NCBI GenBank assembly: GCA_018303005.1
Contig: JAGVYY010000031.1
Coordinates: 24,994-88,993 of the forward strand
Direction of reading: 5' to 3'
From: Candidatus Woesearchaeota archaeon
GTDB lineage: Archaea; Nanobdellota; Nanobdellia; SCGC-AAA011-G17; GW2011-AR20
Length of the DNA stretch: 64,000 nt
The notes under the pieces: model-generated
Database searches by the model: none
Told to the model about the DNA's origin: nothing
What the model saw: the letters and a program-made list of their open reading frames with translations, nothing else
In this document: piece after piece, positions 1-64,000 of the stretch
Numbering within the stretch: the stretch's first letter is position 1
Layout: the number at the start of each line of letters is the position of its first letter
Program-made: the position numbers and the translations under genes

Positions 1-852
1 TGGAACGTTCATTTCTCGGGCAATTTCTCTTAATATATGTTGATATCTTAGCTTGATTCTTGGAAGAACCATGTCTAGCTCTAAAGCATTTCCATAATTT
101 CCAGCCTTAAATTCTCTTAATGCTCTTTCTAACTCCTTCCTTACCTTTTTATCAGCTAATTCATCTAAGGCTTCTCCAAATTCACTCTTATGATACCCGG
201 ATCTTATACCAGGTTCCCAATCATAATGAACAACAGGCATAATCAAAATAGGTCTTGCATCATAATCTCTTGTTGTTTCTACCATATCTCTAAGATTCCT
301 TCTATAATCTTCAACACTTACTCTATACCCGTCACTTTCAGGAGTTGATTTCTTTCTATTTAATCTCACTTTATCTTCTTCTTTATTGTAGGTTGCATCA
401 TTATTTCCGAAATAGAAAGTTGTAAAATCAACATCAATGCCTTCACTAGCAAACCTTCTTAATAATTGCTCTAAATACTTCTTTCCTTGTAAGCTTGAAT
501 ATCCTGGAACTCCCCCATTAACAACTTTTAAATCAGTTTGCTCTTCCATTAACTGAGAATATGTTTTATATGTGAAAAATGGAGCATTTGGATTTTTATT
601 ACCTCTGTATATTCTATTACTATTCCATCCAGAAGTTGAAGAATCACCCATATTTATAACAATCCTGTCTCTCGCTTCAATATTTTCTATAATATCCTCT
701 ACCGAGACAAATTCTGTAGGGGTAATCAATTTCTTTTTTGGAAATACAAATCCTAAATTATCGTCACCATCATAGATCTTACTATCATATCCCATCATAA
801 ATGGATTATGTGAAAATCCACTAGGTAACAATCCCTTTAATTTTCTTATCAT
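1..852 (-). CDS. SGNH/GDSL-family hydrolase; 5' end is in the window (ATG at 852 on the reverse strand) and the ORF runs off the window edge at base 1
   Basis: The reverse-strand translation contains GDSST (block I), GNND (block III) and a later H-containing block. This ORF is absent from the supplied track because it has no stop inside the window. Confidence 0.55.
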   Translation of the reverse strand, partial: MIRKLKGLLPSGFSHNPFMMGYDSKIYDGDDNLGFVFPKKKLITPTEFVSVEDIIENIEARDRIVINMGDSSTSGWNSNRIYRGNKNPNAPFFTYKTYSQLMEEQTDLKVVNGGVPGYSSLQGKKYLEQLLRRFASEGIDVDFTTFYFGNNDATYNKEEDKVRLNRKKSTPESDGYRVSVEDYRRNLRDMVETTRDYDARPILIMPVVHYDWEPGIRSGYHKSEFGEALDELADKKVRKELERALREFKAGNYGNALELDMVLPRIKLRYQHILREIAREMNVP

Positions 853-949
853 ATAGTAGTAGTAACTAAATAAGTAGTATAAATATATTAACTCTCTCAA
901 TTGGGAGAGTAATAGAAAGATTTAAATATGCTAAAATTAACTAAAATTT

Positions 950-1660
950 ATGAATATTAAAGTATTAGAAGATTTAGGATTTTCAGATTCAGAAATAGAA
1001 ATTTATGGTTTTTTATTAGAATCTGGCTCAACCAAAGTAGGACCGATTATAGACAAATCCAATCTAGCTAGTTCTGTAGTCCATAGAGCCTTAAATTCTT
1101 TAAAAGATAAAGGTCTAATAAATTATATTAAAAAAGGTCTAATAAAATATTACCAAGCAGAAGATCCTAAAATCTTAATAGAATTTATAGAAAATAAGAA
1201 AAATGAGGTTCTAGATTTAGTAAAAGAACTAGAAATTAAAAAAATACCAAAAGAAAAACAGGAAGCTGAAATATTTGAAGGTATAAAAGGGATTACTTCC
1301 CTGTTATATGAACTAATTAAAGAGGGTAAAGAAGATGATGAATATTTATTTTTTACAGTAAATGTAGAAGAAGAAAATGAGGAAATACAAACATTTTTTA
1401 GAAAATATGATACTAAAAGAAAACAAAAAGCATTAATTGTAAAAGGATTAGCTTCTAAAAATTTAAAATCTTTATTTAAAGGAAGAAATCTAAAAATGAA
1501 ATTTACAGATTATCCAATTCCTTCCAATATAAGTATATGTAATAATAAGGTTGCTATATTTTCATGGGGAGATAAACCAATAGGATATTTAATCAGCTCA
1601 AAACAAATATCTAAAATGTTTACGGATTTGTTTCATTCGGTCTGGGGAATAGCAAAATGA
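950..1660 (+). CDS. TrmB-family winged-helix transcriptional regulator
   Basis: The N-terminus LGFSDSEIEIYGFLLESGSTKVGPI...VHRALNSLKDKGLI matches the TrmB HTH. The length is about 236 aa. Confidence 0.55.
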   Translation: MNIKVLEDLGFSDSEIEIYGFLLESGSTKVGPIIDKSNLASSVVHRALNSLKDKGLINYIKKGLIKYYQAEDPKILIEFIENKKNEVLDLVKELEIKKIPKEKQEAEIFEGIKGITSLLYELIKEGKEDDEYLFFTVNVEEENEEIQTFFRKYDTKRKQKALIVKGLASKNLKSLFKGRNLKMKFTDYPIPSNISICNNKVAIFSWGDKPIGYLISSKQISKMFTDLFHSVWGIAK

Positions 1661-1755
1661 TGATACTAACAGGGCAAGATATTATCAATACTTATAATAA
1701 AAGACAGCAAGAGCAATCAAGGCTTTATTTGGAATATAAAAAAATAAAAAAATAA

Positions 1756-2730
1756 AATCCAAAGCACGGCTACAAAAAAATTGCAAAAATTTTACGTCAA
1801 CCGTACGGAAAAACAAGATGGTGGCATGCAAACAAACACATCCCCATACCAATTCAAACAATCAAATGGCTAAAGAAAAGGAAATTAATTCCTTTAAATA
1901 AAAACAATGAAAGACTTTCCCTAATCTCAAAAATTCTAGGAACAACCATTGGAGACGAGCGAATCTTTGGAAATCTAAATGGAATTTTCCTATCAAGTTC
2001 AGAATTAGAATCGGTAAAAGAATTTGAGAAAGATTTGGAAGCAATTTTCGGAAAAGAAATAAAGAAAAACTCAAGGGTTATTGAAGGAGGAGGATACGGT
2101 CATTCATGGTGTTATCAAAATACAAACAGAAATGTAATAAGGTTCTTCAAAGCATTAAGGTCGCCAATAGGAAGAAAGTCAGACAAAGAGTTCCAAATTC
2201 CAAAATGGATATATTACGATCAAAAAGCTGAAGATTACTTTTTCAGTTCATTTTTCGGAAATGAAATAGGCATACCAAAGATACACAAGGATATCAAAAG
2301 AACAAATTCTTTAGACATCGGCCTAGTTTGCAAAAAGGACCAATATAAAAATAGAATGGATTTTCTAAAAAAGATTCAAGATTATCTAAAATCTAAAGAT
2401 ATCAAAGCAGATAAAATATATGCAAGACAACACAAAAATGATAAAAATAGTTTTCTCATAAAATTAGCACTAAATTTAAATTTTGATAATCTAATGAACT
2501 TCTATACAAATATAAAGAGATCATATTCAAAAAGAAAAGAAGAAAAATTAATAAATACGTTAAATGATTTAAAAGATATAAAATTACAAAGATTTAATAG
2601 CCTTTCAAATATGTATAATAAATTAACCAAAAGAAACTATTCAAAGGAATGGATTAAAAATAACTTAAGGTTAACAGAAAAATCTTTAAACTTTATCTTA
2701 AAACAAGAGAATCTGGAAAAATGGAACTAA
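1756..2730 (+). other. Intein remnant: a degenerate LAGLIDADG-type homing-endonuclease region (ILGTTIGDE and FFSSFFGNEIG blocks). It has no start codon and no N-terminal splicing blocks A/B
   Basis: The frame is open from 1756 and has no ATG until a TTG at 2035. It ends at 2730 but overlaps the intein C-terminal block in the next frame (a frame change near 2664-2730 in an A-rich run). Confidence 0.45.
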
Positions 2731-4079
2731 AATCAGAAAAAATAAAAAAAATAGAGAAAATTAAATATGAAGGATATTTATACAATTTAACAACAGAAAC
2801 AGGCAATCTTTTTGCAAATGGAATTTTAGTTAAAAATTCTGGTGGTTTAGGAACTCCTGCTTATGAGCGTTTAATTCCCGGTATGATCCATAGGTCTAAC
2901 GGTGGCGTCCTTTTTATAGATGAAATTGCTAATTTAAGACCTGAATCACAGCAAGAACTTCTAACAGCCATACAGGAAAAAAAATATCCAATAACAGGCC
3001 AATCAGAAAGATCAAGCGGTGCCATGACAAGATCAGAGCCAGTGCCTTGCGATTTTGTATTGATAGCATCTGGAAATCCAGAAACAATAAAAAAAATACA
3101 CCCTGCCTTAAGATCAAGGATAAGGGGTTATGGTTATGAAGTATATATGAACTCCACCATTGAAGACAATGAAGAAAATAGGGAAAAAATGGCCCAGTTT
3201 ATAGCACAAGAAGTGAAAAAAGATACAAAAATACCACACTTCACAAAAGATGCAGTATTGTCAATACTAGAAGAGTCTCGGAAAAGAGCAGGAAGATCAG
3301 GAAAGTTAACATTAAGGTTAAGAGAATTGGGGGGTCTAATAAGAGCAGCCGGCGATTTAGCACTTGAAGAAAAGTCAAAGTATGTACTACCTATACATAT
3401 AGAAAAAGCAAAATCCCTGGCAAGGACATTAGAACAGCAGATGGCAGATAGATATATAGAACATAAAAAAGAATATCAGATGATAGTAACACAAGGCACA
3501 TTAATAGGTAGGGTAAATGGTTTGGCAGTTTTAGGTTCTGAAAATTATTTTTCAGGAATTGTTCTACCAATAGAATCTGAAATAACTCCAGGGGGTAAAA
3601 AATCAGAGATAATCGCAACAGGCCAATTGGGAAAAATAGCAAAGGAAGCAGTAAAAAATGTTTCAGCAATCATATTGAAATATTTTGGAGAGGACATAAA
3701 AGAAAAATATGATGTTTTTGTGCAGTTTGTTCAGACATCAGAATCAGGTGTAGAAGGAGATTCAGCATCAATAGCAGTGGCAACAGCAATTGTATCGGCA
3801 TTAACAAAAGCACCTATAAAGCAAGATTTTGCCATGACAGGTTCATTATCAATAAAGGGTGAGGTTCTGGCAGTAGGAGGGGTTACACAAAAAATAGAAG
3901 CAGCCATTGAAGCAGGCATCGCAAATGTTATAATTCCAAAATCAAATGAAAAAGATATTGTTTTGTCAGAGAGTCAGTTGAAAAAGATAAAAATAATTCC
4001 TCTATCAACAATACAAGAGGTTCTTAAATTAGCCCTGGATTGGACAAATAAAAAAAATCTACTTAAAAAATTACAGTAG
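2721..4079 (+). CDS. lonB: Archaeal LonB protease, C-terminal part. An intein C-terminal splicing block ([21 protein letters not shown]|S) is followed by the Walker B motif, sensor and Ser-Lys protease domain. Walker A and the N-extein are absent from this locus
   Basis: [12 protein letters not shown] is the Walker B motif. [18 protein letters not shown] holds the catalytic Ser, with a downstream Lys. Blocks F/G of the intein sit at residues about 15-39. Confidence 0.8.
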
Positions 4080-4107
4080 TAATCCAAATAATTAATTATC
4101 TTTAAAA

Positions 4108-4386
4108 TCAAGAAATTTCCTTATAGAATTTAAGCATATTTTGAGGTATCCTCCATTTCACTCTTTTTTCATATTTTTTCCCTTTCATATTTTTTACAAT
4201 TCTTTCCACTAATCCATTCTTTTCCATCTCTATCAATAACTGTTTGGTAAATTCTTTATCTCTTCTTAATTCAAAAGCAATCTCTTTGGTAAACATAGCC
4301 TTTAAAGGGTTTTCATACAGAATAGAGCTTATGTCTGCTTTTAGAGCCAATCTTGTTTTTTCTGATAGCCTAACCATCTTACACAC
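4108..4386 (-). CDS. Small winged-helix DNA-binding protein (putative regulator)
   Basis: 92 aa ORF with an HTH-like segment KEIAFELRRDKEFTKQLLIEMEKNGLV. Confidence 0.35.
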   Translation of the reverse strand: MCKMVRLSEKTRLALKADISSILYENPLKAMFTKEIAFELRRDKEFTKQLLIEMEKNGLVERIVKNMKGKKYEKRVKWRIPQNMLKFYKEIS

Positions 4387-4489
4387 AAATAACTCTAAAA
4401 ATAACTCTAAATATATAAATTATTCTACTAGGCGTTATAACGCTCATACAAATAAGCAGTTTTTTATATCTTAATATTATCTCAAGAAA

Positions 4490-6199
4490 ATGCAGGTCTT
4501 CAAAAATGAAGTAATCAATCTAGTAGAACAGATTACAGGATTAAAAAAAGAAAAAATAATTGTTTTGTTAGAACATCCTTCAGACCCATCTTTCGGAGAT
4601 CTTTCTCTCCCGTGCTTCTCTTTAACAACCATATATAAAAAAAATCCGGCCGATATCGCCAAAAGTCTAATGTCAGATGCAATTGTTTTAAAAAAATCAA
4701 CAATAAGAAGGATAGATGCAAAAGGGCCATATCTGAACTTTTTCATAAACTACAACGAGTTTGCACAATTAATTCTTAAAACAATATTAAGAGAGAAACA
4801 GCATTATGGAAGATTAAAAGGCAAGGAAGAAAAGATTATGATAGAGTACAGTTCCCCAAACACAAATAAGCCATTACACATAGGTCATTTAAGAAATGAC
4901 TCTTTAGGTATGTCGCTCTCAAACATATTGGGGTTCTCTAATCGTAAAGTGATAAGAACAGCAGTGATAAATGACAGGGGCGTCCATATCTGTAAATCAA
5001 TGTTAGCTTATAAAAAATGGGGGAATAACAAAACTCCTCAATCAACAAACACAAAATCAGATCATTTTGTAGGCTCTTTTTATGTGTTGTTTGAACAAAA
5101 ATTAAAAGAAAATCCAAATCTAGAGAGAGAAATCCACGATATGCTAAATAAATGGGAAAATAATGATAGGGGAACAAGAGAATTATGGAAGAAAATGAAC
5201 ACCTGGGTCTTGGCAGGTATGAAAAAGACATACGCTCTTTATGGGTCAAAATTTGATTTTTGGACATTCGAAAGCAACATATATGATAAAGCAAAAGAAA
5301 TAGTGAATGAAGGAATCAAAAAAAATATCTTTTCAAAAAATGAGAAAGGTGATTATATTGTTGATTTAGAACCAGAACTTCCTAATAAAGTCGTCCTAAG
5401 ATCTGATGGAACTTCAGTATATATTACACAAGATATAGCATTGGCCGAATTAAGGTTCAAAAAATACAAGATAAAAAGGTTAATCTATGTAGTGGCATCA
5501 GAACAGGTTTTACATTTTAAACAACTCTTCAGAATTTTAAGTTTGCTCGGATATGACTACTGCAAAGATTGTTACCATCTGTCTTATGGGCTTGTTAATT
5601 TACCAACGGGAAGAATGAAGACAAGAGAAGGAACAGTGGTTGATGCAGATGATCTGATAGAACAAGAGATTGAATTAGCCAAGAAAGAGATATTACAACG
5701 GAACAAAAATATAAAAAAGAAGGAGTTAGAGGAAAACTCATTGAAGATTGCCCTCTCAGCAATAAAATATTATCTCCTTAAAACAGATCCCATAAAAGAC
5801 ATATTGTTCGATTCAGAAAAAGCAATAAGATTTGAAGGCGATACAGGACCGTACGTATTATACACAATCGCCAGATGTAATAGTTTACTTGAAAAAACAA
5901 AAGAAAGCAAAGAAAGGTTCTTATCAATAGAAATTAATGATGAAGAAAGTCAGATAATAAAAAAATTGTCATTATTTCAGGATATTTTAGAGAAGGCAAC
6001 TACAGATTTAAAACCAAGTTATATTTGTGTTTATACATCAGAGTTAGCAACATTATTCAATAATTTTTATGAAAAACATAGGGTCATCGATATAGAAAAC
6101 AACACAAAAGGGTTCAGGATTGCAATTGTCAAGTCAACAAAACAAGTGTTGGAGATTTGCTTACACCTTCTTAACATCCAGTCAGTGAAACATATGTGA
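4490..6199 (+). CDS. argS: Arginyl-tRNA synthetase
   Basis: The class I HIGH motif is present (SSPNTNKPLHIGHLRN). The protein ends in Met, as ArgRS typically does. 569 aa. Confidence 0.9.
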   Translation: MQVFKNEVINLVEQITGLKKEKIIVLLEHPSDPSFGDLSLPCFSLTTIYKKNPADIAKSLMSDAIVLKKSTIRRIDAKGPYLNFFINYNEFAQLILKTILREKQHYGRLKGKEEKIMIEYSSPNTNKPLHIGHLRNDSLGMSLSNILGFSNRKVIRTAVINDRGVHICKSMLAYKKWGNNKTPQSTNTKSDHFVGSFYVLFEQKLKENPNLEREIHDMLNKWENNDRGTRELWKKMNTWVLAGMKKTYALYGSKFDFWTFESNIYDKAKEIVNEGIKKNIFSKNEKGDYIVDLEPELPNKVVLRSDGTSVYITQDIALAELRFKKYKIKRLIYVVASEQVLHFKQLFRILSLLGYDYCKDCYHLSYGLVNLPTGRMKTREGTVVDADDLIEQEIELAKKEILQRNKNIKKKELEENSLKIALSAIKYYLLKTDPIKDILFDSEKAIRFEGDTGPYVLYTIARCNSLLEKTKESKERFLSIEINDEESQIIKKLSLFQDILEKATTDLKPSYICVYTSELATLFNNFYEKHRVIDIENNTKGFRIAIVKSTKQVLEICLHLLNIQSVKHM

Positions 6200-6351
6200 T
6201 GGGGTTCTGTTAAGTTAATTAATGTTTTATAAATAAAGCCTCTTTTCAAAAGATATTAAAATGAAGTTCTTCCCGAGAAAGAAGGTCATATCAACCTAAA
6301 ATAACTCTAAAAATTAATCAGCATTACTTAAGTTAACACTTCCTGTGATGG

Positions 6352-6366
6352 AAAGGTTTATATAAA
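6352..6366 (+). promoter_or_regulatory. Archaeal BRE/TATA promoter AAAGGTTTATATAAA, about 22 nt upstream of the ATG at 6386 (near-leaderless)
   Basis: The same AAAGGTTTATAwATA motif recurs upstream of several genes (6352, 9601, 11175, 17541, 26469). Confidence 0.5.
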
Positions 6367-6385
6367 TTGTTTAAATAGCAAAAAA

Positions 6386-6820
6386 ATGCAAGTAATAGGT
6401 TTTAACATAGAAAAGATAGAAGCAGAAAAGACAGTCCAGGAAGTCAGAGATTTAAAGGTAAAATACAATACAAACATAAAATCTGTAACCTTGGAAGAGA
6501 TGAATATAGGAAAAAAACAAGAGGTTTTAAGGGTTAATTTTCAATTTAAAGTTGAATATGACCCAAACATAGGGAATATTTCTTTTACAGGCCATGTACT
6601 AATCTTAGAAGATCCTAAAAAAGCAAAAGTAATAATAGAGCAATGGAATAAAAATCAGGACAATACCACCCCATTTTCTGTTCAGGTAATTAATATAATT
6701 CTTATAAGGGCGAATATAAAAGCATTGCTAATAGCACAGGAAGTTAATCTACCTCCCCACATACCAATGCCGCGGTTGGCACCAAACAAGAATATTAGGC
6801 CAGATAACTACATTGGTTGA
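6386..6820 (+). CDS. Hypothetical protein
   Basis: 144 aa ORF preceded by the promoter motif. No recognisable domain. Confidence 0.4.
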   Translation: MQVIGFNIEKIEAEKTVQEVRDLKVKYNTNIKSVTLEEMNIGKKQEVLRVNFQFKVEYDPNIGNISFTGHVLILEDPKKAKVIIEQWNKNQDNTTPFSVQVINIILIRANIKALLIAQEVNLPPHIPMPRLAPNKNIRPDNYIG

Positions 6821-6951
6821 TCCTACCAAAACAACACATCATTTATTATATATTCCATAACTAACAAAAATAGCTTACATCCTCATTCCATTAATTCCAA
6901 CCCAAGATATAGTATTTATATTCAAAAACAAACAACAATCAACAATAATCA

Positions 6952-7527
6952 ATGATCAACAACCAAGAACAAAGGATAAAGAATTCTTTTTCAAAGGTCA
7001 AAAATGAGATAGACACAATAAAAAACCAATTAAAAGCCCTAGATAGCAAAATAACCCAATTAATCCAAGAATCATCAAAAACAACCACTCACCATCCAAA
7101 AGACATTTTTTTTGATATTTCCAGTGGAAATGAAGGGGTAATCAACAATCAACAACAATCAACAACAATCAACAATGATAATCAAAAGCCAATAATAAGC
7201 CTAAAAAAAGAGCTTAACGATCAATTCAAAAACCTCACAGATAGGGAATTTTCCATCTTCCTAGCCATATACTCCATCGAGGAAGAGATAGGAAAAGCAG
7301 TTGTTTTATCAGATATAGCCAATAAGTTAAAGATATCAGAAATCACTATCAGGGGATATCTAAACTCATTAATTTCTAAGAATTTACCAATTATCAAAGA
7401 AAGACCATTTAATCGGAAATTGCAACTCTCAATAACCAAGGAATTTAGAGATCTAACTCTCATTTCCAGGATAATTTCAATAAGGAATAGGTCAAATACG
7501 TCTCAAAAAACTCTTTTTGACACATGA
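6952..7527 (+). CDS. Coiled-coil protein with a C-terminal winged-helix domain (putative DNA-binding)
   Basis: The N-terminal half is a predicted coiled coil with N/Q-rich low complexity. The C-terminal segment LTDREFSIFLAIYSIEEEIGKAVVLSDIANKLKISEITIRGYLNSL looks like a wHTH. Confidence 0.45.
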   Translation: MINNQEQRIKNSFSKVKNEIDTIKNQLKALDSKITQLIQESSKTTTHHPKDIFFDISSGNEGVINNQQQSTTINNDNQKPIISLKKELNDQFKNLTDREFSIFLAIYSIEEEIGKAVVLSDIANKLKISEITIRGYLNSLISKNLPIIKERPFNRKLQLSITKEFRDLTLISRIISIRNRSNTSQKTLFDT

Positions 7528-7639
7528 TTCAACTCTCAAAGTCAGCAATAACAAAAGATGGATCACAATTCAGCAACTAATCTCTAAATATAAAACTCAT
7601 AATATCTCAATACGTCTACGAACTTCGAAGACGTCTACG

Positions 7640-7676
7640 ACATGTCTACAGACGTCTAAGACGTCTGTAGACATGT
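7640..7676. repeat. Perfect 18-bp inverted repeat with a 1-nt spacer (ACATGTCTACAGACGTCT a AGACGTCTGTAGACATGT), preceded by two direct ACGTCTACGA repeats at 7611-7640
   Basis: Read directly from the sequence. It lies about 45 nt upstream of the ORF starting at 7719 and is relatively GC-rich in an AT-rich intergenic region. Confidence 0.8.
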
Positions 7677-7718
7677 AAAATAGTAAGATATTTATATATA
7701 AACAATGTTACAAAGTAT

Positions 7719-8336
7719 ATGGTTTGGTGGATATTTAGAAGAAAAAGAGTAGATGAACAGCAACTGCAAAACTTAATAATCAATCTAAGATACTCTTTCA
7801 ATAACATTAAGAAAGATATTGCAGCAATACACAATCAAATAAAAAGATTAGAAGACACAGATGATAATATAGAAAAAAGAGTATCATCATTAGACACCAC
7901 AATATCAAATTTAGAGCCTAAATTTAAACAAATAGAATATAACTCTAGGAGGTATACAAAAGAAAAGATTACTAAACCTGATTTAGACATAAAAGATCAA
8001 AACCATTCTCATAGCATAATAAAATCATTAACTACAACACAGCAAGAGATATTTAGAACAATCTATACAATACAACACCAATTAGAAACAGAAGATGTTT
8101 CCATTAAATCATTAGCAAAGGTATATTATCCTGATAAAAAATACTCCGATGTAAGATCAACAATATCTGAATATTTAACGATACTCTCAACACTAGGTTT
8201 GGTTTCAAAAAAAAGGAAAGGAAAGGAAACCTTTGTTAGTCTCACAAACATCGGATCAAAAGCTATCGAACAGATTAAAAAAAAGTATGAAGAAAAAGAA
8301 GATTCAGATAAAAATGAACCAGAATATACTCAATAA
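7719..8336 (+). CDS. Coiled-coil plus wHTH protein, paralogous in architecture to the 6952-7527 ORF
   Basis: N-terminal coiled coil. C-terminal LTTTQQEIFRTIYTIQHQLETEDVSIKSLAKVYY...LSTLGLVSKKRKGKETFVSLTNIG resembles a MarR-like wHTH. Confidence 0.45.
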   Translation: MVWWIFRRKRVDEQQLQNLIINLRYSFNNIKKDIAAIHNQIKRLEDTDDNIEKRVSSLDTTISNLEPKFKQIEYNSRRYTKEKITKPDLDIKDQNHSHSIIKSLTTTQQEIFRTIYTIQHQLETEDVSIKSLAKVYYPDKKYSDVRSTISEYLTILSTLGLVSKKRKGKETFVSLTNIGSKAIEQIKKKYEEKEDSDKNEPEYTQ

Positions 8337-8739
8337 TTTGAATTTGAATTATGAAGAACTATTTCAAATAGCAGTTTCAGTATTGGAGAATATAATACCA
8401 TTACACCAAATATATGGAGATGTATCATCCAAAGATAATCTTGGTATTATTTCAATAAGTGAAGCCTACATCTCCAAATCCATCTTTTTATGTGAAAAAT
8501 ATCAGGATAAGATTGAAAAATACACTGAGGAATTGGTTTCTATATTTGACATATCTGAAGAAGGCAGTCTACTTGAAAAAGAATTATCAGAAGTTTTTAA
8601 ATTATCTTATGTTATAAACTATATAGCGAATTTTGAGAAAGGTGAAGACAAACAAGATATATTGAGAACAGCATCTTCCTGGGATAGATATACACAAATT
8701 AAAAATAAAGAAAGACAAAAATATTTAATCATGGTTTGA
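8314..8739 (+). CDS. Hypothetical protein
   Basis: ATG at 8314, overlapping the end of the upstream ORF. The track entry begins at an alternative TTG at 8233. Confidence 0.35.
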   Translation: MNQNILNNLNLNYEELFQIAVSVLENIIPLHQIYGDVSSKDNLGIISISEAYISKSIFLCEKYQDKIEKYTEELVSIFDISEEGSLLEKELSEVFKLSYVINYIANFEKGEDKQDILRTASSWDRYTQIKNKERQKYLIMV

Positions 8740-8895
8740 ATTTTTTATAAAAACAAGCTCTTAGGTTGTTAGGTCTTTGTAGAAATTATCAACATTAAAA
8801 GGTACACACATCTGATATTAAAACTTTTAAGCATTGACAAAAGATTATCTAAACATAGAAAGATTTAAATATATTACATTTATTACATTTAAACT

Positions 8896-9147
8896 ATGGA
8901 AGAAGTTACGATTTCATTAAGGGTAGATAAAGAAGTACATAAAAAAATGAAATTACATGATGAAATAAACTGGAGCGCCTTATTAAGGAAATCAATAATA
9001 AAAACAATTGAGGATTTTGACTTTATTGATAAAGAAAGAGCAGAAAAAGCAGCTTTAAGTATGGATAAATTGAGGAAAGTAAATGCATTTTCTTCTGGAA
9101 AAGAAAGTGTTCAGGTCATTAGAGAATGGAGAAACAGACGAAAATAA
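8896..9147 (+). CDS. vapB: VapB-like antitoxin
   Basis: 83 aa. It overlaps the downstream PIN gene by a few nucleotides. A paralog is at 13327-13551. Confidence 0.55.
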   Translation: MEEVTISLRVDKEVHKKMKLHDEINWSALLRKSIIKTIEDFDFIDKERAEKAALSMDKLRKVNAFSSGKESVQVIREWRNRRK

Positions 9148-9524
9148 TAGATGCATCAATAGTTGTAAAATGGTTTGTTGATGAAGAGAATAGTAAAAAG
9201 GCTTTAGATATAAGAAACGACCATATTAATGGGAACATAAAAATTATAGTACCAGATCTTACCTTCATAGAAGTGTTAAATGCTCTTAAATATAAAGGAA
9301 AAACAGAAGAAGATTTAAAAGAAGCAAATAAGGATTTATGGGACATTCAATTACAGATAATAAAAACAACTTCTTTCACTTTAAACAAAGCAATAGAAAT
9401 AGCATTAAAACATGACATAACACTATACGATGCGCTATACATATCATTAAGCACAATATATGGTTGTCCTTTAATAACAGCAGATAAAAAATTAGCAGAT
9501 CTCCCAAATGTTCAGCTTATCTAA
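9126..9524 (+). CDS. vapC: PIN-domain VapC toxin
   Basis: KIIDASIVVKWFVDEE...ITADKKL carries the PIN acidic residues. It is translationally coupled to the upstream antitoxin. Confidence 0.8.
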   Translation: MEKQTKIIDASIVVKWFVDEENSKKALDIRNDHINGNIKIIVPDLTFIEVLNALKYKGKTEEDLKEANKDLWDIQLQIIKTTSFTLNKAIEIALKHDITLYDALYISLSTIYGCPLITADKKLADLPNVQLI

Positions 9525-9531
9525 GTGATAA

Positions 9532-9615
9532 TTAAAACTTTTAAGCAAAGATAAAATACTAAACTTCTACAATAAAAACTATAAAGTAGTAACAAAGCGA
9601 AAGGTTTATAAATAA
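9532..9615 (+). repeat. About 84-bp direct repeat, copy 1 (TTAAAACTTTTAAGCAAAGATAAAATACTAAACTTCTACAATAAAAACTATAAAGTAGTAACAAAgCGAAAGGTTTATAA)
   Basis: It matches 11106-11188 almost exactly, with 1 mismatch. It contains the palindrome TTAAAAcTTTTAA and a BRE/TATA-like end. Confidence 0.85.
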
Positions 9616-9947
9616 GTCTCTAATATTTTAACAAGATTAAATGAAATAATGGAGTTAAAATGGAACAACCAGAATATTTTAAGGGTTTAACAAATAGAGA
9701 TTATGTTCTTTTGCATAATCATCTTACAACACCAGTAGTTATGATGACATAAATAAGGAATTATTAAATTTTCCCCAAGGATCTATAAGGTTTGGGCCTG
9801 CTCTAGACCCAAGGTCGGGGGATTATCACCAAAGTCGGCAAAGATTTTTAATAGGATTATATATAACAAATACCCAATGTAAATCGGTAATTTTATGTGA
9901 CGGTAAACCAATAATATTAGAGGAAGCAATTGAAAAAGCAAAAATAA

Positions 9948-10493
9948 GTGATGGGATTTAAAAAGATGAAGCAGATAGAAGAAATAAGTGGTATAATTGA
10001 ATCAATGGATGATGATTCATTCTGTAGTTTTGCAAGAGAGCTTCAATATGGATTAAAATGGCATGCAGAAGCATATCAAGCAACACAAGTATCAATCTAT
10101 TTTAATGAATCCCCACATTTTGCAGGAGATATAGTTAAAAAGAATGGAAAACATAAAGAGAGTGTTGAAAAAATTAAAACATCTCCTTTGTACGATATTA
10201 TTAGAAGAGAATTAGCTAGAAGAACGAGTGATAGTGTCGATAATGATTGGGCAGGTTGGATCGATTTTAATAATAGATTTTTAAAATCACGTGAGGATGT
10301 TGATACAATAAATAGCTGTATTAGTAGAATTGTCAAAGGAGTTTATCCATTACAAGGGGTGATTAGGACAGAAAAAGAAAATCAAAGCTCAAAAGAAGCT
10401 AAAGAAAGAATATCAGAATATGGAATTAAAGGTTTCTTTATAGGAGATGCGGATTTAATTGACATTTTCTTTCACCATTACAGACAAAAATAG
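9948..10493 (+). CDS. Hypothetical protein
   Basis: 181 aa ORF inside the repeat-flanked segment. Confidence 0.4.
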   Translation: MMGFKKMKQIEEISGIIESMDDDSFCSFARELQYGLKWHAEAYQATQVSIYFNESPHFAGDIVKKNGKHKESVEKIKTSPLYDIIRRELARRTSDSVDNDWAGWIDFNNRFLKSREDVDTINSCISRIVKGVYPLQGVIRTEKENQSSKEAKERISEYGIKGFFIGDADLIDIFFHHYRQK

Positions 10494-10576
10494 GTTTATT
10501 TAGAAAGTAGTCTTAATCCATACAGAAATTTGGATGAGTTAAATATATAAACAAGAATAAAAGGTTAAATTATACA

Positions 10577-10780
10577 ATGCAAATAGAAGTAGCAAAAGAC
10601 ATCTCGGAAAATCTTGAAAGGGCTTCTAAAGAGCTAGGGCTAAATAAAAAAGAGTTAATAACAAGGGCAATAAAATTATACCTTCACAACATAAAAGAAT
10701 ATATAATCTTGAAAGAAGAACTTGAAGCTTGGGAAAGAGCTGGAACAGAGGATCTATTAGCCTTTGAAAATAAGATATGA
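10577..10780 (+). CDS. Ribbon-helix-helix (CopG/MazE-like) antitoxin
   Basis: 67 aa with ELITRAIKLYL. It overlaps the downstream toxin gene by 4 nt (ATGA). Confidence 0.5.
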   Translation: MQIEVAKDISENLERASKELGLNKKELITRAIKLYLHNIKEYIILKEELEAWERAGTEDLLAFENKI

Positions 10781-11103
10781 AAAAAGGTGAATTATGGGTT
10801 CTAGAACTTCCATTTCTAAATGGAAGAGAACAGAGAGGCACTCGACCGTGTTTAATCCTAGCAGATACGAAAACAGACATGATTGTTGTAATTCCATTAA
10901 CCTCAAATCTTCAAGCTTTAAGATTCCCACATACTGTAGAAATAAAAAAATCTGGAGAAAATAAGCTTGAAAAAGATTCAATAGCACTAATTTTTCAAAT
11001 TCAATCGTTAGATAAAAAGAGATTTATAAATAAAATCGGAGTTTTAGAAGATTATTATTTAAGCAAGGTAGATGAAGTACTAAAAAGATTAATTCAGTTA
11101 TAA
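10777..11103 (+). CDS. mazF: MazF/PemK-family toxin (endoribonuclease)
   Basis: GELWVLELPFLNGREQRGTRPCLILAD...VIPLTS is the PemK/MazF signature. Confidence 0.7.
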   Translation: MKKGELWVLELPFLNGREQRGTRPCLILADTKTDMIVVIPLTSNLQALRFPHTVEIKKSGENKLEKDSIALIFQIQSLDKKRFINKIGVLEDYYLSKVDEVLKRLIQL

Positions 11104-11105
11104 TC

Positions 11106-11188
11106 TTAAAACTTTTAAGCAAAGATAAAATACTAAACTTCTACAATAAAAACTATAAAGTAGTAACAAATCGAAAGGTTTATAAGAG
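11106..11188 (+). repeat. About 84-bp direct repeat, copy 2, immediately upstream of the gene at 11208
   Basis: See copy 1 at 9532-9615. Confidence 0.85.
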
Positions 11189-11207
11189 ATGGCTTCTCCT
11201 TTAGAAT

Positions 11208-11957
11208 ATGAATTTGAAAAAATCTTTTAGAAATATTTTAGGAATTACCATAGCATCTACCATTATGTATTTTTCATTAGATTCTAAAATGCAAGATAGT
11301 ATAAAAGATGTTACTCTTATGCCTATCAGAAGACTAGCTTACAGATTTGCATCTCAAACCGAAGCAGGATATCATGATATAGACATAATTCTAGATGCTA
11401 TAGTCTTGGGCGATGGGGATTATCGGGGTTCTTATTATGATTATAATAACCGTGACTATCATGGTGGCCCCAACATTCTAAAGATGTATTTAGGTTTAGA
11501 ACCCATAACTTTAGACAGATCTTTATATAAACCAACATCACTAACAAAGTTTTCAGATGTTCCGCTATACAGTATAAGCAAATATACAAAGTTAGATGAG
11601 TACTTGAATTGGAATACTGATTTTCTAAAGAGAATTTCGGAATTAAAGGAAGGAGAGATAATAAGTGGTGGGATAATTGGTGCTATACATACAAAAATAG
11701 ACCTCGGCAGAGGGCGTACTGTATCAATAGGCAGAGATAAGAAAGGGGCTTATGTTAGTTTATTTGACATATGGGACTTTGATTATTCTGCTGAAAACTG
11801 TGCAAGAGGGGAAAAAGATAAAAATATTCTGTTATTAATTGAGCGTTACTTAATGGATAAAATAGGAAAAAACAAAATCGGTTTCTATGACAGATTCTAT
11901 TTAAATGAAGCAGCCATTCAAAGAGAAGCGGATTCATTACCCCCTCTATCTAAATGA
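11208..11957 (+). CDS. Hypothetical protein with an N-terminal hydrophobic segment (membrane-anchored or secreted)
   Basis: 249 aa with no recognisable domain. Confidence 0.4.
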   Translation: MNLKKSFRNILGITIASTIMYFSLDSKMQDSIKDVTLMPIRRLAYRFASQTEAGYHDIDIILDAIVLGDGDYRGSYYDYNNRDYHGGPNILKMYLGLEPITLDRSLYKPTSLTKFSDVPLYSISKYTKLDEYLNWNTDFLKRISELKEGEIISGGIIGAIHTKIDLGRGRTVSIGRDKKGAYVSLFDIWDFDYSAENCARGEKDKNILLLIERYLMDKIGKNKIGFYDRFYLNEAAIQREADSLPPLSK

Positions 11958-12082
11958 GAGAAATGAAAAAAGTATAGAGTTATATACACCAAATTCGGTA
12001 GATCATAATTTATTGGATTTACTTCAAGAATAGAACACCATAACTCCAATTTTTAATATCATAAAATAAATCTAATATAAGA

Positions 12083-12113
12083 AAGTAGGCTTAATCCATA
12101 TTAAGCCTACTTT
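12083..12113. terminator. Perfect 13-bp stem (AAGTAGGCTTAAT / ATTAAGCCTACTT) with a 4-nt loop, followed by TTTTAAATTT, between convergent genes
   Basis: Read from the sequence. It sits between the 3' ends of the ORFs at 11208-11957(+) and 12130-12660(-). Confidence 0.5.
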
Positions 12114-12129
12114 TAAATTTAAGATATCC

Positions 12130-12660
12130 TTATTTAATTAATAAATCCATATCTTGTAGCTCTTTGTAAACTATCATTATAAACTCGTTCGTTATTCTTA
12201 CTAAATCTTTTTTAGAATAACCCACATTCATAGGTATTCGTTTCAGCTCCTCAGTATTCTTTGTACGATATAGTAACATGATATTGTATCTTCCATCTCT
12301 CCAATCTCTTATCTTACTATCTTCCAATAAATATATTTCAAATCGATAGATTCTCCCATAATAACCTATATTCCCTCCATATTTTAGATGACCAATCTTC
12401 CCCGAAAATTCAAACTTTCCATTTCTAGGCAGACTTTTATTTAGATTTTTTATAATATCTCCCGTCATCTCTTTTATATCTTTATCTAATTTACTTGCAA
12501 ATGTTAACTTTCCAACAAGGCTAAGTTGCTCCTTCCTCTCTCTATCCCAATGATTTTTTTCTGACCAATAAATTTCATCATCTCCCATCTTTTTAAATTT
12601 CTCCCAAAACCATTTACCTCTAAAACTTAAATTCTCTTTATATATATATCTTTCTATCAA
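12130..12660 (-). CDS. Hypothetical protein
   Basis: 176 aa. The listed start is an alternative start codon, so the true start is uncertain. Confidence 0.4.
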   Translation of the reverse strand: MIERYIYKENLSFRGKWFWEKFKKMGDDEIYWSEKNHWDRERKEQLSLVGKLTFASKLDKDIKEMTGDIIKNLNKSLPRNGKFEFSGKIGHLKYGGNIGYYGRIYRFEIYLLEDSKIRDWRDGRYNIMLLYRTKNTEELKRIPMNVGYSKKDLVRITNEFIMIVYKELQDMDLLIK

Positions 12661-12672
12661 ATTCTACTTAAT
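12649..12672 (+). repeat. Core repeat copy C (TCTTTCTATCAAATTCTACTTAAT)
   Basis: It matches the repeats at 13240-13264 and 14785-14803. It is related to ACTAAACTTCTACAATAAAA inside the 84-bp repeats. Confidence 0.7.
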
Positions 12673-12892
12673 TAACAATAACCTCTACAGGCAGTTCATT
12701 AGGTTTTATCTTACTAGAAATAAAGTTTAATTTTTCAAAACCTATAACTTTATTTGTTTTTGGATCTTTTTTTAATATAACTTCCTCTCCAGTTTCCTCA
12801 CTAATAATCTTTCTAGGCTTTTCAAACCATACATCTAATGTATTTCCTTCTCTATCAAAAAATACCATGATTTTATTCATTTTTATTTTCAT
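12668..12892 (-). CDS. DUF2283-family small protein (putative antitoxin partner)
   Basis: MKIKMNKIMVFFDREGNTLDVWFEKP...EEVILKKDPKTNKVIGFEKLNF matches the DUF2283 pattern. Confidence 0.55.
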   Translation of the reverse strand: MKIKMNKIMVFFDREGNTLDVWFEKPRKIISEETGEEVILKKDPKTNKVIGFEKLNFISSKIKPNELPVEVIVN

Positions 12893-13193
12893 AAATCAGT
12901 TCTCCTTCTTTAATCCTATCTGTATGATACGTAGTTATAATAAAACTATCATTATTTATATGCTTTGCTACAACTGAAACCCATAATTTTCCATATTTTT
13001 TATAATAAAGATAAACTGAACTATCCTTCTCACTCACCCTTATTTCATCAGGATTCATTAATGTTTCTTTAACCTCTTTCTCTTTATTCTCAATATCCGG
13101 ATGTTTTGTTCTTATTATAAGATTCCATCTATATCTTGTGACTTGAATTCTTTTACCAAATTTAGATATTACTTCAAAATAAACTTCATCCAT
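12873..13193 (-). CDS. DUF4258-family protein (putative toxin partner of DUF2283)
   Basis: 106 aa, overlapping the downstream DUF2283 gene. The motif pattern H..DI......V...L.NPD......S..YLYY...VVAKH.NND.FIITT.H is the expected one. Confidence 0.5.
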   Translation of the reverse strand: MDEVYFEVISKFGKRIQVTRYRWNLIIRTKHPDIENKEKEVKETLMNPDEIRVSEKDSSVYLYYKKYGKLWVSVVAKHINNDSFIITTYHTDRIKEGELIYENKNE

Positions 13194-13239
13194 AAATAAT
13201 TAAATAATTCATTCTATATAAGTTTTATTAGTATTATTA

Positions 13240-13264
13240 TCTTACTATCAAAATTCTACTTAAT
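13240..13264 (+). repeat. Core repeat copy D (TCTTACTATCAAAATTCTACTTAAT)
   Basis: Together with copy C it brackets the DUF4258/DUF2283 pair exactly. Confidence 0.7.
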
Positions 13265-13326
13265 ATCACTTAAAGCACCAAAACCCAAATCGGACTTTTA
13301 AATATGTGAAATCACATATCAATGAA

Positions 13327-13551
13327 ATGCCAAATTTAACATTATCAATAACAGAAGAGTTACATGAAAAGATGAAAAGACATTCTGAGATTAGATGGGG
13401 TGATATAGTTAGAAAATCTATTTCTGAGAAAATTGAAGATTTGGAGATTATGGATAGGCTTGCTAAAAAAAGCAAATTGACACAAGCAGATATTGGGGAA
13501 ATATCTCATAAAGTAAACAGAGATATTTTTGAAGAATTAAACAAAAGATGA
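13327..13551 (+). CDS. vapB: VapB-like antitoxin (paralog of 8896-9147)
   Basis: MPNLTLSITEELHEKMKRHSEIRW...RKSI.EKIEDLE is similar to the first VapB. Confidence 0.5.
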   Translation: MPNLTLSITEELHEKMKRHSEIRWGDIVRKSISEKIEDLEIMDRLAKKSKLTQADIGEISHKVNRDIFEELNKR

Positions 13552-13918
13552 AAGTTATACTTGATGTAAATATTATCTTGTCAGCTTTGATTCGCGATTC
13601 AACAACAAGAAAGATAATTCTTAATTCTGGGTTGATTTATACTCTCCAGAGCCATCCATGCACAAAATCAGAAAGTACGAGGATTATATTCTAAGAAAAT
13701 CCGGATTGACAGCAGAAGAATATAACAAACTCATGACAACCTTGCTCAAATATGTTAGATTAGTTCCTACTGAAGAAATAGAAAGGAATTGGAATGAAGC
13801 AAAGGAAATAATGGAGCATATAGATAAAGAAGATGTTGTTTTTATAGCAACTGCATTAGGCATCAAAAATTCAGTAGTATGGTCAGATGATAGGCATTTG
13901 AAAGGCAGAATAAGATAA
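13548..13918 (+). pseudogene. vapC: PIN-domain vapC disrupted by a frameshift. The N-terminal part (MKVILDVNIILSALI...) is in one frame, and the C-terminal part (13658-13918; DVVFIATALGIKNSVVWSDDRHL) is in another
   Basis: The two reading frames overlap over 13624-13700. The PIN N- and C-terminal motifs are split between them. Confidence 0.5.
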
Positions 13919-14324
13919 AGATATTAAAAACAGAAGAGATAAGCTTTTAATTTTTCTAAAATTTATATTTTCATATATGCTATTAAACTTACTTTCATTT
14001 GGAATCTACTTTCTCAATTAGTAACCAATCTCTAATAATAATTCTAATTTCATTGTCCGCCGTTCTAATATTCTCGCCCAAATCAGTTACACTCTTTCGT
14101 AAAAGAATTAATTGGGTACTTAAATTTTTTTGGACCTTTAAGTCTAATGTATCTATCTTCGGTATATCCCTAATCAAAAAATCAATACGAGCCAGTACAA
14201 TGCTATATTGAGAGGATATACTTTCTTTGTTTGCCATAATTTTCAATTAAATTTTCGATATATATCTCTATTCTCAAAGATATATTTTACAATACATCAT
14301 AACTCGATATCTTCCTGTCAAATT

Positions 14325-14744
14325 TTATAAACTCAAAAAAGCTCTAACAAGCAGTACCATATAAAATAAAGTGATAAAGAAAAATATAATCGATAATATC
14401 AAATAAATCCATACGAATTTAACCCTTCGAGTTTTATAAAATACCCAGAAATATAAGCTCATTATGGCGATAGGACTAATCATAATATTCAAAAAATAAA
14501 CATAAAAGTTGTAACCACCAAAAGCATACAACTTTACAAGTAAAATCGGCATGATAATGAAAATACCAATTAAAAAAGAAGCCATCAATACTATTAATAT
14601 GATTCCAGCATATTTTGTTCCTTTACCTTTATAAATCCCCCAAAGTTTTAATCCACCAATAATAGATAAGATAAGCATAACAAATAATAAAATAATCATT
14701 ATTCCAAAATCAATTTCAGCCATGATTAAAAGATGATTAATCAC
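14325..14744 (-). CDS. Small polytopic membrane protein
   Basis: About four hydrophobic helices. 139 aa or shorter. Confidence 0.4.
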   Translation of the reverse strand: MINHLLIMAEIDFGIMIILLFVMLILSIIGGLKLWGIYKGKGTKYAGIILIVLMASFLIGIFIIMPILLVKLYAFGGYNFYVYFLNIMISPIAIMSLYFWVFYKTRRVKFVWIYLILSIIFFFITLFYMVLLVRAFLSL

Positions 14745-14784
14745 TTAATAAATTGTTTCATTTAAAAAAACACAAATTAGATAA

Positions 14785-14803
14785 ATCAAAAATTCTACTT
14801 AAT
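14785..14803 (+). repeat. Core repeat copy E (ATCAAAAATTCTACTTAAT), 4 nt upstream of the recombinase ATG
   Basis: Read from the sequence. Confidence 0.7.
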
Positions 14804-14806
14804 CTA

Positions 14807-15643
14807 ATGGAAAAAGAGTTGATATTAGAAAAATTAAGAACAGAACTAACAATACAGGGAAAATCGCAAAAAACAATAGACGCTTATCTATTACATACAC
14901 AAAAATTTCTTGAATTTATAAAGAAAGATTCTTCTAAACTGCAAAAACAAGATATAAAGAATTATTTAGCAGACTTAATGTCAAAAAACTTAAAACCAAA
15001 ATCAATAAACTTAAAACTGTCTACAATACGTTTCCTAAACAGATATATATTAAAAAACCCAAAGTTAATGGAAGATATCAAATCACAAAAAACAGCAGAG
15101 AAGATACCAACCTACCTGACAACTGAAGAAATTCAAAAGTTGCTAGCAACCATTAAAAATTCTAAGCATAAGCTTATGATAGAGATAATGTTAACATCTG
15201 GATTAAGAGTATCGGAGTGTATCAATCTAAAACAACAAGATATTAACGACGACAATACCATAACTGTAAGAGCAGGCAAAGGGAATAAAGACAGGATTAC
15301 AATAATTCCAAGTTCAGTATTACAACATCTGAAGAAGCATATAGAAGAGAGAAAACATGATTCAGATTATGTTTTGTGCAAAAAAAACGGTAATAAACTC
15401 AGTGTAAAATTACCCCAGAAAATCATAAAACAATTAGCAATTAAATCAGGAATCAAGAAGAACATAACACCTCATGTTTTAAGACATTCATTCGCAACCC
15501 ATCTCTTGCATAATGGCACAGATATTCGTTATATTCAAATATTGCTGGGGCATGCACAGATTCAGACAACTCAGATTTATACACACATCTCAAAAGAGCA
15601 GATTAAGCAGATCAAGAATCCCTTCAATGATATGATAAAATAA
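14807..15643 (+). CDS. xerA: Tyrosine site-specific recombinase (XerA/XerC/XerD-like integrase)
   Basis: The C-terminal catalytic region is HVLRHSFATHLLHNGTDIRYIQILLGHAQIQTTQIYTHI (R..H.R...Y). The N-terminal core-binding domain is present. About 279 aa. Confidence 0.8.
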   Translation: MEKELILEKLRTELTIQGKSQKTIDAYLLHTQKFLEFIKKDSSKLQKQDIKNYLADLMSKNLKPKSINLKLSTIRFLNRYILKNPKLMEDIKSQKTAEKIPTYLTTEEIQKLLATIKNSKHKLMIEIMLTSGLRVSECINLKQQDINDDNTITVRAGKGNKDRITIIPSSVLQHLKKHIEERKHDSDYVLCKKNGNKLSVKLPQKIIKQLAIKSGIKKNITPHVLRHSFATHLLHNGTDIRYIQILLGHAQIQTTQIYTHISKEQIKQIKNPFNDMIK

Positions 15644-15940
15644 TCTCAATAAATTATCTCTATTGGACTATAAAATGATAATATTTAAATATATAGCAAT
15701 TATTATACTTCTAAATGAAAAAAAGCCAAAAAAACGTTGAAACACCGAGGCAACAACGTATTAAAGCCAGGCACATATTGTGGATTTTTATTATAATTAT
15801 AATATTGGTAATATTGTGGGCAATCGGAACATATACAAAATTATACCTAAAATAAGAATTTTGATATAGATACCATAATTCAGATAAGTTTAAATATCTG
15901 GTAATAAATATAAATCGTCGATAAAAGGAGGCAAAATAAA

Positions 15941-16066
15941 TGGGAAAAGTAATTTTAAAGAATGCAATACAAAGAAAAGCAGGCCATCTTTATTATGTAG
16001 ACGGCAAAGGTAATGTGTGTGAAGCAGTCATGGCCCGTGGTGGAAAAAGAAAAAGAAAAAAATAAT
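15941..16066 (+). CDS. Small basic protein (41 aa), MGKVILKNAIQRKAGHLYYVDGKGNVCEAVMARGGKRKRKK
   Basis: A strong AAAGGAGG Shine-Dalgarno-like sequence lies 7 nt upstream. It is not in the ORF track (shorter than 60 aa). Confidence 0.3.
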
Positions 16067-16368
16067 TATCTCACAATTTCTCTGAAAAGAGCAAAAATAA
16101 TTTTTTTTGAGATTTTATATTCTCTTAAACCTTTTTTTGTGAGATGATACATTTTTTTTCTACCGATCTGTTTAAACTTAACAAGATTATACATTCTTAA
16201 TCTTTTTAATGTTGGATAAATAGTTCCTGGTGTCAGCTTATTTCCTTTTCTTCTGCCTATAATAAAAGCAAGATCTTCACCACAACAATGTTTTCTCTTT
16301 AGCTCTTTCATTATCTGGAAACTCAATAAGCCTCGAAGATCAATGTATTTTGGTAGTTTCATTTTCAA
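16066..16368 (-). CDS. PadR-family transcriptional regulator
   Basis: ELKRKHCCGEDLAFIIGRRKGNKLTPGTIYPTLKRLRMYNLV fits the PadR wHTH. Confidence 0.6.
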   Translation of the reverse strand: MKMKLPKYIDLRGLLSFQIMKELKRKHCCGEDLAFIIGRRKGNKLTPGTIYPTLKRLRMYNLVKFKQIGRKKMYHLTKKGLREYKISKKIIFALFREIVR

Positions 16369-16373
16369 TCAAT

Positions 16374-16390
16374 GATTAAAACTTTTAATC
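16374..16390. promoter_or_regulatory. Perfect palindrome GATTAAAAcTTTTAATC directly upstream of the padR-like gene start (candidate operator)
   Basis: The same core TTAAAAcTTTTAA occurs at 8818, 9533 and 11106, upstream of the TA cassettes. Confidence 0.45.
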
Positions 16391-16481
16391 ATATAGTCAT
16401 ATATTGCACATTCAATATATTTGACATCCAATATATAAACTTTTCCGAGTATTATACTGGAATTATTTTAAAGAATAAAAA

Positions 16482-16898
16482 TCAAAATAATTGAACTTCA
16501 AAATCCTTAAATCTATCATAATTGCTGATATAATTCTCTGAGCTTTTCACATTTTTGAATTGTTTTATCCTGTTATCTACCTTTCCGAAAAAATTTGTCA
16601 GTTTCATTTCAGTTTCATCCAATCTTTGGAAAGAGATTATCTTTAAATTAGCAAGGACATCATTTTTGTCATAAGCAGCATCTTTTTCAGATTCTGTCTT
16701 TTCTTTTTCTTTTATCTCTTTCAGCACCCTTTCAGTCATAATTTCAGGGTTGGATAGCTTATAATGGTTATAATATACCTTACTTTTGCCATTGACCTCA
16801 AAATTTACTCTTAGGTCAAAATCTTTGTCCCTTAATGAAAAGTTAGATGCTCCAATTTTCAATAACTTTATAGCAATATTTTGCATAAACCACTGCAT
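16482..16898 (-). CDS. Hypothetical protein
   Basis: 138 aa ORF. Confidence 0.4.
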   Translation of the reverse strand: MQWFMQNIAIKLLKIGASNFSLRDKDFDLRVNFEVNGKSKVYYNHYKLSNPEIMTERVLKEIKEKEKTESEKDAAYDKNDVLANLKIISFQRLDETEMKLTNFFGKVDNRIKQFKNVKSSENYISNYDRFKDFEVQLF

Positions 16899-16977
16899 TA
16901 TACTTATTGATTTTTAATCTTTTCTATGGAATAATATTAAAAACATTTTTATATACACCAAAATTGAACAGTAAAAT

Positions 16978-17063
16978 GGGTCCGTAGCTCAGCCTGGCCA
17001 GAGCACCTGTGTCTGATGAAACTCTTAATCAGGGTGGCGCGGGTTCAAATCCCGTCGGACTCA
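16978..17063 (+). tRNA. tRNA-Lys (anticodon CUU) with an inferred 11-nt intron at a non-canonical position inside the anticodon stem (about 17010-17020). No CCA is encoded
   Basis: Acceptor GGGTCCG/CGGACTC. T-arm GCGGG-TTCAAAT-CCCGT. Removing TGTCTGATGAA gives the anticodon arm CCTGA-CTCTTAA-TCAGG. Confidence 0.65.
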
Positions 17064-17174
17064 TTCAAATTAAAATAACAGTAGAATAGTTCCTATTATC
17101 AATCAGGAAAATGATAAACCACTAAAAAGAAGAGCCAGAAAAAGAGAAGAAACATTAAGATTATGGATTTTGCA

Positions 17175-17453
17175 TTAAAGCAAGTCTTTAATTCTCTCAA
17201 TATGTTCTGCAATTCTGTTTCCGTTTTCTGTCAGATTTATGGATTTTATTCTTCCATGCTTCTCAAAGTTCACTAACTTAGATCTTTCCATCTCTTGTAG
17301 TATCTTTACGGCATGACTATAAGTACAGTCAACTTCCTTTGCCAAGACGCTTCCATATCTGTTCTTACCACCCTTTCTAAGAGCAACTAACATCATTGCT
17401 GGCTTTTTCCTAAAAAATACCTCAAAGATATCTGTTTTTTTCTTTACCATCAT
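17175..17453 (-). CDS. Winged-helix transcriptional regulator
   Basis: 92 aa; GSVLAKEVDCTYSHAVKILQEMERSKLV. Confidence 0.5.
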   Translation of the reverse strand: MMVKKKTDIFEVFFRKKPAMMLVALRKGGKNRYGSVLAKEVDCTYSHAVKILQEMERSKLVNFEKHGRIKSINLTENGNRIAEHIERIKDLL

Positions 17454-17496
17454 ATACCATGGACTGATAATACTAATATTTAAATGTTTTGATTAA

Positions 17497-17514
17497 AACT
17501 ATAGTTTTAAAGAT
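17497..17514. promoter_or_regulatory. Palindrome TTAAAACtataGTTTTAA in the divergent promoter region between the wHTH regulator and serS
   Basis: Read from the sequence. A BRE/TATA (TAAGGTTTATATAAATAA, 17541-17558) follows, 23 nt upstream of the serS ATG. Confidence 0.45.
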
Positions 17515-17575
17515 AACCTTTAATATATATAAGCTTATGGTAAGGTTTATATAAATAAACTAAAGAAATTTACAA

Positions 17576-18883
17576 ATGCTAGATATAAATATTATCAGAA
17601 ATTCTATTGATATAGTAAAAAAAGATTTGGAAAAAAGGAGAGACCAAGAAAAAGTAAAATGGCTAGACGACCTAATCAAAAAAGACAGACAGGTCTTGGA
17701 AATAAAAAAACAGATTGATGATCTCAGGCATGAGAGAAACATAACAAGCGAATCCATAAACAAGTTAAAAAAACAAGGAAAAGATGCAGGTACAGAAATA
17801 AAAAAAGCTAAGGAGATACCAGTAAGATTGAAAGAGTTAGAAGAAAAATACGCTCTTTTACAAGAAAAGATAAGATATTACATGATGCGAATTCCGAATA
17901 TTTTACATGAATCAGTCCCATGTGGGAAAGATGATACTGAAAACAAGGAAATAAGGAAATGGGGTAAGATACCAAAATTTAGTTTCGAATTAAAACCACA
18001 TGGTGAGTTGTTGGAAAAAATGGGTCTGGCAGATTTTCAGAGAGCAGCCAAAATATCCGGCACAGGTTTTTATTTTCTTAAAAAAGAACTTGCTTTGATG
18101 GATCTGGCTTTGCAGAGATTCGCAATTGATTTTCTAATGCAAAAGAGATTTATCCTTATAGAACCTCCATTGATGATGAACAAGGAGGCATATGAAGGTG
18201 TCACATCCTTGGATGATTTTGAGAACGTAATGTATAAAATTGATAAAGAAGATCTTTATATGATAGCAACATCAGAACATCCAATGGTTGCAATGCATAA
18301 AGATGAGTTATTTGAAGAAAAAGATCTTCCATTAAAATACGTCGGTTTTAGTCCATGTTTCAGGAAAGAAATCGGAAGCCATGGTGTTGACACAAGGGGA
18401 ATTTTTCGAGTTCATCAGTTCAATAAAATAGAACAAGTGGTATTTTGTAAACCAGAAGATTCATGGAAGCTCCATGAAGAATTGCAAAAAAATTCAGAGT
18501 TAATGCTACAAAAATTAAACATTCCTTATCATATTGTTTCAATCTGTACAGGAGACATAGGTATAGTGGCAGCCAAGAAATATGATATAGAGGCTTATTT
18601 TCCAAGGGAACAAAAATACAGAGAAGTGACATCCTGTAGCAATTGTACATCATATCAAGCAGTAAGGTTGAATATAAAATACAGGAAAGACAATGATAAA
18701 TTGTATGTACACACATTGAACAACACAGGCATAGCGACAGCAAGGGTTTTAAGAGCAATAATAGAAAATTACCAGCGGGAAGATGGAACAATAAATGTTC
18801 CCACAGTCTTACAGAAATACATGAATGGAATCAAAAAAATAGGGGAGCAAAATGATACTAGGAGAATTAGAAAGAAAGATTAA
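17576..18883 (+). CDS. serS: Seryl-tRNA synthetase
   Basis: N-terminal coiled coil plus a class II catalytic core. 435 aa. Confidence 0.9.
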   Translation: MLDINIIRNSIDIVKKDLEKRRDQEKVKWLDDLIKKDRQVLEIKKQIDDLRHERNITSESINKLKKQGKDAGTEIKKAKEIPVRLKELEEKYALLQEKIRYYMMRIPNILHESVPCGKDDTENKEIRKWGKIPKFSFELKPHGELLEKMGLADFQRAAKISGTGFYFLKKELALMDLALQRFAIDFLMQKRFILIEPPLMMNKEAYEGVTSLDDFENVMYKIDKEDLYMIATSEHPMVAMHKDELFEEKDLPLKYVGFSPCFRKEIGSHGVDTRGIFRVHQFNKIEQVVFCKPEDSWKLHEELQKNSELMLQKLNIPYHIVSICTGDIGIVAAKKYDIEAYFPREQKYREVTSCSNCTSYQAVRLNIKYRKDNDKLYVHTLNNTGIATARVLRAIIENYQREDGTINVPTVLQKYMNGIKKIGEQNDTRRIRKKD

Positions 18884-19211
18884 TGATATGCACAAAACAG
18901 CAGATGAACTGACTGAATCGACAAAGATTGCTATCGATTCTTTAAAAATTGAAGGCGACAAGAGAAAAGCAATGGTACACTTAAAACAGGTAATCTTAAA
19001 GACATCAACACTGAAAGACCAGGTAACGCTGCTTGACAAACATATTAAAGATTATTATAAAACAATGAATAAGTAAGATGGCAAAGAAAAGAGCACAATC
19101 TAGATGTTTACAATAAGGATCTCTGGAAGAATTAGAAGAGGCAGATGAGATAGATGAGCTCGAACAGGGATTCATGGAAGGATATGATAAAGCAGGTAAA
19201 AATAAAAAAAC

Positions 19212-19361
19212 CTAAGAGAAAGAAAGATTAGATTTTCCTGTAGTGCATGTTGAGCAGATCCCTTTTTGACTATTATGATAAACACAAACTGAAGCCCCAC
19301 ATTTAAGGCATTTAAATCTCGCAATGTTATTGCAATATAAACATTTTTGTAGCAATTCCAT
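19212..19361 (-). CDS. Small zinc-ribbon protein (49 aa) with three CxxC pairs
   Basis: The reverse strand translates to MELLQKCLYCNNIARFKCLKCGASVCVYHNSQKGICSTCTTGKSNLSFS. It is not in the ORF track. Confidence 0.35.
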   Translation of the reverse strand: MELLQKCLYCNNIARFKCLKCGASVCVYHNSQKGICSTCTTGKSNLSFS

Positions 19362-19478
19362 TTTCCTGATGAATGATAAAGATATATAAATCTTGATATA
19401 AATATTAATAGTTTGTTATACTATTTAATAGTAATAAAATAGGAAAATTTTATAAACCCCTAATTTAATATATACAAA

Positions 19479-20003
19479 ATGAAAATATTGGCTGCTTCAG
19501 ACATACATGGAGATATCAATTTACAGTCAACTGCAGGCATAATAGGGCCGTTTGTAAAAAGAAATAAGAAAGTTCTCTTGATACCTGGAAATCATGAAAC
19601 TCCTGCAACAGCAGATTTCTTAGCAGAGTTGTATGGTGCTGTTAATCTACATGGCTACTCTTATAAAATGAAAGATATTGGTTTGTTCGGCTGCGGTTCA
19701 GCAAATATAGGACACTTTCAACTGTCAGAGGCTGAAATTTTTGACTTGCTTAAAAAAAGTTATAAATATATAAAAGATTCAAAGAAGAAGATAATGGTAA
19801 CACATGTCCATCCGAAAGGTTCAAGCATGGAAAGACTTACGAACTTTTTTCCAGGAAGTTCAGGTGTTACAAAAGCAATAAGAGAGCTTAAACCCGATCT
19901 TCTTTTATGCGGTCATGTGCATGAAGCAGAAGGTATAGAAGAGAAAATTGATAATACATTAGTAATAAACGTTGGCAGGAACGGAAAAATAATAGAGATC
20001 TAA
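19479..20003 (+). CDS. Calcineurin-like metallophosphoesterase
   Basis: SDIHGD...GNHE...GHVH motifs. Confidence 0.7.
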   Translation: MKILAASDIHGDINLQSTAGIIGPFVKRNKKVLLIPGNHETPATADFLAELYGAVNLHGYSYKMKDIGLFGCGSANIGHFQLSEAEIFDLLKKSYKYIKDSKKKIMVTHVHPKGSSMERLTNFFPGSSGVTKAIRELKPDLLLCGHVHEAEGIEEKIDNTLVINVGRNGKIIEI

Positions 20004-20005
20004 CA

Positions 20006-22042
20006 ATGACATATGAATTAATAATAGCAGAGAAAACAGATGCTGCTAAAAGGATTGCAGAAGCTTTGGCAGATATTAAAGCAGAGAAGAAAGTTACAAA
20101 TAAAATTCCATATTTTGAATTATCCCATGATGGAAAAAAGATTGTTGTTGCATCTGCAGTCGGTCACTTATTTGTCTTGGCAGAAAATAAAAAAACACAA
20201 GATTATCCAAATTTTGATATTTCTTGGCAGCCTAGTTATAAAGTCTTCAAAAAAAGTTATTTTACAAAAAATTATCTTGATCTATTAACGCAGTTATCAA
20301 AAAATGCTTCCTCTTATGTAATTGCATGCGATTATGATACAGAAGGCGAAGTAATCGGTAGAAATGTCTTAAAATTCATTTGTGAGAAATCTAATGCAAA
20401 AAGAATGAAATTCTCAACATTAACAAAAGAAGAGTTGTTTGACTCTTATAAAAATGCTTCAAAATCAATAGATTTAAAATTAGTTGAGGCAGGAGAAGCA
20501 AGACATTATCTGGATAACTATTGGGGTTTGAACTCCAGTAAAGCATTAACTTTAGCAATTAAAAATTCCGGTATGTTTAAGCTTCTATCTTCAGGCAGGG
20601 TACAAAGCCCAATCCTTACATTAATAGCGCATAAGGAAGAACAGATTGAATCTTTTATTCCAAAGCAATACTGGCAGTTATTGGCAAAAATCAACATAAA
20701 AGATCAGCTAATTGAAGCATTACACCAGGAGGATAAATTTTGGGATAAAAAACAGGCGAGTTTGATATATAAAAAATGTAAAGATAAAGATGCAACTGTA
20801 AAAGAGATAAAGAAAAGAGAGTACAATACAAACCCACCAACACCTTTTAATATTACCTCATTGCAAACAGAATCTTATAAGAATTTTGGATTTTCTCCTA
20901 AACAGACTCTGGATATTGCTGAAAGGCTCTATTTAAGCGCTCATATCAGTTATCCAAGAACTTCGTCAGAAAAATTGCCTCAAACAATAGACTATAAAAA
21001 AATAATAAAAAGCCTGTCTTCTATTAAGGATTTAAACAAAAATGCCGTGCTCTTATTACAGAAACAACATTTAAAACCAAATGAAGGAACAAAAACAGAT
21101 CCGGCACATATCGCAGTTTACCCAACAGCAAATATTCCCAATATAATAAAGCTAAATGAACAAGAAAAAAAGATATATATGTTGATTGCAAAAAGATTTT
21201 TGGCAGTGTTTGCAGATCCAGCATTAAGAGAATCCATGGAGATAAAATTTGATATCAACAATGAAATATTTAAGGCATCAGGTTCAAGGACAATAAATCC
21301 GGGATGGATGTCATTTTATGCACCGTATGTAAAATTTAAAGAAGTTCAACTACCAGAAACAAAAGAAAATGAAAAACATACTGTTAAAGACCTGATATTG
21401 AAAGAGGATAAAACAAAACCTCCTGCACGTTACACCCAAGGTTCTATAATCTCCGAAATGGATGAAAAAAATCTTGGAACAAGGGCAACAAGGGCCCAAA
21501 TATTGCAGATATTATACGATAGATACTACATTGAAGATAAAAGTATAAAAATAACAGAGATTGGAAAATCAGTTATCAAAGTTTTAGAGAAATATGTCCC
21601 GGAGTTAGTTTCAGAAGATCTGACAAGGCAATTTGAACTTGAATTAGAGCAGATACAGGAATCAAGAACAACAGAAGAAGAAGTTATTGAAAAAGCAAAA
21701 CAACTATTAACAAAAATATTTGTCAATTTCAAAAAACATGAAAAAAATATAGGAAAGCATTTAGTTGAAGCATTAAAAGAGACACAAGACAAAGCATCTA
21801 TCTTGGGAAAATGCCCTGTATGTATGGAAGGAGATCTAAGGATATTGTTCTCAAGAAAAACAAAAAAGAAGTTTGTTGCGTGTAATAAATATCCGGAATG
21901 CAAAACAACTTACAGTTTAACTTCAGGAAAGGTAATACCCACAGGCGAGACATGCCAATATTGTAAAACACCACTAATAAAGGTGCAAAGAACAGGAAAA
22001 AGGCCGTTTAAGAATCAAAGAAGAAAAATGAGACATGATTAA
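20006..22042 (+). CDS. topA: DNA topoisomerase, type IA, with C-terminal zinc ribbons
   Basis: Toprim N-terminus (IIAEK..AAKRIAEAL). 678 aa. C-terminal C4 motifs (CPVC...CNKYPEC; CQYC). Confidence 0.85.
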   Translation: MTYELIIAEKTDAAKRIAEALADIKAEKKVTNKIPYFELSHDGKKIVVASAVGHLFVLAENKKTQDYPNFDISWQPSYKVFKKSYFTKNYLDLLTQLSKNASSYVIACDYDTEGEVIGRNVLKFICEKSNAKRMKFSTLTKEELFDSYKNASKSIDLKLVEAGEARHYLDNYWGLNSSKALTLAIKNSGMFKLLSSGRVQSPILTLIAHKEEQIESFIPKQYWQLLAKINIKDQLIEALHQEDKFWDKKQASLIYKKCKDKDATVKEIKKREYNTNPPTPFNITSLQTESYKNFGFSPKQTLDIAERLYLSAHISYPRTSSEKLPQTIDYKKIIKSLSSIKDLNKNAVLLLQKQHLKPNEGTKTDPAHIAVYPTANIPNIIKLNEQEKKIYMLIAKRFLAVFADPALRESMEIKFDINNEIFKASGSRTINPGWMSFYAPYVKFKEVQLPETKENEKHTVKDLILKEDKTKPPARYTQGSIISEMDEKNLGTRATRAQILQILYDRYYIEDKSIKITEIGKSVIKVLEKYVPELVSEDLTRQFELELEQIQESRTTEEEVIEKAKQLLTKIFVNFKKHEKNIGKHLVEALKETQDKASILGKCPVCMEGDLRILFSRKTKKKFVACNKYPECKTTYSLTSGKVIPTGETCQYCKTPLIKVQRTGKRPFKNQRRKMRHD

Positions 22043-22048
22043 TACAAC

Positions 22049-22831
22049 TTAAAAAGCATAATTTATAACATCCTCAATATGGTCAACTTCTTTTATTGTT
22101 AGGTTTTTTTCCTGTTTAAAATAATCTACCAAATCAATTGTTTTTGGGACAAGCACTACTTTTTTTGCTTTTGTATTGCCGGAGTCTACTGTTTTTATTT
22201 GTCTCTCATAGTATGCAAACTTGCCCTGCCCTTTAGGTATCAGGAACAAGGTTAGGTTATTATCTGCAACAGCATCTGCTTTTTCTATAACTCCACCAAT
22301 CTGCCCTATTCTTCCGTCAGGTAAAATAGCTCCAGTAGCCACAACATTTTTAACTTTCTTTCCATTAATTGCTGATAGAACAGCCAGGGTCATTGCAGTT
22401 CCTGCGCTAGGGCCTCCAATAATACCGCTGTTTTCCGTATTTACATTAGGCATCTCAAAATCAATAATGACATTCACATTCCCTAGATCAACGCCAGTAA
22501 TGTTTTTTGCAACATTAACAGCAGTTATAGCACTCAATTGGGTATCAGGTTCGACAAAAGGGTTTGTGTTAACCAGGATTTTCCCTTCTCCTTCTTCAAT
22601 GTCAACATTGACTTTCCCGATAATACCAAAACCATTACTACCGACAGCAACAATATTGGCACTGCCATCTGTCTTTTTCATATCATTCTTTATGCCAAAA
22701 ACATCTGTATACAATCCAGGAATATCTGCTTTGTTGTCATTATTGTAGAAAACAAAAACACCAATCAAGAAGCCAATTAATAAAATTAGGATATAACTCC
22801 AAAAAATCTTATTCTTGTTTAGTTTTGTCAT
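22049..22831 (-). CDS. Membrane-anchored S16 (Lon-like) serine peptidase-domain protein
   Basis: N-terminal TM helix. GPSAGTAMTLAVLSAI...ATGAILPDGRIGQIGGVIEK carries the Lon proteolytic Ser/Lys signature. Confidence 0.6.
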   Translation of the reverse strand: MTKLNKNKIFWSYILILLIGFLIGVFVFYNNDNKADIPGLYTDVFGIKNDMKKTDGSANIVAVGSNGFGIIGKVNVDIEEGEGKILVNTNPFVEPDTQLSAITAVNVAKNITGVDLGNVNVIIDFEMPNVNTENSGIIGGPSAGTAMTLAVLSAINGKKVKNVVATGAILPDGRIGQIGGVIEKADAVADNNLTLFLIPKGQGKFAYYERQIKTVDSGNTKAKKVVLVPKTIDLVDYFKQEKNLTIKEVDHIEDVINYAF

Positions 22832-23450
22832 TATAAATTTCTATTCCACTCCCAATAATATTAAACAGAATCTCTTTTTTTATAGACTTCTCGATTATAA
22901 GACGTCTAAAACCACGTTCATTTACCAGCCTTATCTGTATATTACAAAAGTTTTTAAAAATATCCTCTCCCACCATATTTATTTTTTTATCATTTATATT
23001 ATAGTATACTTGATTTGTCAGCAGAACAGGTGTTTTTCTGGCTAAAATTTTTAAATGTCTCATCTGTTTTATCATCATTGCCCTTGCCAAATCTTTCTTT
23101 TTGCTTAAGAGAATTCTAAAGAAATTTGAAATTGAGTCCATGACAATTAAAGAAATGCTTTTAATATCATCTTCGTTTAGATGCAGTATCTGCCTATGCT
23201 GCCCATTAAAACTTTTAACTTTTATGTATATAAGATTATCCAGATACTTAACATAGTCCTTCCCTGCAATTTGTATGAATCTTTCCAATGAAAAGCTGTT
23301 TTCTGTATCAATAAACAAGACCCTTTTTCCTTGCCTGAGAATTTCAAAAGACTTCACAAGCATAAAGCAGGTTTTTCCAGTACCTCCTTCTCCATAAAGT
23401 ACGGAAATGCCTTTTTCAGGGTTTAAAATATGATTAAGTTTATCTTCCAT
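22809..23450 (-). CDS. RecA-superfamily ATPase (RadB/KaiC-like)
   Basis: Walker A GEGGTGKT and Walker B VLFIDTE. Likely start at MEDKLNHIL (the track ORF extends upstream in frame). Confidence 0.5.
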   Translation of the reverse strand: MEDKLNHILNPEKGISVLYGEGGTGKTCFMLVKSFEILRQGKRVLFIDTENSFSLERFIQIAGKDYVKYLDNLIYIKVKSFNGQHRQILHLNEDDIKSISLIVMDSISNFFRILLSKKKDLARAMMIKQMRHLKILARKTPVLLTNQVYYNINDKKINMVGEDIFKNFCNIQIRLVNERGFRRLIIEKSIKKEILFNIIGSGIEIYNDKTKQE

Positions 23451-23643
23451 CTTATTATTCTTATTGCAAATGCATATAAGGTCATTTAAAAGAATTTTTA
23501 TATATAAAGTTATAAAATCTATCTTGTTGAATAACACTTTTTGTGCAAAACGAGTAGTTATTGTGCAGAATTGAATATTTGTGCAAAGCCTTCTCAATCC
23601 AAAGATTTATATACATGATGTATACACACAAAGTATACACAAA

Positions 23644-24003
23644 ATGGAAGATGTATTTAACACAACTATATTATGTAATAATTGTAATCAAGCAACAAAA
23701 AAATCTTATATTAATAAAGATGGCTTTAAGATAAGGACAATGCAGTGCGATTCATGCAAGAAAGAATGGTATCATCCCGGAGACATGCAGGATTATGAAA
23801 ATTTTTCAAGATTAAGAAATAAGTGTTTTCAGGTAAAATTAAGATATGTTGGAAATTCATACGCTATCTCAATCCCAAGAGAGATTATACAATTTGAAGA
23901 AGAGATGCAGCGTGAAATAAATGAGATGATTCAGATGTCTTTAGAAAGCCCTGAAAGAGTAAGCATAACATTTTCAAAAAAAATAAAACACATACTAAAA
24001 TAA
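23644..24003 (+). CDS. Zinc-ribbon plus AbrB/SpoVT-like swapped-hairpin domain protein
   Basis: CNNC...CDSC followed by VKLRYVGNSYAISIPREI. Confidence 0.4.
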   Translation: MEDVFNTTILCNNCNQATKKSYINKDGFKIRTMQCDSCKKEWYHPGDMQDYENFSRLRNKCFQVKLRYVGNSYAISIPREIIQFEEEMQREINEMIQMSLESPERVSITFSKKIKHILK

Positions 24004-24004
24004 A

Positions 24005-26440
24005 ATGACACAAGAAAAAGATGTAAGGCTAAAAGTAATGGAGGCTTTGCAGGAAGAAGCTTACAGAGGTACTGTTAGAATAGACTCTGAAACAATGCAT
24101 AAAATAGGAGTTCATCCAGGTGATGTTGTCTCAATAGAGGGTGGTAGAGAAACAGTTGGAATTGTAGACAGAGCATACCCAACAGATGTTGGTCAAGAGG
24201 TTATAAGGATGGATGGAATCCTAAGGAGAAACGCAAAAACAGGCATAGGCGAACATGTGAAAGTAAGAAAAGCAGATGTAAAAGAAGCACGCTCAATCAC
24301 AATTGCTCCTGCACAAAAAGGTGTAATGATCAGGGCAGATCCAGAGCTATTTAAAAGAGCACTTATAAACAGAGCAGTTGTTAAAGACGATATAATTGTT
24401 CCAAGCAATACGAGAAGGCGTAGAAGACAACTCCCGGATTCTCCATTGTTTGATAATGATGTGTTTTCAATATTCGAAGAGTCTTTTACAGGAGCATTTG
24501 GTTTGTCAGGATTAAGATTTATAGTAGTTCAAACAACACCTCTAAAAACACCAGTACTAATAACAGAATCAACTAATGTAGTCCTAAACCCAAAAGCAGT
24601 TGAAATATCAGATGAAAAGATACCAGAGGTTACTTACGAGGATATCGGGGGTTTGAAAGAAGAGATAAAGAAGATAAGGGAAATGGTTGAATTACCCCTA
24701 AAGCATCCAGAGATATTTGAGCGTTTAGGCATAGAACCTCCAAAAGGTGTTTTGCTTCATGGCCCTCCCGGAACAGGTAAAACTCTGTTAGCTAAAGCAG
24801 TAGCAAATGAAGTTGAGGCAAATTTTATGGTAGTGAATGGCCCTGAAATTCTTAATAAATTTTATGGAGAGTCAGAAAAAAAGATTCGCGACATATTTGA
24901 TGAAGCTGAAAAAAATTCACCAACAATAATATTCTTTGATGAGATTGATGCAATTGCTCCAAAAAGAGAAGAATCCTATGGTGAATTAGAAAAAAGAGTT
25001 GTAAGCCAATTGCTTGCACAAATGGATGGACTAAAATCAAGAGGCAAAGTAATTGTTGTAGCAGCAACTAATAGACCAAATTCAATAGATCCTGCATTAA
25101 GAAGACCGGGAAGATTTGACAGAGAAATTTCTATAGGTGTTCCAAATAAAAAAGGTCGCTTGAATATATTAAAAATTCACACAAGAAACATGCCTTTGGC
25201 AAATGATGTTGCATTATTAAAAATATCTGAAATAACACATGGTTTTGTTGGGGCTGATCTTTCTGCATTATGTAAGGAAGCAGCCATGAATGTTTTAAGA
25301 AGGATATTACCGGATTTAAAATTAGGGGAGAAAGAAGAAATTCCAAAAGAGATCTTAGATAAATTAGTTGTAACAGGTAAAGATTTTAAAGAGGCTTTAA
25401 AATTGGTAAGACCAAGTGCAATGAGAGAAGTTTTAGTAGAGACACCAAATATTAAATGGGAAGACATAGGGGGATTGGAAAAATTAAAGCAGGAATTAAA
25501 AGAAGCTGTTAATTGGCCTATTAAATATCCGGGAATGTTTAAAAGAATAGGAATAAGAGCACCAAAGGGAATTTTAATGTATGGTCCTCCCGGAACAGGT
25601 AAAACTCTGTTAGCTAAAGCAGTAGCAAATGAATCAGAAGCTAATTTTATCCTAGTCAAAGGCCCGGAATTATTGAATAAATTCGTAGGAGAAAGTGAAA
25701 AAGGTGTAAAAAAAGTGTTTGAGAGAGCAAGACAAGTCTCTCCATGCATAATTTTCTTCGATGAAATAGATGCACTTGCTCCAAGAAGAGGTCTTGATGC
25801 AGGAAATCAGGTTACAGAAAGAGTTGTTAATACTTTATTGGCTGAGATTGATGGTCTGGAAGAATTAAATGATGTTGTAGTCATTGCAGCAAGTAATAGG
25901 CCCGACATTCTTGATCCAGCATTATTAAGGCCCGGAAGATTTGATAGACTATTGTTAACACCACCACCTGAAAGAAAAGGCAGATTAGAAATTTTCAAGA
26001 TTCACACAAAGGGCATGCCAATAAAAATTAGTAAGGAAGATATAAAAGAAATTGAAGAACAGTTTAAATATCATAAGATAAATATTGCATCAAAAATGGC
26101 TTCTGACGAACCAGTAGATAATTCTGACATTAAAAAAGAAACAAAGATTAATTTTCAAGGTTTACCGGACCGAGATAAATTCCATTATTATCTGGCAGAG
26201 AAAACAGAAGGTTATGTCGGGGCTGATATAGAAGGTGTTTGTAATGAAGCAGGAATATTGGCATTAAGAGAAGATATTAAAGCAACAGAAGTGAGAAAAA
26301 AACATTTTGACGAAGCTCTAATAAAAGTAAAACCTTCAATTTCAAAAGAGGCAATGGATCATTATACTTCAATGGAAGAAACTTATTTGAGAAATGCCAA
26401 AGCAGGGCTTGCTAAAGAAATACCAAGTTATATGGGTTGA
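24005..26440 (+). CDS. cdc48: CDC48/VCP-like AAA+ ATPase with two AAA domains and a long C-terminal insertion
   Basis: N-domain followed by D1 [17 protein letters not shown] and D2 [17 protein letters not shown]. 811 aa. Confidence 0.9.
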
Positions 26441-26468
26441 TATTATCTACTCTAAAATAGTAAAAATA

Positions 26469-26485
26469 GAAAGGTTTATAAATAA
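26469..26485 (+). promoter_or_regulatory. BRE/TATA promoter motif GAAAGGTTTATAAATAA upstream of the DGR target gene
   Basis: It matches the recurring promoter consensus. Confidence 0.45.
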
Positions 26486-26528
26486 AGAAATTCTAAAATA
26501 ATTAGTTAAATTGGAGGTTTAAATAAAA

Positions 26529-27398
26529 ATGAAACTAACACAGGGACAACCACTAATTCAGGTAAATGTTCCATATATATTTCAGGCTCAATATGATGAG
26601 CCAGGAAGAGAAGCAGTTAAGAAAATATTATCAGATTATAAAAATACAAATATAAGGTCTTTCAACCAGTTTCTGGAAAAAGGGCCTATAAAGGGAAGCA
26701 ATCCTTATTTTAGATTTGCTTTGGGAAATGCTTATAGGGAATTAACAAATCAAGATGTTCTCCCAATAAATCCTAAAGAAAGTGAAATAGCATTGGCAAA
26801 TAATACTTTAACAAATCCAGGAGAAACTTATGAAGAATTAGGATTATTAGTTTACTCTAATAAAGGCTATAATCTAGTATTATGGCAGCATCTAAGAGAA
26901 ATAGCAAAAACACAATACAAAGATTCTGTAGACCTAGAAATACCATTTGTAGTTACAGGCTTAATGAAACCGGTAAAAGATGATAAATTTGAAGATGGTT
27001 TAAGATTAGACACGATAGATGGATTAACATTAATGTACAATGTTCCAATATTAGCTCAAAGAACTAACAGATTTGATTCAGTTAATAAATTTGATTCAGA
27101 AGATCCAGAGTTACAAAGAACAGGATTTCCTGGTAAATTAGGAGAAGGTAATAGAATTCTATTCACACAAAATAATGGTGTCCATAGGTTGATTCGTGGT
27201 GGCGAGGGCTTGTATCTGTATGCTAGATATGGGAATCTTGTTACCATGCATGACGATTGTAGGATACATCTCGTCGCAAAAAATTCCAGTAGAAATCTTG
27301 ATGAATTAGTGCAACAGCTAGAACAGGAAAAGTTAAAACAACAACAAGAGTTAGAAACAAGATATAACCAAGCTCTTGAAATTTTAAAGAAAAGATAA
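26529..27398 (+). CDS. DGR target (variable) protein. The C-terminal region resembles the C-type-lectin/FGE-like fold that carries DGR variable regions (HRLIRGGEG...YARYG...DDCR)
   Basis: A variable-region-like repeat at 27177-27250 pairs with a template repeat downstream. 289 aa with no signal peptide. Confidence 0.6.
   Translation: MKLTQGQPLIQVNVPYIFQAQYDEPGREAVKKILSDYKNTNIRSFNQFLEKGPIKGSNPYFRFALGNAYRELTNQDVLPINPKESEIALANNTLTNPGETYEELGLLVYSNKGYNLVLWQHLREIAKTQYKDSVDLEIPFVVTGLMKPVKDDKFEDGLRLDTIDGLTLMYNVPILAQRTNRFDSVNKFDSEDPELQRTGFPGKLGEGNRILFTQNNGVHRLIRGGEGLYLYARYGNLVTMHDDCRIHLVAKNSSRNLDELVQQLEQEKLKQQQELETRYNQALEILKKR
27177..27250 (+). repeat. DGR variable region (VR) inside the target gene
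   Basis: About 70-nt similarity to 27573-27646. 9 of 12 mismatches fall where the template copy has A. One 3-nt indel. Confidence 0.6.
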
Positions 27399-27572
27399 TC
27401 TTAAAAGATAATCTTAAATATACTCTTTCATTTCTATTTTTACCTAGGCTTAGTCTAGGCCACAGGCTTACCCATAGTGCTATTTAAAATAGCCATGAAA
27501 TACAACTGATTATCTTTTGATAGAGAGATAATAAAAAGCAGTGAATGATATAAGAGTGGGCAAGCTATATCT

Positions 27573-27646
27573 GGTGTCCATAGGTTGGTTCATAGTAGGA
27601 ACTTGAATCTGAATGCTAGGTATGAGAATCTTGTTAACTCGAAATT
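27573..27646 (+). repeat. DGR template region (TR), rich in AAC/AAT codons, flanked by an inverted repeat (CCTAGGCTTAGTCT at about 27446 and AGACTAAGCTAGG at about 27689)
   Basis: Read from the sequence. Coordinates may be off by 1 nt. Confidence 0.55.
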
Positions 27647-27710
27647 TTCAGTTAGAAAAGAAAACGAAAATGACACCGGTAGAATGACATAGACTAAGCT
27701 AGGTTTTATT

Positions 27711-28757
27711 ATGAAAACTTACACCAGTCTTTACTTAAATTTATTTGATATAGATAGATTATATTTAGCTTATAAAAAAGCAAAAAAAGGTAAATCAAAT
27801 AAAGATTATGTTTAAAAATTTCAGAGAGATTTAATGAATAATCTATCTGCATTAAGGTTAGAACTATTCTTTCATTCCTATAAACCAAAACCATTAAAGA
27901 CTTTCATTATCAGGGACCCTAAAACAAGAAAAATCAGTAAATCTGATTTCAGGGACAGAATTGTGCATCATGCCTTAATCAATATTCTAGAACCAATATT
28001 CGATAAAGTTTTTATTTATGATAGTTATGCAAATAGGATTGGTAAAGGAACTACAAAAGCAATAGAAAGATTAAAATTATTTATTATAAAAGTTACTAAG
28101 AATAATAAAAGAAATACTTATTGCCTGAAACCAGATATTAAACATTATTTTGAAACTGTTAATCATGAAGTTTTATTGAATCTTATTAAAAGAAAGATAA
28201 GATAACAGAATAATATGGTTAATAAAAATAAATTTAGAAAACTATTATTTTAAAGAAAAAAATAAAGGTATGCCTCTAGGGAATTTAACCTCCCAATTTT
28301 TTGCTAACGTTTACTTAAATGAGCTTATCAATATATTAAACATAAATTAAAAGTTAAATATTATATAAGGTATGTGGATGATTTTGTTATATTACATGAA
28401 AATAAAAATAAATTAAATTTTTATAAGAATCAAATAAAGGAATTTTTAAAAAACAATCTAAAGATTGAGCTTCATAAAGATAAATCTAAAATATTTTTCA
28501 TAAGAAAAGGAATAACATTTTTAGGATTTAGGCATTTTTATTTTTATACCATATTAAATAAAAATAAAAGAAAACATGTCAATAATAAGATTAAAGATAT
28601 AATTAAAGAGAGTAAAGAAATGGAAGATTATAAAAAATTAATGCAAAGATTTGAATCTATTTTATCACATTTAGAAATTGGAAATACATATTATTTAAGA
28701 AACAATTTTATAGTTAAGTTAAACAATAATATTAATATGTTAAACATAAAGCAGTAG
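27711..28757 (+). pseudogene. DGR-type reverse transcriptase, degraded. Motifs 0-7 are all present but split over at least 4 segments by three in-frame TAA codons and at least two frameshifts
   Basis: Motif 0 is LYLAYKKAKKGK. Motifs 1-3 lie in the ORF at 27834-28205. Motif 4 is GMPLGNLTSQFFANVYLNEL (DGR hallmark). Motif 5 is YIRYVDDFVIL (ORF 28374-28757). Confidence 0.75.
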
Positions 28758-28834
28758 TAGTCTAGCGGCAGGACAGGAGCTTCCCAATAATAAGAAAAAA
28801 GCTTCTAACCCGGGTTCAAATCCCGGCTACTGCA
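28750..28834 (+). tRNA. tRNA-Gly (anticodon CCC) with a 13-nt intron at the canonical 37/38 position
   Basis: Acceptor GCAGTAG/CTACTGC. Anticodon arm GGAGC-TTCCCAA-GCTTC after removing TAATAAGAAAAAA. T-arm CCGGG-TTCAAAT-CCCGG. Confidence 0.7.
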
Positions 28835-29520
28835 TCGATTAATTCTCTCCACTCTTCAAAATTTAAAGCATAAACCTTCTTATTTAAAAAATTTAGCTTA
28901 GGAATTTTTTCTTCACCATGTTTCTTGCTTAAACCATACAATTGACGGTGGGTATCTCTGATTGCGTTTCTTAATTTTTTATCGCTTTGTAAATAAATCT
29001 TCTTTATTATACTCTCTTTTTCATTCAGATTTCTTAACTTAATCCTAATAATTTCAGAAGTTACTTTCGGCATTGGATTAAATGCCTTCCTAGGTATAAT
29101 GTCTAATCTTTCAATCTCAAAAAATATATTCATCAACAATCCCAATAACTTCACGTTCATAAAATCTTTTGGAACACTAAAAACAGCCAATTTGAAATCG
29201 CTATTAACCAATATTCTCATTAGTCCTTCTATAATAGAGTAAGGCAAATTTCCGACAATTTTATCATATTCTAATCTATAAAAGTGCAGTATATTGTCAT
29301 TGATAATATCAAAATCAGGAAACTTATCTTTTAGATATTGGTATAACTTTATGTCAATTTCAATTACAGTGATCTTTCCGGTTTTCTTTATTAATTCCTC
29401 TGTTAAAGCACCTTTACCACCACCAATCTCAACTATATCTTCATTTTCTTTGATTTCCAGATAGTCAACAATCTTACATATCAAATCCCTATCAGTCATA
29501 AAATGCTGGTCAAATTTCAT
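28816..29520 (-). CDS. ksgA: 16S rRNA adenine dimethyltransferase (KsgA/Dim1)
   Basis: SAM motif VEIGGGKG and the GNLPY motif. Its 3' end overlaps the tRNA-Gly on the opposite strand. Confidence 0.8.
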   Translation of the reverse strand: MKFDQHFMTDRDLICKIVDYLEIKENEDIVEIGGGKGALTEELIKKTGKITVIEIDIKLYQYLKDKFPDFDIINDNILHFYRLEYDKIVGNLPYSIIEGLMRILVNSDFKLAVFSVPKDFMNVKLLGLLMNIFFEIERLDIIPRKAFNPMPKVTSEIIRIKLRNLNEKESIIKKIYLQSDKKLRNAIRDTHRQLYGLSKKHGEEKIPKLNFLNKKVYALNFEEWRELIDAVAGI

Positions 29521-29521
29521 T

Positions 29522-30289
29522 TTAAGAGTACAGGCTTAAGACACCATAAGCGAATTCCCAATACAATTCCATAGCATTTTTTCCATTGTCTATACTGTCT
29601 AGAACAAAACCAAAAGCGACATCATGCAGCCCATTTCTTGCAGGTGATATGTCCAGAGTCAAAGAATCCCTCAGGTTCAAGATGTTCCTCTCTTTTATCT
29701 TCTTAATCCATTCGATGCAAAATGCAAAGGCTTTGGCTTCTTCATTATGCTTATCTCTCAGTTCATTGGTGAATATATGCCCCAATTCATGCCCTAATGT
29801 AATCAATGTGTTTCCTAAATCAGTCTTCTTCACAAAGATTATCTTTTCCCTGTTTATGCAGAAACCCTGCACATTTTCTCCAATAATACCAAATTCAGAT
29901 TGGATATTCCTGAATTTTTCAAGAGAGCATATGTTAATCTTTGCATCATTGCCTAAATCCTTGCCGGTAACTAAACAGAAGAGATACTTTCCGGTATCAT
30001 TAATCTCTTCATCCTTGAAATCCAGACTAGACAAATGTTTAATAAACAAAGATGATGTATTATCATAAAAAACATTTATATTCCTTCTTACAGTTTCATA
30101 ATTCTGTCTTGAATACACAAGATTACAATAGTTGATGTTTGTCAAATTATACATTTTTTTAGGTTTTTCTTCAGGAAAGACATTTTCTAATCTATTCATA
30201 TAAACATTTATGCCCGAATTGTCAAAAGCAGAATAATTACAAGGATAAATACTTACAGCTCTATCTAAGCTATAGACTTGTTTGTACAT
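29522..30289 (-). CDS. Putative zinc metallopeptidase (HExxH)
   Basis: TLGHELGHIF motif. 255 aa. Confidence 0.4.
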   Translation of the reverse strand: MYKQVYSLDRAVSIYPCNYSAFDNSGINVYMNRLENVFPEEKPKKMYNLTNINYCNLVYSRQNYETVRRNINVFYDNTSSLFIKHLSSLDFKDEEINDTGKYLFCLVTGKDLGNDAKINICSLEKFRNIQSEFGIIGENVQGFCINREKIIFVKKTDLGNTLITLGHELGHIFTNELRDKHNEEAKAFAFCIEWIKKIKERNILNLRDSLTLDISPARNGLHDVAFGFVLDSIDNGKNAMELYWEFAYGVLSLYS

Positions 30290-30613
30290 ATGAGATAGAT
30301 ATTGATTACTTTTATAAAGATTGTTCTGATCCTGATTACATTTGGCATTAATTCATAGATCAAAGAAATAAAAAAATAGCAAAGATTAAACTACAAAAAA
30401 AATCATTCTGAAAAAGAATGGTAATTATTCCATATAGGAAGCAAATCTCCTGACATAATATTTTTCATTGGTTTCTTTTCGGACTTTCTTGGCATATTTA
30501 TGTGCATAATACAAAAGTTCAGGTAATTTGTGCTGTTTTAGGCATTTTTTTGTTATTTCAATACATAATTCTAATGGGAGATCATATCCGGGAGAAATAA
30601 ATATTGGTTTTGC

Positions 30614-31071
30614 CTAGTCTTTAGTTCTCATTCTAAATCCTAAATTTTTGTCTTTTACATAAATCTTATCTCCCTCCAAATTTCCGAACAACAGCTTTTT
30701 TGATATGCCGATTGTGTTCTTTTTTAAAGCAACGCCAACATAGCATGCCTGCCCACAACCATAAGGATGTAAGATTCCATCACCATCAATCATCAAGACA
30801 TCGGGTTTATTCTCAAACAGTTCAAATGTCCTGATAATGGCAGGTCCTTCTCTGAAAGCCAATAATGTAGGCATAAAGAACATAGGCTCTTTATCGCTAT
30901 GAAACTTCTTTTCTATAATCTTATCTCCTTCCAGATCATATATTTTTTAGCGTTAAATATAACATCAAAACCTGCAACCTTCTTCACACTGCCAATATCT
31001 GTTTTACTATCCAAGATTACTTGTTCTGCAACCTTGTGCTGGAGTTCCTTCAATTTTTTGATATCAATCAT
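30614..31071 (-). CDS. nfi: Endonuclease V (nfi), interrupted by a -1 frame change in an A6 run near 30945
   Basis: The N-terminal 40 codons (MIDIKKLKELQHKVAEQVILDSKTDIGSVKKVAGFDV) are in one frame. The remainder (FMPTLLAFREGP...DGDGILHPYGCGQACYVGVALKKNTIGISKK) is in another. Adding one A restores a full-length EndoV. Confidence 0.6.
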
Positions 31072-31172
31072 TTTCCAATATGTCTCTATTATTAAAATAT
31101 CCAGAGAAATAAAAATATTTCCATTGAACTACTTCTACATGATAATCTAACAAAAGGTTAAATTTTAGGTAA

Positions 31173-31841
31173 CTATTTTTTAGCTATCCAAATACAACCA
31201 AGATTAGTTAATGAATAATATCCAGGTTTTAATTTCGTTTCTCTGAATAGCTTTTTTAATTCATCTTCTTTAAAATAGTGAGAGGTCACCCCATTATTAA
31301 TTTCTAATTGTAATCCTTTAACTTTTACTTTATGGCCAATTTTAGAAAAACATTTTATTCTTTCTTTTAAAACATATTTTTTATCTATTCCATAAGTAGA
31401 AACAATTATCTTACCATTTTTACAGGTAACTCTTTCACAGTCTTTAAGAACTTTAATAGGATTGTTCATTAATCCTAGAGTATTATACATCATCAGGCAA
31501 ATATCAAAAGAATTGTCTTTGAAAAGAAGATTTTGTGCATCCATTTGTAAAATTTGAATCTTTCTATTATTCTTATATTTATTTTTGAGAAAAGACAGGT
31601 TTGCAATTTCAATACCAGTTATCTCTCTTTTACCATTATTTAAAGCATCTATAATTCTACCCCGTCCAGCTCCGATTTCTAAAATAGTTGCTTTTTCTGG
31701 GACTATTCTTGTAAGGATATTTTCTTCCGCTTTAAGCCATCTCTTGTAAGAAGGTGTTAACCCAGAAATATCAATAATTTTTGCTGCATTATTATAATAT
31801 TTTATAACTTTACATATGGGGATGTTTAAGTTCATTAACAT
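31173..31841 (-). CDS. Class I SAM-dependent methyltransferase
   Basis: Motif I is LEIGAGRGR. Confidence 0.65.
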   Translation of the reverse strand: MLMNLNIPICKVIKYYNNAAKIIDISGLTPSYKRWLKAEENILTRIVPEKATILEIGAGRGRIIDALNNGKREITGIEIANLSFLKNKYKNNRKIQILQMDAQNLLFKDNSFDICLMMYNTLGLMNNPIKVLKDCERVTCKNGKIIVSTYGIDKKYVLKERIKCFSKIGHKVKVKGLQLEINNGVTSHYFKEDELKKLFRETKLKPGYYSLTNLGCIWIAKK

Positions 31842-31929
31842 AATTAACTCAAACAGATTAAACTTTATCAGGATTTAAATGTTTTTATTTAATTTATTTT
31901 ATCAATTCCATTGCTTGCCTTAAGTATTA

Positions 31930-32004
31930 TGCTCCTGCCGAGATTTGAACTCGGGTCTCAGCCGTGAGAGGGCTGAATCCTTGACCGGGCTAGACTACAG
32001 GAGC
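31930..32004 (-). tRNA. tRNA-Glu (anticodon CUC), intron-less
   Basis: Reverse-strand sequence GCTCCTG...CAGCC-CTCTCAC-GGCTG...CCGAG-TTCAAAT-CTCGG-CAGGAGC-A. Confidence 0.8.
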
Positions 32005-32006
32005 AT

Positions 32007-32106
32007 TAGCCCCGCGAGGATTCGAACCTCGGTCTCATGGTTTCTCCTGAAATCCAGAGCCATGAATGCTAAGTCCCAAATGGTTTGACCGCTACACTAC
32101 GGGGCT
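32007..32106 (-). tRNA. tRNA-Gln (anticodon CUG) with two inferred introns: about 15 nt in the D-loop region (non-canonical) and 12 nt in the anticodon loop
   Basis: A1:U72 and an A73 discriminator are typical of archaeal tRNA-Gln. The anticodon stem CATGG/CCATG encloses 19 nt. D-stem GTGT/GCAT encloses 24 nt. The mature length after removing both would be 73 nt. Confidence 0.55.
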
Positions 32107-32152
32107 ATGTACATTACTTTAAATTTGACTTAACTTTATAAATATTAATAAT

Positions 32153-32470
32153 TTGATTTATAAAATGATAATCTCGTACATAACATGCAAAAATCAAAAA
32201 GAAGCTGAGAAAATATCCTATACGTTGTTAAACAGAAGATTAGCAGCATGCTGCAACTTAATTCAAGCAAGATCATTATACCTCTGGCAAAATAAGTTAA
32301 ATAAAGACAATGAAGTAATCATATTGGCAAAAACATTAGATAAAAAATTTAATAAAATAAAAAAAGAAGTTTTAAAAATACATTCATATAAAGTCCCATG
32401 CATTTTAAAGATAAAAATAGAAGAAACAAATGATAAATTTTTAACATGGTTAAAAAGTGAGGTAAGATGA
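32153..32470 (+). CDS. cutA: CutA divalent-cation tolerance protein
   Basis: 105 aa with ...LAACCNLI...SLYLWQNKL...HSYKVPCIL. Confidence 0.65.
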   Translation: MIYKMIISYITCKNQKEAEKISYTLLNRRLAACCNLIQARSLYLWQNKLNKDNEVIILAKTLDKKFNKIKKEVLKIHSYKVPCILKIKIEETNDKFLTWLKSEVR

Positions 32471-33084
32471 CCTTTATAAAAAAAATATTCGAGGATAAGA
32501 TTGATGATTCTGTGCATAGAAACTTCATAAGATTCAGCAAAGGAACTTTTTATAACAGGGCATTGACTAAATTGAAAGTTTCAAAGAATAAATGTAATAT
32601 TTATGCTAGTTTTGACCTGGCAAATTCATTAGTAAAGATATTCAGTAGCATGATAAGTACTGCAAAAATCTCTGGCCGATTGATTAAGAAAGGTAAAAAA
32701 AGTGAAATAGATGAAGAAGTAACATCAGACCAGTTAAACAAAATTATCGATGAAAATGATTATTGCCTGATAGATATCTCTATTAATGAATATTTGCTTA
32801 AATGTAAAAAATCCCTGCCAAAACCAGGAAAAGCTTTAGATCCCAAATTCTGTTCAGCCACATTACCCGTAGATAAAATTAAGGATTTGATATTTGATAT
32901 AAATGAGAATTTTAAACAGGCTGAAATATCACATATTTTTGTGATTAATGAACTGTCGATACCAAAAGAATACGAAAAAGATCCTGAAAAAGCCCGCATA
33001 TTTGCTAAAAGGAAGGGCAGAATAATAAGAAAAATAATATTGGACGGGAAAGAAATAACCAGAGAAAAAGAATTGATTGTTTAA
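32467..33084 (+). CDS. Hypothetical protein
   Basis: 205 aa with no recognisable domain. Confidence 0.4.
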   Translation: MTFIKKIFEDKIDDSVHRNFIRFSKGTFYNRALTKLKVSKNKCNIYASFDLANSLVKIFSSMISTAKISGRLIKKGKKSEIDEEVTSDQLNKIIDENDYCLIDISINEYLLKCKKSLPKPGKALDPKFCSATLPVDKIKDLIFDINENFKQAEISHIFVINELSIPKEYEKDPEKARIFAKRKGRIIRKIILDGKEITREKELIV

Positions 33085-33304
33085 AATGATCTTTAAAGTA
33101 AAAGTTATACCTAATGCAAAAAAAGAATCAATATCCTGCCAGGATCAAAATTTAAAAGTCTATGTAAAAGCGCCTGCTTCAGACAATAAAGCCAACAAAT
33201 CTCTTATAGTATTATTGGCAAAACATTATAACACAAAAAAAGGTAGTATATTAATCTTGAAAGGCCAAAAATCAAGAGACAAAATAATCGAGATCACTAA
33301 GTAA
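33077..33304 (+). CDS. DUF167 (YggU) family protein
   Basis: KVKVIPNAKKESI...LKVYVKAPASDNKANKSLIVLLAK...ILKGQKSRDKII. Confidence 0.55.
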   Translation: MFKMIFKVKVIPNAKKESISCQDQNLKVYVKAPASDNKANKSLIVLLAKHYNTKKGSILILKGQKSRDKIIEITK

Positions 33305-33413
33305 AAACATTTAAAAAACCATCTATGATAGAAATGATATAAGAGAGTTTACATTCTCGGATAAAATGAAACAATAATATTTATAAACCTTTAATAGGGT
33401 TTTAAGGAATAAA

Positions 33414-34361
33414 ATGCCAAGAGCACATAAACCAAGGTCAGGAAGTCTGCAGTTTTGGCCAAGAAAAAGAGCTAGAAGAATCTACCCAAGAATAAGGTCA
33501 TGGGGTAAAACAGAGAAGGCAAATCTTTTGGGATTTATTGGTTATAAGGTTGGTATAACCCAAATACAAGGCATTGACCAGAATCCCAACAGGAAAATAA
33601 AAGATCCCATTGTAACTGCTGCCACAATAATAGAATGTCCGCCTCTGAAAGGGTTATCTGCAAGGTACTATAAAAAAACCAATAATGGACTAAAGGTTAT
33701 TGGAGAAACACTTGCTGAAAAACTTGACAAGAGCTTAGCAAGAAAGATAAGGCTCCCTAAAAAAGTAGCTAACAAGGAAATAAAAGAATATGATGATATA
33801 AGGTTGTTAATGTACACTCAGCCAGGCTTGACATCAATAGGGAAAAAAAAGCCGGAAATCATGGAAGTTGCTTTGTCTGGATCAAAAGAAGAAAAATTAG
33901 AGTTGGTTCATAAGTATTTAAATTCTGAGATTAAGGTTTCTGATATATTTAAAGATAATACATTTGTTGATATACATGCTGTGACAAAAGGTTATGGTTT
34001 TCAGGGTTCAGTAAAAAGATATGGCATAGCTTTAAAATCACACAAATCAGAAAAAACAAGAAGGTCTGTTGGAAATATGGGCTCTTGGACTCCAAAAAAA
34101 GTCTCTTTTAGAGTACCGCAACATGGTCAAACAGGATATCACACAAGAACTGAGTACAACAAATTTATTTATAAAATAAGCAATAACCTCTTAGATGTGA
34201 ATCCTAAATCAGGATTTTTACATTATGGTTTCATAAAAAATGATTATGTAATCATAAAAGGCTCAATTGCAGGTCCAGTAAAAAGACCTGTAAAATTCAC
34301 ATTTCCTATAAGGCAAATAAAAAACGCATATCCTTTCCAAATGATACAAGTCAAAAAATAA
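33414..34361 (+). CDS. rpl3: Ribosomal protein uL3
   Basis: MPRAHKPRSGSLQFWPRKRA... Confidence 0.95.
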   Translation: MPRAHKPRSGSLQFWPRKRARRIYPRIRSWGKTEKANLLGFIGYKVGITQIQGIDQNPNRKIKDPIVTAATIIECPPLKGLSARYYKKTNNGLKVIGETLAEKLDKSLARKIRLPKKVANKEIKEYDDIRLLMYTQPGLTSIGKKKPEIMEVALSGSKEEKLELVHKYLNSEIKVSDIFKDNTFVDIHAVTKGYGFQGSVKRYGIALKSHKSEKTRRSVGNMGSWTPKKVSFRVPQHGQTGYHTRTEYNKFIYKISNNLLDVNPKSGFLHYGFIKNDYVIIKGSIAGPVKRPVKFTFPIRQIKNAYPFQMIQVKK

Positions 34362-34362
34362 A

Positions 34363-35178
34363 ATGAAAATGAATGTTCTAGATTTAAATGGAAAAAATTT
34401 AAAGCAGATTGATGTTCCTGAACAATTTGAGGGAGAATACAATCAGGACTTGATTAAAAGAGCTGTTATGGCAATACAGTCAAATAAGAGACAGCCATAC
34501 GGGGCAAAACCAAGAGCAGGAAAAAGATACTCCTCGAAATTATCCAGAAGAAGAAGGCAATACAAAGGGTCATATGGCCATGGAATGTCAAGAGTTCCAA
34601 GAAAAGTGATGTGGAGAAGAGGAATGCAGTTTGGCTATGTTGGAGCCCATGCACCCGGAACAGTTGGTGGAAGAAGAGCGCATCCACCTAAGGCAGAGAA
34701 AAGATGGAATAAAAAAATAAATATAAATGAAAGAAGGAAAGCAATAAGATCATCTCTGGCAGCATCTTTGAATTTAGAGATAATAAAACAGAGAAATCAC
34801 ATAGCACCACAGAACTTCCCATTCTTTGTAACATCTGAAATTGAAGATATAAAAAAAACAAAAGACATTCTGAATGTTTTAAACACCTTAGGATTTAGGC
34901 AAGAGCTGGAAAGGGTTATAAAGAAAACTGTCAAGGCAGGAAAAGGTAAGAGCAGGAACAGGCCTTACAAAAAGAAAAAAGGACCTTTGATAGTTGTCTC
35001 AAAAAAATGTTCCTTGATTAAGTCAGCATCTAATATACCTGGTATAGATATAATAGACATAAAGAATATCAATGTTGAATTATTGGCACCAGGAACAATA
35101 CCTGGGCGTTTAACGCTCTATACAGAAAATGCTGTTGAAACATTAATAAAAGATAAATTATTCTTGAACAAAAAATGA
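34363..35178 (+). CDS. rpl4: Ribosomal protein uL4
   Basis: The expected archaeal L4 gene in the conserved gene order. Confidence 0.9.
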   Translation: MKMNVLDLNGKNLKQIDVPEQFEGEYNQDLIKRAVMAIQSNKRQPYGAKPRAGKRYSSKLSRRRRQYKGSYGHGMSRVPRKVMWRRGMQFGYVGAHAPGTVGGRRAHPPKAEKRWNKKININERRKAIRSSLAASLNLEIIKQRNHIAPQNFPFFVTSEIEDIKKTKDILNVLNTLGFRQELERVIKKTVKAGKGKSRNRPYKKKKGPLIVVSKKCSLIKSASNIPGIDIIDIKNINVELLAPGTIPGRLTLYTENAVETLIKDKLFLNKK

Positions 35179-35705
35179 AATATAACAATGACACTGGAAA
35201 AGTAATAAGCATACCTACACCTCTTAAAATAAAAGAAATTGTAATGGGGTTATTTGCAGTAGATGGAATATTAAAGAGTGAAGAAGCAATATCAGACATT
35301 GTAAGAAATCTTGATGGATATAATTTAAGGGTGTTTTACACAAATCAAAAGGTGGCAGATATAATCTCGAAAAATTATAATGGATCCATAGGTGAAATAA
35401 GTTTTATAATGCCGGATGATAAAAGAATGGGGGCAAGCATAGATGACTTTCTTTGTAGAGATGATACCTTAATCGATGGCGTCATATTTTACTGTGATGA
35501 TGCAAGTTATTATCCGATGCTCAATGCAATAGCAAATATAATCTATGCAAATCAGCAGATACCTGCTGTTGCCTTTCCAAATGCCGGGCAGATAGCAAGG
35601 ACTTTCCTGGACCATAACAGGAATAAAAAAACCATAGGTTTAGTTCGCACACCTGAAGAAGCCGTACATACAATAATAGAACAGATAAATCAATCAACTA
35701 CATGA
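35175..35705 (+). CDS. Hypothetical 176-aa protein (alpha/beta Rossmann-like pattern) inserted between rpl4 and rpl23 and translationally coupled to both
   Basis: The start overlaps the rpl4 stop (ATGA) and the stop overlaps the rpl23 start. It has no counterpart in the canonical archaeal operon. Confidence 0.5.
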   Translation: MKYNNDTGKVISIPTPLKIKEIVMGLFAVDGILKSEEAISDIVRNLDGYNLRVFYTNQKVADIISKNYNGSIGEISFIMPDDKRMGASIDDFLCRDDTLIDGVIFYCDDASYYPMLNAIANIIYANQQIPAVAFPNAGQIARTFLDHNRNKKTIGLVRTPEEAVHTIIEQINQSTT

Positions 35706-35992
35706 CCAATGCAAAAATGATAAAAAACAACACAGATCCATACAAAATAATAAAATATCCTGTATCAACAGAGAAAGCAGTAAGATTAATGGAAAAAGAC
35801 AATAAATTGACTTTTATAGTTGAAAGAAAATCAACAAAGTTAGACATAAAGAAAGCATTAGAGCATATATACAAACTGAAAATTTCAGAAATAAATACGG
35901 TAATAACAAACAAAGGTCTTAAAAAGGCATACATCAAGCTTTCAAAGGAAACCACTGCTTTGGACATAGCAACACAAATAGGAATAATGTAA
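35702..35992 (+). CDS. rpl23: Ribosomal protein uL23
   Basis: YPVSTEKAVRLMEKDNKLTFIV. Confidence 0.9.
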   Translation: MTNAKMIKNNTDPYKIIKYPVSTEKAVRLMEKDNKLTFIVERKSTKLDIKKALEHIYKLKISEINTVITNKGLKKAYIKLSKETTALDIATQIGIM

Positions 35993-35993
35993 G

Positions 35994-36707
35994 ATGGGAA
36001 AGAATCTGAAACAGCAAAGACGAGGAAAAGGATCTTTAAGATTTAGAGCTCCTAGCCATAATTACAAGACTAGAATAAACTTTCCAATTTCATCAGAGCA
36101 GGCATATGGTATAGTGGTAGATTTTATTCATGATCCTTCTAAAAATGCACCTATCGCAAAAATATCTTTGGATAATAAACAGGAAATGCTTATTCCTGCA
36201 GTTGAAGGAATCAAGGTTGGAGACAGGATAGGTTATATGAATAAAGAAACTTCTGTAGGAAGCATAGCCAGGTTAAAAGATTTGGCAATAGGAACAAACA
36301 TATCAAACATAGAGAAGATACCAAATTCGAGTAAAGGTGCATTCTGCAGATCAGCAGGTGCAACAGCAGCAGTGTTCTCAAAAACAGATAATGCTGTAAC
36401 ATTAGTCTTTAATTCAAAAAAACAAAAAACATTCCATCCTGAATGCAGGGCGATTGTTGGAGTAACTGCAGGCTCAGGCAGATTAGATAAGCCAATTGTT
36501 AAGGCAGGGAAAAAATATTTCATGATGAAATCAAGGAACAGGTTTTGGCCAAGGGTTTCAGGAGTATCAATGAATGCAGTGGCACATCCTTTTGGTTCAG
36601 GTAGAGGCAAGCATCTTGGAAAATCAAAGACACCCCCTAGATTTGCCCCGCCAGGAAGAAAAGTAGGACAGTTGCATGCCAGAAGAACCGGAAGAAGGAC
36701 GAAATAA
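35994..36707 (+). CDS. rpl2: Ribosomal protein uL2
   Basis: The expected archaeal L2 gene in the conserved gene order. Confidence 0.95.
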   Translation: MGKNLKQQRRGKGSLRFRAPSHNYKTRINFPISSEQAYGIVVDFIHDPSKNAPIAKISLDNKQEMLIPAVEGIKVGDRIGYMNKETSVGSIARLKDLAIGTNISNIEKIPNSSKGAFCRSAGATAAVFSKTDNAVTLVFNSKKQKTFHPECRAIVGVTAGSGRLDKPIVKAGKKYFMMKSRNRFWPRVSGVSMNAVAHPFGSGRGKHLGKSKTPPRFAPPGRKVGQLHARRTGRRTK

Positions 36708-36710
36708 AAA

Positions 36711-37106
36711 ATGGTCAAAAAATTCACTTTCAAAGGATATACAATAGATGAACTAAAGCAATTAGATTACAAGGAAGTTGCTAAAATCCTTCCATCAAGG
36801 CAAAGAAGATCCTTATTAAGAGGTTTTACAGAAGAGCAGAAAAAGTTATTAAAAAAAATAGACAAAGTTATTGCAGGTCAATACAAGAAACCAATAAAGA
36901 CACACTGCAGAGATATGATAATCCTGCCAAAAATGGTGGATCTAATAATACATCTCCATAAGGGAAATGCGTTTATTCCAGTGCAGATACAACCTGAGTC
37001 AATAGGAATGTATCTTGGAGAATTGCTTCTGACGAGACAAAGAGTGCAGCACTCTGCTCCAGGTGTAGGGGCAACAAAATCTAGTGCAGCAGTATCAGTC
37101 AAATGA
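36711..37106 (+). CDS. rps19: Ribosomal protein uS19
   Basis: LPSRQRRSLLRGFTEEQKKLLKKI. Confidence 0.9.
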   Translation: MVKKFTFKGYTIDELKQLDYKEVAKILPSRQRRSLLRGFTEEQKKLLKKIDKVIAGQYKKPIKTHCRDMIILPKMVDLIIHLHKGNAFIPVQIQPESIGMYLGELLLTRQRVQHSAPGVGATKSSAAVSVK

Positions 37107-37549
37107 AAATGGAAAAAGCAACTCTTAATGTCAAAAATCTGCCAATATCTACAAAGCATTCTATTGAGATATGCAGATTCATCAGGGATATGGGATTACA
37201 GAAAGCTAAATCAGTCTTGGCAAATGTTGTAGAACTGAAACAGGCAGTTCCTTTCGTCAGGCACAATATGAATGTCGGACACAAAGCAGGAATGTCATCA
37301 GCAAGATTCCCAACAAAAGCTAGCAAGCACATACTTGATCTGTTAAAGAGTGTTGAACATAATGCAATAAAAGATGGGCTTTCAAAGGATCTTGTTATTT
37401 CTCATATCTCAGCTGATAAAGGTGTAAGGCAATGGCATAATGGAAGACAGAGAAGAAGGAAGACAAAATCAACAAATATAAGAATAATACTGGAAGAATT
37501 TAAAAGAGAACTCCCAAAGAAGAAAAAAATAAAACAAGATAAAGAATGA
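37103..37549 (+). CDS. rpl22: Ribosomal protein uL22
   Basis: The expected gene in the conserved gene order. Confidence 0.9.
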   Translation: MKMEKATLNVKNLPISTKHSIEICRFIRDMGLQKAKSVLANVVELKQAVPFVRHNMNVGHKAGMSSARFPTKASKHILDLLKSVEHNAIKDGLSKDLVISHISADKGVRQWHNGRQRRRKTKSTNIRIILEEFKRELPKKKKIKQDKE

Positions 37550-38232
37550 TTGAAAGACAGATACTATCAAAGAAGATGAAAGAGAATTTGATAGAAGGTT
37601 ACATAGCTGAACAAATATCAAGCAAAGCATACAGCAGAATTGAGATAAAAAAAACACCTCTTGGAGAGCGCATCCTTGTTTATACTTCAAAACCAGGGTT
37701 AGTGGTGGGAAGAGGAGGTTCAAATATATCAAAACTTACACATGGCCTGAAAACAAGGTTTGATCTCGAAAATCCTCAGATAGAGGTCATAGAAATTGAA
37801 AACCCTAATCTTGACCCAAAGACAATTGCAGATAAGATAGTCGCAAATTTTGAAAGATATGGTCCGAAGAGGTTTAAGTCAGTAGGATACAGGTCACTAC
37901 AGGATATAATGGATGCTGGAGCAACAGGTGCTGAAATAGTGATATCGGGAAGAGGAGTTCCTGGAAGCAGGGCAAAGAGCTGGAGGTTCTCAGCAGGACA
38001 TTTGAAAAAATCAGGAGATATATCGGAAAATTATATGATAAGGGCGATTTCAGTTGCCCATTTAAAGTCAGGCTCTGTTGGCATTAAAGTAAGCATATTA
38101 ACACCAGATGTAGAATTGCCTGACAATATAAGAATGAAAGAACTGCCGGCAGAGGATAAAAAAATAAATCTAGAAAAAACAAAAAAGGAAGATAAGGAAA
38201 ATAAGGAAGATGCTGAAGAAAAAGAATCTTAA
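37546..38232 (+). CDS. rps3: Ribosomal protein uS3 (KH domain) with a K/E-rich C-terminal tail
   Basis: The expected gene in the conserved gene order. Confidence 0.9.
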   Translation: MIERQILSKKMKENLIEGYIAEQISSKAYSRIEIKKTPLGERILVYTSKPGLVVGRGGSNISKLTHGLKTRFDLENPQIEVIEIENPNLDPKTIADKIVANFERYGPKRFKSVGYRSLQDIMDAGATGAEIVISGRGVPGSRAKSWRFSAGHLKKSGDISENYMIRAISVAHLKSGSVGIKVSILTPDVELPDNIRMKELPAEDKKINLEKTKKEDKENKEDAEEKES

Positions 38233-38425
38233 AAAGCTTTCAGATCATGAGCTTAAAGGGAAACTTGAAGAGTTAAGGAAGGAAATGATTAAGATTAATG
38301 CACAAATTTCAACAGGTTCAGCGCCTGCAAACAAAGGCGGCATAAGACAAATAAAGAAAAATATTGCAAGAATACTGACATTTATAAATCAAAATAAAAC
38401 AAAAATACAGGAGGTTAAAAAATAA
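38210..38425 (+). CDS. rpl29: Ribosomal protein uL29
   Basis: Conserved gene order and a coiled-coil L29-like sequence. Confidence 0.8.
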   Translation: MLKKKNLKKLSDHELKGKLEELRKEMIKINAQISTGSAPANKGGIRQIKKNIARILTFINQNKTKIQEVKK

Positions 38426-38427
38426 TT

Positions 38428-38742
38428 ATGGCCAATGCATGCCCAAAATGTGGGCTGACGTTAGAGTTATGTGTTTGCGAGATAATAGCAAAAGAAGGAC
38501 AGCAGATAAAGATATATACCATAAAGAAGAGATTCGGCAAAACAGCGACGATGATTGAAGGTATTGATGCAAAGGACATAAACTTGAAAGATTTGGCAAA
38601 GAAACTAAAGTCAAAGTTAGCATGTGGGGGAACAGTGAAATTAGGTATAATAGAACTCCAGGGAGACCATATGCATAAAGTTAAAGACGAGCTGATAAAT
38701 CTTGGATTTGTTGCAAACACAATATATCTAAACAAAAAATAA
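38428..38742 (+). CDS. sui1: Translation initiation factor SUI1 (aIF1) with an N-terminal zinc ribbon
   Basis: CPKCGLTLELCVC, then the SUI1 domain GGTVKLGIIELQGDH. Confidence 0.85.
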   Translation: MANACPKCGLTLELCVCEIIAKEGQQIKIYTIKKRFGKTATMIEGIDAKDINLKDLAKKLKSKLACGGTVKLGIIELQGDHMHKVKDELINLGFVANTIYLNKK

Positions 38743-38746
38743 GAAA

Positions 38747-38938
38747 GTGGTAAACAAGTTGCCCGAAATAGAACTAATAGGTTCCGTTATTGAGGTAATA
38801 AAATCCAGAAATCCGGCATTAATCGGTATTAAAGGTAAGGTTATTGATGAGACAAAGAACATGATTGTAATAGAGGACAAAAACGAAAGAGTTAAAAAAT
38901 TAATTAGATCACAAGTGCAGATAAAGAAGATAAAATGA
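38747..38938 (+). CDS. rnp1: RNase P protein component Rpp29 (Rnp1)
   Basis: Conserved position between sui1 and rps17. Likely GTG start. Confidence 0.7.
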   Translation: MVNKLPEIELIGSVIEVIKSRNPALIGIKGKVIDETKNMIVIEDKNERVKKLIRSQVQIKKIK

Positions 38939-39267
38939 AATCAGAAACAAGAAACATAGGATTAGATGTGAAGACTCCTAAGGATAGATGCACTGATGTA
39001 AATTGCCCTTTTCATGGAACTGTAAAGATAAGAGGAAGGCTGTTCCGTGGAGGCATAACAAAGACAGATGTCTCAAACACAGCCACTGTTGTGCTATATT
39101 ATTACAATTATTTAAGAAAATATGAAAGATACGAAAAAAAGCAAACCAGATTAAAAGTTCATAATCCTCCATGCATAAATGCCAAAGTTGGTGATAATGT
39201 CCTTGTCGGAGAGACCAGACCAATATCAAAGACAAAACATTTTGCAATATTAGAGGTGTCTAAATAA
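38935..39267 (+). CDS. rps17: Ribosomal protein uS17
   Basis: The expected gene in the conserved gene order. Confidence 0.9.
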   Translation: MKSETRNIGLDVKTPKDRCTDVNCPFHGTVKIRGRLFRGGITKTDVSNTATVVLYYYNYLRKYERYEKKQTRLKVHNPPCINAKVGDNVLVGETRPISKTKHFAILEVSK

Positions 39268-39268
39268 A

Positions 39269-39670
39269 ATGAAATCAGTGCAGGCAAGAGTAACAAGAGC
39301 ATTACCTTTTGGCGCAAGAGTTGATGTTTGTGACAATTCAGGAGCCAAAACAATAAGAATATTTTCTGTTTACGGGCATAAGACTGTGAAAGGAAGATAT
39401 CAAGAAGCAGGCATTGGTGATCTAGTGAATGCATCAATCATAAAAGGTAAACCCGGAATGAAAAAACAAGTTGTTCAAGCCGTTATTGTGCGGCAGAAAA
39501 AACCATATAGAAGGTTAAATGGCGAAAGGATAAAATTTGAGGATAATGCTGCTGTTGTTCTTAAAGATGATAAGGGAAATCCAAAAGGTACAATAATAAA
39601 AGGACCAATAGCAAAAGAAGCAGCATCAAAATGGCCAGCAATAGCAAAAATAGCGAGCGCAGTACTATAA
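39269..39670 (+). CDS. rpl14: Ribosomal protein uL14
   Basis: The expected gene in the conserved gene order. Confidence 0.95.
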   Translation: MKSVQARVTRALPFGARVDVCDNSGAKTIRIFSVYGHKTVKGRYQEAGIGDLVNASIIKGKPGMKKQVVQAVIVRQKKPYRRLNGERIKFEDNAAVVLKDDKGNPKGTIIKGPIAKEAASKWPAIAKIASAVL

Positions 39671-39671
39671 A

Positions 39672-40052
39672 ATGAAATCAAAATTCTCAGTATCATGGAA
39701 ATCATCATGTCAAAAACGAAAGCAAAATAAATATAGGCATAATGCCCCTTTGCATATAAAACATAAATTTTTGTCAGTGCACTTTTCAAAAGAATTAAGG
39801 ACAAAGTATAAAAAAAGAAGTTTTCCTGTAAGAAAAGGCGATCTGGTAAAGGTCATGAGTGGCCAGTTCAAAGGTAAAACCGGAAAAATAAATGCAGTCT
39901 TACTTAAGAGAACAAGAGTTTACATCGACAATATACAAAGGAACAAGCAGGACGGAAGCAAACCATTCATACCATTGCATCCATCAAATCTGCAATTGTT
40001 GGACATTGACCTGACAGACAAGAATAGGATAAAAGCGCTAGAAAGAAAATAA
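39672..40052 (+). CDS. rpl24: Ribosomal protein uL24 (KOW)
   Basis: The expected gene in the conserved gene order. Confidence 0.85.
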   Translation: MKSKFSVSWKSSCQKRKQNKYRHNAPLHIKHKFLSVHFSKELRTKYKKRSFPVRKGDLVKVMSGQFKGKTGKINAVLLKRTRVYIDNIQRNKQDGSKPFIPLHPSNLQLLDIDLTDKNRIKALERK

Positions 40053-40053
40053 G

Positions 40054-40749
40054 ATGGCACATCTATCAAGACACAATACACCGAAAGGATGGAGAATTAA
40101 AAGGAAAGAAACCAAATGGATAACTAAGCCGCTTCCAGGGCCTCACGCAATCAAAAGAGCAATATCAATAAGCCTATTGCTCAAGAATCTATTATGTTAT
40201 GCCAAAACAACAAGAGAAGTTCATTATATCCTCCATAATAAGGAGATAATGATTAATAACGTAATAAGGGTGGATGAGAAATTTCCAATCGGTATCTTTG
40301 ATATTATAGAAATACCAAAAACAAAAGAATATTTCAGATTATTCCAGGATGAACATTCAAGATTTGTATTGCATAAAGTTTCAAAAGAAGAGGCAGGGAT
40401 AAAACCCTCAAAAATAATAAACAAAACTAGATTAAAGAAAGGTAAAACACAGATAAATTTATTTGATGGAAGAAACATGGTAGTAGAAGAAGATACATAT
40501 AAAGTATGTGACACATTAATCTTAGACCTTAAATCAAATAAGATAAGATCACACTTAAAATTAGAGAAAAATGTAAAAATATACCTGATGGAAGGAAAGT
40601 ATACCGGGCATGTGGCAGTAGTCGAAGATATAATCCAGACAAATAATCTTAATCCAAGCAGACTGATCTGCGGATATAAAAACAAAAAATTTGAAACATT
40701 AAAAAAATATGCTTTTGTAATAGGAAATGAAATTACCACACCAGAATAA
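40054..40749 (+). CDS. rps4e: Ribosomal protein eS4
   Basis: MAHLSRHNTPKGWRIKRKE... Confidence 0.9.
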   Translation: MAHLSRHNTPKGWRIKRKETKWITKPLPGPHAIKRAISISLLLKNLLCYAKTTREVHYILHNKEIMINNVIRVDEKFPIGIFDIIEIPKTKEYFRLFQDEHSRFVLHKVSKEEAGIKPSKIINKTRLKKGKTQINLFDGRNMVVEEDTYKVCDTLILDLKSNKIRSHLKLEKNVKIYLMEGKYTGHVAVVEDIIQTNNLNPSRLICGYKNKKFETLKKYAFVIGNEITTPE

Positions 40750-40750
40750 A

Positions 40751-41257
40751 ATGCGTGAAATAAAAATAGAAAAAGTTACACTGAACATGGGTGTAGGTAG
40801 TGCCGGAGATAAACTAAACAAAGCAAAGAGATTGTTAGAGCAGATTGCAGGAACAAAATCCATAGAGACCAAAACAATGGAGAGAATTCCTTCATGGGGA
40901 TTGAGACCTAAACTGCCTATAGGATGCAAAATAACTATCCGTGGAAAAAAAGCTGAGAAGCTGGCAGCAAGATTATTAAAGGCATTGGATAATAAATTAA
41001 AGAAGAAGAGTTTTGATGATTTTGGGAATATTTCATTCGGAATAAAAGAATATATCGATATACCTGAAATAGAATACAATCCGGAGTTTGGGATTATAGG
41101 GCTGGAGGCAGCAGTAACCTTGGAAAGAGCCGGGTTTAGAATTAAGAGAAGGATAAAATCAGGAAAAATACCGTCCAGGCATAAAATCATGAAAGAAGAC
41201 GCTATTGAATTTATGAAAGATAAGTTCAATGTAACAATAACAGAAGAAGAGAAATAA
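40751..41257 (+). CDS. rpl5: Ribosomal protein uL5
   Basis: The ATG at 40751 follows the rps4e stop. The track ORF begins at an upstream in-frame ATG at 40727 that overlaps rps4e. Confidence 0.9.
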
Positions 41258-41258
41258 A

Positions 41259-41489
41259 ATGTCATATAGTAATTATTCAAAAGCATTAAAGCAACTTGAG
41301 GTCAAACCACAGAAGCTTAAGAAATATCTCAAGCATAATGCACCAAAGAACAGAAAATTTGGCATAGCTGTAAGAAGATGCAGGTTCTGTGGCAGAATAG
41401 GAGGTCATATAAGAAAATACGGAATGGAACTCTGCAGGCATTGTTTCAGGGAACAGGCCAAAAAATTAGGGTTCAGGAAATACTCATAA
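41259..41489 (+). CDS. rps14: Ribosomal protein uS14 (zinc type)
   Basis: CRFCGR...CRHC. Confidence 0.85.
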
Positions 41490-41490
41490 A

Positions 41491-41883
41491 ATGTCAATGA
41501 ACGATCCATTAGCAAATGTATTATCTCACATAAATAATTGTGAGAAAACAGGCAAGATAGATTGTACTGTGAGACCTTCCTCAAAAATAATAATAAAAGT
41601 GCTGAACATAATGAAAGACCATGATTATATCAAAGACATGACAATAACTGAAGACGGTAAAGGCAATATAATAAAAGTAGGATTATTAGGGAATATAAAT
41701 CAGTGCAATGTAATAAAACCAAGGCTTTCATTTAAGATTCATAACATGGAAAAATTTGAGAAAAGATTCCTGCTTGCCAGGGATTTTGGAATATTGATTG
41801 TTTCTACACCAAAAGGTATTATGACCCATCTAGAAGCCAAAGATAAAAAAATCGGCGGCAGACTTATCGCTTACGTGTATTAG
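41491..41883 (+). CDS. rps8: Ribosomal protein uS8
   Basis: The expected gene in the conserved gene order. Confidence 0.9.
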   Translation: MSMNDPLANVLSHINNCEKTGKIDCTVRPSSKIIIKVLNIMKDHDYIKDMTITEDGKGNIIKVGLLGNINQCNVIKPRLSFKIHNMEKFEKRFLLARDFGILIVSTPKGIMTHLEAKDKKIGGRLIAYVY

Positions 41884-41956
41884 TTTTTCCATTTAATGAC
41901 AAGATTTGACCGGCATAACCTTTATAAAAGTTAATTTTCTCAGTCTAATACTCAAA

Positions 41957-42508
41957 ATGGTAAAAAACTTTGTCGAAGAGAAAATTGAAATTCCAGATAA
42001 TGTGGATTTGACTATTGACAATGATCTAGTAAAGGTTAAAGGACCAAAAGGAGAGAACCAAAGAAAGTTCAAGATTCCACTGGTCAAATTACAGAAAACA
42101 GATAATTTCCTTGTGCTGAAAACATCCAGAAATACAAAAAAAGAAAAAAGAATGCTTTACACAACAAGATCCCACATTAAAAATCTGATAGATGGGGCAA
42201 TAAATGAATATGTATACACATTAAAAATTCTCTCAAGCCATTTTCCAATGACAGTATCAATTTCAAATAACGAGCTGATAATAAAGAATTTTCTAGGGGA
42301 AAAAATACCAAGAAGAGCCCAGATATTAACAGGAATAAATGTCGATATCGCTGGAGATATAGTGACTGTCTCAGGAACAAATCTAGAATCAGCCGGGCAA
42401 ACTGCCTCAAACATAGAACAGGCATGTAGAATAACAAACAAGGACAGAAGAGTATTCATGGATGGCATATGGCTGACATCAAAAGCAAAGGATAAAGCTA
42501 AAAAATGA
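41957..42508 (+). CDS. rpl6: Ribosomal protein uL6
   Basis: ATG at 41957 (MVKNFVEEKIEIPDNV). The track ORF starts at an upstream alternative TTG. Confidence 0.85.
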   Translation: MVKNFVEEKIEIPDNVDLTIDNDLVKVKGPKGENQRKFKIPLVKLQKTDNFLVLKTSRNTKKEKRMLYTTRSHIKNLIDGAINEYVYTLKILSSHFPMTVSISNNELIIKNFLGEKIPRRAQILTGINVDIAGDIVTVSGTNLESAGQTASNIEQACRITNKDRRVFMDGIWLTSKAKDKAKK

Positions 42509-43050
42509 GAATTATAAAGAAGCCGGTGTTTCTAAGGACAGATGCCCCCCATCTTAAAGACCTGGAGATAAAATGGAAAAAACCCAGAGGTAAGCATAAC
42601 AAAATTAGGTTGGGAAAGAAAGGAAAAAGATTAAGGCCTAAGATTGGATATTCTAATTCAAAGACATTAAAGAATAAGATCCAAAATTTAATTCCTGTAA
42701 CAATAAAGAACGAAAAAGATATTAGTTTAATAAACAAAGAGGATAATATAGCAATAATTTCAAAGAGTCTAGGCATAAAAAAAAGAATAAATATAGTCAG
42801 GAAATTGCTGGACTCGAACATAAAAGTGGCGAATTTCCCTGATTTAGATGATTATTATAATAAAATTGAGAAGACAGTTGAGAAAAGAAAGGAAACAAAG
42901 TACCTGAAAGAGCAGAAAAAAGAAAAATCAAGAGAAGAAATAAAAAAAATTCAGGAGAAGACCCAGAAGGAAGAAAAGGCAAAAACAGAAGAGCAAAGGG
43001 AAAAGGAACAAGAAGAAGAAAAAAGAAGATTGCTGGAGAGCGCAAAATAA
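42505..43050 (+). CDS. rpl32e: Ribosomal protein eL32 with an unusual K/E-rich C-terminal extension of about 70 aa
   Basis: The N-terminal approximately 110 aa is L32e-like. The tail is ...KEQKKEKSREEIKKIQEKTQKEEKAKTEEQREKEQEEEKRRLLESAK. Confidence 0.8.
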   Translation: MRIIKKPVFLRTDAPHLKDLEIKWKKPRGKHNKIRLGKKGKRLRPKIGYSNSKTLKNKIQNLIPVTIKNEKDISLINKEDNIAIISKSLGIKKRINIVRKLLDSNIKVANFPDLDDYYNKIEKTVEKRKETKYLKEQKKEKSREEIKKIQEKTQKEEKAKTEEQREKEQEEEKRRLLESAK

Positions 43051-43051
43051 A

Positions 43052-43513
43052 ATGTCACTTAAGTTGCAGAAAAGAATAGCATCATATTTGCTTAATGTAA
43101 GCAAGAACAAAATAAAATTCAATGACAAGAATCTCCAGGAGATAGGAGACGCAATAACCAAGTCAGATGTAAGAAAACTAATAGGCAAGAAGATAATAAC
43201 AGTAAAAAAGGTCAATGCACAATCAAGGTATAGAGCACGTTTAAATCTGCTCAGGAAAAGGAAAGGAAGGAAGCAGGGCATTGGATCAAGAAAAGGAAGC
43301 AAAAATGCAAGACTCCCAAGCAAAAAAGCATGGATAAACAAGATAAGGATGCAAAGATCATTGTTAAACATCTTAAGGAGCAAAGGCCTGCTGACAAAGG
43401 AAATATACAGGGATCTTTACAAAAAATCAAAAGGCGGATTTTTCAGAAACCAAAGGCATCTCAAGGTTTATCTGGAAGAGCATAAAATACTAAAAAATGA
43501 TGAAAATAAATAA
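43052..43513 (+). CDS. rpl19e: Ribosomal protein eL19
   Basis: The expected gene in the conserved gene order. Confidence 0.85.
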   Translation: MSLKLQKRIASYLLNVSKNKIKFNDKNLQEIGDAITKSDVRKLIGKKIITVKKVNAQSRYRARLNLLRKRKGRKQGIGSRKGSKNARLPSKKAWINKIRMQRSLLNILRSKGLLTKEIYRDLYKKSKGGFFRNQRHLKVYLEEHKILKNDENK

Positions 43514-44078
43514 AAATTACACAATAGCATATAGAAGAAAGAGAAACAAAAAAACTAATTATAGGACAAGGTTGAAATTGCTTATTTCAAGAAAACCAAG
43601 ATTAGTTATAAGAAAAACACTTAAAAGGCTTAGTGCACAGATTATAGAATATGGCGCAACAGGAGATAGGGTGATTGCATCTGCATCCACAACAGAGCTG
43701 AAGGAATTAGGTTGGCATGGTGCCATGTCAAATACTCCATCATCATATTTGCTTGGTATGTTGATAGCAAAGAAGGCCTTGAATAAAAATATCAATGATT
43801 GTATTACAGACATTGGTTTACATCCTTCTACAAAAGGATCCAGGATATATGGTGTTATAAAAGGCGCAATAGACACAGGCTTGAATATACCTTGCAGCAA
43901 AGAAGTGTTTCCTAATGAAGAAAGAATAAAGGGCCAACATATAATTGATTATTTCACAAAAATAAAAGACCCTGAAAGACACAAGAGACAATTTTCCGCT
44001 CACATGAAAAATAATTTTCAAATAGGAGACTTATCAAAAGAATTTGATAAGGTCAAAGCAAGAATCTTAGGAAAATGA
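43497..44078 (+). CDS. rpl18: Ribosomal protein uL18
   Basis: The expected gene in the conserved gene order. Confidence 0.85.
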   Translation: MMKINKNYTIAYRRKRNKKTNYRTRLKLLISRKPRLVIRKTLKRLSAQIIEYGATGDRVIASASTTELKELGWHGAMSNTPSSYLLGMLIAKKALNKNINDCITDIGLHPSTKGSRIYGVIKGAIDTGLNIPCSKEVFPNEERIKGQHIIDYFTKIKDPERHKRQFSAHMKNNFQIGDLSKEFDKVKARILGK

Positions 44079-44821
44079 AAGAATCAATTGAAGAAAAAAA
44101 TAAAATTGAAGAAGTTCCACAAGGAATAGTTCTATCAAAAGGATTTGATAAAGAAGCTTGGGTTCCGAAAACAGAGTTAGGCAGAAGAGTAAAAAAAGGC
44201 GAGATAAAAAATATCAATGATCTGACGAACATGGGGAAAAAAATATTGGAACCGGAAATTGTAGATTATCTAGTGAATGATCTTGAATCTGAAATAATAG
44301 CTATTGGCCAGTCAAAAGGCAAGTTCGGTGGAGGAAAAAGAAGCATATGGCGCCAGACGCAAAAAAAGACATGTGAGGGTAATAAGCCAAAATTTGCTAC
44401 TTTAACAGCAATAGGAAACAGACAGGGCATAGTCGGAGTGGGTATGGGAAAATCTAAAGAAACAATGCCTGCAAAGGAAAAATCTCTAAGGAATGCAAAG
44501 CTAGACATAATAAGTATAAAAAGAGGATGTGGCTCATGGTCATGCTATTGCAAAACACAGCATTCTATTCCATTTACTGTTACAGGCAAATGCGGCAGCA
44601 CAAGAATAAAGCTCATGCCTGCTCCAAAGGGAACAGGTTTAAAGATGGATTCAGAACCGCAAAAGATTTTGCAGCTGGCAGGAATAACAGATATTTATTC
44701 TGATGCAAGAAATACAACAACGAAGATTAATCTCATATATGCATTATTTGGTGCATTAAAAAAATTGTCAAAGATTAAGGTTAATGAAAAATTCTCCAAG
44801 AGCTCAGGTATGACAAAATGA
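44075..44821 (+). CDS. rps5: Ribosomal protein uS5
   Basis: The expected gene in the conserved gene order. Confidence 0.9.
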   Translation: MKESIEEKNKIEEVPQGIVLSKGFDKEAWVPKTELGRRVKKGEIKNINDLTNMGKKILEPEIVDYLVNDLESEIIAIGQSKGKFGGGKRSIWRQTQKKTCEGNKPKFATLTAIGNRQGIVGVGMGKSKETMPAKEKSLRNAKLDIISIKRGCGSWSCYCKTQHSIPFTVTGKCGSTRIKLMPAPKGTGLKMDSEPQKILQLAGITDIYSDARNTTTKINLIYALFGALKKLSKIKVNEKFSKSSGMTK

Positions 44822-45288
44822 CAAAAGTGGCAATAATACGGATTAAAGGAAAAATTGGGCTTAAAAAAGAAATAAAAGATACTTTAAATATACTGAGGCT
44901 TTTTAACAAACATACATGTGTTATCATCGACAATAATCAGTATTACATAGGGATGCTGAAGAAAATTAAAGATGTAGTAACATGGGGAGAAATTGATCAG
45001 GAGACATTCGTTCTTTTATTCAGCAGGAGAGGAAAGATAATGGGCGACAAACCACTAACAGAAGATTACCTCAAAGAAAAGACAAATCTGGATTATGCGC
45101 AATTTGCAAAAGAATTTTTTTCCGGCAGCAAACAATTGAAAGACATACCCGGATTTAAACAATTTTTCAGATTAAGACCGCCTGAAAAAGGTTTTGAAAG
45201 AGCAGGCATAAAATTACCTTATTCACTTGGAGGAACATTAGGTTACAGGAAAGACAAGATTAATGATTTAATCAAGAGGATGTTATAA
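44818..45288 (+). CDS. rpl30: Ribosomal protein uL30
   Basis: The expected gene in the conserved gene order. Confidence 0.85.
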   Translation: MTKVAIIRIKGKIGLKKEIKDTLNILRLFNKHTCVIIDNNQYYIGMLKKIKDVVTWGEIDQETFVLLFSRRGKIMGDKPLTEDYLKEKTNLDYAQFAKEFFSGSKQLKDIPGFKQFFRLRPPEKGFERAGIKLPYSLGGTLGYRKDKINDLIKRML

Positions 45289-45750
45289 ATGGTAGTCCAC
45301 AAAAGAAAAAAATTAAAGAGATATAGGGGTTCAATGACCCATGGATGGGGTGCCAAGAAAAAACATAGGGGTGCAGGAAACAGAGGAGGAGTGGGGATGG
45401 CCGGCTCTGGAAAAAGAGCAGACCAAAAAAAGATATCAATAATAAAATATTATGGGCATGAATATTTTGGAAAAAAAGGATTCAGAAGACCACAAAAAAT
45501 GTTAAGAGAGATAAAATCAATAAATATCGCAAGTCTAGAGCAAAAAATCCCTCTCTATCTTTCAAAGCAGAAAATAAAAGAGGAAAACGGCAAATACATT
45601 ATAAACCTCACTGAGCTTGGATATGGAAAATTGCTCGGCTCAGGAAAAATAAAGACAAGAATGGAAGTGACAGTGCATACTGCATCAAGAAATGCAGTTG
45701 CAAGAATAGAAGAGGCCAAAGGCAAGGTCATTTCAGAAAGAAAAGAGTAA
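45289..45750 (+). CDS. rpl15: Ribosomal protein uL15
   Basis: The expected gene in the conserved gene order. Confidence 0.9.
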   Translation: MVVHKRKKLKRYRGSMTHGWGAKKKHRGAGNRGGVGMAGSGKRADQKKISIIKYYGHEYFGKKGFRRPQKMLREIKSINIASLEQKIPLYLSKQKIKEENGKYIINLTELGYGKLLGSGKIKTRMEVTVHTASRNAVARIEEAKGKVISERKE

Positions 45751-45762
45751 AAAAAGAGTAAA

Positions 45763-47142
45763 ATGCCATTTAAAGATTTTTTAACAAGCCTGCCGGAAGT
45801 CAAGGCACCTGATCAGAAATATAGATCATTCAAAGAGAAATTAAAATGGACATTGACTATATTAATCGCTTATTTCCTTCTGGGAGTTATTCCTCTTTTC
45901 GGTTTGGGGGAAAATGCACTTCAGCAATTTGAGTTTCTGTCTATAATTCTCGGGGCCCAATTCGGCTCCTTAATATCTCTAGGAATAGGGCCGATAGTAA
46001 CATCATCAATTGTTCTCCAGCTGCTAGTAGGATCTGGATTGCTAAAGATAGATACAACAAAACATGAAGACAGGGTTTTTTTCCAGGGATTGCAGAAGGT
46101 ATTATCCATATTCTTCATAATATTTGAAGGCCTGATATATGTATTTATGGGTGGTTTATCACCTGCTGCAGGATTCTCTCCCTGGATTCTTGTATTTCAG
46201 TTATTCCTGGGTGGTCTGCTGATATTATACATGGATGAAGTAACAAGCAAATGGGGATTTGGTTCAGGGGTATCATTATTCATTGCTGCAGGCGTAGCTT
46301 CACAAATTGTAATAAGCGCATTATCGCCACTCACAACAGCAGGGAATCTTGCTTTTGGTTCAGGACAGGCTCCAGTAGGCAGAATCTTTGTGTTTTTCAT
46401 TTCATTATTTCAGGGAAACATACTTGAGGCCGTTTTAGCTTTGTCTGCAATCTTAGCTACAATAGCAGTATTTTTTATTGCAGTATATGCGCAGGCAATG
46501 AAAGTTGAAATCCCTCTTTCTTTTGGCAGGGTAAGGGGATATGGCATAAGATGGCCATTAAGTTTTATCTATACAAGCAACATACCTGTTATTCTAGTGG
46601 CAGCGCTTCTTGCTAACATACAATTATGGGCGCGCTTACTGGAAAAAGCTGGTCATCCTTTATTAGGTACATTTTCAGGCAACGTACCTGTCGCAGGAAT
46701 AGTTGCATGGATATATTCACCGAATATAATCCAAGACCTGCTCACAGGCAATTTTATAAGCATAAATATTTTGAAATCATTGGTATATGTTGCATTTATG
46801 ATTATAGGTTCTGTCATATTTTCAATATTCTGGGTCCAGACATCAGGGATGGATGCCAAATCACAAGCTAAACAGATAATGGCATCAGGATTGCAGGTTC
46901 CGGGATTCAGGAGAGATGAAAGAGTCGTGGAGCATATACTCTCCAGATACATCAAACCATTAACAGTTATGGGTGCTGTTACAGTTGGTTTTTTGGCAGC
47001 TCTTGCAGACTTAACAGGGGCTCTGTCAAGAGGCACAGGAATTCTTCTGGCAGTAATGATAATATACAAGCTGTATGAAGACATAGCTCACCAGCATATG
47101 ATGGATATGCACCCTGCATTAAGGCAGTTCATGAAAAAATGA
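45763..47142 (+). CDS. secY: Preprotein translocase SecY
   Basis: 10 TM segments. It follows rpl15, as is conserved. Confidence 0.95.
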   Translation: MPFKDFLTSLPEVKAPDQKYRSFKEKLKWTLTILIAYFLLGVIPLFGLGENALQQFEFLSIILGAQFGSLISLGIGPIVTSSIVLQLLVGSGLLKIDTTKHEDRVFFQGLQKVLSIFFIIFEGLIYVFMGGLSPAAGFSPWILVFQLFLGGLLILYMDEVTSKWGFGSGVSLFIAAGVASQIVISALSPLTTAGNLAFGSGQAPVGRIFVFFISLFQGNILEAVLALSAILATIAVFFIAVYAQAMKVEIPLSFGRVRGYGIRWPLSFIYTSNIPVILVAALLANIQLWARLLEKAGHPLLGTFSGNVPVAGIVAWIYSPNIIQDLLTGNFISINILKSLVYVAFMIIGSVIFSIFWVQTSGMDAKSQAKQIMASGLQVPGFRRDERVVEHILSRYIKPLTVMGAVTVGFLAALADLTGALSRGTGILLAVMIIYKLYEDIAHQHMMDMHPALRQFMKK

Positions 47143-47609
47143 AAATAGTTAACTTTAAAAAAAATACTGATAATCATATAAAAATGGCAATAATAACAGG
47201 TTTTACAGTATGGGCACAAACATATCCGTTATATAGCATTGTATTGGTATCATTCTTGATAACATTATTTACAACAGTAATTTACAAATATGTTTCAGAC
47301 CAGAAAACAATGAAGATCTTAAAAGACGAGATCAAATTACTGCAGAAAGAGATGAAAGAAGTTAAAGACAATCCAAAGAAGATTTTAGACAAGCAAAAAG
47401 AATTAATGGAGAAAAATTTCTCTATGATGAAGCACTCATTAAAGCCTAGCCTTTATACAGCACTTCCCTTGCTCTTAATATTTTATTTTATTAGGAATGT
47501 ATATATAAATACCGGCGCAGTGTTGTTCAACCTGACATGGATATGGGCATATATAATATTTTCAATAATATTCAGCTTGATAATAAGAAAGATAATGAAG
47601 GTATACTAA
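47139..47609 (+). CDS. DUF106-family membrane protein (archaeal YidC/Oxa1/EMC3-like insertase homolog)
   Basis: TM1, then the coiled coil KILKDEIKLLQKEMKEVKDNPKK, then two more TM segments. Confidence 0.55.
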   Translation: MKIVNFKKNTDNHIKMAIITGFTVWAQTYPLYSIVLVSFLITLFTTVIYKYVSDQKTMKILKDEIKLLQKEMKEVKDNPKKILDKQKELMEKNFSMMKHSLKPSLYTALPLLLIFYFIRNVYINTGAVLFNLTWIWAYIIFSIIFSLIIRKIMKVY

Positions 47610-47610
47610 A

Positions 47611-47886
47611 ATGACAGCACCAAGATTTAGATCAAGGACATTTAGAAGGATATACACAAGAACACCAGGTGCCAATGTTGTATTGCATCACAAAAAAAGA
47701 AAACCTGGCAAGCTGAAATGTGCTAATTGTAAGAGCGTCTTAAAAGGCAGGAAATCAGATATCCCCTCAAGAATAAACAAGTTAACAAGATCAAAAAAAA
47801 CAATAAAGAGAATGTTCGGTGGTTATCTCTGTTCAAAATGTTCCAGAAGGACAATAATAAACAGGTTCAGGAGTAAAAATGAATAA
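47611..47886 (+). CDS. rpl34e: Ribosomal protein eL34
   Basis: RSRTFRRIYTRTPGANVVLHHKKRKPGKLKCANC. Confidence 0.85.
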   Translation: MTAPRFRSRTFRRIYTRTPGANVVLHHKKRKPGKLKCANCKSVLKGRKSDIPSRINKLTRSKKTIKRMFGGYLCSKCSRRTIINRFRSKNE

Positions 47887-48217
47887 TCTGGTTGGAAGGC
47901 TGTGTGTTAAACTAGCAGGGCGTGAGAGTGGAAGACATTGCATCATAGTAGATATTATTGATGACAATTCTGTTATAATAGACGGGAATGTTAAAAGAAG
48001 AAAGTGTAATATAAACCATCTGGAATTTCTGAATAAAAAAGCAAATATTGTAAATGGAGCATCAACAGAACAAACTATTGAAGCCATGAAAAAAATAGGA
48101 ATAGAAATAATGACAAAGACAAAAAAGGAGAGAGCGCCAAAAGCACAAGAGAACAAGGAAGAAAAGAGCCAGAAAAAAGAAGAAAAAAGAATCAAAAATG
48201 AAAAAACAAAGAAATAA
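47879..48217 (+). CDS. rpl14e: Ribosomal protein eL14 with a K/E-rich tail
   Basis: GRLCVKLAGRESGRHCIIVDIIDDNSVIIDG...KRRKCNINHLE. Confidence 0.85.
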   Translation: MNNLVGRLCVKLAGRESGRHCIIVDIIDDNSVIIDGNVKRRKCNINHLEFLNKKANIVNGASTEQTIEAMKKIGIEIMTKTKKERAPKAQENKEEKSQKKEEKRIKNEKTKK

Positions 48218-48219
48218 TC

Positions 48220-48642
48220 ATGGTAAAAGATAAAAAAGATCAAGAAGATTATATCCAACTACAGATTCTAACGCAACAATTGCAGCAATATCAGAATAAT
48301 CTTGAGATAATTGATCATAATCTAACAGAATTGAAGAGGCTGGAGTTAAGCCTGGATGATTTTGAAAAAGTCAAAAAACAAAGTGTAATCATGGTTCCTA
48401 TAGGGCAAAACATATTCACAAAAGCCAGGCTTGAGGATGAAAAAGACCTGCTGGTTGCTGTAGGTTCAAGTGTTCTGGTAAAGAAGTCTGTTGCAGAAAC
48501 AAAAGAATTCATGAAAAAGCAGGAAGACGAGTTAGTATTAATTTTTAATCAACTGCGGGAAGAAATGCAAAATATATATCTGTACATACAACAGATACAA
48601 AACAAAGAGCAGCCTAATGAAGATCACGCAAGTGTAGGCTAG
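48220..48642 (+). CDS. pfdA: Prefoldin alpha subunit
   Basis: Coiled coil, then the beta hairpin region VIMVPIGQNIFTKARLEDEKDLLVAVGSSVLVKKS, then another coiled coil. Confidence 0.7.
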   Translation: MVKDKKDQEDYIQLQILTQQLQQYQNNLEIIDHNLTELKRLELSLDDFEKVKKQSVIMVPIGQNIFTKARLEDEKDLLVAVGSSVLVKKSVAETKEFMKKQEDELVLIFNQLREEMQNIYLYIQQIQNKEQPNEDHASVG

Positions 48643-48743
48643 GTAACCGGATTTTGTTTAAAAGTTGTTAATTTTTTGCTGCATTTCAAACAAAGCCAGA
48701 TAACCAATAAACTATATAAAGATTGAAAAATAAAAGACAATTC

Positions 48744-50018
48744 ATGAAAAAGATTGGTGCCTTAGTACTTTTCGTCATTATATTAAATATCGATGTCACA
48801 GCCCAGGATAACGCCCCTCCTGTTGCAGTTGCAGGCGGAGATGTTACAACAACATCTGGAAAGATCATAGTAATAGATGCCTTTCAGTCATATGATATTG
48901 ACAATGATATTGATGATAGTTCTTTTAGATGGTATGAAAATGAGCAGCAGATAGGCACTGGTAAGATATTAAGAATCAGCTACCCGAGAACAGGCAGACA
49001 TTTTGTCACGCTGAAGATAACAGATTTTATAGGACTGTCAGCAGCAGATGTAATCTCTATAAAAGTGAAAGAAAAAGAAACATGCAAAGGCACTAATGCG
49101 ATATATTTTCCTGAAGATACAATCTGTAACAACAAATGGCCGTCTAGAGATGGGGATCTTATGTATATTAATAGTGAAGATTACTCATGTAACCTTATAG
49201 AGGTTTGCAGTGATGATCTTGATTATATAGTAGAAGACTCAATAAAATGCTGTAGTAGAGCAGACTTGAATAGTCCTTTGAAAGAATCTGCCTGTGATTT
49301 TGCATTGCAGAAATCAAATGGGAATTTTAAGAAATGCCAGGCATTGTATGTAACAAAAGGATTAGGCACAGATCAGGTATACATGAAAGATTACTTAGAA
49401 GCAGAAATGTGCTGCTCAGCAGTTGGAAGCCTTTGCAGAAATACCAAGAATTTCTACTCTTTTAGACCATTACCGAATTCAGCCCCTACAATAGATATCA
49501 AAAAGTTAAAATGTGGTAGCTCTCCTGAAAACAACATTCCTGGAGAATGGATATCTGATATAGATTTAGGCAAAAATAATTTAGCATTGGTAGACTTACC
49601 CGCCCATGTCACAATAAACAAGTTAAGAGCCGGAACCTGTGTAGATTTCAGCCTGGCCTTGACAACATTATTAAGAAAAATAGGATATACCACATCTGAA
49701 GTTTATACAGTATCAACATCTAATCACGCATTTAATCTAGTTAAATTTCCATTAGACAAGAAATTTACATTGATTGACACAACAGGAACATCTCAGGATA
49801 TTAGAATGGGAAAAACACCTTCAAGTTATAAATATTGTGAAGAATTAGACAAATGCTGGAACGATCTTGGACAAGTAGCATGTCCTGGATTGTCAAATAT
49901 ATTTGCATGCGAAAATACACCTGAGGATTTCCTTAAAAAAACAGAAAGGACAAAGTTTACAATAAAAGACAAGACAAAGAAGCTCGTAAGGGCTATAAAA
50001 GCAGAGGCACAATTTTAA
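48744..50018 (+). CDS. Secreted protein with a PKD domain, a cysteine-rich region and a C-terminal transglutaminase-like cysteine-peptidase core
   Basis: Signal peptide MKKIGALVLFVIILNIDVTAQD. PKD-like APPVAVAGGD...VTLKITD. RAGTCVDFSLALTTLLRKIGY...SNHAFNLV gives a Cys/His core. Confidence 0.55.
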   Translation: MKKIGALVLFVIILNIDVTAQDNAPPVAVAGGDVTTTSGKIIVIDAFQSYDIDNDIDDSSFRWYENEQQIGTGKILRISYPRTGRHFVTLKITDFIGLSAADVISIKVKEKETCKGTNAIYFPEDTICNNKWPSRDGDLMYINSEDYSCNLIEVCSDDLDYIVEDSIKCCSRADLNSPLKESACDFALQKSNGNFKKCQALYVTKGLGTDQVYMKDYLEAEMCCSAVGSLCRNTKNFYSFRPLPNSAPTIDIKKLKCGSSPENNIPGEWISDIDLGKNNLALVDLPAHVTINKLRAGTCVDFSLALTTLLRKIGYTTSEVYTVSTSNHAFNLVKFPLDKKFTLIDTTGTSQDIRMGKTPSSYKYCEELDKCWNDLGQVACPGLSNIFACENTPEDFLKKTERTKFTIKDKTKKLVRAIKAEAQF

Positions 50019-50037
50019 AAAGAAAGAAAACTACAAA

Positions 50038-50787
50038 ATGAGAATGAATTACAAACCAGCGATTATTATTGTACTGATGTTGGTAAATATATATATAGTT
50101 CAGGCAGATGATATAACCATAACAAGATCAGTTCCGCCAGAATCTAAATATGGTGACCAGATAAAGATTACTATTTCTTTAACAAATAACATAGATGTCA
50201 AAAAAACTTATGAAGTAAAAGAAAGACTCCCTTTGAATACAGTTCTGATAGATCCACAAAAACCTTCTGAAACAAGGATGTTTAATGCAGTGGAAGTATC
50301 ATTTCTTGCATGGACATTAGATCTAAATCCGGGTGAAACAAAATCAGTTTCATATACAATAAGACCGGATAGAATAGGAGATTATACCATAATAAATGCA
50401 GAAGCAGTTGATATTTCAACAACAGAGATTTATAACAGTGCCAAGTCCCAGTTTGACGTAACATGCATATCAGACAATATATGCAACACTGACATAGGAG
50501 AAAATTACCTGACTTGTCCGGCAGATTGTACAACAGGATTTGGAGATGGCATCTGCAATTCTATTCCTGATAATCAATGTGATCCAGACTGCACAAAAGA
50601 TCCAGACTGTGCACCACATAGGTTCAATATATTGTACATAATAGTGCCCATCTCAGTGATAGTCCTGGTTCTCTTGTTTTATTTCTTCAGGAAACCAAAA
50701 AGAGGTATACCCTACACAGAAAACCAAGAAAAACAAGGGCAAAATAACAGCCATGAACAAAAGCCAGAAGGAGTGCTTTATAGCTAG
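50038..50787 (+). CDS. Cell-surface protein with a DUF11/CARDB-like domain, a cysteine-rich module, a C-terminal TM anchor and a short cytoplasmic tail
   Basis: Signal peptide, then ...LNPGETKSVSYTIRPDRIGDYTIINAEAV, then multiple CxxxC, then TM ILYIIVPISVIVLVLLFYFF. Confidence 0.5.
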   Translation: MRMNYKPAIIIVLMLVNIYIVQADDITITRSVPPESKYGDQIKITISLTNNIDVKKTYEVKERLPLNTVLIDPQKPSETRMFNAVEVSFLAWTLDLNPGETKSVSYTIRPDRIGDYTIINAEAVDISTTEIYNSAKSQFDVTCISDNICNTDIGENYLTCPADCTTGFGDGICNSIPDNQCDPDCTKDPDCAPHRFNILYIIVPISVIVLVLLFYFFRKPKRGIPYTENQEKQGQNNSHEQKPEGVLYS

Positions 50788-50866
50788 TCTGTAAAAAAAA
50801 CAGCCAATACTGATAGCAGTTAATATTAATATAAATCTATATAAATAAATTCAATCCAATTGTTAT

Positions 50867-51920
50867 ATGGAATTTTTTAAGGCGTTAAAATATTATTCAA
50901 GAAAAGATATACAGGCAGAGATGTTAAATTTTTCAAAGAATCGGGAATTTATACCTCAATTCAGGGGAAGCTTCGGGAAAAGGCCTGATATAATCCAATA
51001 CAATGGAGCTTGATCAGTTAAGGTTTTCATGGGATCTTGTTATTGATGTTGATTTTGAGATATTTGAATGCTCACGAATAATAACAAGCCATATAATAAC
51101 AGCATTGAAGGAGCATGGTATAAAGAACATGTTTGTTAAATTCTCCGGAAATAAAGGATTCCACATATTAATACCTTTTGAATCTTTTCCAGAAAATATT
51201 AAAAAATATAAGACAAAAGACCTGTTTCCAGAAATCCCGAAATCTATATTATTCTATCTAAGCGATTATGTAGATAATGAAAAAAACGGATTTAAGCTCT
51301 CTAAAGAGATATTGGCAAATAAAAGTTTCCAGGATTATTTAAGATCGAAAAATAAATCAGAAAAAGATTTTGTCCAGGAGATATGTACAAAATGCAAAAA
51401 GCAAAAAATTAACGAGGAAAAGATAGAATTCGTTTGTCCTTACTGCAACAAGGTTTATATTGAGGACATAAAGACCAAATTCAAGACGTGCGAAAGGTGC
51501 AAAAAATTAACAGAAAAGATAAATTCAATAAAGATAAAATGCTCTTGCGGCAATACAAGATATGCAAGAAAGATAAATCTTTCCCTAGATTCTATTCTAA
51601 TATCAAGCAGGCATTTGTTTAGAGCTCCATATTCATTAAACGAGAAATCTGGGCTAGTGTCAGTTCCTGTAAACCCAGACAGTGTGTTAAGTTTTGATAG
51701 GGAAAAAGCCAGGATGGAAAATATAAAGGAAATAAAGCCATTCATAGATAAATCCAGAATTAAATCAGAAGAAGCCAAGAGGCTTTTTAACATAGCATTC
51801 CAAGATGTGGAAGAATCTGAATCAGGTAAGAAATACAAAGAATTTGAAATACCAAAAGAAGCATTAAATATCGATAATTTTCCACCATGCATCTTGCTAG
51901 GGCTTAATGGACTTAGATAG
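50867..51920 (+). CDS. priS: DNA primase small (catalytic) subunit PriS. The N-terminal 48 codons (50867-51013) are in a different frame from the main ORF (51003-51920)
   Basis: The main ORF has DLVIDVDFE and SGNKGFHILIPF catalytic motifs plus a zinc knuckle. The upstream frame encodes MEFFKALKYYSRKDIQAEMLNFSKNREFIPQF...IIQY. Deleting one A near 51001 joins the frames (..IIQYMELDQLRFSWDLVIDVD). Confidence 0.65.
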
Positions 51921-52220
51921 TGTTAGAATGGAATAAGAAAAATTCACAGCCTTTAAAAGACGGCTACATACAATCCCAGATATCATGGCATAAAAGGCAA
52001 AAGCAGGTTCCCCCACCAAATTGCCCGGGCAATTCAGGAATGGCTTATTATACTGATCTGAACATTTGCAGGCCTGACAGCATATGCAAATCAATAAAAA
52101 ACCCAGCACAATACACAGTCAAGAAAAGCAAGCTGCATAAATAGATTTAACACATATTCAGTTAAGTTTAAATAATAAATTAGATAACTTAAATCTCAGG
52201 ATAAGAAAAAAGAGGAGATT

Positions 52221-53807
52221 ATGAAAGAAAAATTTGTCGTATTTTTTTTACTGTTTATAATATTTATACCGTTGGTAAATGCAGATTTTAACAAAAAGAG
52301 TTCAATCGACTGGCTGACAAAGAATACTAAATGGCAGCAGGATCAAATACAAGATGTTTCTCTTGCTTTATTGGCGTTATTATCAAACAATATAAATCCA
52401 ACAACACAGGCATCTATACTGCTGCAGAGGCAGGATAGCAATCACTGTTATCCAAAAAATAACTGCAATGTCAAGGATACAGCATTTGCACTTCTTTTTT
52501 TAAACAAGTTGGGGATTGAAAGAGAGATAAATGCAACATTAACCTGGATGGGATCGACAAAAACAAAGGCGAATATAAATGGACAATGGCTAATCCAAGT
52601 CTTGACAGACAAAACAGGTAAATGTGTTTTAACACACAACAACATAAATTTTAATTTTTCAATAGATGATAAGGGCAAAATCCAGCCCTATGATGTTAAT
52701 TGGCTTGATATAAAAAACAATCTGAAAATAAGCATAGAACAGCCCATAGAGAGATTTTCAGTGGAATGTAAAAGCATTAATGATCCAAACATGGTAACAT
52801 CGCTATTGAGACAGTCAGGAGATGAGATATATATAGTAAAACAGGAAAGTGGGGACAGGGCAGAAGTAGAACTAAACAGCGCCTGTTATCCATTGACAAA
52901 AGGGGGATCTTGTGATGTTGAAACATCATTCTTAACATCATGGGTTATCTACAAGACAACAGGAAAGATAGATACAATGCCCTTTTTAGAGGACAATGCA
53001 CAAACAAACATTCATTATGCAATACTTAATGAGCTCAACAAAGGCAATCAAAAATATGTTGGTTTATTGACAGAAGGAAAAAACAAGGAGAAATATTGGG
53101 ATGATGTATTTACGACTTCATTCGTAATTGATTCTTTAAAAAGTACAGGAAATTCAGTATTGGTAAGCGACTCAATTGAATGGTTAAAATTACAGCAGAT
53201 ATCAACAGGAGAAAACAAAGGGTCTTTTAACAACGGAAATATGAAAGATACAGCAGCAGCCATTTATCTCGGTTTAAATGATCAGTCTACATTTAATCCA
53301 GGCTCGACAGATATTCCTCCTGAAGATGCATATACAAATCAGACACAGAACAATAAAACACAATCTGTTGTACAGTGTGTGACAGATTATGATTGCTATC
53401 CAGGCATTTGTAACCAAGGGACTTGTAAAGAAGTGCAGCAAGTAACATCATCAACCACAATACAAGAACCATTATTAACCACTTCAACCACAATAGAAGG
53501 AGATACTTCTGGTACAGAAGGAGATACCTCTGATACGGGAAATGGTTCTTCCATCTTGAAGATCATAATTCCTTTAGCAATAATTATATTCGCAGGCATT
53601 GGAATATTTTTATACAAAAAATTTTCAAAAAAGCCAGATATTAACGAGGATAATTTTTTCTTAGAACAAAAGAGAGAATCAGAAACAAGCAGGGAAATGC
53701 CAACAGAACAGCGAAGAAGCTATAGACCAAGCCCGAAGGATGAAGCTATAGAGAGAGAGTTAGAGAAATCGCTTAATGACGCCAGAGATTTGTTCAAAAA
53801 GAAATAA
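52221..53807 (+). CDS. Large surface protein. It has a signal peptide, alpha-alpha toroid (prenyltransferase/terpene-cyclase-like) repeats, a Cys-rich module, a Thr/Ser-rich linker and a C-terminal TM anchor
   Basis: 528 aa. C-terminal ...TSSTTIQEPLLTTSTTIEGDTSGTEGDTSDTGNGSS plus the TM helix ILKIIIPLAIIIFAGIGIFLY. Confidence 0.45.
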   Translation: MKEKFVVFFLLFIIFIPLVNADFNKKSSIDWLTKNTKWQQDQIQDVSLALLALLSNNINPTTQASILLQRQDSNHCYPKNNCNVKDTAFALLFLNKLGIEREINATLTWMGSTKTKANINGQWLIQVLTDKTGKCVLTHNNINFNFSIDDKGKIQPYDVNWLDIKNNLKISIEQPIERFSVECKSINDPNMVTSLLRQSGDEIYIVKQESGDRAEVELNSACYPLTKGGSCDVETSFLTSWVIYKTTGKIDTMPFLEDNAQTNIHYAILNELNKGNQKYVGLLTEGKNKEKYWDDVFTTSFVIDSLKSTGNSVLVSDSIEWLKLQQISTGENKGSFNNGNMKDTAAAIYLGLNDQSTFNPGSTDIPPEDAYTNQTQNNKTQSVVQCVTDYDCYPGICNQGTCKEVQQVTSSTTIQEPLLTTSTTIEGDTSGTEGDTSDTGNGSSILKIIIPLAIIIFAGIGIFLYKKFSKKPDINEDNFFLEQKRESETSREMPTEQRRSYRPSPKDEAIERELEKSLNDARDLFKKK

Positions 53808-54096
53808 GCATAATTCTAGAAAGTATAGATAAGAATTTCTTTATAGAATAATATCTGGGTAATATCTAATAAGAAATGAATGGAAAAACCAAGGAAAACC
53901 ATACAAAAAAGGCAGGAGGATAAATTGTTAGGTGCTATAATAGGGTTAATAACAGGGTAATAATGTTTTTTGGTATAAGAATTAAAGAGGTATAAGATAT
54001 AAAAATGAATTATCTTTTCATAAAATAAAAGTTTAAATACCTATAGAGAAAGGAATATAAACATAAGAAATTGATTGACATTAAAAAGAGGGAATA

Positions 54097-55116
54097 ATGC
54101 AACTGCTGTTCAGATTAATAGAATCATTTGGGACTTCTGGAAATGAGGGTATCATAAGAAACATAATCTCAAAAGAAATAAAACCATATGTTGATGATTT
54201 AATGACAGACAAGCTTGGCAACCTTATTGCCCATAAAAAAGGCAAAGAACCAAAATTAATGATAGCTGCCCATATGGATGAAATAGGCCTGATGACCAAG
54301 AGCATTGATGAAAGAGGAAGAATATACTTTTCAAATATCGGTGGCATAAACCCACTGGTCCTGATAGGCCATTCAGTGTATTTAATTGCAAAAAAAAGTA
54401 AAATCCATGGTGTAATAACAACAGAAGAGCTAAGCAATGATTTTTCAGTCCAGAGATTACCAAAGATTGAAGATTTGTTTGTAGACACAGGTTTGTCAAA
54501 AAAACATTTGATTAAACTAGGCATAAGACCCGGTAATTATTTGATTCTGGAACATAAGTTAAACCCTTACCTGGGAAATAAAAATCTGATTGCAGGCAAG
54601 GCATTGGATGATCGAATAGGCTGCTACATCTTGGTAGAGTTGATAAAACAGCTGGAAAATTTAAGAAATGAGGTCTTTTTTGTTTTTACAGTGCAGGAAG
54701 AGATAGGGCTTTATGGTGCAAAGACGTCAGCATATAGGATAAATCCGGATTGGGCAGTTGCTGTTGATGTGACTAATGCAGATGATATGTCAAGTCATCC
54801 AACAATAATTCTTGGAAAAGGTCCTTGTCTGACAATAAAAGATGCTGACATGGTTTCAAGCAGATGTTTAAACAATCATTTAGAGAAAATAGCAAAAAAA
54901 AAGAATATCCCGATACAATATGATGTTTCAGACTTCGGCGCAACAGATGCTGTGAACATAGCAGCGTCAAAGGAAGGGGTCGCATCGACGGTAATATGCA
55001 TTCCAGTGAGAAATCTGCATTCTACGATAGGTATTGCTCATAAGAAAGACATAACCAATGCAATACAATTATTAAAAGAATTAATAAAGAATCCTCCGAA
55101 GACCTGTGATGATTGA
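54097..55116 (+). CDS. M42-family aminopeptidase (TET/FrvX-like)
   Basis: AAHMDEIGLM...GKALDDRIGC...VQEEIGLYGA. 339 aa. A paralog is at 61755-62774. Confidence 0.8.
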   Translation: MQLLFRLIESFGTSGNEGIIRNIISKEIKPYVDDLMTDKLGNLIAHKKGKEPKLMIAAHMDEIGLMTKSIDERGRIYFSNIGGINPLVLIGHSVYLIAKKSKIHGVITTEELSNDFSVQRLPKIEDLFVDTGLSKKHLIKLGIRPGNYLILEHKLNPYLGNKNLIAGKALDDRIGCYILVELIKQLENLRNEVFFVFTVQEEIGLYGAKTSAYRINPDWAVAVDVTNADDMSSHPTIILGKGPCLTIKDADMVSSRCLNNHLEKIAKKKNIPIQYDVSDFGATDAVNIAASKEGVASTVICIPVRNLHSTIGIAHKKDITNAIQLLKELIKNPPKTCDD

Positions 55117-55228
55117 TTATAGTTTATAATTCTAAACTACAAATAAAAGGCAGTTTCCTTAGGCATTTTTGATATTGATAATTAGATTACTGTTTAATAG
55201 ATATTAATAAAGAATAACAGCGATATGA

Positions 55229-55876
55229 CTATTCTTCAAAGACAATCCTTGCATCAACAACTTTTCCGCTGATGTCATTTATTATAATAGGATTAATATC
55301 CATTTCAGTAAGATTATCATTTATCATAGGTATCTTAGATATTTTAACAAGTATGTTCTTAAGAAACCTAAAGTTTACAGGCTTTTGCCCTCTTACACCA
55401 TATAATATTTTTTTCGTCCTTAATTCGTCAATCATTTCTTGTGCATCTTTCTCTGTAATCGGGCAGACTCTGAAGGTTACATCTTTCAGAACTTCAGTGA
55501 ATATGCCACCAAATCCAAAGCCAATAACATGCCCAAAAGTGCAATCTTTTTTAATTCCAATCAGCAGTTCTTTGCCATATATATATTCCTGTGTAAGTAT
55601 GCCTTCAATATTCTTAATTTTTAATTTTTTTATAATCTTCATTATTTCTTCATATTCTTTAGGGATGTCTTCATAATCATAGCATATCCTTACCCCACCA
55701 ATATCGCTTTTATGTATCACATCAATAGAGATTATCTTCAGGTCAATAGGAAATCTCATGGTTTTGGCAACTTTCATCAGTTCATCATAAGAATGTGTCA
55801 AGAATCTTTTAGATACAGGAATTCCATGCTTGATCAAAAAATTCTCTGCCTGGTATTCAGCATATATTTTCTTCAT
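55229..55876 (-). CDS. Acetyl-CoA synthetase (ADP-forming) beta subunit, ATP-grasp domain
   Basis: ATP-grasp-like; HKSDIGGVRI...GFGFGGIFTEVLKD. Confidence 0.55.
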   Translation of the reverse strand: MKKIYAEYQAENFLIKHGIPVSKRFLTHSYDELMKVAKTMRFPIDLKIISIDVIHKSDIGGVRICYDYEDIPKEYEEIMKIIKKLKIKNIEGILTQEYIYGKELLIGIKKDCTFGHVIGFGFGGIFTEVLKDVTFRVCPITEKDAQEMIDELRTKKILYGVRGQKPVNFRFLKNILVKISKIPMINDNLTEMDINPIIINDISGKVVDARIVFEE

Positions 55877-56395
55877 GCAAAGATAATCACAAAAATCTTA
55901 TATAAATGTATTCTACTATTCCATAATTATAACAAATAGATTGTACATTTTTTACATTATTATAGAATTATTATAAATTAGAACAATCACAATATAATGA
56001 CTACTTAAGAATAATAAAAATAGAAAGTTTTATATACTATTTATTACCATAATTTAGTAGTAGTTTATACATGAACTTAATACAAAAATGTTAAAAATTT
56101 TTACGATAACAAAAAAATAGCAAAACATGGAACCCAATCTGTAATAGTTATACCTTCCTTTCTTAAAGAAGAATTAAGACCAAAAACTATTGTAGAGGTT
56201 AAGATTAATGTTATTAAGGAGTTTAAAGATGGCATTTAGACCTATAGTTTATAAGAATAGAACCGAATTAGCTAATCTTAATGGTATGCCTGTTTATATG
56301 CATGATATGATAGATGATGCTTTAAGAGGCAGGTTAAATACATTTTTACAAGGTGATACAGGATATCTGGCAAAACACAAATAGTAAGGGACGTT

Positions 56396-56755
56396 ATGCA
56401 TTATTTCGGAGACAAATCTTTATTTATTCTAGGAAGAAATGACATGGATACAAGAGAATTATTCCAGCAGATAAATCCTGAATTCTTAAGAGCTATAAAA
56501 GAACATCAACAAATTACTACATCAAATGTAAAATTTAAAGAATTAACAGATAAGGTGGGTTATCATTTAATTGCCGTAGATGAATTAACAAATAGTGTTC
56601 CAGATGTCAGAGCTCAATTATTTAATTTATTTGATGGTTTTATAGAAATAGATGGAAAAGCTTATCCAATAGGTTCTGATTATTCAATATGGGGTGATAC
56701 ATTCAATTATCGGAATAAAATAATTAAAGGGATAAATAAAAGAAAAACATTATAA
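56396..56755 (+). CDS. Hypothetical protein
   Basis: 119 aa. A 51-aa ORF at 56229-56384 sits just upstream in another frame. Confidence 0.3.
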   Translation: MHYFGDKSLFILGRNDMDTRELFQQINPEFLRAIKEHQQITTSNVKFKELTDKVGYHLIAVDELTNSVPDVRAQLFNLFDGFIEIDGKAYPIGSDYSIWGDTFNYRNKIIKGINKRKTL

Positions 56756-56774
56756 TCAAATTAAACAGAGAACA

Positions 56775-57521
56775 TTATCTCATAAATTTCCATTCATCCT
56801 TCTTGAATTTATTTTTTGACAGAAATTCAGCTCTTTTTAATTCCATGATCTCCCATTCTCCAAAATCAAATTCTTTATTTTTTGTAAAACCATGAATCAA
56901 AGCATTAACAACATCATTCTTACTTACATCTGTAAGATCTTTGACACATGTAACCCTTTCCTTAACATTGCTGATAAACTTATCAGAAATCTTTTCTTTT
57001 GCGACATTCAGAAAAGAGAACATCTTCTCGACATTAAGATCGTACAATAAAGTCCCATGCACCAGGATACAATCATTTTTTATACTTAAGGCATTACCGG
57101 ATATTTTCTTGTTGTTTGCAGTTATGTCATTGATGGGCTTAAATTCCCCTTTGATTCCTAAATTGTTCAGGCTGTCTATAATCCAGTCACCAACTATCCG
57201 GTAGCATTTGCTTATGTCATTCTCAAAATACTTCTTTGGCACAGCTACACTATATGTCAGACCTCCATCATTATCCTGATAAACCGCTCCTCCGCCAGAG
57301 ATTCTCCTTACAAATTCAATACCATTCTTTTTACAGTTTTCAAGATTGACCTCATCCTTCATTTTTTGGAAGTAGCCTATTATAACGGCACTATTTTTCC
57401 ATCCATAAAACCTGATTGTTGGTTTTACAAATTCTTTACCAACAAACTCAGTCAGGGTTTCATCAAGGGCAAGATTCATGTAAGGATCATGCATTTCTAG
57501 TTTTATAACTCTCCATTTCAT
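56775..57521 (-). CDS. lplA: Lipoate-protein ligase A, catalytic N-terminal domain (LplA-N)
   Basis: RRISGGGAVYQDNDGG and KISGNA motifs. Confidence 0.75.
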   Translation of the reverse strand: MKWRVIKLEMHDPYMNLALDETLTEFVGKEFVKPTIRFYGWKNSAVIIGYFQKMKDEVNLENCKKNGIEFVRRISGGGAVYQDNDGGLTYSVAVPKKYFENDISKCYRIVGDWIIDSLNNLGIKGEFKPINDITANNKKISGNALSIKNDCILVHGTLLYDLNVEKMFSFLNVAKEKISDKFISNVKERVTCVKDLTDVSKNDVVNALIHGFTKNKEFDFGEWEIMELKRAEFLSKNKFKKDEWKFMR

Positions 57522-57820
57522 TTTACAGCCTCTTTTATGACATTTGTCAGGTCTTCTTCATCAAAACCGATCAGTTTTATATCCCTCATCCTAATGAAGT
57601 TCCTAAGTTTGTATTCTATAACTTCTTTCTCTAATCTAACATCCAGGCCAACAAGGAATTCCTCAATTTCATTTATTGATTCTTCAGGATGTATGAAAAA
57701 ATCACCAGAGATCCGAATCTTTCTTATCATATCATGGTAATCTATCAGAACTGTTACTAGCTTGCCATTTAATACCTTCTTACTGGCCATGCCTATCATA
57801 AATAAACTAAATATAGACAA
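57518..57820 (-). CDS. lplB: Lipoate-protein ligase C-terminal domain protein (LplB), encoded separately as in Thermoplasma-type split LplA
   Basis: 100 aa, translationally coupled upstream of lplA-N (4-nt overlap). Confidence 0.55.
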   Translation of the reverse strand: MSIFSLFMIGMASKKVLNGKLVTVLIDYHDMIRKIRISGDFFIHPEESINEIEEFLVGLDVRLEKEVIEYKLRNFIRMRDIKLIGFDEEDLTNVIKEAVK

Positions 57821-57894
57821 GTTTTTTATACTTTCTTATGTTGCAAAAGATATTTAAATTCAATAAGACTACTTAAATTAAAAAGAGAGGTAAA

Positions 57895-58326
57895 ATGAAA
57901 GTAAAAGAAGTAATGGAGAAACCAGTATTTATCCCAATAGGTTCTACTAAAAAACAAATTCTTTCAATTGTAAAAAAATATCCAAAAACAAAAATTTTTC
58001 TTATTGTGGATAAAAACAAAAAATTTTTAGGAGACATTCATGAGGATGATTTATTCTATATGATGATACCAAATGAAAAGTATGAAGATATCGGTATAAG
58101 TTTATCTTTTGATCTTGAAAAAAAGTTTTTTGCAAATAATGCTAAGGAAATTATGCGCAAACATGATGTTACATGTTATGAAGATGATGGTATTTTAGCC
58201 ACATCATTAAAATTCGCAGGTGCTGAAGTTAATGAAATCCCGGTTTTAAATAAAAAAAATAAAGTTGTAGGAGTAATAACACAAGGTATACTATTAAGGA
58301 ATATAAACAAAACCAAAAATGATTGA
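57895..58326 (+). CDS. CBS-domain pair protein
   Basis: Two CBS motifs. 143 aa. Confidence 0.7.
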   Translation: MKVKEVMEKPVFIPIGSTKKQILSIVKKYPKTKIFLIVDKNKKFLGDIHEDDLFYMMIPNEKYEDIGISLSFDLEKKFFANNAKEIMRKHDVTCYEDDGILATSLKFAGAEVNEIPVLNKKNKVVGVITQGILLRNINKTKND

Positions 58327-59512
58327 GAATGTATTATTAGTCTTATTAGTGGTATTAGTGGTAGCAAAATTAATGGGTGGTTTATTTCAGAAGATAGGTT
58401 TAGACAGTTCTATTGGTGAATTATTGACAGGTGTTATTTTGGGTTCATATTTATTAAATCTTGTTGATGCTGAAAAAATAGAACCCTTTGCTTTATTAGG
58501 CTCAATTCTTATTTTATTTATCGCAGGATTAAAGCAGAGTGATATTCAAGAAATGCTAGAAGAAAAAAAGGCGTTTCACATAGGGATTACATTGCTTTTT
58601 GTAACATCTATTTTAATGAGTCTATTATTTTATTATGTTTTAAGGTATTTTGGAATTGAATTCAGTATTGTGCAGGCCATTGTCTTGGGGATTGCATTTG
58701 CTATTATTGATATTGGAGTTCCAGCCAAAGTATTTATATCAAATGGGCTTATTAATTTACCAATTGGAAAACTAATAATTAGGTCGGCAATAATAAATAT
58801 CATTCTTGGCTTATTCTTATTCACAATAGTTACTATATTCTTTAAGCCAAGTTTTTTTGACATATTAACTAAGATTGTAGGAATTTTATTATTTGTCGGA
58901 ATTATAATAGGCCTCATTTATTTCCTGACTAAAATATCTCAATTTGTGATGAAACTTCACATAGAAGAAGCTGAATTATCTTTATCTTTAATATTGGTAC
59001 TTGCATTGGCTTATTTAAGTGATAAGATTGGTTTTTCAAGTGTTTTAGGTGCTTTTATAGCCGGAGTTTTAATTGCAAAAATGCCTTTTAGCGAGACAAC
59101 CACATTCTCACAAAAAATAAAATCAATTTCATTTGGTTTGTTTATTCCATTATTCTTCGTATGGTTTGGTTTAGAGATTGATGTTAATTATATAATACAA
59201 AATATTCTTCTGATATTTCTTATTTTTGTTTCATACACAGCCATAAGGTTTTTCTTAATGTATTTGTTTATGAAAAAATATAAAATTAAAACGATAGGAG
59301 TAGTAAGTTCCTCAATGCTTTCAATAGATGTTGAAAGCTTGGTTATATTATTGGTTGCGAAACAATTGGGGATTTTTACAGATGAAATTCCTCTTTCTCT
59401 ATTTGCACCATCTGTTTTATTAAGTACATTAGTAATAGTGATATTAGTGGCCGTATTTTCAAAAAAAGAATTAAAAAATAAAAAGAGGTTAATAAGCATA
59501 AATGAATCTTGA
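58319..59512 (+). CDS. Monovalent cation:proton antiporter (CPA2/Kef-type)
   Basis: About 11-12 TM helices with the N-terminal motif GELLTGVILG. Its start overlaps the stop of the CBS gene. Confidence 0.7.
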   Translation: MIENVLLVLLVVLVVAKLMGGLFQKIGLDSSIGELLTGVILGSYLLNLVDAEKIEPFALLGSILILFIAGLKQSDIQEMLEEKKAFHIGITLLFVTSILMSLLFYYVLRYFGIEFSIVQAIVLGIAFAIIDIGVPAKVFISNGLINLPIGKLIIRSAIINIILGLFLFTIVTIFFKPSFFDILTKIVGILLFVGIIIGLIYFLTKISQFVMKLHIEEAELSLSLILVLALAYLSDKIGFSSVLGAFIAGVLIAKMPFSETTTFSQKIKSISFGLFIPLFFVWFGLEIDVNYIIQNILLIFLIFVSYTAIRFFLMYLFMKKYKIKTIGVVSSSMLSIDVESLVILLVAKQLGIFTDEIPLSLFAPSVLLSTLVIVILVAVFSKKELKNKKRLISINES

Positions 59513-60860
59513 CAAATTCTTTAAAGCAAAATCTATTGCAATAGTAGGAGTTTCTCAGAATCCAAGTAAGGTAGGCCATGTGATATTTAGAAATTTAATA
59601 GATTCAGGATATAAAGGAGATATATTTATTATAAATCCAAACACAAAAGAGATTCTTGGGTATAAGTCATATAAGAAAATTTATGATATAAAAAATGAGA
59701 TTGATCTGGCAGTAATAGCAGTGCCGGTAGATTTGGTCTTTCAAGTGCTAGAGGATTGTAACAAAAAAAGAGTCAAAAATATTATTATTGTAACCTCAGG
59801 CTTTAAAGAAATAGGAAACTATCAGTTAGAAAACAAGATTAGGAACTTCTTAATTCAGAACAAGATAGATATGATCGGGGTAAATTGTCTTGGAGTGCTG
59901 GACACTTACACAAATGTTGATACATTATTCCTGCCAAGATTCAGATTGAAGAGACCACCTAAAGGAGGGATATCTTTTATTTCACAATCTGGTGCAGTAG
60001 GCTCAACAATATTAGATTTGGCTGCAAAGAATGATTATGGCTTTTCAAAGTTTATAAGTTACGGCAATGCAACTCAAATTGATGAATCTGACTTGATGGA
60101 TTACCTGATTAATGATAAGCAGACAAAAGTTATTTGTATGTACATTGAAGGTGTTGTTGACGGAAAGAAATTCATAGAAACTGCAAAAAAAGCAACAAGG
60201 AAGAAACCAGTGCTTGTGCTTAAAGGGGGGATTACAGAAGAAAGCAATACAGCAACTATAAGTCATACAGGATCTTTGGCAGGAGACGCAGCAATATACA
60301 AAGGTGTATTTAAGCAGACAGGTATCATACAGGTTTCAACAATGGAAGAAATATTTGATTATAGCAAATTACTTGAAAATTCCATAAAACCGAAAGGCCG
60401 AAGAATTCAGGTAATAACAAATGGTGGTGGTTTTGGCATAATAACTACTGATTCCATAATAAAGAATGATCTGGTTTTGGCAGAGCTCTCTGATTCAAGT
60501 AAAAAGATATTAAAGAAAAATTTTCCACCAATAGCCCAGATACATAATCCACTTGATCTTTTAGGAGATGCTAATACAGAAAGATATAAGCTGGCAATTG
60601 AAACATGTATGAATGACAGTAACATAGACATTATATTGGTGATTGCCTTGCTCCAAACACCTTTAGTCACAGTAGATATCGTTGATGTAATAACAGAGTT
60701 AAACGATATAAAGAAAAAACCGATAATTGTGGTATGCACGGGAGGAAACTTCACGCAGGTATTGAAGGATTCATTAGAAGAAAACGGTGTGCCAACATTT
60801 ACTTTTCCAGAGAACGCAGTGAAATCTATTAAATCATTAGTTGATTACGCAAGGAAGTGA
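59502..60860 (+). CDS. Acetyl-CoA synthetase (ADP-forming) alpha subunit (CoA-binding / succinyl-CoA-synthetase-like)
   Basis: IAIVGVS...KVG Rossmann motif and the phospho-His loop ISHTGSLAG. Confidence 0.75.
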   Translation: MNLDKFFKAKSIAIVGVSQNPSKVGHVIFRNLIDSGYKGDIFIINPNTKEILGYKSYKKIYDIKNEIDLAVIAVPVDLVFQVLEDCNKKRVKNIIIVTSGFKEIGNYQLENKIRNFLIQNKIDMIGVNCLGVLDTYTNVDTLFLPRFRLKRPPKGGISFISQSGAVGSTILDLAAKNDYGFSKFISYGNATQIDESDLMDYLINDKQTKVICMYIEGVVDGKKFIETAKKATRKKPVLVLKGGITEESNTATISHTGSLAGDAAIYKGVFKQTGIIQVSTMEEIFDYSKLLENSIKPKGRRIQVITNGGGFGIITTDSIIKNDLVLAELSDSSKKILKKNFPPIAQIHNPLDLLGDANTERYKLAIETCMNDSNIDIILVIALLQTPLVTVDIVDVITELNDIKKKPIIVVCTGGNFTQVLKDSLEENGVPTFTFPENAVKSIKSLVDYARK

Positions 60861-61748
60861 TTATCTTAGTCTTCTTCCAGTGATATTGAGTATTTCCTGG
60901 AAGAACATAGTATTGAATTTTTTGCTGCCATAGTCTTTGAAGTATATCTTTTTCAAGTTGCTGAACATGCCGTCAAGTTTTTTAATCTTTATGTTGGAAT
61001 TATCTTCAATATACTTCAAAAATAAGTCATAATTATAAATCTCGAATTTTTCAGCAGGCCAGATAGCAGTGAACAAAGAAAGTTGGATCTTAAGGACATC
61101 ATCTATGAACCTGCTGTTTTTAATGTCCTTATTTTTGAATAAGGCACCCAGATCTCTTTTTTTCGAAAAATACTGATAATAATATCTCATAAGATAATTT
61201 CCAAGATCCATCTGCATAAGTCTTTCATTGACATATAAATCCTTTAGCAGCATCATAGAATGCTTCATTATGTCAAATATCACATTAGAATCCTTTTTTT
61301 TAACTCTGCTTTTTTTAATGTTTATATAAATGACTTTTTTTAAATCTGATATCATTCTCTTATCAAAATAATCAGGGGTTTTTATATGCATTAATTCATG
61401 TAATATAAGGCCCGTGAGAGCATCCCTGTCATAAAGAAGATAATCTTCATTTTTTAGATCTATTATGATGTAATTAATATTGTCATGTACATAGGAAAAA
61501 GAGACTTCTTTCTTACACAGGTTAATGAATTCTTTCTTTGATTCTGCAGTAAGCTTGTTTATTGCAGAGATACAGTCGCTCTTATTATGTATTATGTAGA
61601 ACACAACATTATTGGGTATCTTGGTTATCATATTTACATGTTTTATTACATCCAAAAAATATCCTCGGTCAAAACCTTTTTTAATAATGGCTTTCATGAG
61701 AGGAATCTTAGAAGAGTTTATATATAAGTTTAATTGTTTTATATACAA
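60861..61748 (-). CDS. Hypothetical protein with an HExxH motif (LILHELMHI), a possible metallopeptidase-like fold
   Basis: 295 aa. Confidence 0.35.
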   Translation of the reverse strand: MYIKQLNLYINSSKIPLMKAIIKKGFDRGYFLDVIKHVNMITKIPNNVVFYIIHNKSDCISAINKLTAESKKEFINLCKKEVSFSYVHDNINYIIIDLKNEDYLLYDRDALTGLILHELMHIKTPDYFDKRMISDLKKVIYINIKKSRVKKKDSNVIFDIMKHSMMLLKDLYVNERLMQMDLGNYLMRYYYQYFSKKRDLGALFKNKDIKNSRFIDDVLKIQLSLFTAIWPAEKFEIYNYDLFLKYIEDNSNIKIKKLDGMFSNLKKIYFKDYGSKKFNTMFFQEILNITGRRLR

Positions 61749-61754
61749 TGAGAG

Positions 61755-62774
61755 GTGATTTTATTGCATCTATTACATAAATTGATGAATGCATCAGGAA
61801 TCTCTGGTTCTGAAGAAGACGTGCGAGAAATTCTGAAAAGAGAAGTAAGGAAGTATGTCTCGGATGTCAAGGTTGACAAATTAGGAAATTTAATAGCGCA
61901 TAAAAAAGGCAAAGCGCCAAAAATAATGCTCGCTGCCCATATGGATGAGATAGGTCTGATAATAAAAAGCATCGACCAAAAAGGAAGGATTTACTTTTCA
62001 AGTCTTGGAGGAATTGAACCATTGACGTTGTTGGGGCAGAGAGTGCATGTTCTAAAGAAAAATGGTTTTATCAATGGTTTTATAACTTTGAATGAGATAA
62101 GCAATGATGCATTAATGAACAGATTGCCTGAAATGACAGATCTATTTATTGACACTGGTCTTGACAAGGCTGAATTGGAAAAGGCAGGTGTTGAGATTGG
62201 GTCTAACATTTCTCTCGGATTCAGACACAATTTCAATCTAGGAAAAAAAGACATAATTGCAGGCAAGGCATTGGATGACAGAATAGGATGCTATATACTG
62301 ACAGAGCTGATAAAGAAGTCTCATAAATTCAAATCTGAGGTATTTTTTGTTTTTACCGTGCAGGAAGAGATAGGGCTTTATGGTGCAAAGACATCAGCAT
62401 ATGAAATAAATCCTGACTATGCAATCGTAGCAGAAGCAACAAGCTCTGACGATATGAAGCCTGAGCCAACAATAAGCATCGGAAAGGGTCCTTGCTTGAC
62501 AATAAAAGATGCTGAATCTGTTTCAGATAAGAAGCTAAACAAGTGGATTAAAGAAGTAGCAAAACAGAAAAGTATAGCAATACAATATGACATAAATGAT
62601 ATCGGAACTACTGATGCGATGACTATAAGCATTTCAAAAGGAGGGGTGCCTGCTGCTGTGATATCAGTAGCTATAAGAAATATACATAGTGCAATGGGCA
62701 TAGCACATGCAGAGGACATAAGGAATGCAATATTGCTTTTTGAGGAGCTGCTGAAGAAGCCTATAAATTATTAG
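61755..62774 (+). CDS. M42-family aminopeptidase (paralog of 54097-55116)
   Basis: AAHMDEIGLI...GKALDDRIGC...VQEEIGLYGA. Confidence 0.8.
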   Translation: MILLHLLHKLMNASGISGSEEDVREILKREVRKYVSDVKVDKLGNLIAHKKGKAPKIMLAAHMDEIGLIIKSIDQKGRIYFSSLGGIEPLTLLGQRVHVLKKNGFINGFITLNEISNDALMNRLPEMTDLFIDTGLDKAELEKAGVEIGSNISLGFRHNFNLGKKDIIAGKALDDRIGCYILTELIKKSHKFKSEVFFVFTVQEEIGLYGAKTSAYEINPDYAIVAEATSSDDMKPEPTISIGKGPCLTIKDAESVSDKKLNKWIKEVAKQKSIAIQYDINDIGTTDAMTISISKGGVPAAVISVAIRNIHSAMGIAHAEDIRNAILLFEELLKKPINY

Positions 62775-63000
62775 GATGAAACGAAAATCATTGCAACAGA
62801 TTGAAGATTTCTACATTACAAAGGGATATCATGGAGAAAATATTAGAAAAGCTCTTGGAAAAGATAATGAATATCAAGGAGCATCAAGGCTTACTAAAAG
62901 AAAACAAAAATTAACAAAAAAATTTAAGGTGAATAACACAGAAAGGAAAAGATGTTGAAAACATCAAACAAGATCATAAAAAAATATTAAAATATTTACT

Positions 63001-63942
63001 ATGAAAAGAAAAACTGTTTTAATTGCTTTAGGCGGAAATGCTATCATAAAAAAAGGGGAAGAAGAAACTTACTCTAATCTAATTAAGAATATTAAGATTA
63101 TCTGTGAGAATTTAATTCCAATAATAAAAAATAACAAAGTAATTATTACTCATGGGAATGGATCAGAGATAGGATTCATTCTTCTACAAAATGAACTTGC
63201 CAGAAGAAAAGTCCCACCAATGCCTTTAGATATTTTAGGAGCAGAATCCCAAGGTTTGATTGGTTATCCTTTAGAAGAACAGTTATTGAATAGATTAAGA
63301 AAACATAGAATAGATAAGCATATAACAACAATATTGACCCAAACATTGGTTAACAAAAATGATACAGCTTTCAAAGATCCAACAAAGTTTATTGGCCCGT
63401 TTTACACAAAAAAACAGACTTTTGAACTGATTAAGAGGGGAATGAAGATTAAGGAAGACCAAGGAAGAGGCTATAGAAGGGTTGTTTCGTCTCCAAAACC
63501 AATAAAGATTCTAGAGGCGGATTCAATTAAAGATTTATTAAAACAAGATAGTATTGTAATTGCAGCAGGTGGCGGTGGAATTCCAGTAATAAAAGACAAA
63601 AAAGGAAATCTAAAAGGTGTTGAAGCTGTCATCGACAAGGACTTGGCAAGCTCTTGCTTGGCTAAATCAATCAAAGTAGACATTATGCTGATATTAACAG
63701 GCGTACATAAAGTTCCCATAAACTTCAGAAAGAAAAACCAAAAATACTTAGACAAGCTAAATATAAAAACTGCAGAGTATTACATGAAACAAGGACAATT
63801 CCCTCCTGGAAATATGGGGCCGAAGATAGAAGCTGCAATTGATTTTATAAAAAGCGGAAAAGGGAAAAAAGTTATAATAACAAGCCCAGAAAATGCATTA
63901 AAAGCTTTAAAAGGAAAAACAGGAACTTTGATTGTAAAGTAA
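63001..63942 (+). CDS. arcC: Carbamate kinase
   Basis: VIALGGNAI...ITHGNG...AAGGGGIPV motifs. 313 aa. Confidence 0.8.
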   Translation: MKRKTVLIALGGNAIIKKGEEETYSNLIKNIKIICENLIPIIKNNKVIITHGNGSEIGFILLQNELARRKVPPMPLDILGAESQGLIGYPLEEQLLNRLRKHRIDKHITTILTQTLVNKNDTAFKDPTKFIGPFYTKKQTFELIKRGMKIKEDQGRGYRRVVSSPKPIKILEADSIKDLLKQDSIVIAAGGGGIPVIKDKKGNLKGVEAVIDKDLASSCLAKSIKVDIMLILTGVHKVPINFRKKNQKYLDKLNIKTAEYYMKQGQFPPGNMGPKIEAAIDFIKSGKGKKVIITSPENALKALKGKTGTLIVK

Positions 63943-64000
63943 TGTTATAACTCCAAATTAATACCCAAACCATAAACAAGCTTATCATTCAGGTCTTTGC

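Follow-up and report, generated by a model that had tools for sequence, protein, structure and literature searches.

DPANN archaea are well-known hosts of diversity-generating retroelements (DGRs). The hallmark of a DGR reverse transcriptase (RT) is a motif 4 of the form [LIV]GxxxSQ together with a YxDD catalytic motif, and the accessory protein Avd is present in about 74% of DGRs. The element of Bordetella phage BPP-1 has the order mtd-avd-TR-brt and is represented by structures of bRT, Avd and RNA (8ub7 series). Closer in host are the DGRs of DPANN and CPR genomes, namely the Nanoarchaeota AvpA element (PDB 5ioo; Handa et al. 2016, PMC5006420) and the 'CPR set' (Wu et al. 2018, PMC5758913), in which 90% of the elements belong to B3, one of the subtypes of architecture B, which includes avd. 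DGRs without avd have been described as well: they make up 26% of the elements of Wu et al. 2018, Lineage 3 being an example (PMC5758913), and surveys report inactive DGRs (Roux et al. 2021, PMC8144416). Finally, among the RNA motifs named RT by Weinberg et al. 2017 (PMC5737381), only RT-10 was tied to a DGR while any such role for the others was speculation.

Here, we analysed a 64-kb stretch of DNA from a Candidatus Woesearchaeota genome (64,000 nucleotides; the window), in which positions 26529-28757 of the forward strand hold a cassette with the order target gene, structured RNA, template repeat (TR) and RT. This locus is very probably an avd-less DGR of the DPANN type that no longer works and is in decay. 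A reading made from the sequence alone had proposed a recently inactivated DGR, and this proposal is borne out by a DGR-type RT, by adenine-biased mismatches between the variable region (VR) and the TR, by lesions that recur across independent assemblies and by intact relatives that also lack avd. The rarity that it claimed for a decaying DPANN DGR was overstated because DPANN DGRs, avd-less DGRs and inactive DGRs are all documented already; the decayed copy by itself is ordinary gene decay in a known kind of element and adds little.

The target gene (26529..27398, + strand) encodes a protein of 289 aa with a CLec-like fold, in line with the likeness first noticed in the VR peptide, and has the VR in its 3' part near the C-terminus, followed by a coiled-coil helix. 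Unlike the targets of the DPANN and CPR DGRs, this family has no Pfam domain, and the coiled coil after the VR is a further difference. The VR (27177..27248, + strand) is repeated downstream as the TR (27573..27641, + strand), which ends in ...AACTCG as in all relatives. We aligned the two copies in a codon-consistent manner, placing the 3-nt indel as a GGC insertion in the VR at 27201-27203, and the tabulation reproduced the sequence-only count: 12 mismatches, nine at TR adenines and three elsewhere (hypergeometric p=1.8e-4). Once the last TCG codon is counted, the adenine-site mismatches become 9/14 (p=8e-4). Every adenine-site mismatch falls in codon position 1 or 2. In five orthologous cassettes, 80-100% of the mismatches are adenine-specific (L004, 9/9; L014, 9/9; L016, 8/9; L031, 11/12; L030, 4/5), and the bias in the window (9/12) is weaker than this.

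The RT pseudogene occupies 27711..28757 (+ strand). When repaired, it encodes 349 aa with a match to Pfam RVT_1 (E=1e-25), and the repaired frame contains both LGNLTSQ (GMPLGNLTSQFFANVYLNEL) and YVDD, as had been predicted. Its best PDB match is bRT of the Bordetella phage (8ub7; E=1.3e-39, residues 14-314 aligned), with retron-type and group II intron RTs at 1.5e-25 and weaker, and the alignment to bRT runs from end to end through both frameshift junctions. The RT is therefore DGR-type rather than group II intron or retron, an assignment made by motifs and similarity search. Unlike BPP-1, the element is chromosomal and in an archaeon rather than in a phage, and its RT is broken; pseudogenization likewise sets the window copy apart from the known DPANN and CPR elements.

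Neither the window nor any of seven related cassettes has an ORF between the target gene and the RT, and none of ten small ORFs of the window has an Avd-like Pfam match, their matches being to PIN, MazF, PadR, CutA, prefoldin and similar families instead. The absence of avd noted at the outset thus holds for the cassette and for these ten ORFs; the cassettes across the whole lineage lack avd, and the intact relatives share the avd-less cassette architecture. In this respect the lineage differs from the CPR-set DGRs and resembles the avd-less DGRs of Wu et al. 2018, implying an Avd-independent mechanism.

As in BPP-1, the TR precedes the RT and a structured spacer lies between them. The place taken by avd in BPP-1 is occupied here by a structured RNA of ~130-190 nt, RT-16, which is found 5' of the TR. 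In the window, this RNA (Rfam RF03019; 27443..27573, + strand, immediately 5' of the TR) reaches the gathering score, although only at the borderline (50.3 versus 50 bits), while seven related DGR loci carry it at the corresponding position with scores of 62-94 bits, and it is present in all RT-bearing loci. The low score is not clearly a sign of decay because the same compact variant of RT-16 is found in the intact loci L031 and L032. Different from the description in its source, RT-16 abuts a TR in every locus here, and its 5' strand takes part in a pairing not covered by the Rfam model, with a partner that lies shortly before the start codon of the RT. The 5' arm of this long-range helix, CCTAGGCTTAGTCTA (27443..27457, + strand), pairs with 27690-27703, and the bipartite helix is retained through compensatory changes in 8/8 loci; we tabulated this covariation by hand, the MAFFT alignment of the whole DGR RNA being ragged at its ends. 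MFE folding recovers the helix as well, both for the window (z-score, -4.2) and for L004 (z-score, -5.4). What had been seen as an inverted repeat bracketing the TR is thus a covarying long-range helix, which encloses RT-16, the TR and the spacer and may serve to close the RNA. In the spacer (27642..27710, + strand), an A-rich insert is followed by an IMH*-like block (27670-27690) and then by the 3' arm of the helix (27690-27703); the spacer is conserved with L004, L031, L014 and L015. The A-rich insert, 23-41 nt long, separates the IMH*-like block from the TR, which is not the case in BPP-1. The RNA module as a whole (RT-16, TR and closing helix) is the same in the window, L008 and L012 and looks undamaged. 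This gives the orphan Rfam motif RT-16 a place: it makes up the 5' half of the template RNA of a DGR, which the covarying helix closes.

Directly 3' of the VR lies a degenerate block, ATGACGATTGTAGGATACAT (27250..27269, + strand), that, judging from its sequence, is a candidate IMH. In most intact relatives, a block of 12-14 nt after the VR has a counterpart downstream of the TR that differs from it at 0-2 positions; in every intact relative that aligned, the block is followed by a fixed GG (VR) versus AA (TR) difference, reminiscent of the fixed difference between IMH and IMH* in BPP-1. In the window, the candidate block has 4/13 mismatches, and GGGTG has turned into GGATA.

Related RTs contain a poly-G tract that varies in length between two samples of one organism (L014/L033, Hainich well H51), G9 giving an open frame and G10 a broken one. 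If this difference reflects real switching, the tract is a candidate on/off switch for targeted hypermutation; a literature search of limited scope returned nothing relevant on poly-G phase variation in DGR RTs. The RNA scaffold and this tract are more novel than the decay of the window element. One may speculate, with little expectation of being right, that in the avd-less DGRs of Woesearchaeota and Nanoarchaeota an RNA scaffold made of RT-16, a split IMH*-like block and the bipartite helix between the 5' end and the RT start replaces Avd, that some of these elements gate mutagenesis by slippage at the poly-G tract, and that the window element might be serviced in trans by a sister RT and not be truly dead.

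Returning to a decaying DGR in the window, the VR is now frozen: its sequence is the same in the window, L008 and L009, three independent assemblies from different samples, and at this assembly level, at which rare VR variants or RT revertants would be missed, no ongoing diversification is seen. In contrast, the scaffold of the intact L031 breaks exactly within the VR, and two different VR versions flank the break. The GGC insertion at 27201-27203 is missing from the TR, from L001 and from 24/24 homologs. At four TR-adenine positions, the VRs of the window and L001 differ, which suggests that some retrohoming took place after two of the non-adenine changes had arisen and fits poorly with a single clean stop. 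These four differences are one reason to consider that the RT in cis is dead while another, undamaged DGR RT encoded elsewhere in the genome acts in trans on the RNA module, so that the element would be only partly retired. The undamaged RNA module would agree with such a service, as would a close strain that has an intact RT (P0027 in L032, also in L011) located at the same tRNA-Gly flank and nearly identical to the window RT over its C-terminal 60%. We nevertheless consider service in trans improbable: any retrohoming would erase the 3-nt insertion and the non-adenine mismatches, yet both are still there and are fixed across three assemblies; the recipient site that resembles an IMH has been eroded; and the L032-type RT serves a different RT-16/TR sequence. 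The sequence-only reading had raised a second RT or further VRs in the rest of the genome; our search covered the 64-kb window and found no other RT, VR or TR there.

The lesions themselves were mapped against L012, which is 97.8% identical and has an open frame in the compared region. This alignment identified one true in-frame TAA in the window RT at codon 35 (27813-27815), a 2-nt deletion at AAGAT^AAGATAAC (~28198/28199) and a 1-nt deletion after 28326. Of the damage described initially, the 1-nt deletion between motifs 4 and 5 was retained, while the three in-frame TAAs were reduced to one, the remaining TAAs being out of frame because of the 2-nt deletion, which had been missed. The proposed frameshift in an A7 run (28256-28262) was rejected since the run is unchanged in the open-frame relative and the repaired protein aligns continuously with bRT. 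In L012, which comes from another sample, the TAA is present but both frameshifts are missing; the sequence of L008, obtained from a third sample, shows the TAA together with the 2-nt deletion and stops short of the site of the 1-nt deletion. The TAA is thus found in three independent assemblies, two of which also share the 2-nt deletion, and the 1-nt deletion is seen in the window only. Because they recur in independent assemblies, the lesions are real, and assembly error is rejected for the TAA and the 2-nt deletion.

That the DGR is nonetheless active, with the lesions being sequencing or assembly errors or being bypassed by TAA readthrough and frameshifting, could be argued from the two deletions, which total 3 nt so that the frame is restored downstream, and from the length-variable poly-G tract, which indicates that frame switching occurs in this RT clade. 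We regard this as very improbable in view of the recurrence of the lesions. Moreover, the 128 nt between the two deletions encode motif 4 in a shifted frame only, and close relatives have an ordinary open frame at the lesion sites. TAA is the commonest stop in the window, ending 18/35 long ORFs including the target gene, and recoding of an ordinary stop is therefore no explanation. Finally, the VR is invariant and carries changes that are not of the DGR type.

A plain segmental duplication that lies next to what is left of an unrelated RT from a group II intron or retron, for which one could cite that the best-named NCBIfam match is the group II RT/maturase TIGR04416 (169 bits, under the cut-off of 300) and that several database sources label the homologs 'retron-type', is refuted to near certainty by bRT as the best solved relative, by the significant adenine bias that is confined to codon positions 1 and 2 and recurs in the five orthologous cassettes, by a retron RT model score of 53 bits against a cut-off of 235, and by an Rfam scan of 26400-29000, in which neither a group II ribozyme nor a retron ncRNA family appears at E<=1, the RNA adjoining the RT being RT-16 and the TR rather than msr/msd and the RT ORF having no flanking ribozyme domains.

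For the preferred reading of a DGR in decay, the relatives provide a series that leads from intact loci over the TAA-only variant L012 and the window, with TAA and frameshifts, to a strain without TR and RT. The last state is seen in L001-L003, which are 98% identical to the window over 23578-27310 and lack the TR and RT; about half of the loci in the family have no RT next to them. In intact relatives, the cassette runs from the target gene through RT-16, TR and spacer to the RT. We propose that its RNA of ~265-300 nt is closed by the long-range helix, that the RT makes a cDNA of the TR with errors at the adenines, and that this cDNA then replaces the VR inside the C-type-lectin-like ligand-binding fold. 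In the lineage of the window, the RT would first have gained the nonsense codon at position 35 and then the 2-nt and 1-nt deletions. With retrohoming lost, the VR would no longer be reset from the TR and would gather ordinary mutations, among them the 3-nt insertion and G-to-A changes where the template has a base other than adenine, while the IMH-like recipient site eroded, until it became fixed in the population, as it now appears to be. The non-coding RNA part would meanwhile have stayed intact, as its present appearance suggests, and the sister strain would be further along, having deleted the TR and RT. The value of the locus lies in this clean natural series inside one groundwater species complex, with an intact relative and nonsense-only, nonsense-plus-frameshift and fully deleted alleles, in which loss of the RT apparently comes first and is followed by freezing and drift of the VR, with the target gene being kept. 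Such a series could be useful to calibrate calls of DGR activity in metagenomes.

The element abuts an intron-containing tRNA, as the sequence-only reading had stated. This tRNA-Gly(CCC) (28751..28834, + strand) overlaps with its 5' end the RT stop codon TAG (28755-28757). It was missed by ARAGORN in default mode and found by Rfam (tRNA, 53.6 bits; 16 nt form an unaligned insert) and by the intron mode of ARAGORN, which gives a cloverleaf with a 13-nt intron at the position 37/38 characteristic of archaeal tRNAs (i(37,13)).

Altogether, our results identify the element in the window as a new, decayed DGR of a familiar type. It comprises a target-gene ORF on the forward strand (26529-27398, 289 aa), 312 nt of non-coding DNA and an RT-like region (27711-28757) that yields a 349-codon RT after repair, and the RT stop codon overlaps the first bases of tRNA-Gly(CCC) (28751-28834), the adjoining intron-containing tRNA of the sequence-only reading, whose 13-nt intron lies at position 37/38. 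The 3' part of the target ORF holds the VR (27177-27248, with 27177 at codon position 1), and the second copy, the TR, is at 27573-27641. Codon-by-codon alignment reproduced the 12 mismatches reported from sequence alone, nine where the TR has A and three where it does not (hypergeometric p=1.8e-4; 9/14 at TR A, p=8e-4, if the terminal TCG codon is counted), as well as the 3-nt indel, which we place as a GGC insertion at 27201-27203 because this position is shown by L001, a 98% identical strain, and by all 24 protein homologs. All nine A-site mismatches fall at codon positions 1 or 2. Given the strength of this bias, the adenine signal is real; chance does not account for it.

The repaired RT protein matches Pfam RVT_1, contains LGNLTSQ and YVDD, and aligns without a break across both repair junctions to the Bordetella phage DGR RT (8ub7; E=1.3e-39), with retron-type and group II intron RTs far behind (1.5e-25 and weaker), confirming the proposed DGR-type RT with its motif 4 and YVDD. 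Six-frame reading and comparison with relatives map three lesions: an in-frame TAA at codon 35 (27813-27815), a position occupied by Lys in several of the nearest homologs, a 2-nt deletion at about 28199 in AAGAT^AAGATAAC, and the loss of 1 nt after 28326; between the deletions, 128 nt lie in another frame and encode DNRIIWLIKINLENYYFKEKNKGMPLGNLTSQFFANVYLNEL. Only this one of the three in-frame TAAs described earlier stands, the other two and the supposed A7 frameshift being artefacts that arise when the wrong frame is followed. Recoding does not explain the RT TAA, since TAA is the commonest ordinary stop in the window and also terminates the target gene.

The window is part of a Candidatus Woesearchaeota MAG, and three independent assemblies from other samples each cover part of the locus. 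L008 (99.5% identical) shares the TAA and the 2-nt deletion and stops before the third lesion, L012 (97.8% identical) has the same TR and TAA without either deletion, and L009 covers the target gene only. The RT lesions are real, as the TAA recurs in L008 and L012 and the 2-nt deletion in L008. From this distribution we infer that the nonsense mutation came earliest and the deletions after it. With the lesion map so corrected, the earlier view of a recently inactivated DGR is supported.

Five RT-bearing relatives (L004, L014, L016, L030 and L031) share the layout of target, non-coding RNA, TR, spacer and RT, with targets 39-65% and RTs 51-76% identical and no ORF between target and RT; L015, outside the mismatch counts, has the same layout. 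Their VR/TR mismatches lie at TR adenines in 9/9, 9/9, 8/9, 4/5 and 11/12 cases, respectively. The sole hypervariable stretch in the alignment of target-family proteins is GVxRxxRxxxLxLxAxxxxLAxSxxxGRVH, to which the differences between two near-identical members (P0012 and P0013) are almost confined. In L031, the closest relative with an intact RT ORF, a scaffold N-gap lies exactly in the VR (L031:1656-1675) with differing VR versions on either side, consistent with the assembly break expected of a heterogeneous, actively diversifying VR. Judged from sequence, these loci make up a genuine DGR lineage. DGRs in DPANN and CPR organisms are already well documented, avd is missing from 26% of the DGRs in catalogues, a group thought by its describers to work through a mechanism independent of Avd (Wu et al. 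2018, PMC5758913), and many have been classed as inactive in population surveys (Roux et al. 2021, PMC8144416).

In all aligned intact relatives (L004, L014, L015, L016, L030 and L031 were compared), a second VR-TR block of 12-14 nt begins 1-2 nt past the ...TCG of the VR; it is contiguous with the VR on that side and lies 23-41 nt downstream of the ...TCG of the TR, beyond an A-rich insert, on the other. A fixed difference, GG (VR) versus AA (TR), follows in every case, and the pair looks like a split IMH/IMH* arrangement. The IMH-like block of the window (27250-27269 versus 27670-27690) has 4/13 mismatches, with GGGTG now GGATA. This degenerate block, a VR that does not vary among the window, L008 and L009, an extra VR codon missing from the TR, and three non-A mismatches, all TR G versus VR A and common to L001, are signs of decay outside the RT. 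One complication is that four TR-adenine sites separate the window VR from that of L001, so that a degree of retrohoming may have persisted once the first non-A changes were in place.

Taken whole, the target gene is fast-evolving. In the window-L001 comparison, neighboring cdc48 (24005-26440 versus L001:1477-3912) shows pS 0.004 and pN 0, as against pS 0.024 and pN 0.028 (pN/pS about 1.2) for target sequence outside the VR (26529-27398 versus L001:4001-4789), and the VR region holds 12 nonsynonymous differences and one synonymous one. The pattern fits selection that is relaxed or diversifying, perhaps combined with recombination. A 24-nt patch of the target (26652-26675) reads NIRSFNQFLEKGPIK in the window and L009 and is wholly unlike L008 and L001, which have the family consensus NVCLDTLNPN-EKGPIN. 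At 27065-27099, the window, L008 and L009 have an 18-nt tandem duplication that keeps the frame (NRFDSV/NKFDSE) and that L001 and all other family members lack.

Over 23578-27310, L001-L003 match the window at 98% identity, with cdc48 and the target gene both retained; the homology breaks off within the 3' end of the latter, and TR and RT are entirely missing. About half of the distinct target-family loci recovered have no adjoining RT, and as far as these loci tell, loss of the retroelement with retention of the target is evidently common in the family. The complete 829-kb DPANN genome of archaeon GW2011_AR20 (CP010426.1; L013/L021) also has a target-family member, with no RT within 4 kb.

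The same tRNA-Gly/ksgA flank adjoins another DGR in L011 and L032, both of them scaffolds with N runs; its 268-aa target is unrelated, its TR is AAC-rich and its 349-aa RT is intact. L032:686-2846 and L011:1-1327 have the RT 3' part, tRNA-Gly and downstream ksgA flank in common with window 27766-28903, the 3' ~60% of the RT being nearly identical, and 67 nt of the target upstream region are shared at 88% identity. From this near-identity beside an unrelated target at the same flank, DGR modules appear to be exchanged by recombination inside the RT gene, giving mosaics. Segment 28290-28390, where the window and L012 differ by ~20% between identical flanks, points the same way.

The RNA scaffold and the poly-G tract of related RTs are more novel leads than the decayed element. 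An RT-16 RNA (RF03019) lies immediately 5' of the TR at 27443-27573, scoring 50.3 bits, at the Rfam threshold, and 62-94 bits at the equivalent position in seven related loci (L004, L014, L015, L016, L030, L031 and L032); all RT-bearing loci of the lineage have it in this position, abutting the TR. The low score is no clear sign of damage because L031 and L032, both with intact RT ORFs, have the same compact form. The inverted repeat noted around the TR (27443-27457/27690-27703) proved to be part of a bipartite long-range helix, in which the ~20 nt immediately preceding the RT start codon pair with the RT-16 5' strand and which therefore encloses RT-16, TR and spacer. Both halves are kept in 8/8 loci despite differing, compensatory sequences (for example AGTCTA/TAGACT, GTCAAGGTC/GACCTTGAC, GCTTGGG/CCCAAGC and CTTGACATT/AATGTCAAG), and the helix is present in MFE folds of the window (z-score -4.2) and L004 (-5.4). 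Whereas Weinberg et al. 2017 (PMC5737381) linked RT-10 alone to a DGR and speculated on the other RT motifs, RT-16, an orphan motif in Rfam, is here tied directly to TRs; it thus gains a DGR context, and the covarying helix extends its Rfam model.

Outside the window, three related DGR RTs from genomes of ~32% GC have a 9-10-nt poly-G run just 5' of motif 4, where the window has an invariant A7. The run is G10 in L014:1654/L022:1654, with the frame broken, and G9 in L033:914/L034:914, with an open frame and an intact 342-aa RT; it is also G9 in L004:6730/L020:5730 and in L015:5733/L023:2011, L015 too being out of frame. The difference in length may be homopolymer assembly noise. The G10 and G9 loci, from two samples of one well, are 99.8% identical over 3.9 kb with this as the sole indel, and the VR/TR pair of the organism is still 9/9 A-specific. 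The tract is a candidate slipped-strand on/off switch for the DGR RT.

Elsewhere in the window, a PIN-domain protein (9126-9524) and a PemK/MazF-like toxin (10777-11103), with small ORFs upstream, suggest that this small DPANN genome holds toxin-antitoxin pairs of type II.

Follow-up and report, generated by a model that had tools for sequence, protein, structure and literature searches.

Which kind of gene can settle between rpl4 and rpl23, and does that position make its product part of the ribosome? Few known gene arrangements are as rigid as that of the S10-type ribosomal-protein operon, so that any gene which enters it and persists there amounts to a natural experiment. In the window, the 64,000-nucleotide stretch of DNA analysed here, an orphan ORF (gene X) occupies the junction between these two genes, and it had been proposed to encode a new ribosomal protein or a ribosome-associated factor.

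Gene X is packed between rpl4 and rpl23

The 176-aa ORF of the original prediction was present on the plus strand and contained both of the peptide fragments quoted for it. It corresponds to NCBI MBS3134350.1, a 'hypothetical protein' of Candidatus Woesearchaeota archaeon. The features of the locus are the following (positions in the window):

33414..34361, plus strand: rpl3 (uL3), which opens the tightly packed run; PF00297 on the identical contig L050
34363..35178, plus strand: rpl4 (uL4), 271 aa, pI 10.65; PF00573 Ribosomal_L4, E=1e-35
35175..35705, plus strand: gene X (orphan ORF), 176 aa, between rpl4 and rpl23
35175..35178, plus strand: ATGA junction, start codon of X overlapping the stop codon of rpl4; the sequence reads ...aaaaaATGAaat...
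35702..35705, plus strand: ATGA junction, first ATG of rpl23 overlapping the stop codon of X; ...actacATGAcc...
35702..35992, plus strand: rpl23 (uL23), 96 aa, pI 9.84; PF00276 Ribosomal_L23, E=1.5e-16
35994..36707, plus strand: rpl2 (uL2), ORF coordinates, assigned with Pfam
38428-38742: SUI1, a non-r-protein gene in the same run
38747-38938: RNase P p29, 63 aa, a non-r-protein gene in the same run

Upstream of rpl3 there is a gap of 109 nt, and from rpl3 to rps4e all neighbouring genes overlap or have spacers of at most 4 nt. The order after rpl2, as assigned with Pfam, is rps19, rpl22, rps3, rpl29, SUI1, RNase P p29, rps17, rpl14, rpl24 and rps4e. X lies on the same strand as both neighbours, with zero intergenic space and a stop/start overlap on either side. 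Both predicted overlaps were thus seen as ATGA junctions, the one with rpl23 under the assumption that its first ATG is used; a second in-frame rpl23 ATG is located at 35717, and if this is the true start, an 11-nt spacer after the X stop codon replaces the overlap. The sequence at the rpl4/X ATGA suggests coupling by termination-reinitiation, and co-expression of X with the ribosomal proteins, which had also been predicted, would follow naturally from such tight embedding in the operon. No RNA family was detected in X or nearby with Rfam.

On codon usage the annotated frame of X was the best of the six (log-likelihood -3.82; the other five ranged from -4.18 to -4.34), so that the coding-potential signal for which the original prediction had asked was present. 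The GC content of X (0.34) and its GC3 (0.27) equal those of the neighbouring genes, which argues against a recent foreign insertion. Codon statistics, diverged homologues and the occurrence of one homologue in the same operon slot (see below) together identify X as a genuine gene and more than a chance ORF.

A fast-diverging family of three lineages

X has two relatives, P0002 and P0003, and the three members are mutually 29-34% identical. An exhaustive phmmer search of 1.84 billion representatives returned homologues at E=3.9e-12 and 5.7e-6, and a profile search of 5.8 billion clusters added only P0004, a chimeric copy of P0003, while a word-indexed search with X as the sole query gave no matches. 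In all, about 15 billion proteins yielded only three lineages of the family. No relatives were found in the metagenome contigs searched with X, and an HMM search of six-frame ORFs from the 64-kb window and all 60 fetched loci gave no paralogues. In the literature searched, neither this gene nor any insertion at the L4-L23 junction is described.

P0003 occurs between the C-terminus of L4 and the N-terminus of L23 in three contigs, each from a different assembly. In one representative of this lineage (L046), an ATGA is again found at the L4 junction (L046:193-196), and from its ATG onwards rpl23 overlaps the X homologue by 14 nt. P0002 stems from a protein-level assembly (source 'SRC') and has no contig on record. 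Family members are 176-180 aa long in both lineages with known full length. All three share the motifs IDxF, DGV and YxD(H/Y)xR(N)KK and keep a hydrophobic beta-alpha periodicity. The window copy and its syntenic relative P0003 were found only in groundwater metagenomes, the contigs being carried by the JGI 3300002105 and ANAN16 samples.

Between the window and the P0003 lineage, X is 29% identical, compared with 75% for the adjoining C-terminus of L4 and 67% for the N-terminus of L23; X therefore diverges far faster than the flanking segments. The order L4-X-L23 is nevertheless found in this relative. Since the position is kept at such low identity, the lack of conservation that had been named as an argument against the ORF was not observed.

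Within the population, the DNA of X was identical in all ten contigs fetched by exact protein match, and these copies are for that reason uninformative about selection. One contig (L060), otherwise 100% identical, carries a 155-bp deletion in X (35278..35432, plus strand), which causes a frameshift and leaves a 38-aa stub (P0001). The deletion was seen in this single contig, compared with intact X in at least 23 contigs, and may be an assembly artefact.

Related operons lack X

In archaea rpl4 normally adjoins rpl23, according to the original prediction, and this held in the related genomes: X was absent from all 43 DPANN/Woesearchaeota loci holding both genes, and no other credible gene was located between them. 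The L4-L23 gap did not exceed 30 nt in 38 of the 43 loci, the exceptions being L011, L019, L020, L025 and L033. According to an ORF scan, the wider gaps of L011, L025 and L033 correspond to Lys/Glu-rich extensions of L4 or L23, and L020 has about 100 non-coding nt between the two genes. The closest non-identical L4 C-terminus to that of the window belongs to the P0003 lineage. The next-closest lineages (L017 and L018; 67%) lack X, and their L4 and L23 genes are 12 nt apart. A single insertion is suggested by this comparison, which is built on a 64-aa segment of L4.

A second orphan was found in Woesearchaeota RIFCSPHIGHO2_02_FULL_30_43, in which a 117-aa ORFan is located between rpl23 and rpl2 (L008:5031-5384), indicating that the operon tolerates such passengers. 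It was considered as a relative of X and rejected (hhalign probability 0.1%).

X is acidic and has a predicted Rossmann-like fold

The pI of X is 4.98 and those of its relatives are 4.72 and 4.99, whereas the 12 r-proteins scored in the operon have pI values of 9.2-11.1; their K+R content is 18-27%, that of X 10%. Acidic r-proteins exist, as in the P-stalk, and the acidity of X is therefore indicative, not absolute, against r-protein status.

AlphaFold2 modelling from a three-sequence alignment gave a six-unit beta-alpha domain (pLDDT 73.6, pTM 0.73), and all five models (pLDDT 66-74) had alternating beta-alpha units. Structure prediction thus supports the Rossmann-like alpha/beta pattern that had been noticed in the sequence, although a family of three sequences makes both the conservation analysis and the model weak. 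Foldseek returned only Rossmann-like folds. Most matches were SDR, TrkA/KTN and MDH N-domains (probability 0.9-1.0, TM 0.4-0.5), and the best TM scores, from three independent fold searches, were obtained for the LOG-family proteins 1wek (0.56), 5zi9 (0.57) and the LOG of phage S-CAM7 (0.57). As many unrelated Rossmann folds score alike, TM values of 0.5-0.57 at 8-15% identity would indicate generic fold likeness only. No ribosomal chain was among the listed top-50 Foldseek matches in the PDB.

Neither X nor any family member had a match in Pfam, NCBIfam, PHROGs or PADLOC, the Pfam/NCBIfam scan being run at E up to 10 with filters that drop most matches above about 0.1. PDB sequence searches with X alone and with the three-sequence profile gave only noise (gp41 coiled coils; ST0493, E=0.39). 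Profile searches consequently tied X to no known family or domain, a correspondence that would have spoken against its novelty. Direct reading of the three sequences showed that 'GG', GxGxxG and PGGxGT are absent from all of them; after beta1 they read MGLFAVDGIL, IGVFASCRDS and IGVFILGDYT, with only the first Gly conserved.

Function and origin of X

We consider it somewhat better than an even bet that X is a lineage-restricted accessory gene, inserted once, retained and translationally coupled, and not a structural r-protein. A small clade of groundwater Woesearchaeota would have acquired the gene through one insertion into the rpl4-rpl23 junction of its ancestor and retained it since. Having no space for a promoter, X would be transcribed on the polycistronic rpl3-...-rps4e mRNA. 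Ribosomes ending rpl4 would start X at the ATGA, and ribosomes ending X would start rpl23, in both cases by termination-reinitiation. Co-transcription and reinitiation would yield X in roughly ribosomal-protein amounts, and the X frame would double as a relay for the translation of rpl23. The predicted product is a soluble, acidic protein of ~20 kDa with a single three-layer alpha/beta (Rossmann-like) domain. As every canonical glycine-rich nucleotide-binding loop is absent, a binding or scaffolding module appears more likely than a dehydrogenase- or LOG-type enzyme. X is probably dispensable, a view suggested by the L060 deletion and weakened by the possibility that this deletion is an artefact. 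Counter to the accessory reading, a partner of L4, L23 or the ribosome would likewise be expected to keep its slot and its two-sided coupling while diverging to about 30% identity.

Such a ribosome-linked function, in which X would be a lineage-specific r-protein, an exit-tunnel factor or an acidic escort or assembly chaperone capturing basic nascent L4 and/or L23, is in our view rather unlikely, but it has points in its favour. X is coupled both to uL4, which lines the exit tunnel, and to uL23, which is located at the tunnel exit, and the slot is kept in the 29% identical relative. The acidic pI of the family (4.7-5.0) complements that of L4 (10.65) and L23 (9.84), and the predicted domain is compact and has no nucleotide loops of the enzyme type. 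In eukaryotes, dedicated acidic chaperones exist for single r-proteins, e.g. Acl4 for uL4. On the other hand, an acidic and fast-evolving protein is unlike rRNA-binding r-proteins, the 43 operons without X include the nearest sampled relatives and encode ordinary L4 and L23, one population variant (L060) is frameshifted, and no fold match links X to any known ribosome-binding protein. X has neither the family homology nor the basic RNA-binding composition nor the broad phyletic conservation expected of an r-protein. The proposal of a new ribosomal protein or ribosome-associated factor hence found no support in the acidity of X, its rapid divergence, its absence from the next-closest relatives and its frameshift in one contig; X is probably not a new ribosomal protein, while a ribosome-associated accessory role is possible. 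Lineage-specific ribosome-binding accessory proteins, one of them a repurposed enzyme, are described for archaea in three reports (PMC12605026, PMC11724365, PMC13324472). Operon position itself is weak evidence of ribosomal function, since anything inserted into this rigid operon tends to stay, and SUI1, RNase P p29 and the unrelated L008 ORFan, which are housed in the operon as well, make it uninformative. That X is the first archaeal operon-encoded dedicated r-protein partner, binding uL4 and/or uL23 as an escort/assembly chaperone or exit-tunnel factor, is a more specific and distinctly improbable proposal; in that case, co-translational assembly would account for the order L4-X-L23.

It is similarly doubtful, though marginally less so, that X is a ligand or nucleotide binder or a LOG/SLOG-like Rossmannoid enzyme which is unrelated to the ribosome and simply profits from an operon that is strongly and constitutively expressed. 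LOG-family proteins gave the top TM scores in all three fold searches, and the beta1 motif 'IGVFA(S)' and the strand-loop-helix 'IDGV(I/L)xxxD...' are presumably placed like the beta1 and PGGxGTxxE elements of LOG, a family whose signature motifs are GGGxGxMG and PGGxGTxxE. The likeness in the models is generic, however; both motifs and any glycine-rich loop are absent from all members, and the scan described above gave, for any member, no match to the LOG/lysine-decarboxylase-like family (PF03641) or to others of its clan (SLOG superfamily). We regard it as very unlikely that X is non-functional, either as a decaying remnant or as a frame kept open purely as a translational relay for rpl23. 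The extremely narrow distribution, the rapid divergence and the L060 variant would fit such a reading, and with this coupling geometry, selection would keep the frame open whatever the product. Yet three lineages keep the domain with its periodicity and shared motifs, AlphaFold2 consistently predicts a fold from almost no alignment, codon usage is gene-like, and X has stayed at 176-180 aa, where shortening would be expected of a mere relay. It is hardly credible, finally, that X was carried into the operon by a mobile or viral element targeting it, although X is an orphan without cellular homologues and an insertion relative to all other lineages compared. Inverted repeats flanking X, an integrase or an endonuclease were not found, and the sole direct repeat straddling X, a 13-nt exact pair located within the coding sequences of rpl4 and rpl23 and encoding Asp-Ile-Lys in both, most likely arose by chance, the DNA being AT-rich. 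X had no matches in IMG/VR viral contigs, phage genomes, plasmids, PHROGs or PADLOC, its composition is identical to that of the host operon, and the insertion is precise, being a single ORF with seamless coupling that is kept between diverged lineages.

X shows that an orphan gene can enter the L4-L23 junction seamlessly, gain two-sided coupling and last to about 30% identity. That another Woesearchaeota genome has an unrelated orphan of its own at the L23-L2 junction suggests that such insertions are recurrent in small, fast-evolving DPANN genomes. Should X bind L4, L23 or the exit tunnel, lineage-specific accessory proteins of the ribosome would gain a new class; otherwise, the case illustrates how orphan genes come to be expressed constitutively at a very high level. 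Practical impact is limited either way by the tiny family and its uncultured hosts.

Comparison with known systems

Like X, SUI1/aIF1 and RNase P p29 are non-r-protein genes packed into the same run with overlapping or near-overlapping stops and starts. Both have known functions and are ancient genes found widely among archaea, whereas X is confined to three known lineages, belongs to no known family and occupies a junction that is unoccupied in the 43 comparison loci. Further downstream, archaeal r-protein operons contain secY, adk and cmk as non-ribosomal genes. With LOG/SLOG proteins (TT1465, 1wek; type-II LOG, 5zi9) X shares a similar size and, in the model, a single three-layer alpha/beta domain, but it is only 8-12% identical to them and has no GGGxGxMG, PGGxGTxxE, 'GG' or Pfam match. 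The predicted alternating beta-alpha topology is that of SDR, TrkA/KTN and MDH N-domains; unlike dinucleotide-binding Rossmann folds, the X members have no GxGxxG/A loop after beta1, and TM scores reach only 0.4-0.5. Acl4, the chaperone of uL4, offers a pure analogy: it is likewise acidic and linked to the synthesis of a very basic r-protein, but the link of X would be genetic, through a coupled adjacent cistron, and Acl4 is a TPR protein to which X has no relation in sequence or fold. The L008 ORFan occupies a different junction, is unrelated in sequence and has zero diverged homologues compared with the two of X, but like X it is a strain-restricted orphan ORF inserted seamlessly between universally adjacent r-protein genes, in the same operon and the same phylum.

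The rpl4-X-rpl23 junctions

The 176-aa ORF between rpl4 and rpl23, here termed X, was analyzed together with its two neighbors:

34363..35178, uL4 gene (rpl4), upstream of X (Pfam Ribosomal_L4, E=1e-35)
35175..35705, + strand, X, 176-aa ATG-initiated ORF (ORF listing)
35702..35992, uL23 gene (rpl23), downstream of X (Ribosomal_L23, E=1.5e-16)

Both peptide fragments quoted in the original prediction are present in the translation of 35175..35705, confirming that the ORF exists. In the raw sequence, the start of X overlaps the rpl4 stop at 35175-35178 (...AAAAAATGAAAT...) and the first rpl23 ATG overlaps the stop of X at 35702-35705 (...ACTACATGACC...). A second in-frame rpl23 ATG is located at 35717, and this start was picked by the gene caller on contig L060, a comparison contig with a deletion variant of X. 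The predicted stop/start overlap on both sides therefore stands at rpl4, and at rpl23 if the first ATG is used, while with 35717 as true start it is replaced by an 11-nt spacer. Whichever start is used, the sequence leaves no room for a separate promoter. From rpl3 (33414) to rps4e (40749) all junctions overlap or have spacers of at most 4 nt (ORF coordinates), indicating that X lies within a single polycistronic block without breaks.

SUI1 and a short RNase P p29 gene are found within the same block; for the latter (38747-38938, + strand, 63 aa), the Pfam match covers just positions 2-54 of an 84-position model. Just upstream of the operon, a 205-aa ORF (32467-33084, + strand) lies between CutA1-like and DUF167 genes and overlaps these neighbors. 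It gave no match in a Pfam search, and on a variant contig it is 202 aa long.

X is a genuine gene of a very rare family

Codon statistics, composition, homologues and structure prediction all identify X as a genuine gene. With a codon table built from neighboring operon genes, the annotated frame scored -3.82 per codon vs -4.18 to -4.34 in the other five frames, the same margin as for bona fide ribosomal protein genes. GC (0.34) and GC3 (0.27) are both inside the operon range. When 1.84 billion cluster representatives were searched exhaustively with phmmer, three matches were returned:

P0001, 38-aa stub of the X gene itself
P0002, 142 aa, C-terminally truncated (E=3.9e-12)
P0003, 180 aa (E=5.7e-6)

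The three full or partial family members share 29-34% mutual identity across essentially the whole domain. AlphaFold2 modeled X with pLDDT 69 and pTM 0.67 from the single sequence, and with pLDDT 73.6 and pTM 0.73 from the 3-sequence alignment (all five models 66-74). In agreement with the Rossmann-like pattern originally predicted, the modeled structure consists of regular alternating beta-alpha units, preceded by roughly 20 disordered N-terminal residues that are specific to the protein of the window.

The family is very rare. A word-indexed search of 5.8 billion clusters with X alone gave no matches, and the family profile retrieved nothing from these clusters beyond P0002, P0003 and a chimeric copy of the latter. 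This copy, P0004 (L049:50-535), matches P0003 exactly over about 127 residues, beyond which the two diverge completely; judged from this pattern, it is probably a chimeric assembly and not a fourth member. X itself is already deposited (NCBI MBS3134350.1, 'hypothetical protein', Candidatus Woesearchaeota archaeon) and occurs on at least 23 groundwater-metagenome contigs, ten of which were retrieved and are nearly identical to the window.

The L4|X|L23 order is conserved in the P0003 lineage

Three short contigs, each from a different assembly, encode P0003 (L046-L048). On L046, the frame upstream of the X homologue ends in ...SEKCSLIKAISNTPGIDVAEIKNINAELLAPGTQAGRLTLYTEKAIEKLNKEKLFMNKK* and is 75% identical to the L4 C-terminus of the window; its stop is overlapped by the ATGA start of the homologue. 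The downstream frame begins MAETKFDPFSIIKYPVSSEKAVRL, corresponding to the L23 N-terminus, 14 nt before the stop of the homologue. A homologue at the same operon position is thus present in the P0003 lineage (P0002 has no contig on record), and gene order and coupling geometry have outlasted divergence of X to 29% identity.

To define the distribution of X, loci were surveyed with an L4 probe, 17 of them in GTDB species representatives and 28 in JGI/ENA metagenomes, with L4 30-64% identical to that of the window. X was absent from all 43 loci holding both L4 and L23, consistent with the predicted lineage specificity. The L4-to-L23 distance was at most 30 nt in 38 of these 43 loci, the others being L011, L025, L033, L020 and L019. 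No credible separate gene between L4 and L23 turned up in the 43 loci (ORF scan detail for L011, L025 and L033). L020 has about 100 non-coding nt at this position, and in L011, L025 and L033 the ORF scan attributed the extra length to Lys/Glu-rich tails of L4 or L23. These low-complexity tails form the L4 C-terminus in L011:3974-4858 and L025:2478-3386 and the L23 N-terminus in L033:3344-3820, which shows plasticity of this junction within the phylum. The closest non-identical L4 C-terminus is that of the P0003 lineage (75%), followed by L017/L018 (67%, or 60% over full-length L4), where the L4-L23 gap is 12 nt. On this 64-residue comparison, a single insertion of X in an ancestor shared by a small clade would be the simplest history.

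Possible expression and function of X

The analysis shows the rarity and acidity of X, its fold class, its conserved slot and the geometry of its coupling; co-expression with ribosomal proteins, as originally proposed, is inferred from operon embedding and tight coupling. X would share a transcript with the ribosomal protein genes, its translation would begin by termination-reinitiation from rpl4, and its own termination would feed rpl23 initiation. Such coupling would give X ribosomal protein-level synthesis, and the link to rpl23 would add selection to keep the frame open. The product, a soluble and acidic alpha/beta domain, may work away from the ribosome core.

X is probably not a ribosomal protein. 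The proposal of a new ribosomal protein found no supporting evidence, and acidity, fast divergence and narrow distribution speak against it. X has a pI of 4.98 (relatives 4.72 and 4.99) and half the Lys+Arg content of the operon ribosomal proteins, 12 of which were scored at pI 9.2-11.1. Between the P0003 lineage and the window, X is 29% identical, the L4 C-terminus 75% and the L23 N-terminus 67%; by this comparison X evolves much faster than its neighbors. It is also missing from close relatives with normal-looking L4 and L23. L060, a scaffold of the same population, is 100% identical to the window over the aligned 555 bases apart from a 155-bp deletion (L060:5001-5117, corresponding to window 35278-35432), and this deletion frameshifts X to a 38-aa stub. 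One contig with the deletion stands against at least 23 with X intact. The deletion could reflect true loss of function or an error of assembly; in the former case X would be dispensable, at least for a time.

Operon position argues only weakly for a role in the ribosome, because the operon carries non-ribosomal genes and an orphan ORF is inserted just as seamlessly in L008 (Woesearchaeota RIFCSPHIGHO2_02_FULL_30_43). This strain-restricted 117-aa ORF between rpl23 and rpl2 (L008:5031-5384 = L026:4031-4384) has no Pfam match, no similarity to X and a 98%-identical copy as its only database relative. We lean, somewhat beyond even chances, towards X being a lineage-specific accessory passenger, not a structural ribosomal protein, with a function untied or only loosely tied to the ribosome. 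A ribosome-linked role, such as that of an acidic escort for the basic neighbors uL4/uL23 or of an exit-tunnel factor, is unlikely but the most interesting possibility; the link to uL4/uL23 biology is unsupported but testable. Recent cryo-EM work on archaea keeps this explanation alive, having revealed accessory proteins that bind the ribosome in particular lineages, repurposed enzymes among them (PMC12605026, PMC11724365, PMC13324472).

No known family was found for X in Pfam, NCBIfam, PHROGs, PADLOC or PDB sequences, either with the single sequence or the profile. A Foldseek search of the PDB with each of the two models gave about 1,800 weak matches, and those listed (E about 1e-3, TM 0.4-0.57, identity 8-16%) were almost all Rossmann-like or flavodoxin-like three-layer alpha/beta folds, among them TrkA/KTN, SDRs, malate dehydrogenase N-domains, UbiX, WrbA, methylglyoxal synthase and GT-B halves. 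The top TM-scores were repeatedly LOG-family proteins (1wek 0.56, 5zi9 0.57, a cyanophage LOG in BFVD 0.57), a model-based likeness that may serve as a lead, nothing more. LOG proteins carry the motifs GGGxGxMG and PGGxGTxxE. Both motifs, the GxGxxG loop after beta1 and even a GG dipeptide are absent from all three family sequences. A LOG/SLOG-like small-molecule binder or enzyme is rated improbable. Less probable again is a non-functional relay or remnant. Mobile or viral cargo is hardly credible: neither inverted repeats and mobility genes nor viral or plasmid homologues of X were found, and the sole repeat on both sides of X is a 13-nt direct pair whose copies fall within rpl4 and rpl23 coding sequence.

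A likely diversity-generating retroelement

Elsewhere in the window, a region likely to represent a diversity-generating retroelement was observed:

26529-28757, + strand, likely diversity-generating retroelement
26529-27398, unannotated 289-aa ORF
27443-27573, Rfam RT-16 RNA match (50.3 bits vs gathering score 50)
27834-28205 and 28374-28757, + strand, reverse transcriptase N- and C-terminal halves (Pfam RVT_1, two adjacent ORFs)

As its halves lie on two adjacent ORFs, the reverse transcriptase looks split. An imperfect repeat of about 70 nt connects the 3' part of the 289-aa ORF (~27178-27245) with an intergenic copy (~27571-27638). Several mismatches have A in the intergenic copy, as expected of a template/variable repeat pair, but non-A mismatches and a 3-nt indel are present as well.

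Comparison with known systems

X was considered as a ribosomal protein, a LOG protein and a dinucleotide-binding Rossmann enzyme and was assigned to none of them, having only the general fold in common with these groups. Literature searches found no description of X or of any L4-L23 insertion. At the system level, a non-ribosomal gene riding in an archaeal ribosomal protein operon is a known kind of arrangement; new are the junction occupied (L4-L23) and the previously undescribed protein family, making X a neat case of an orphan gene captured by an operon usually regarded as inviolable.
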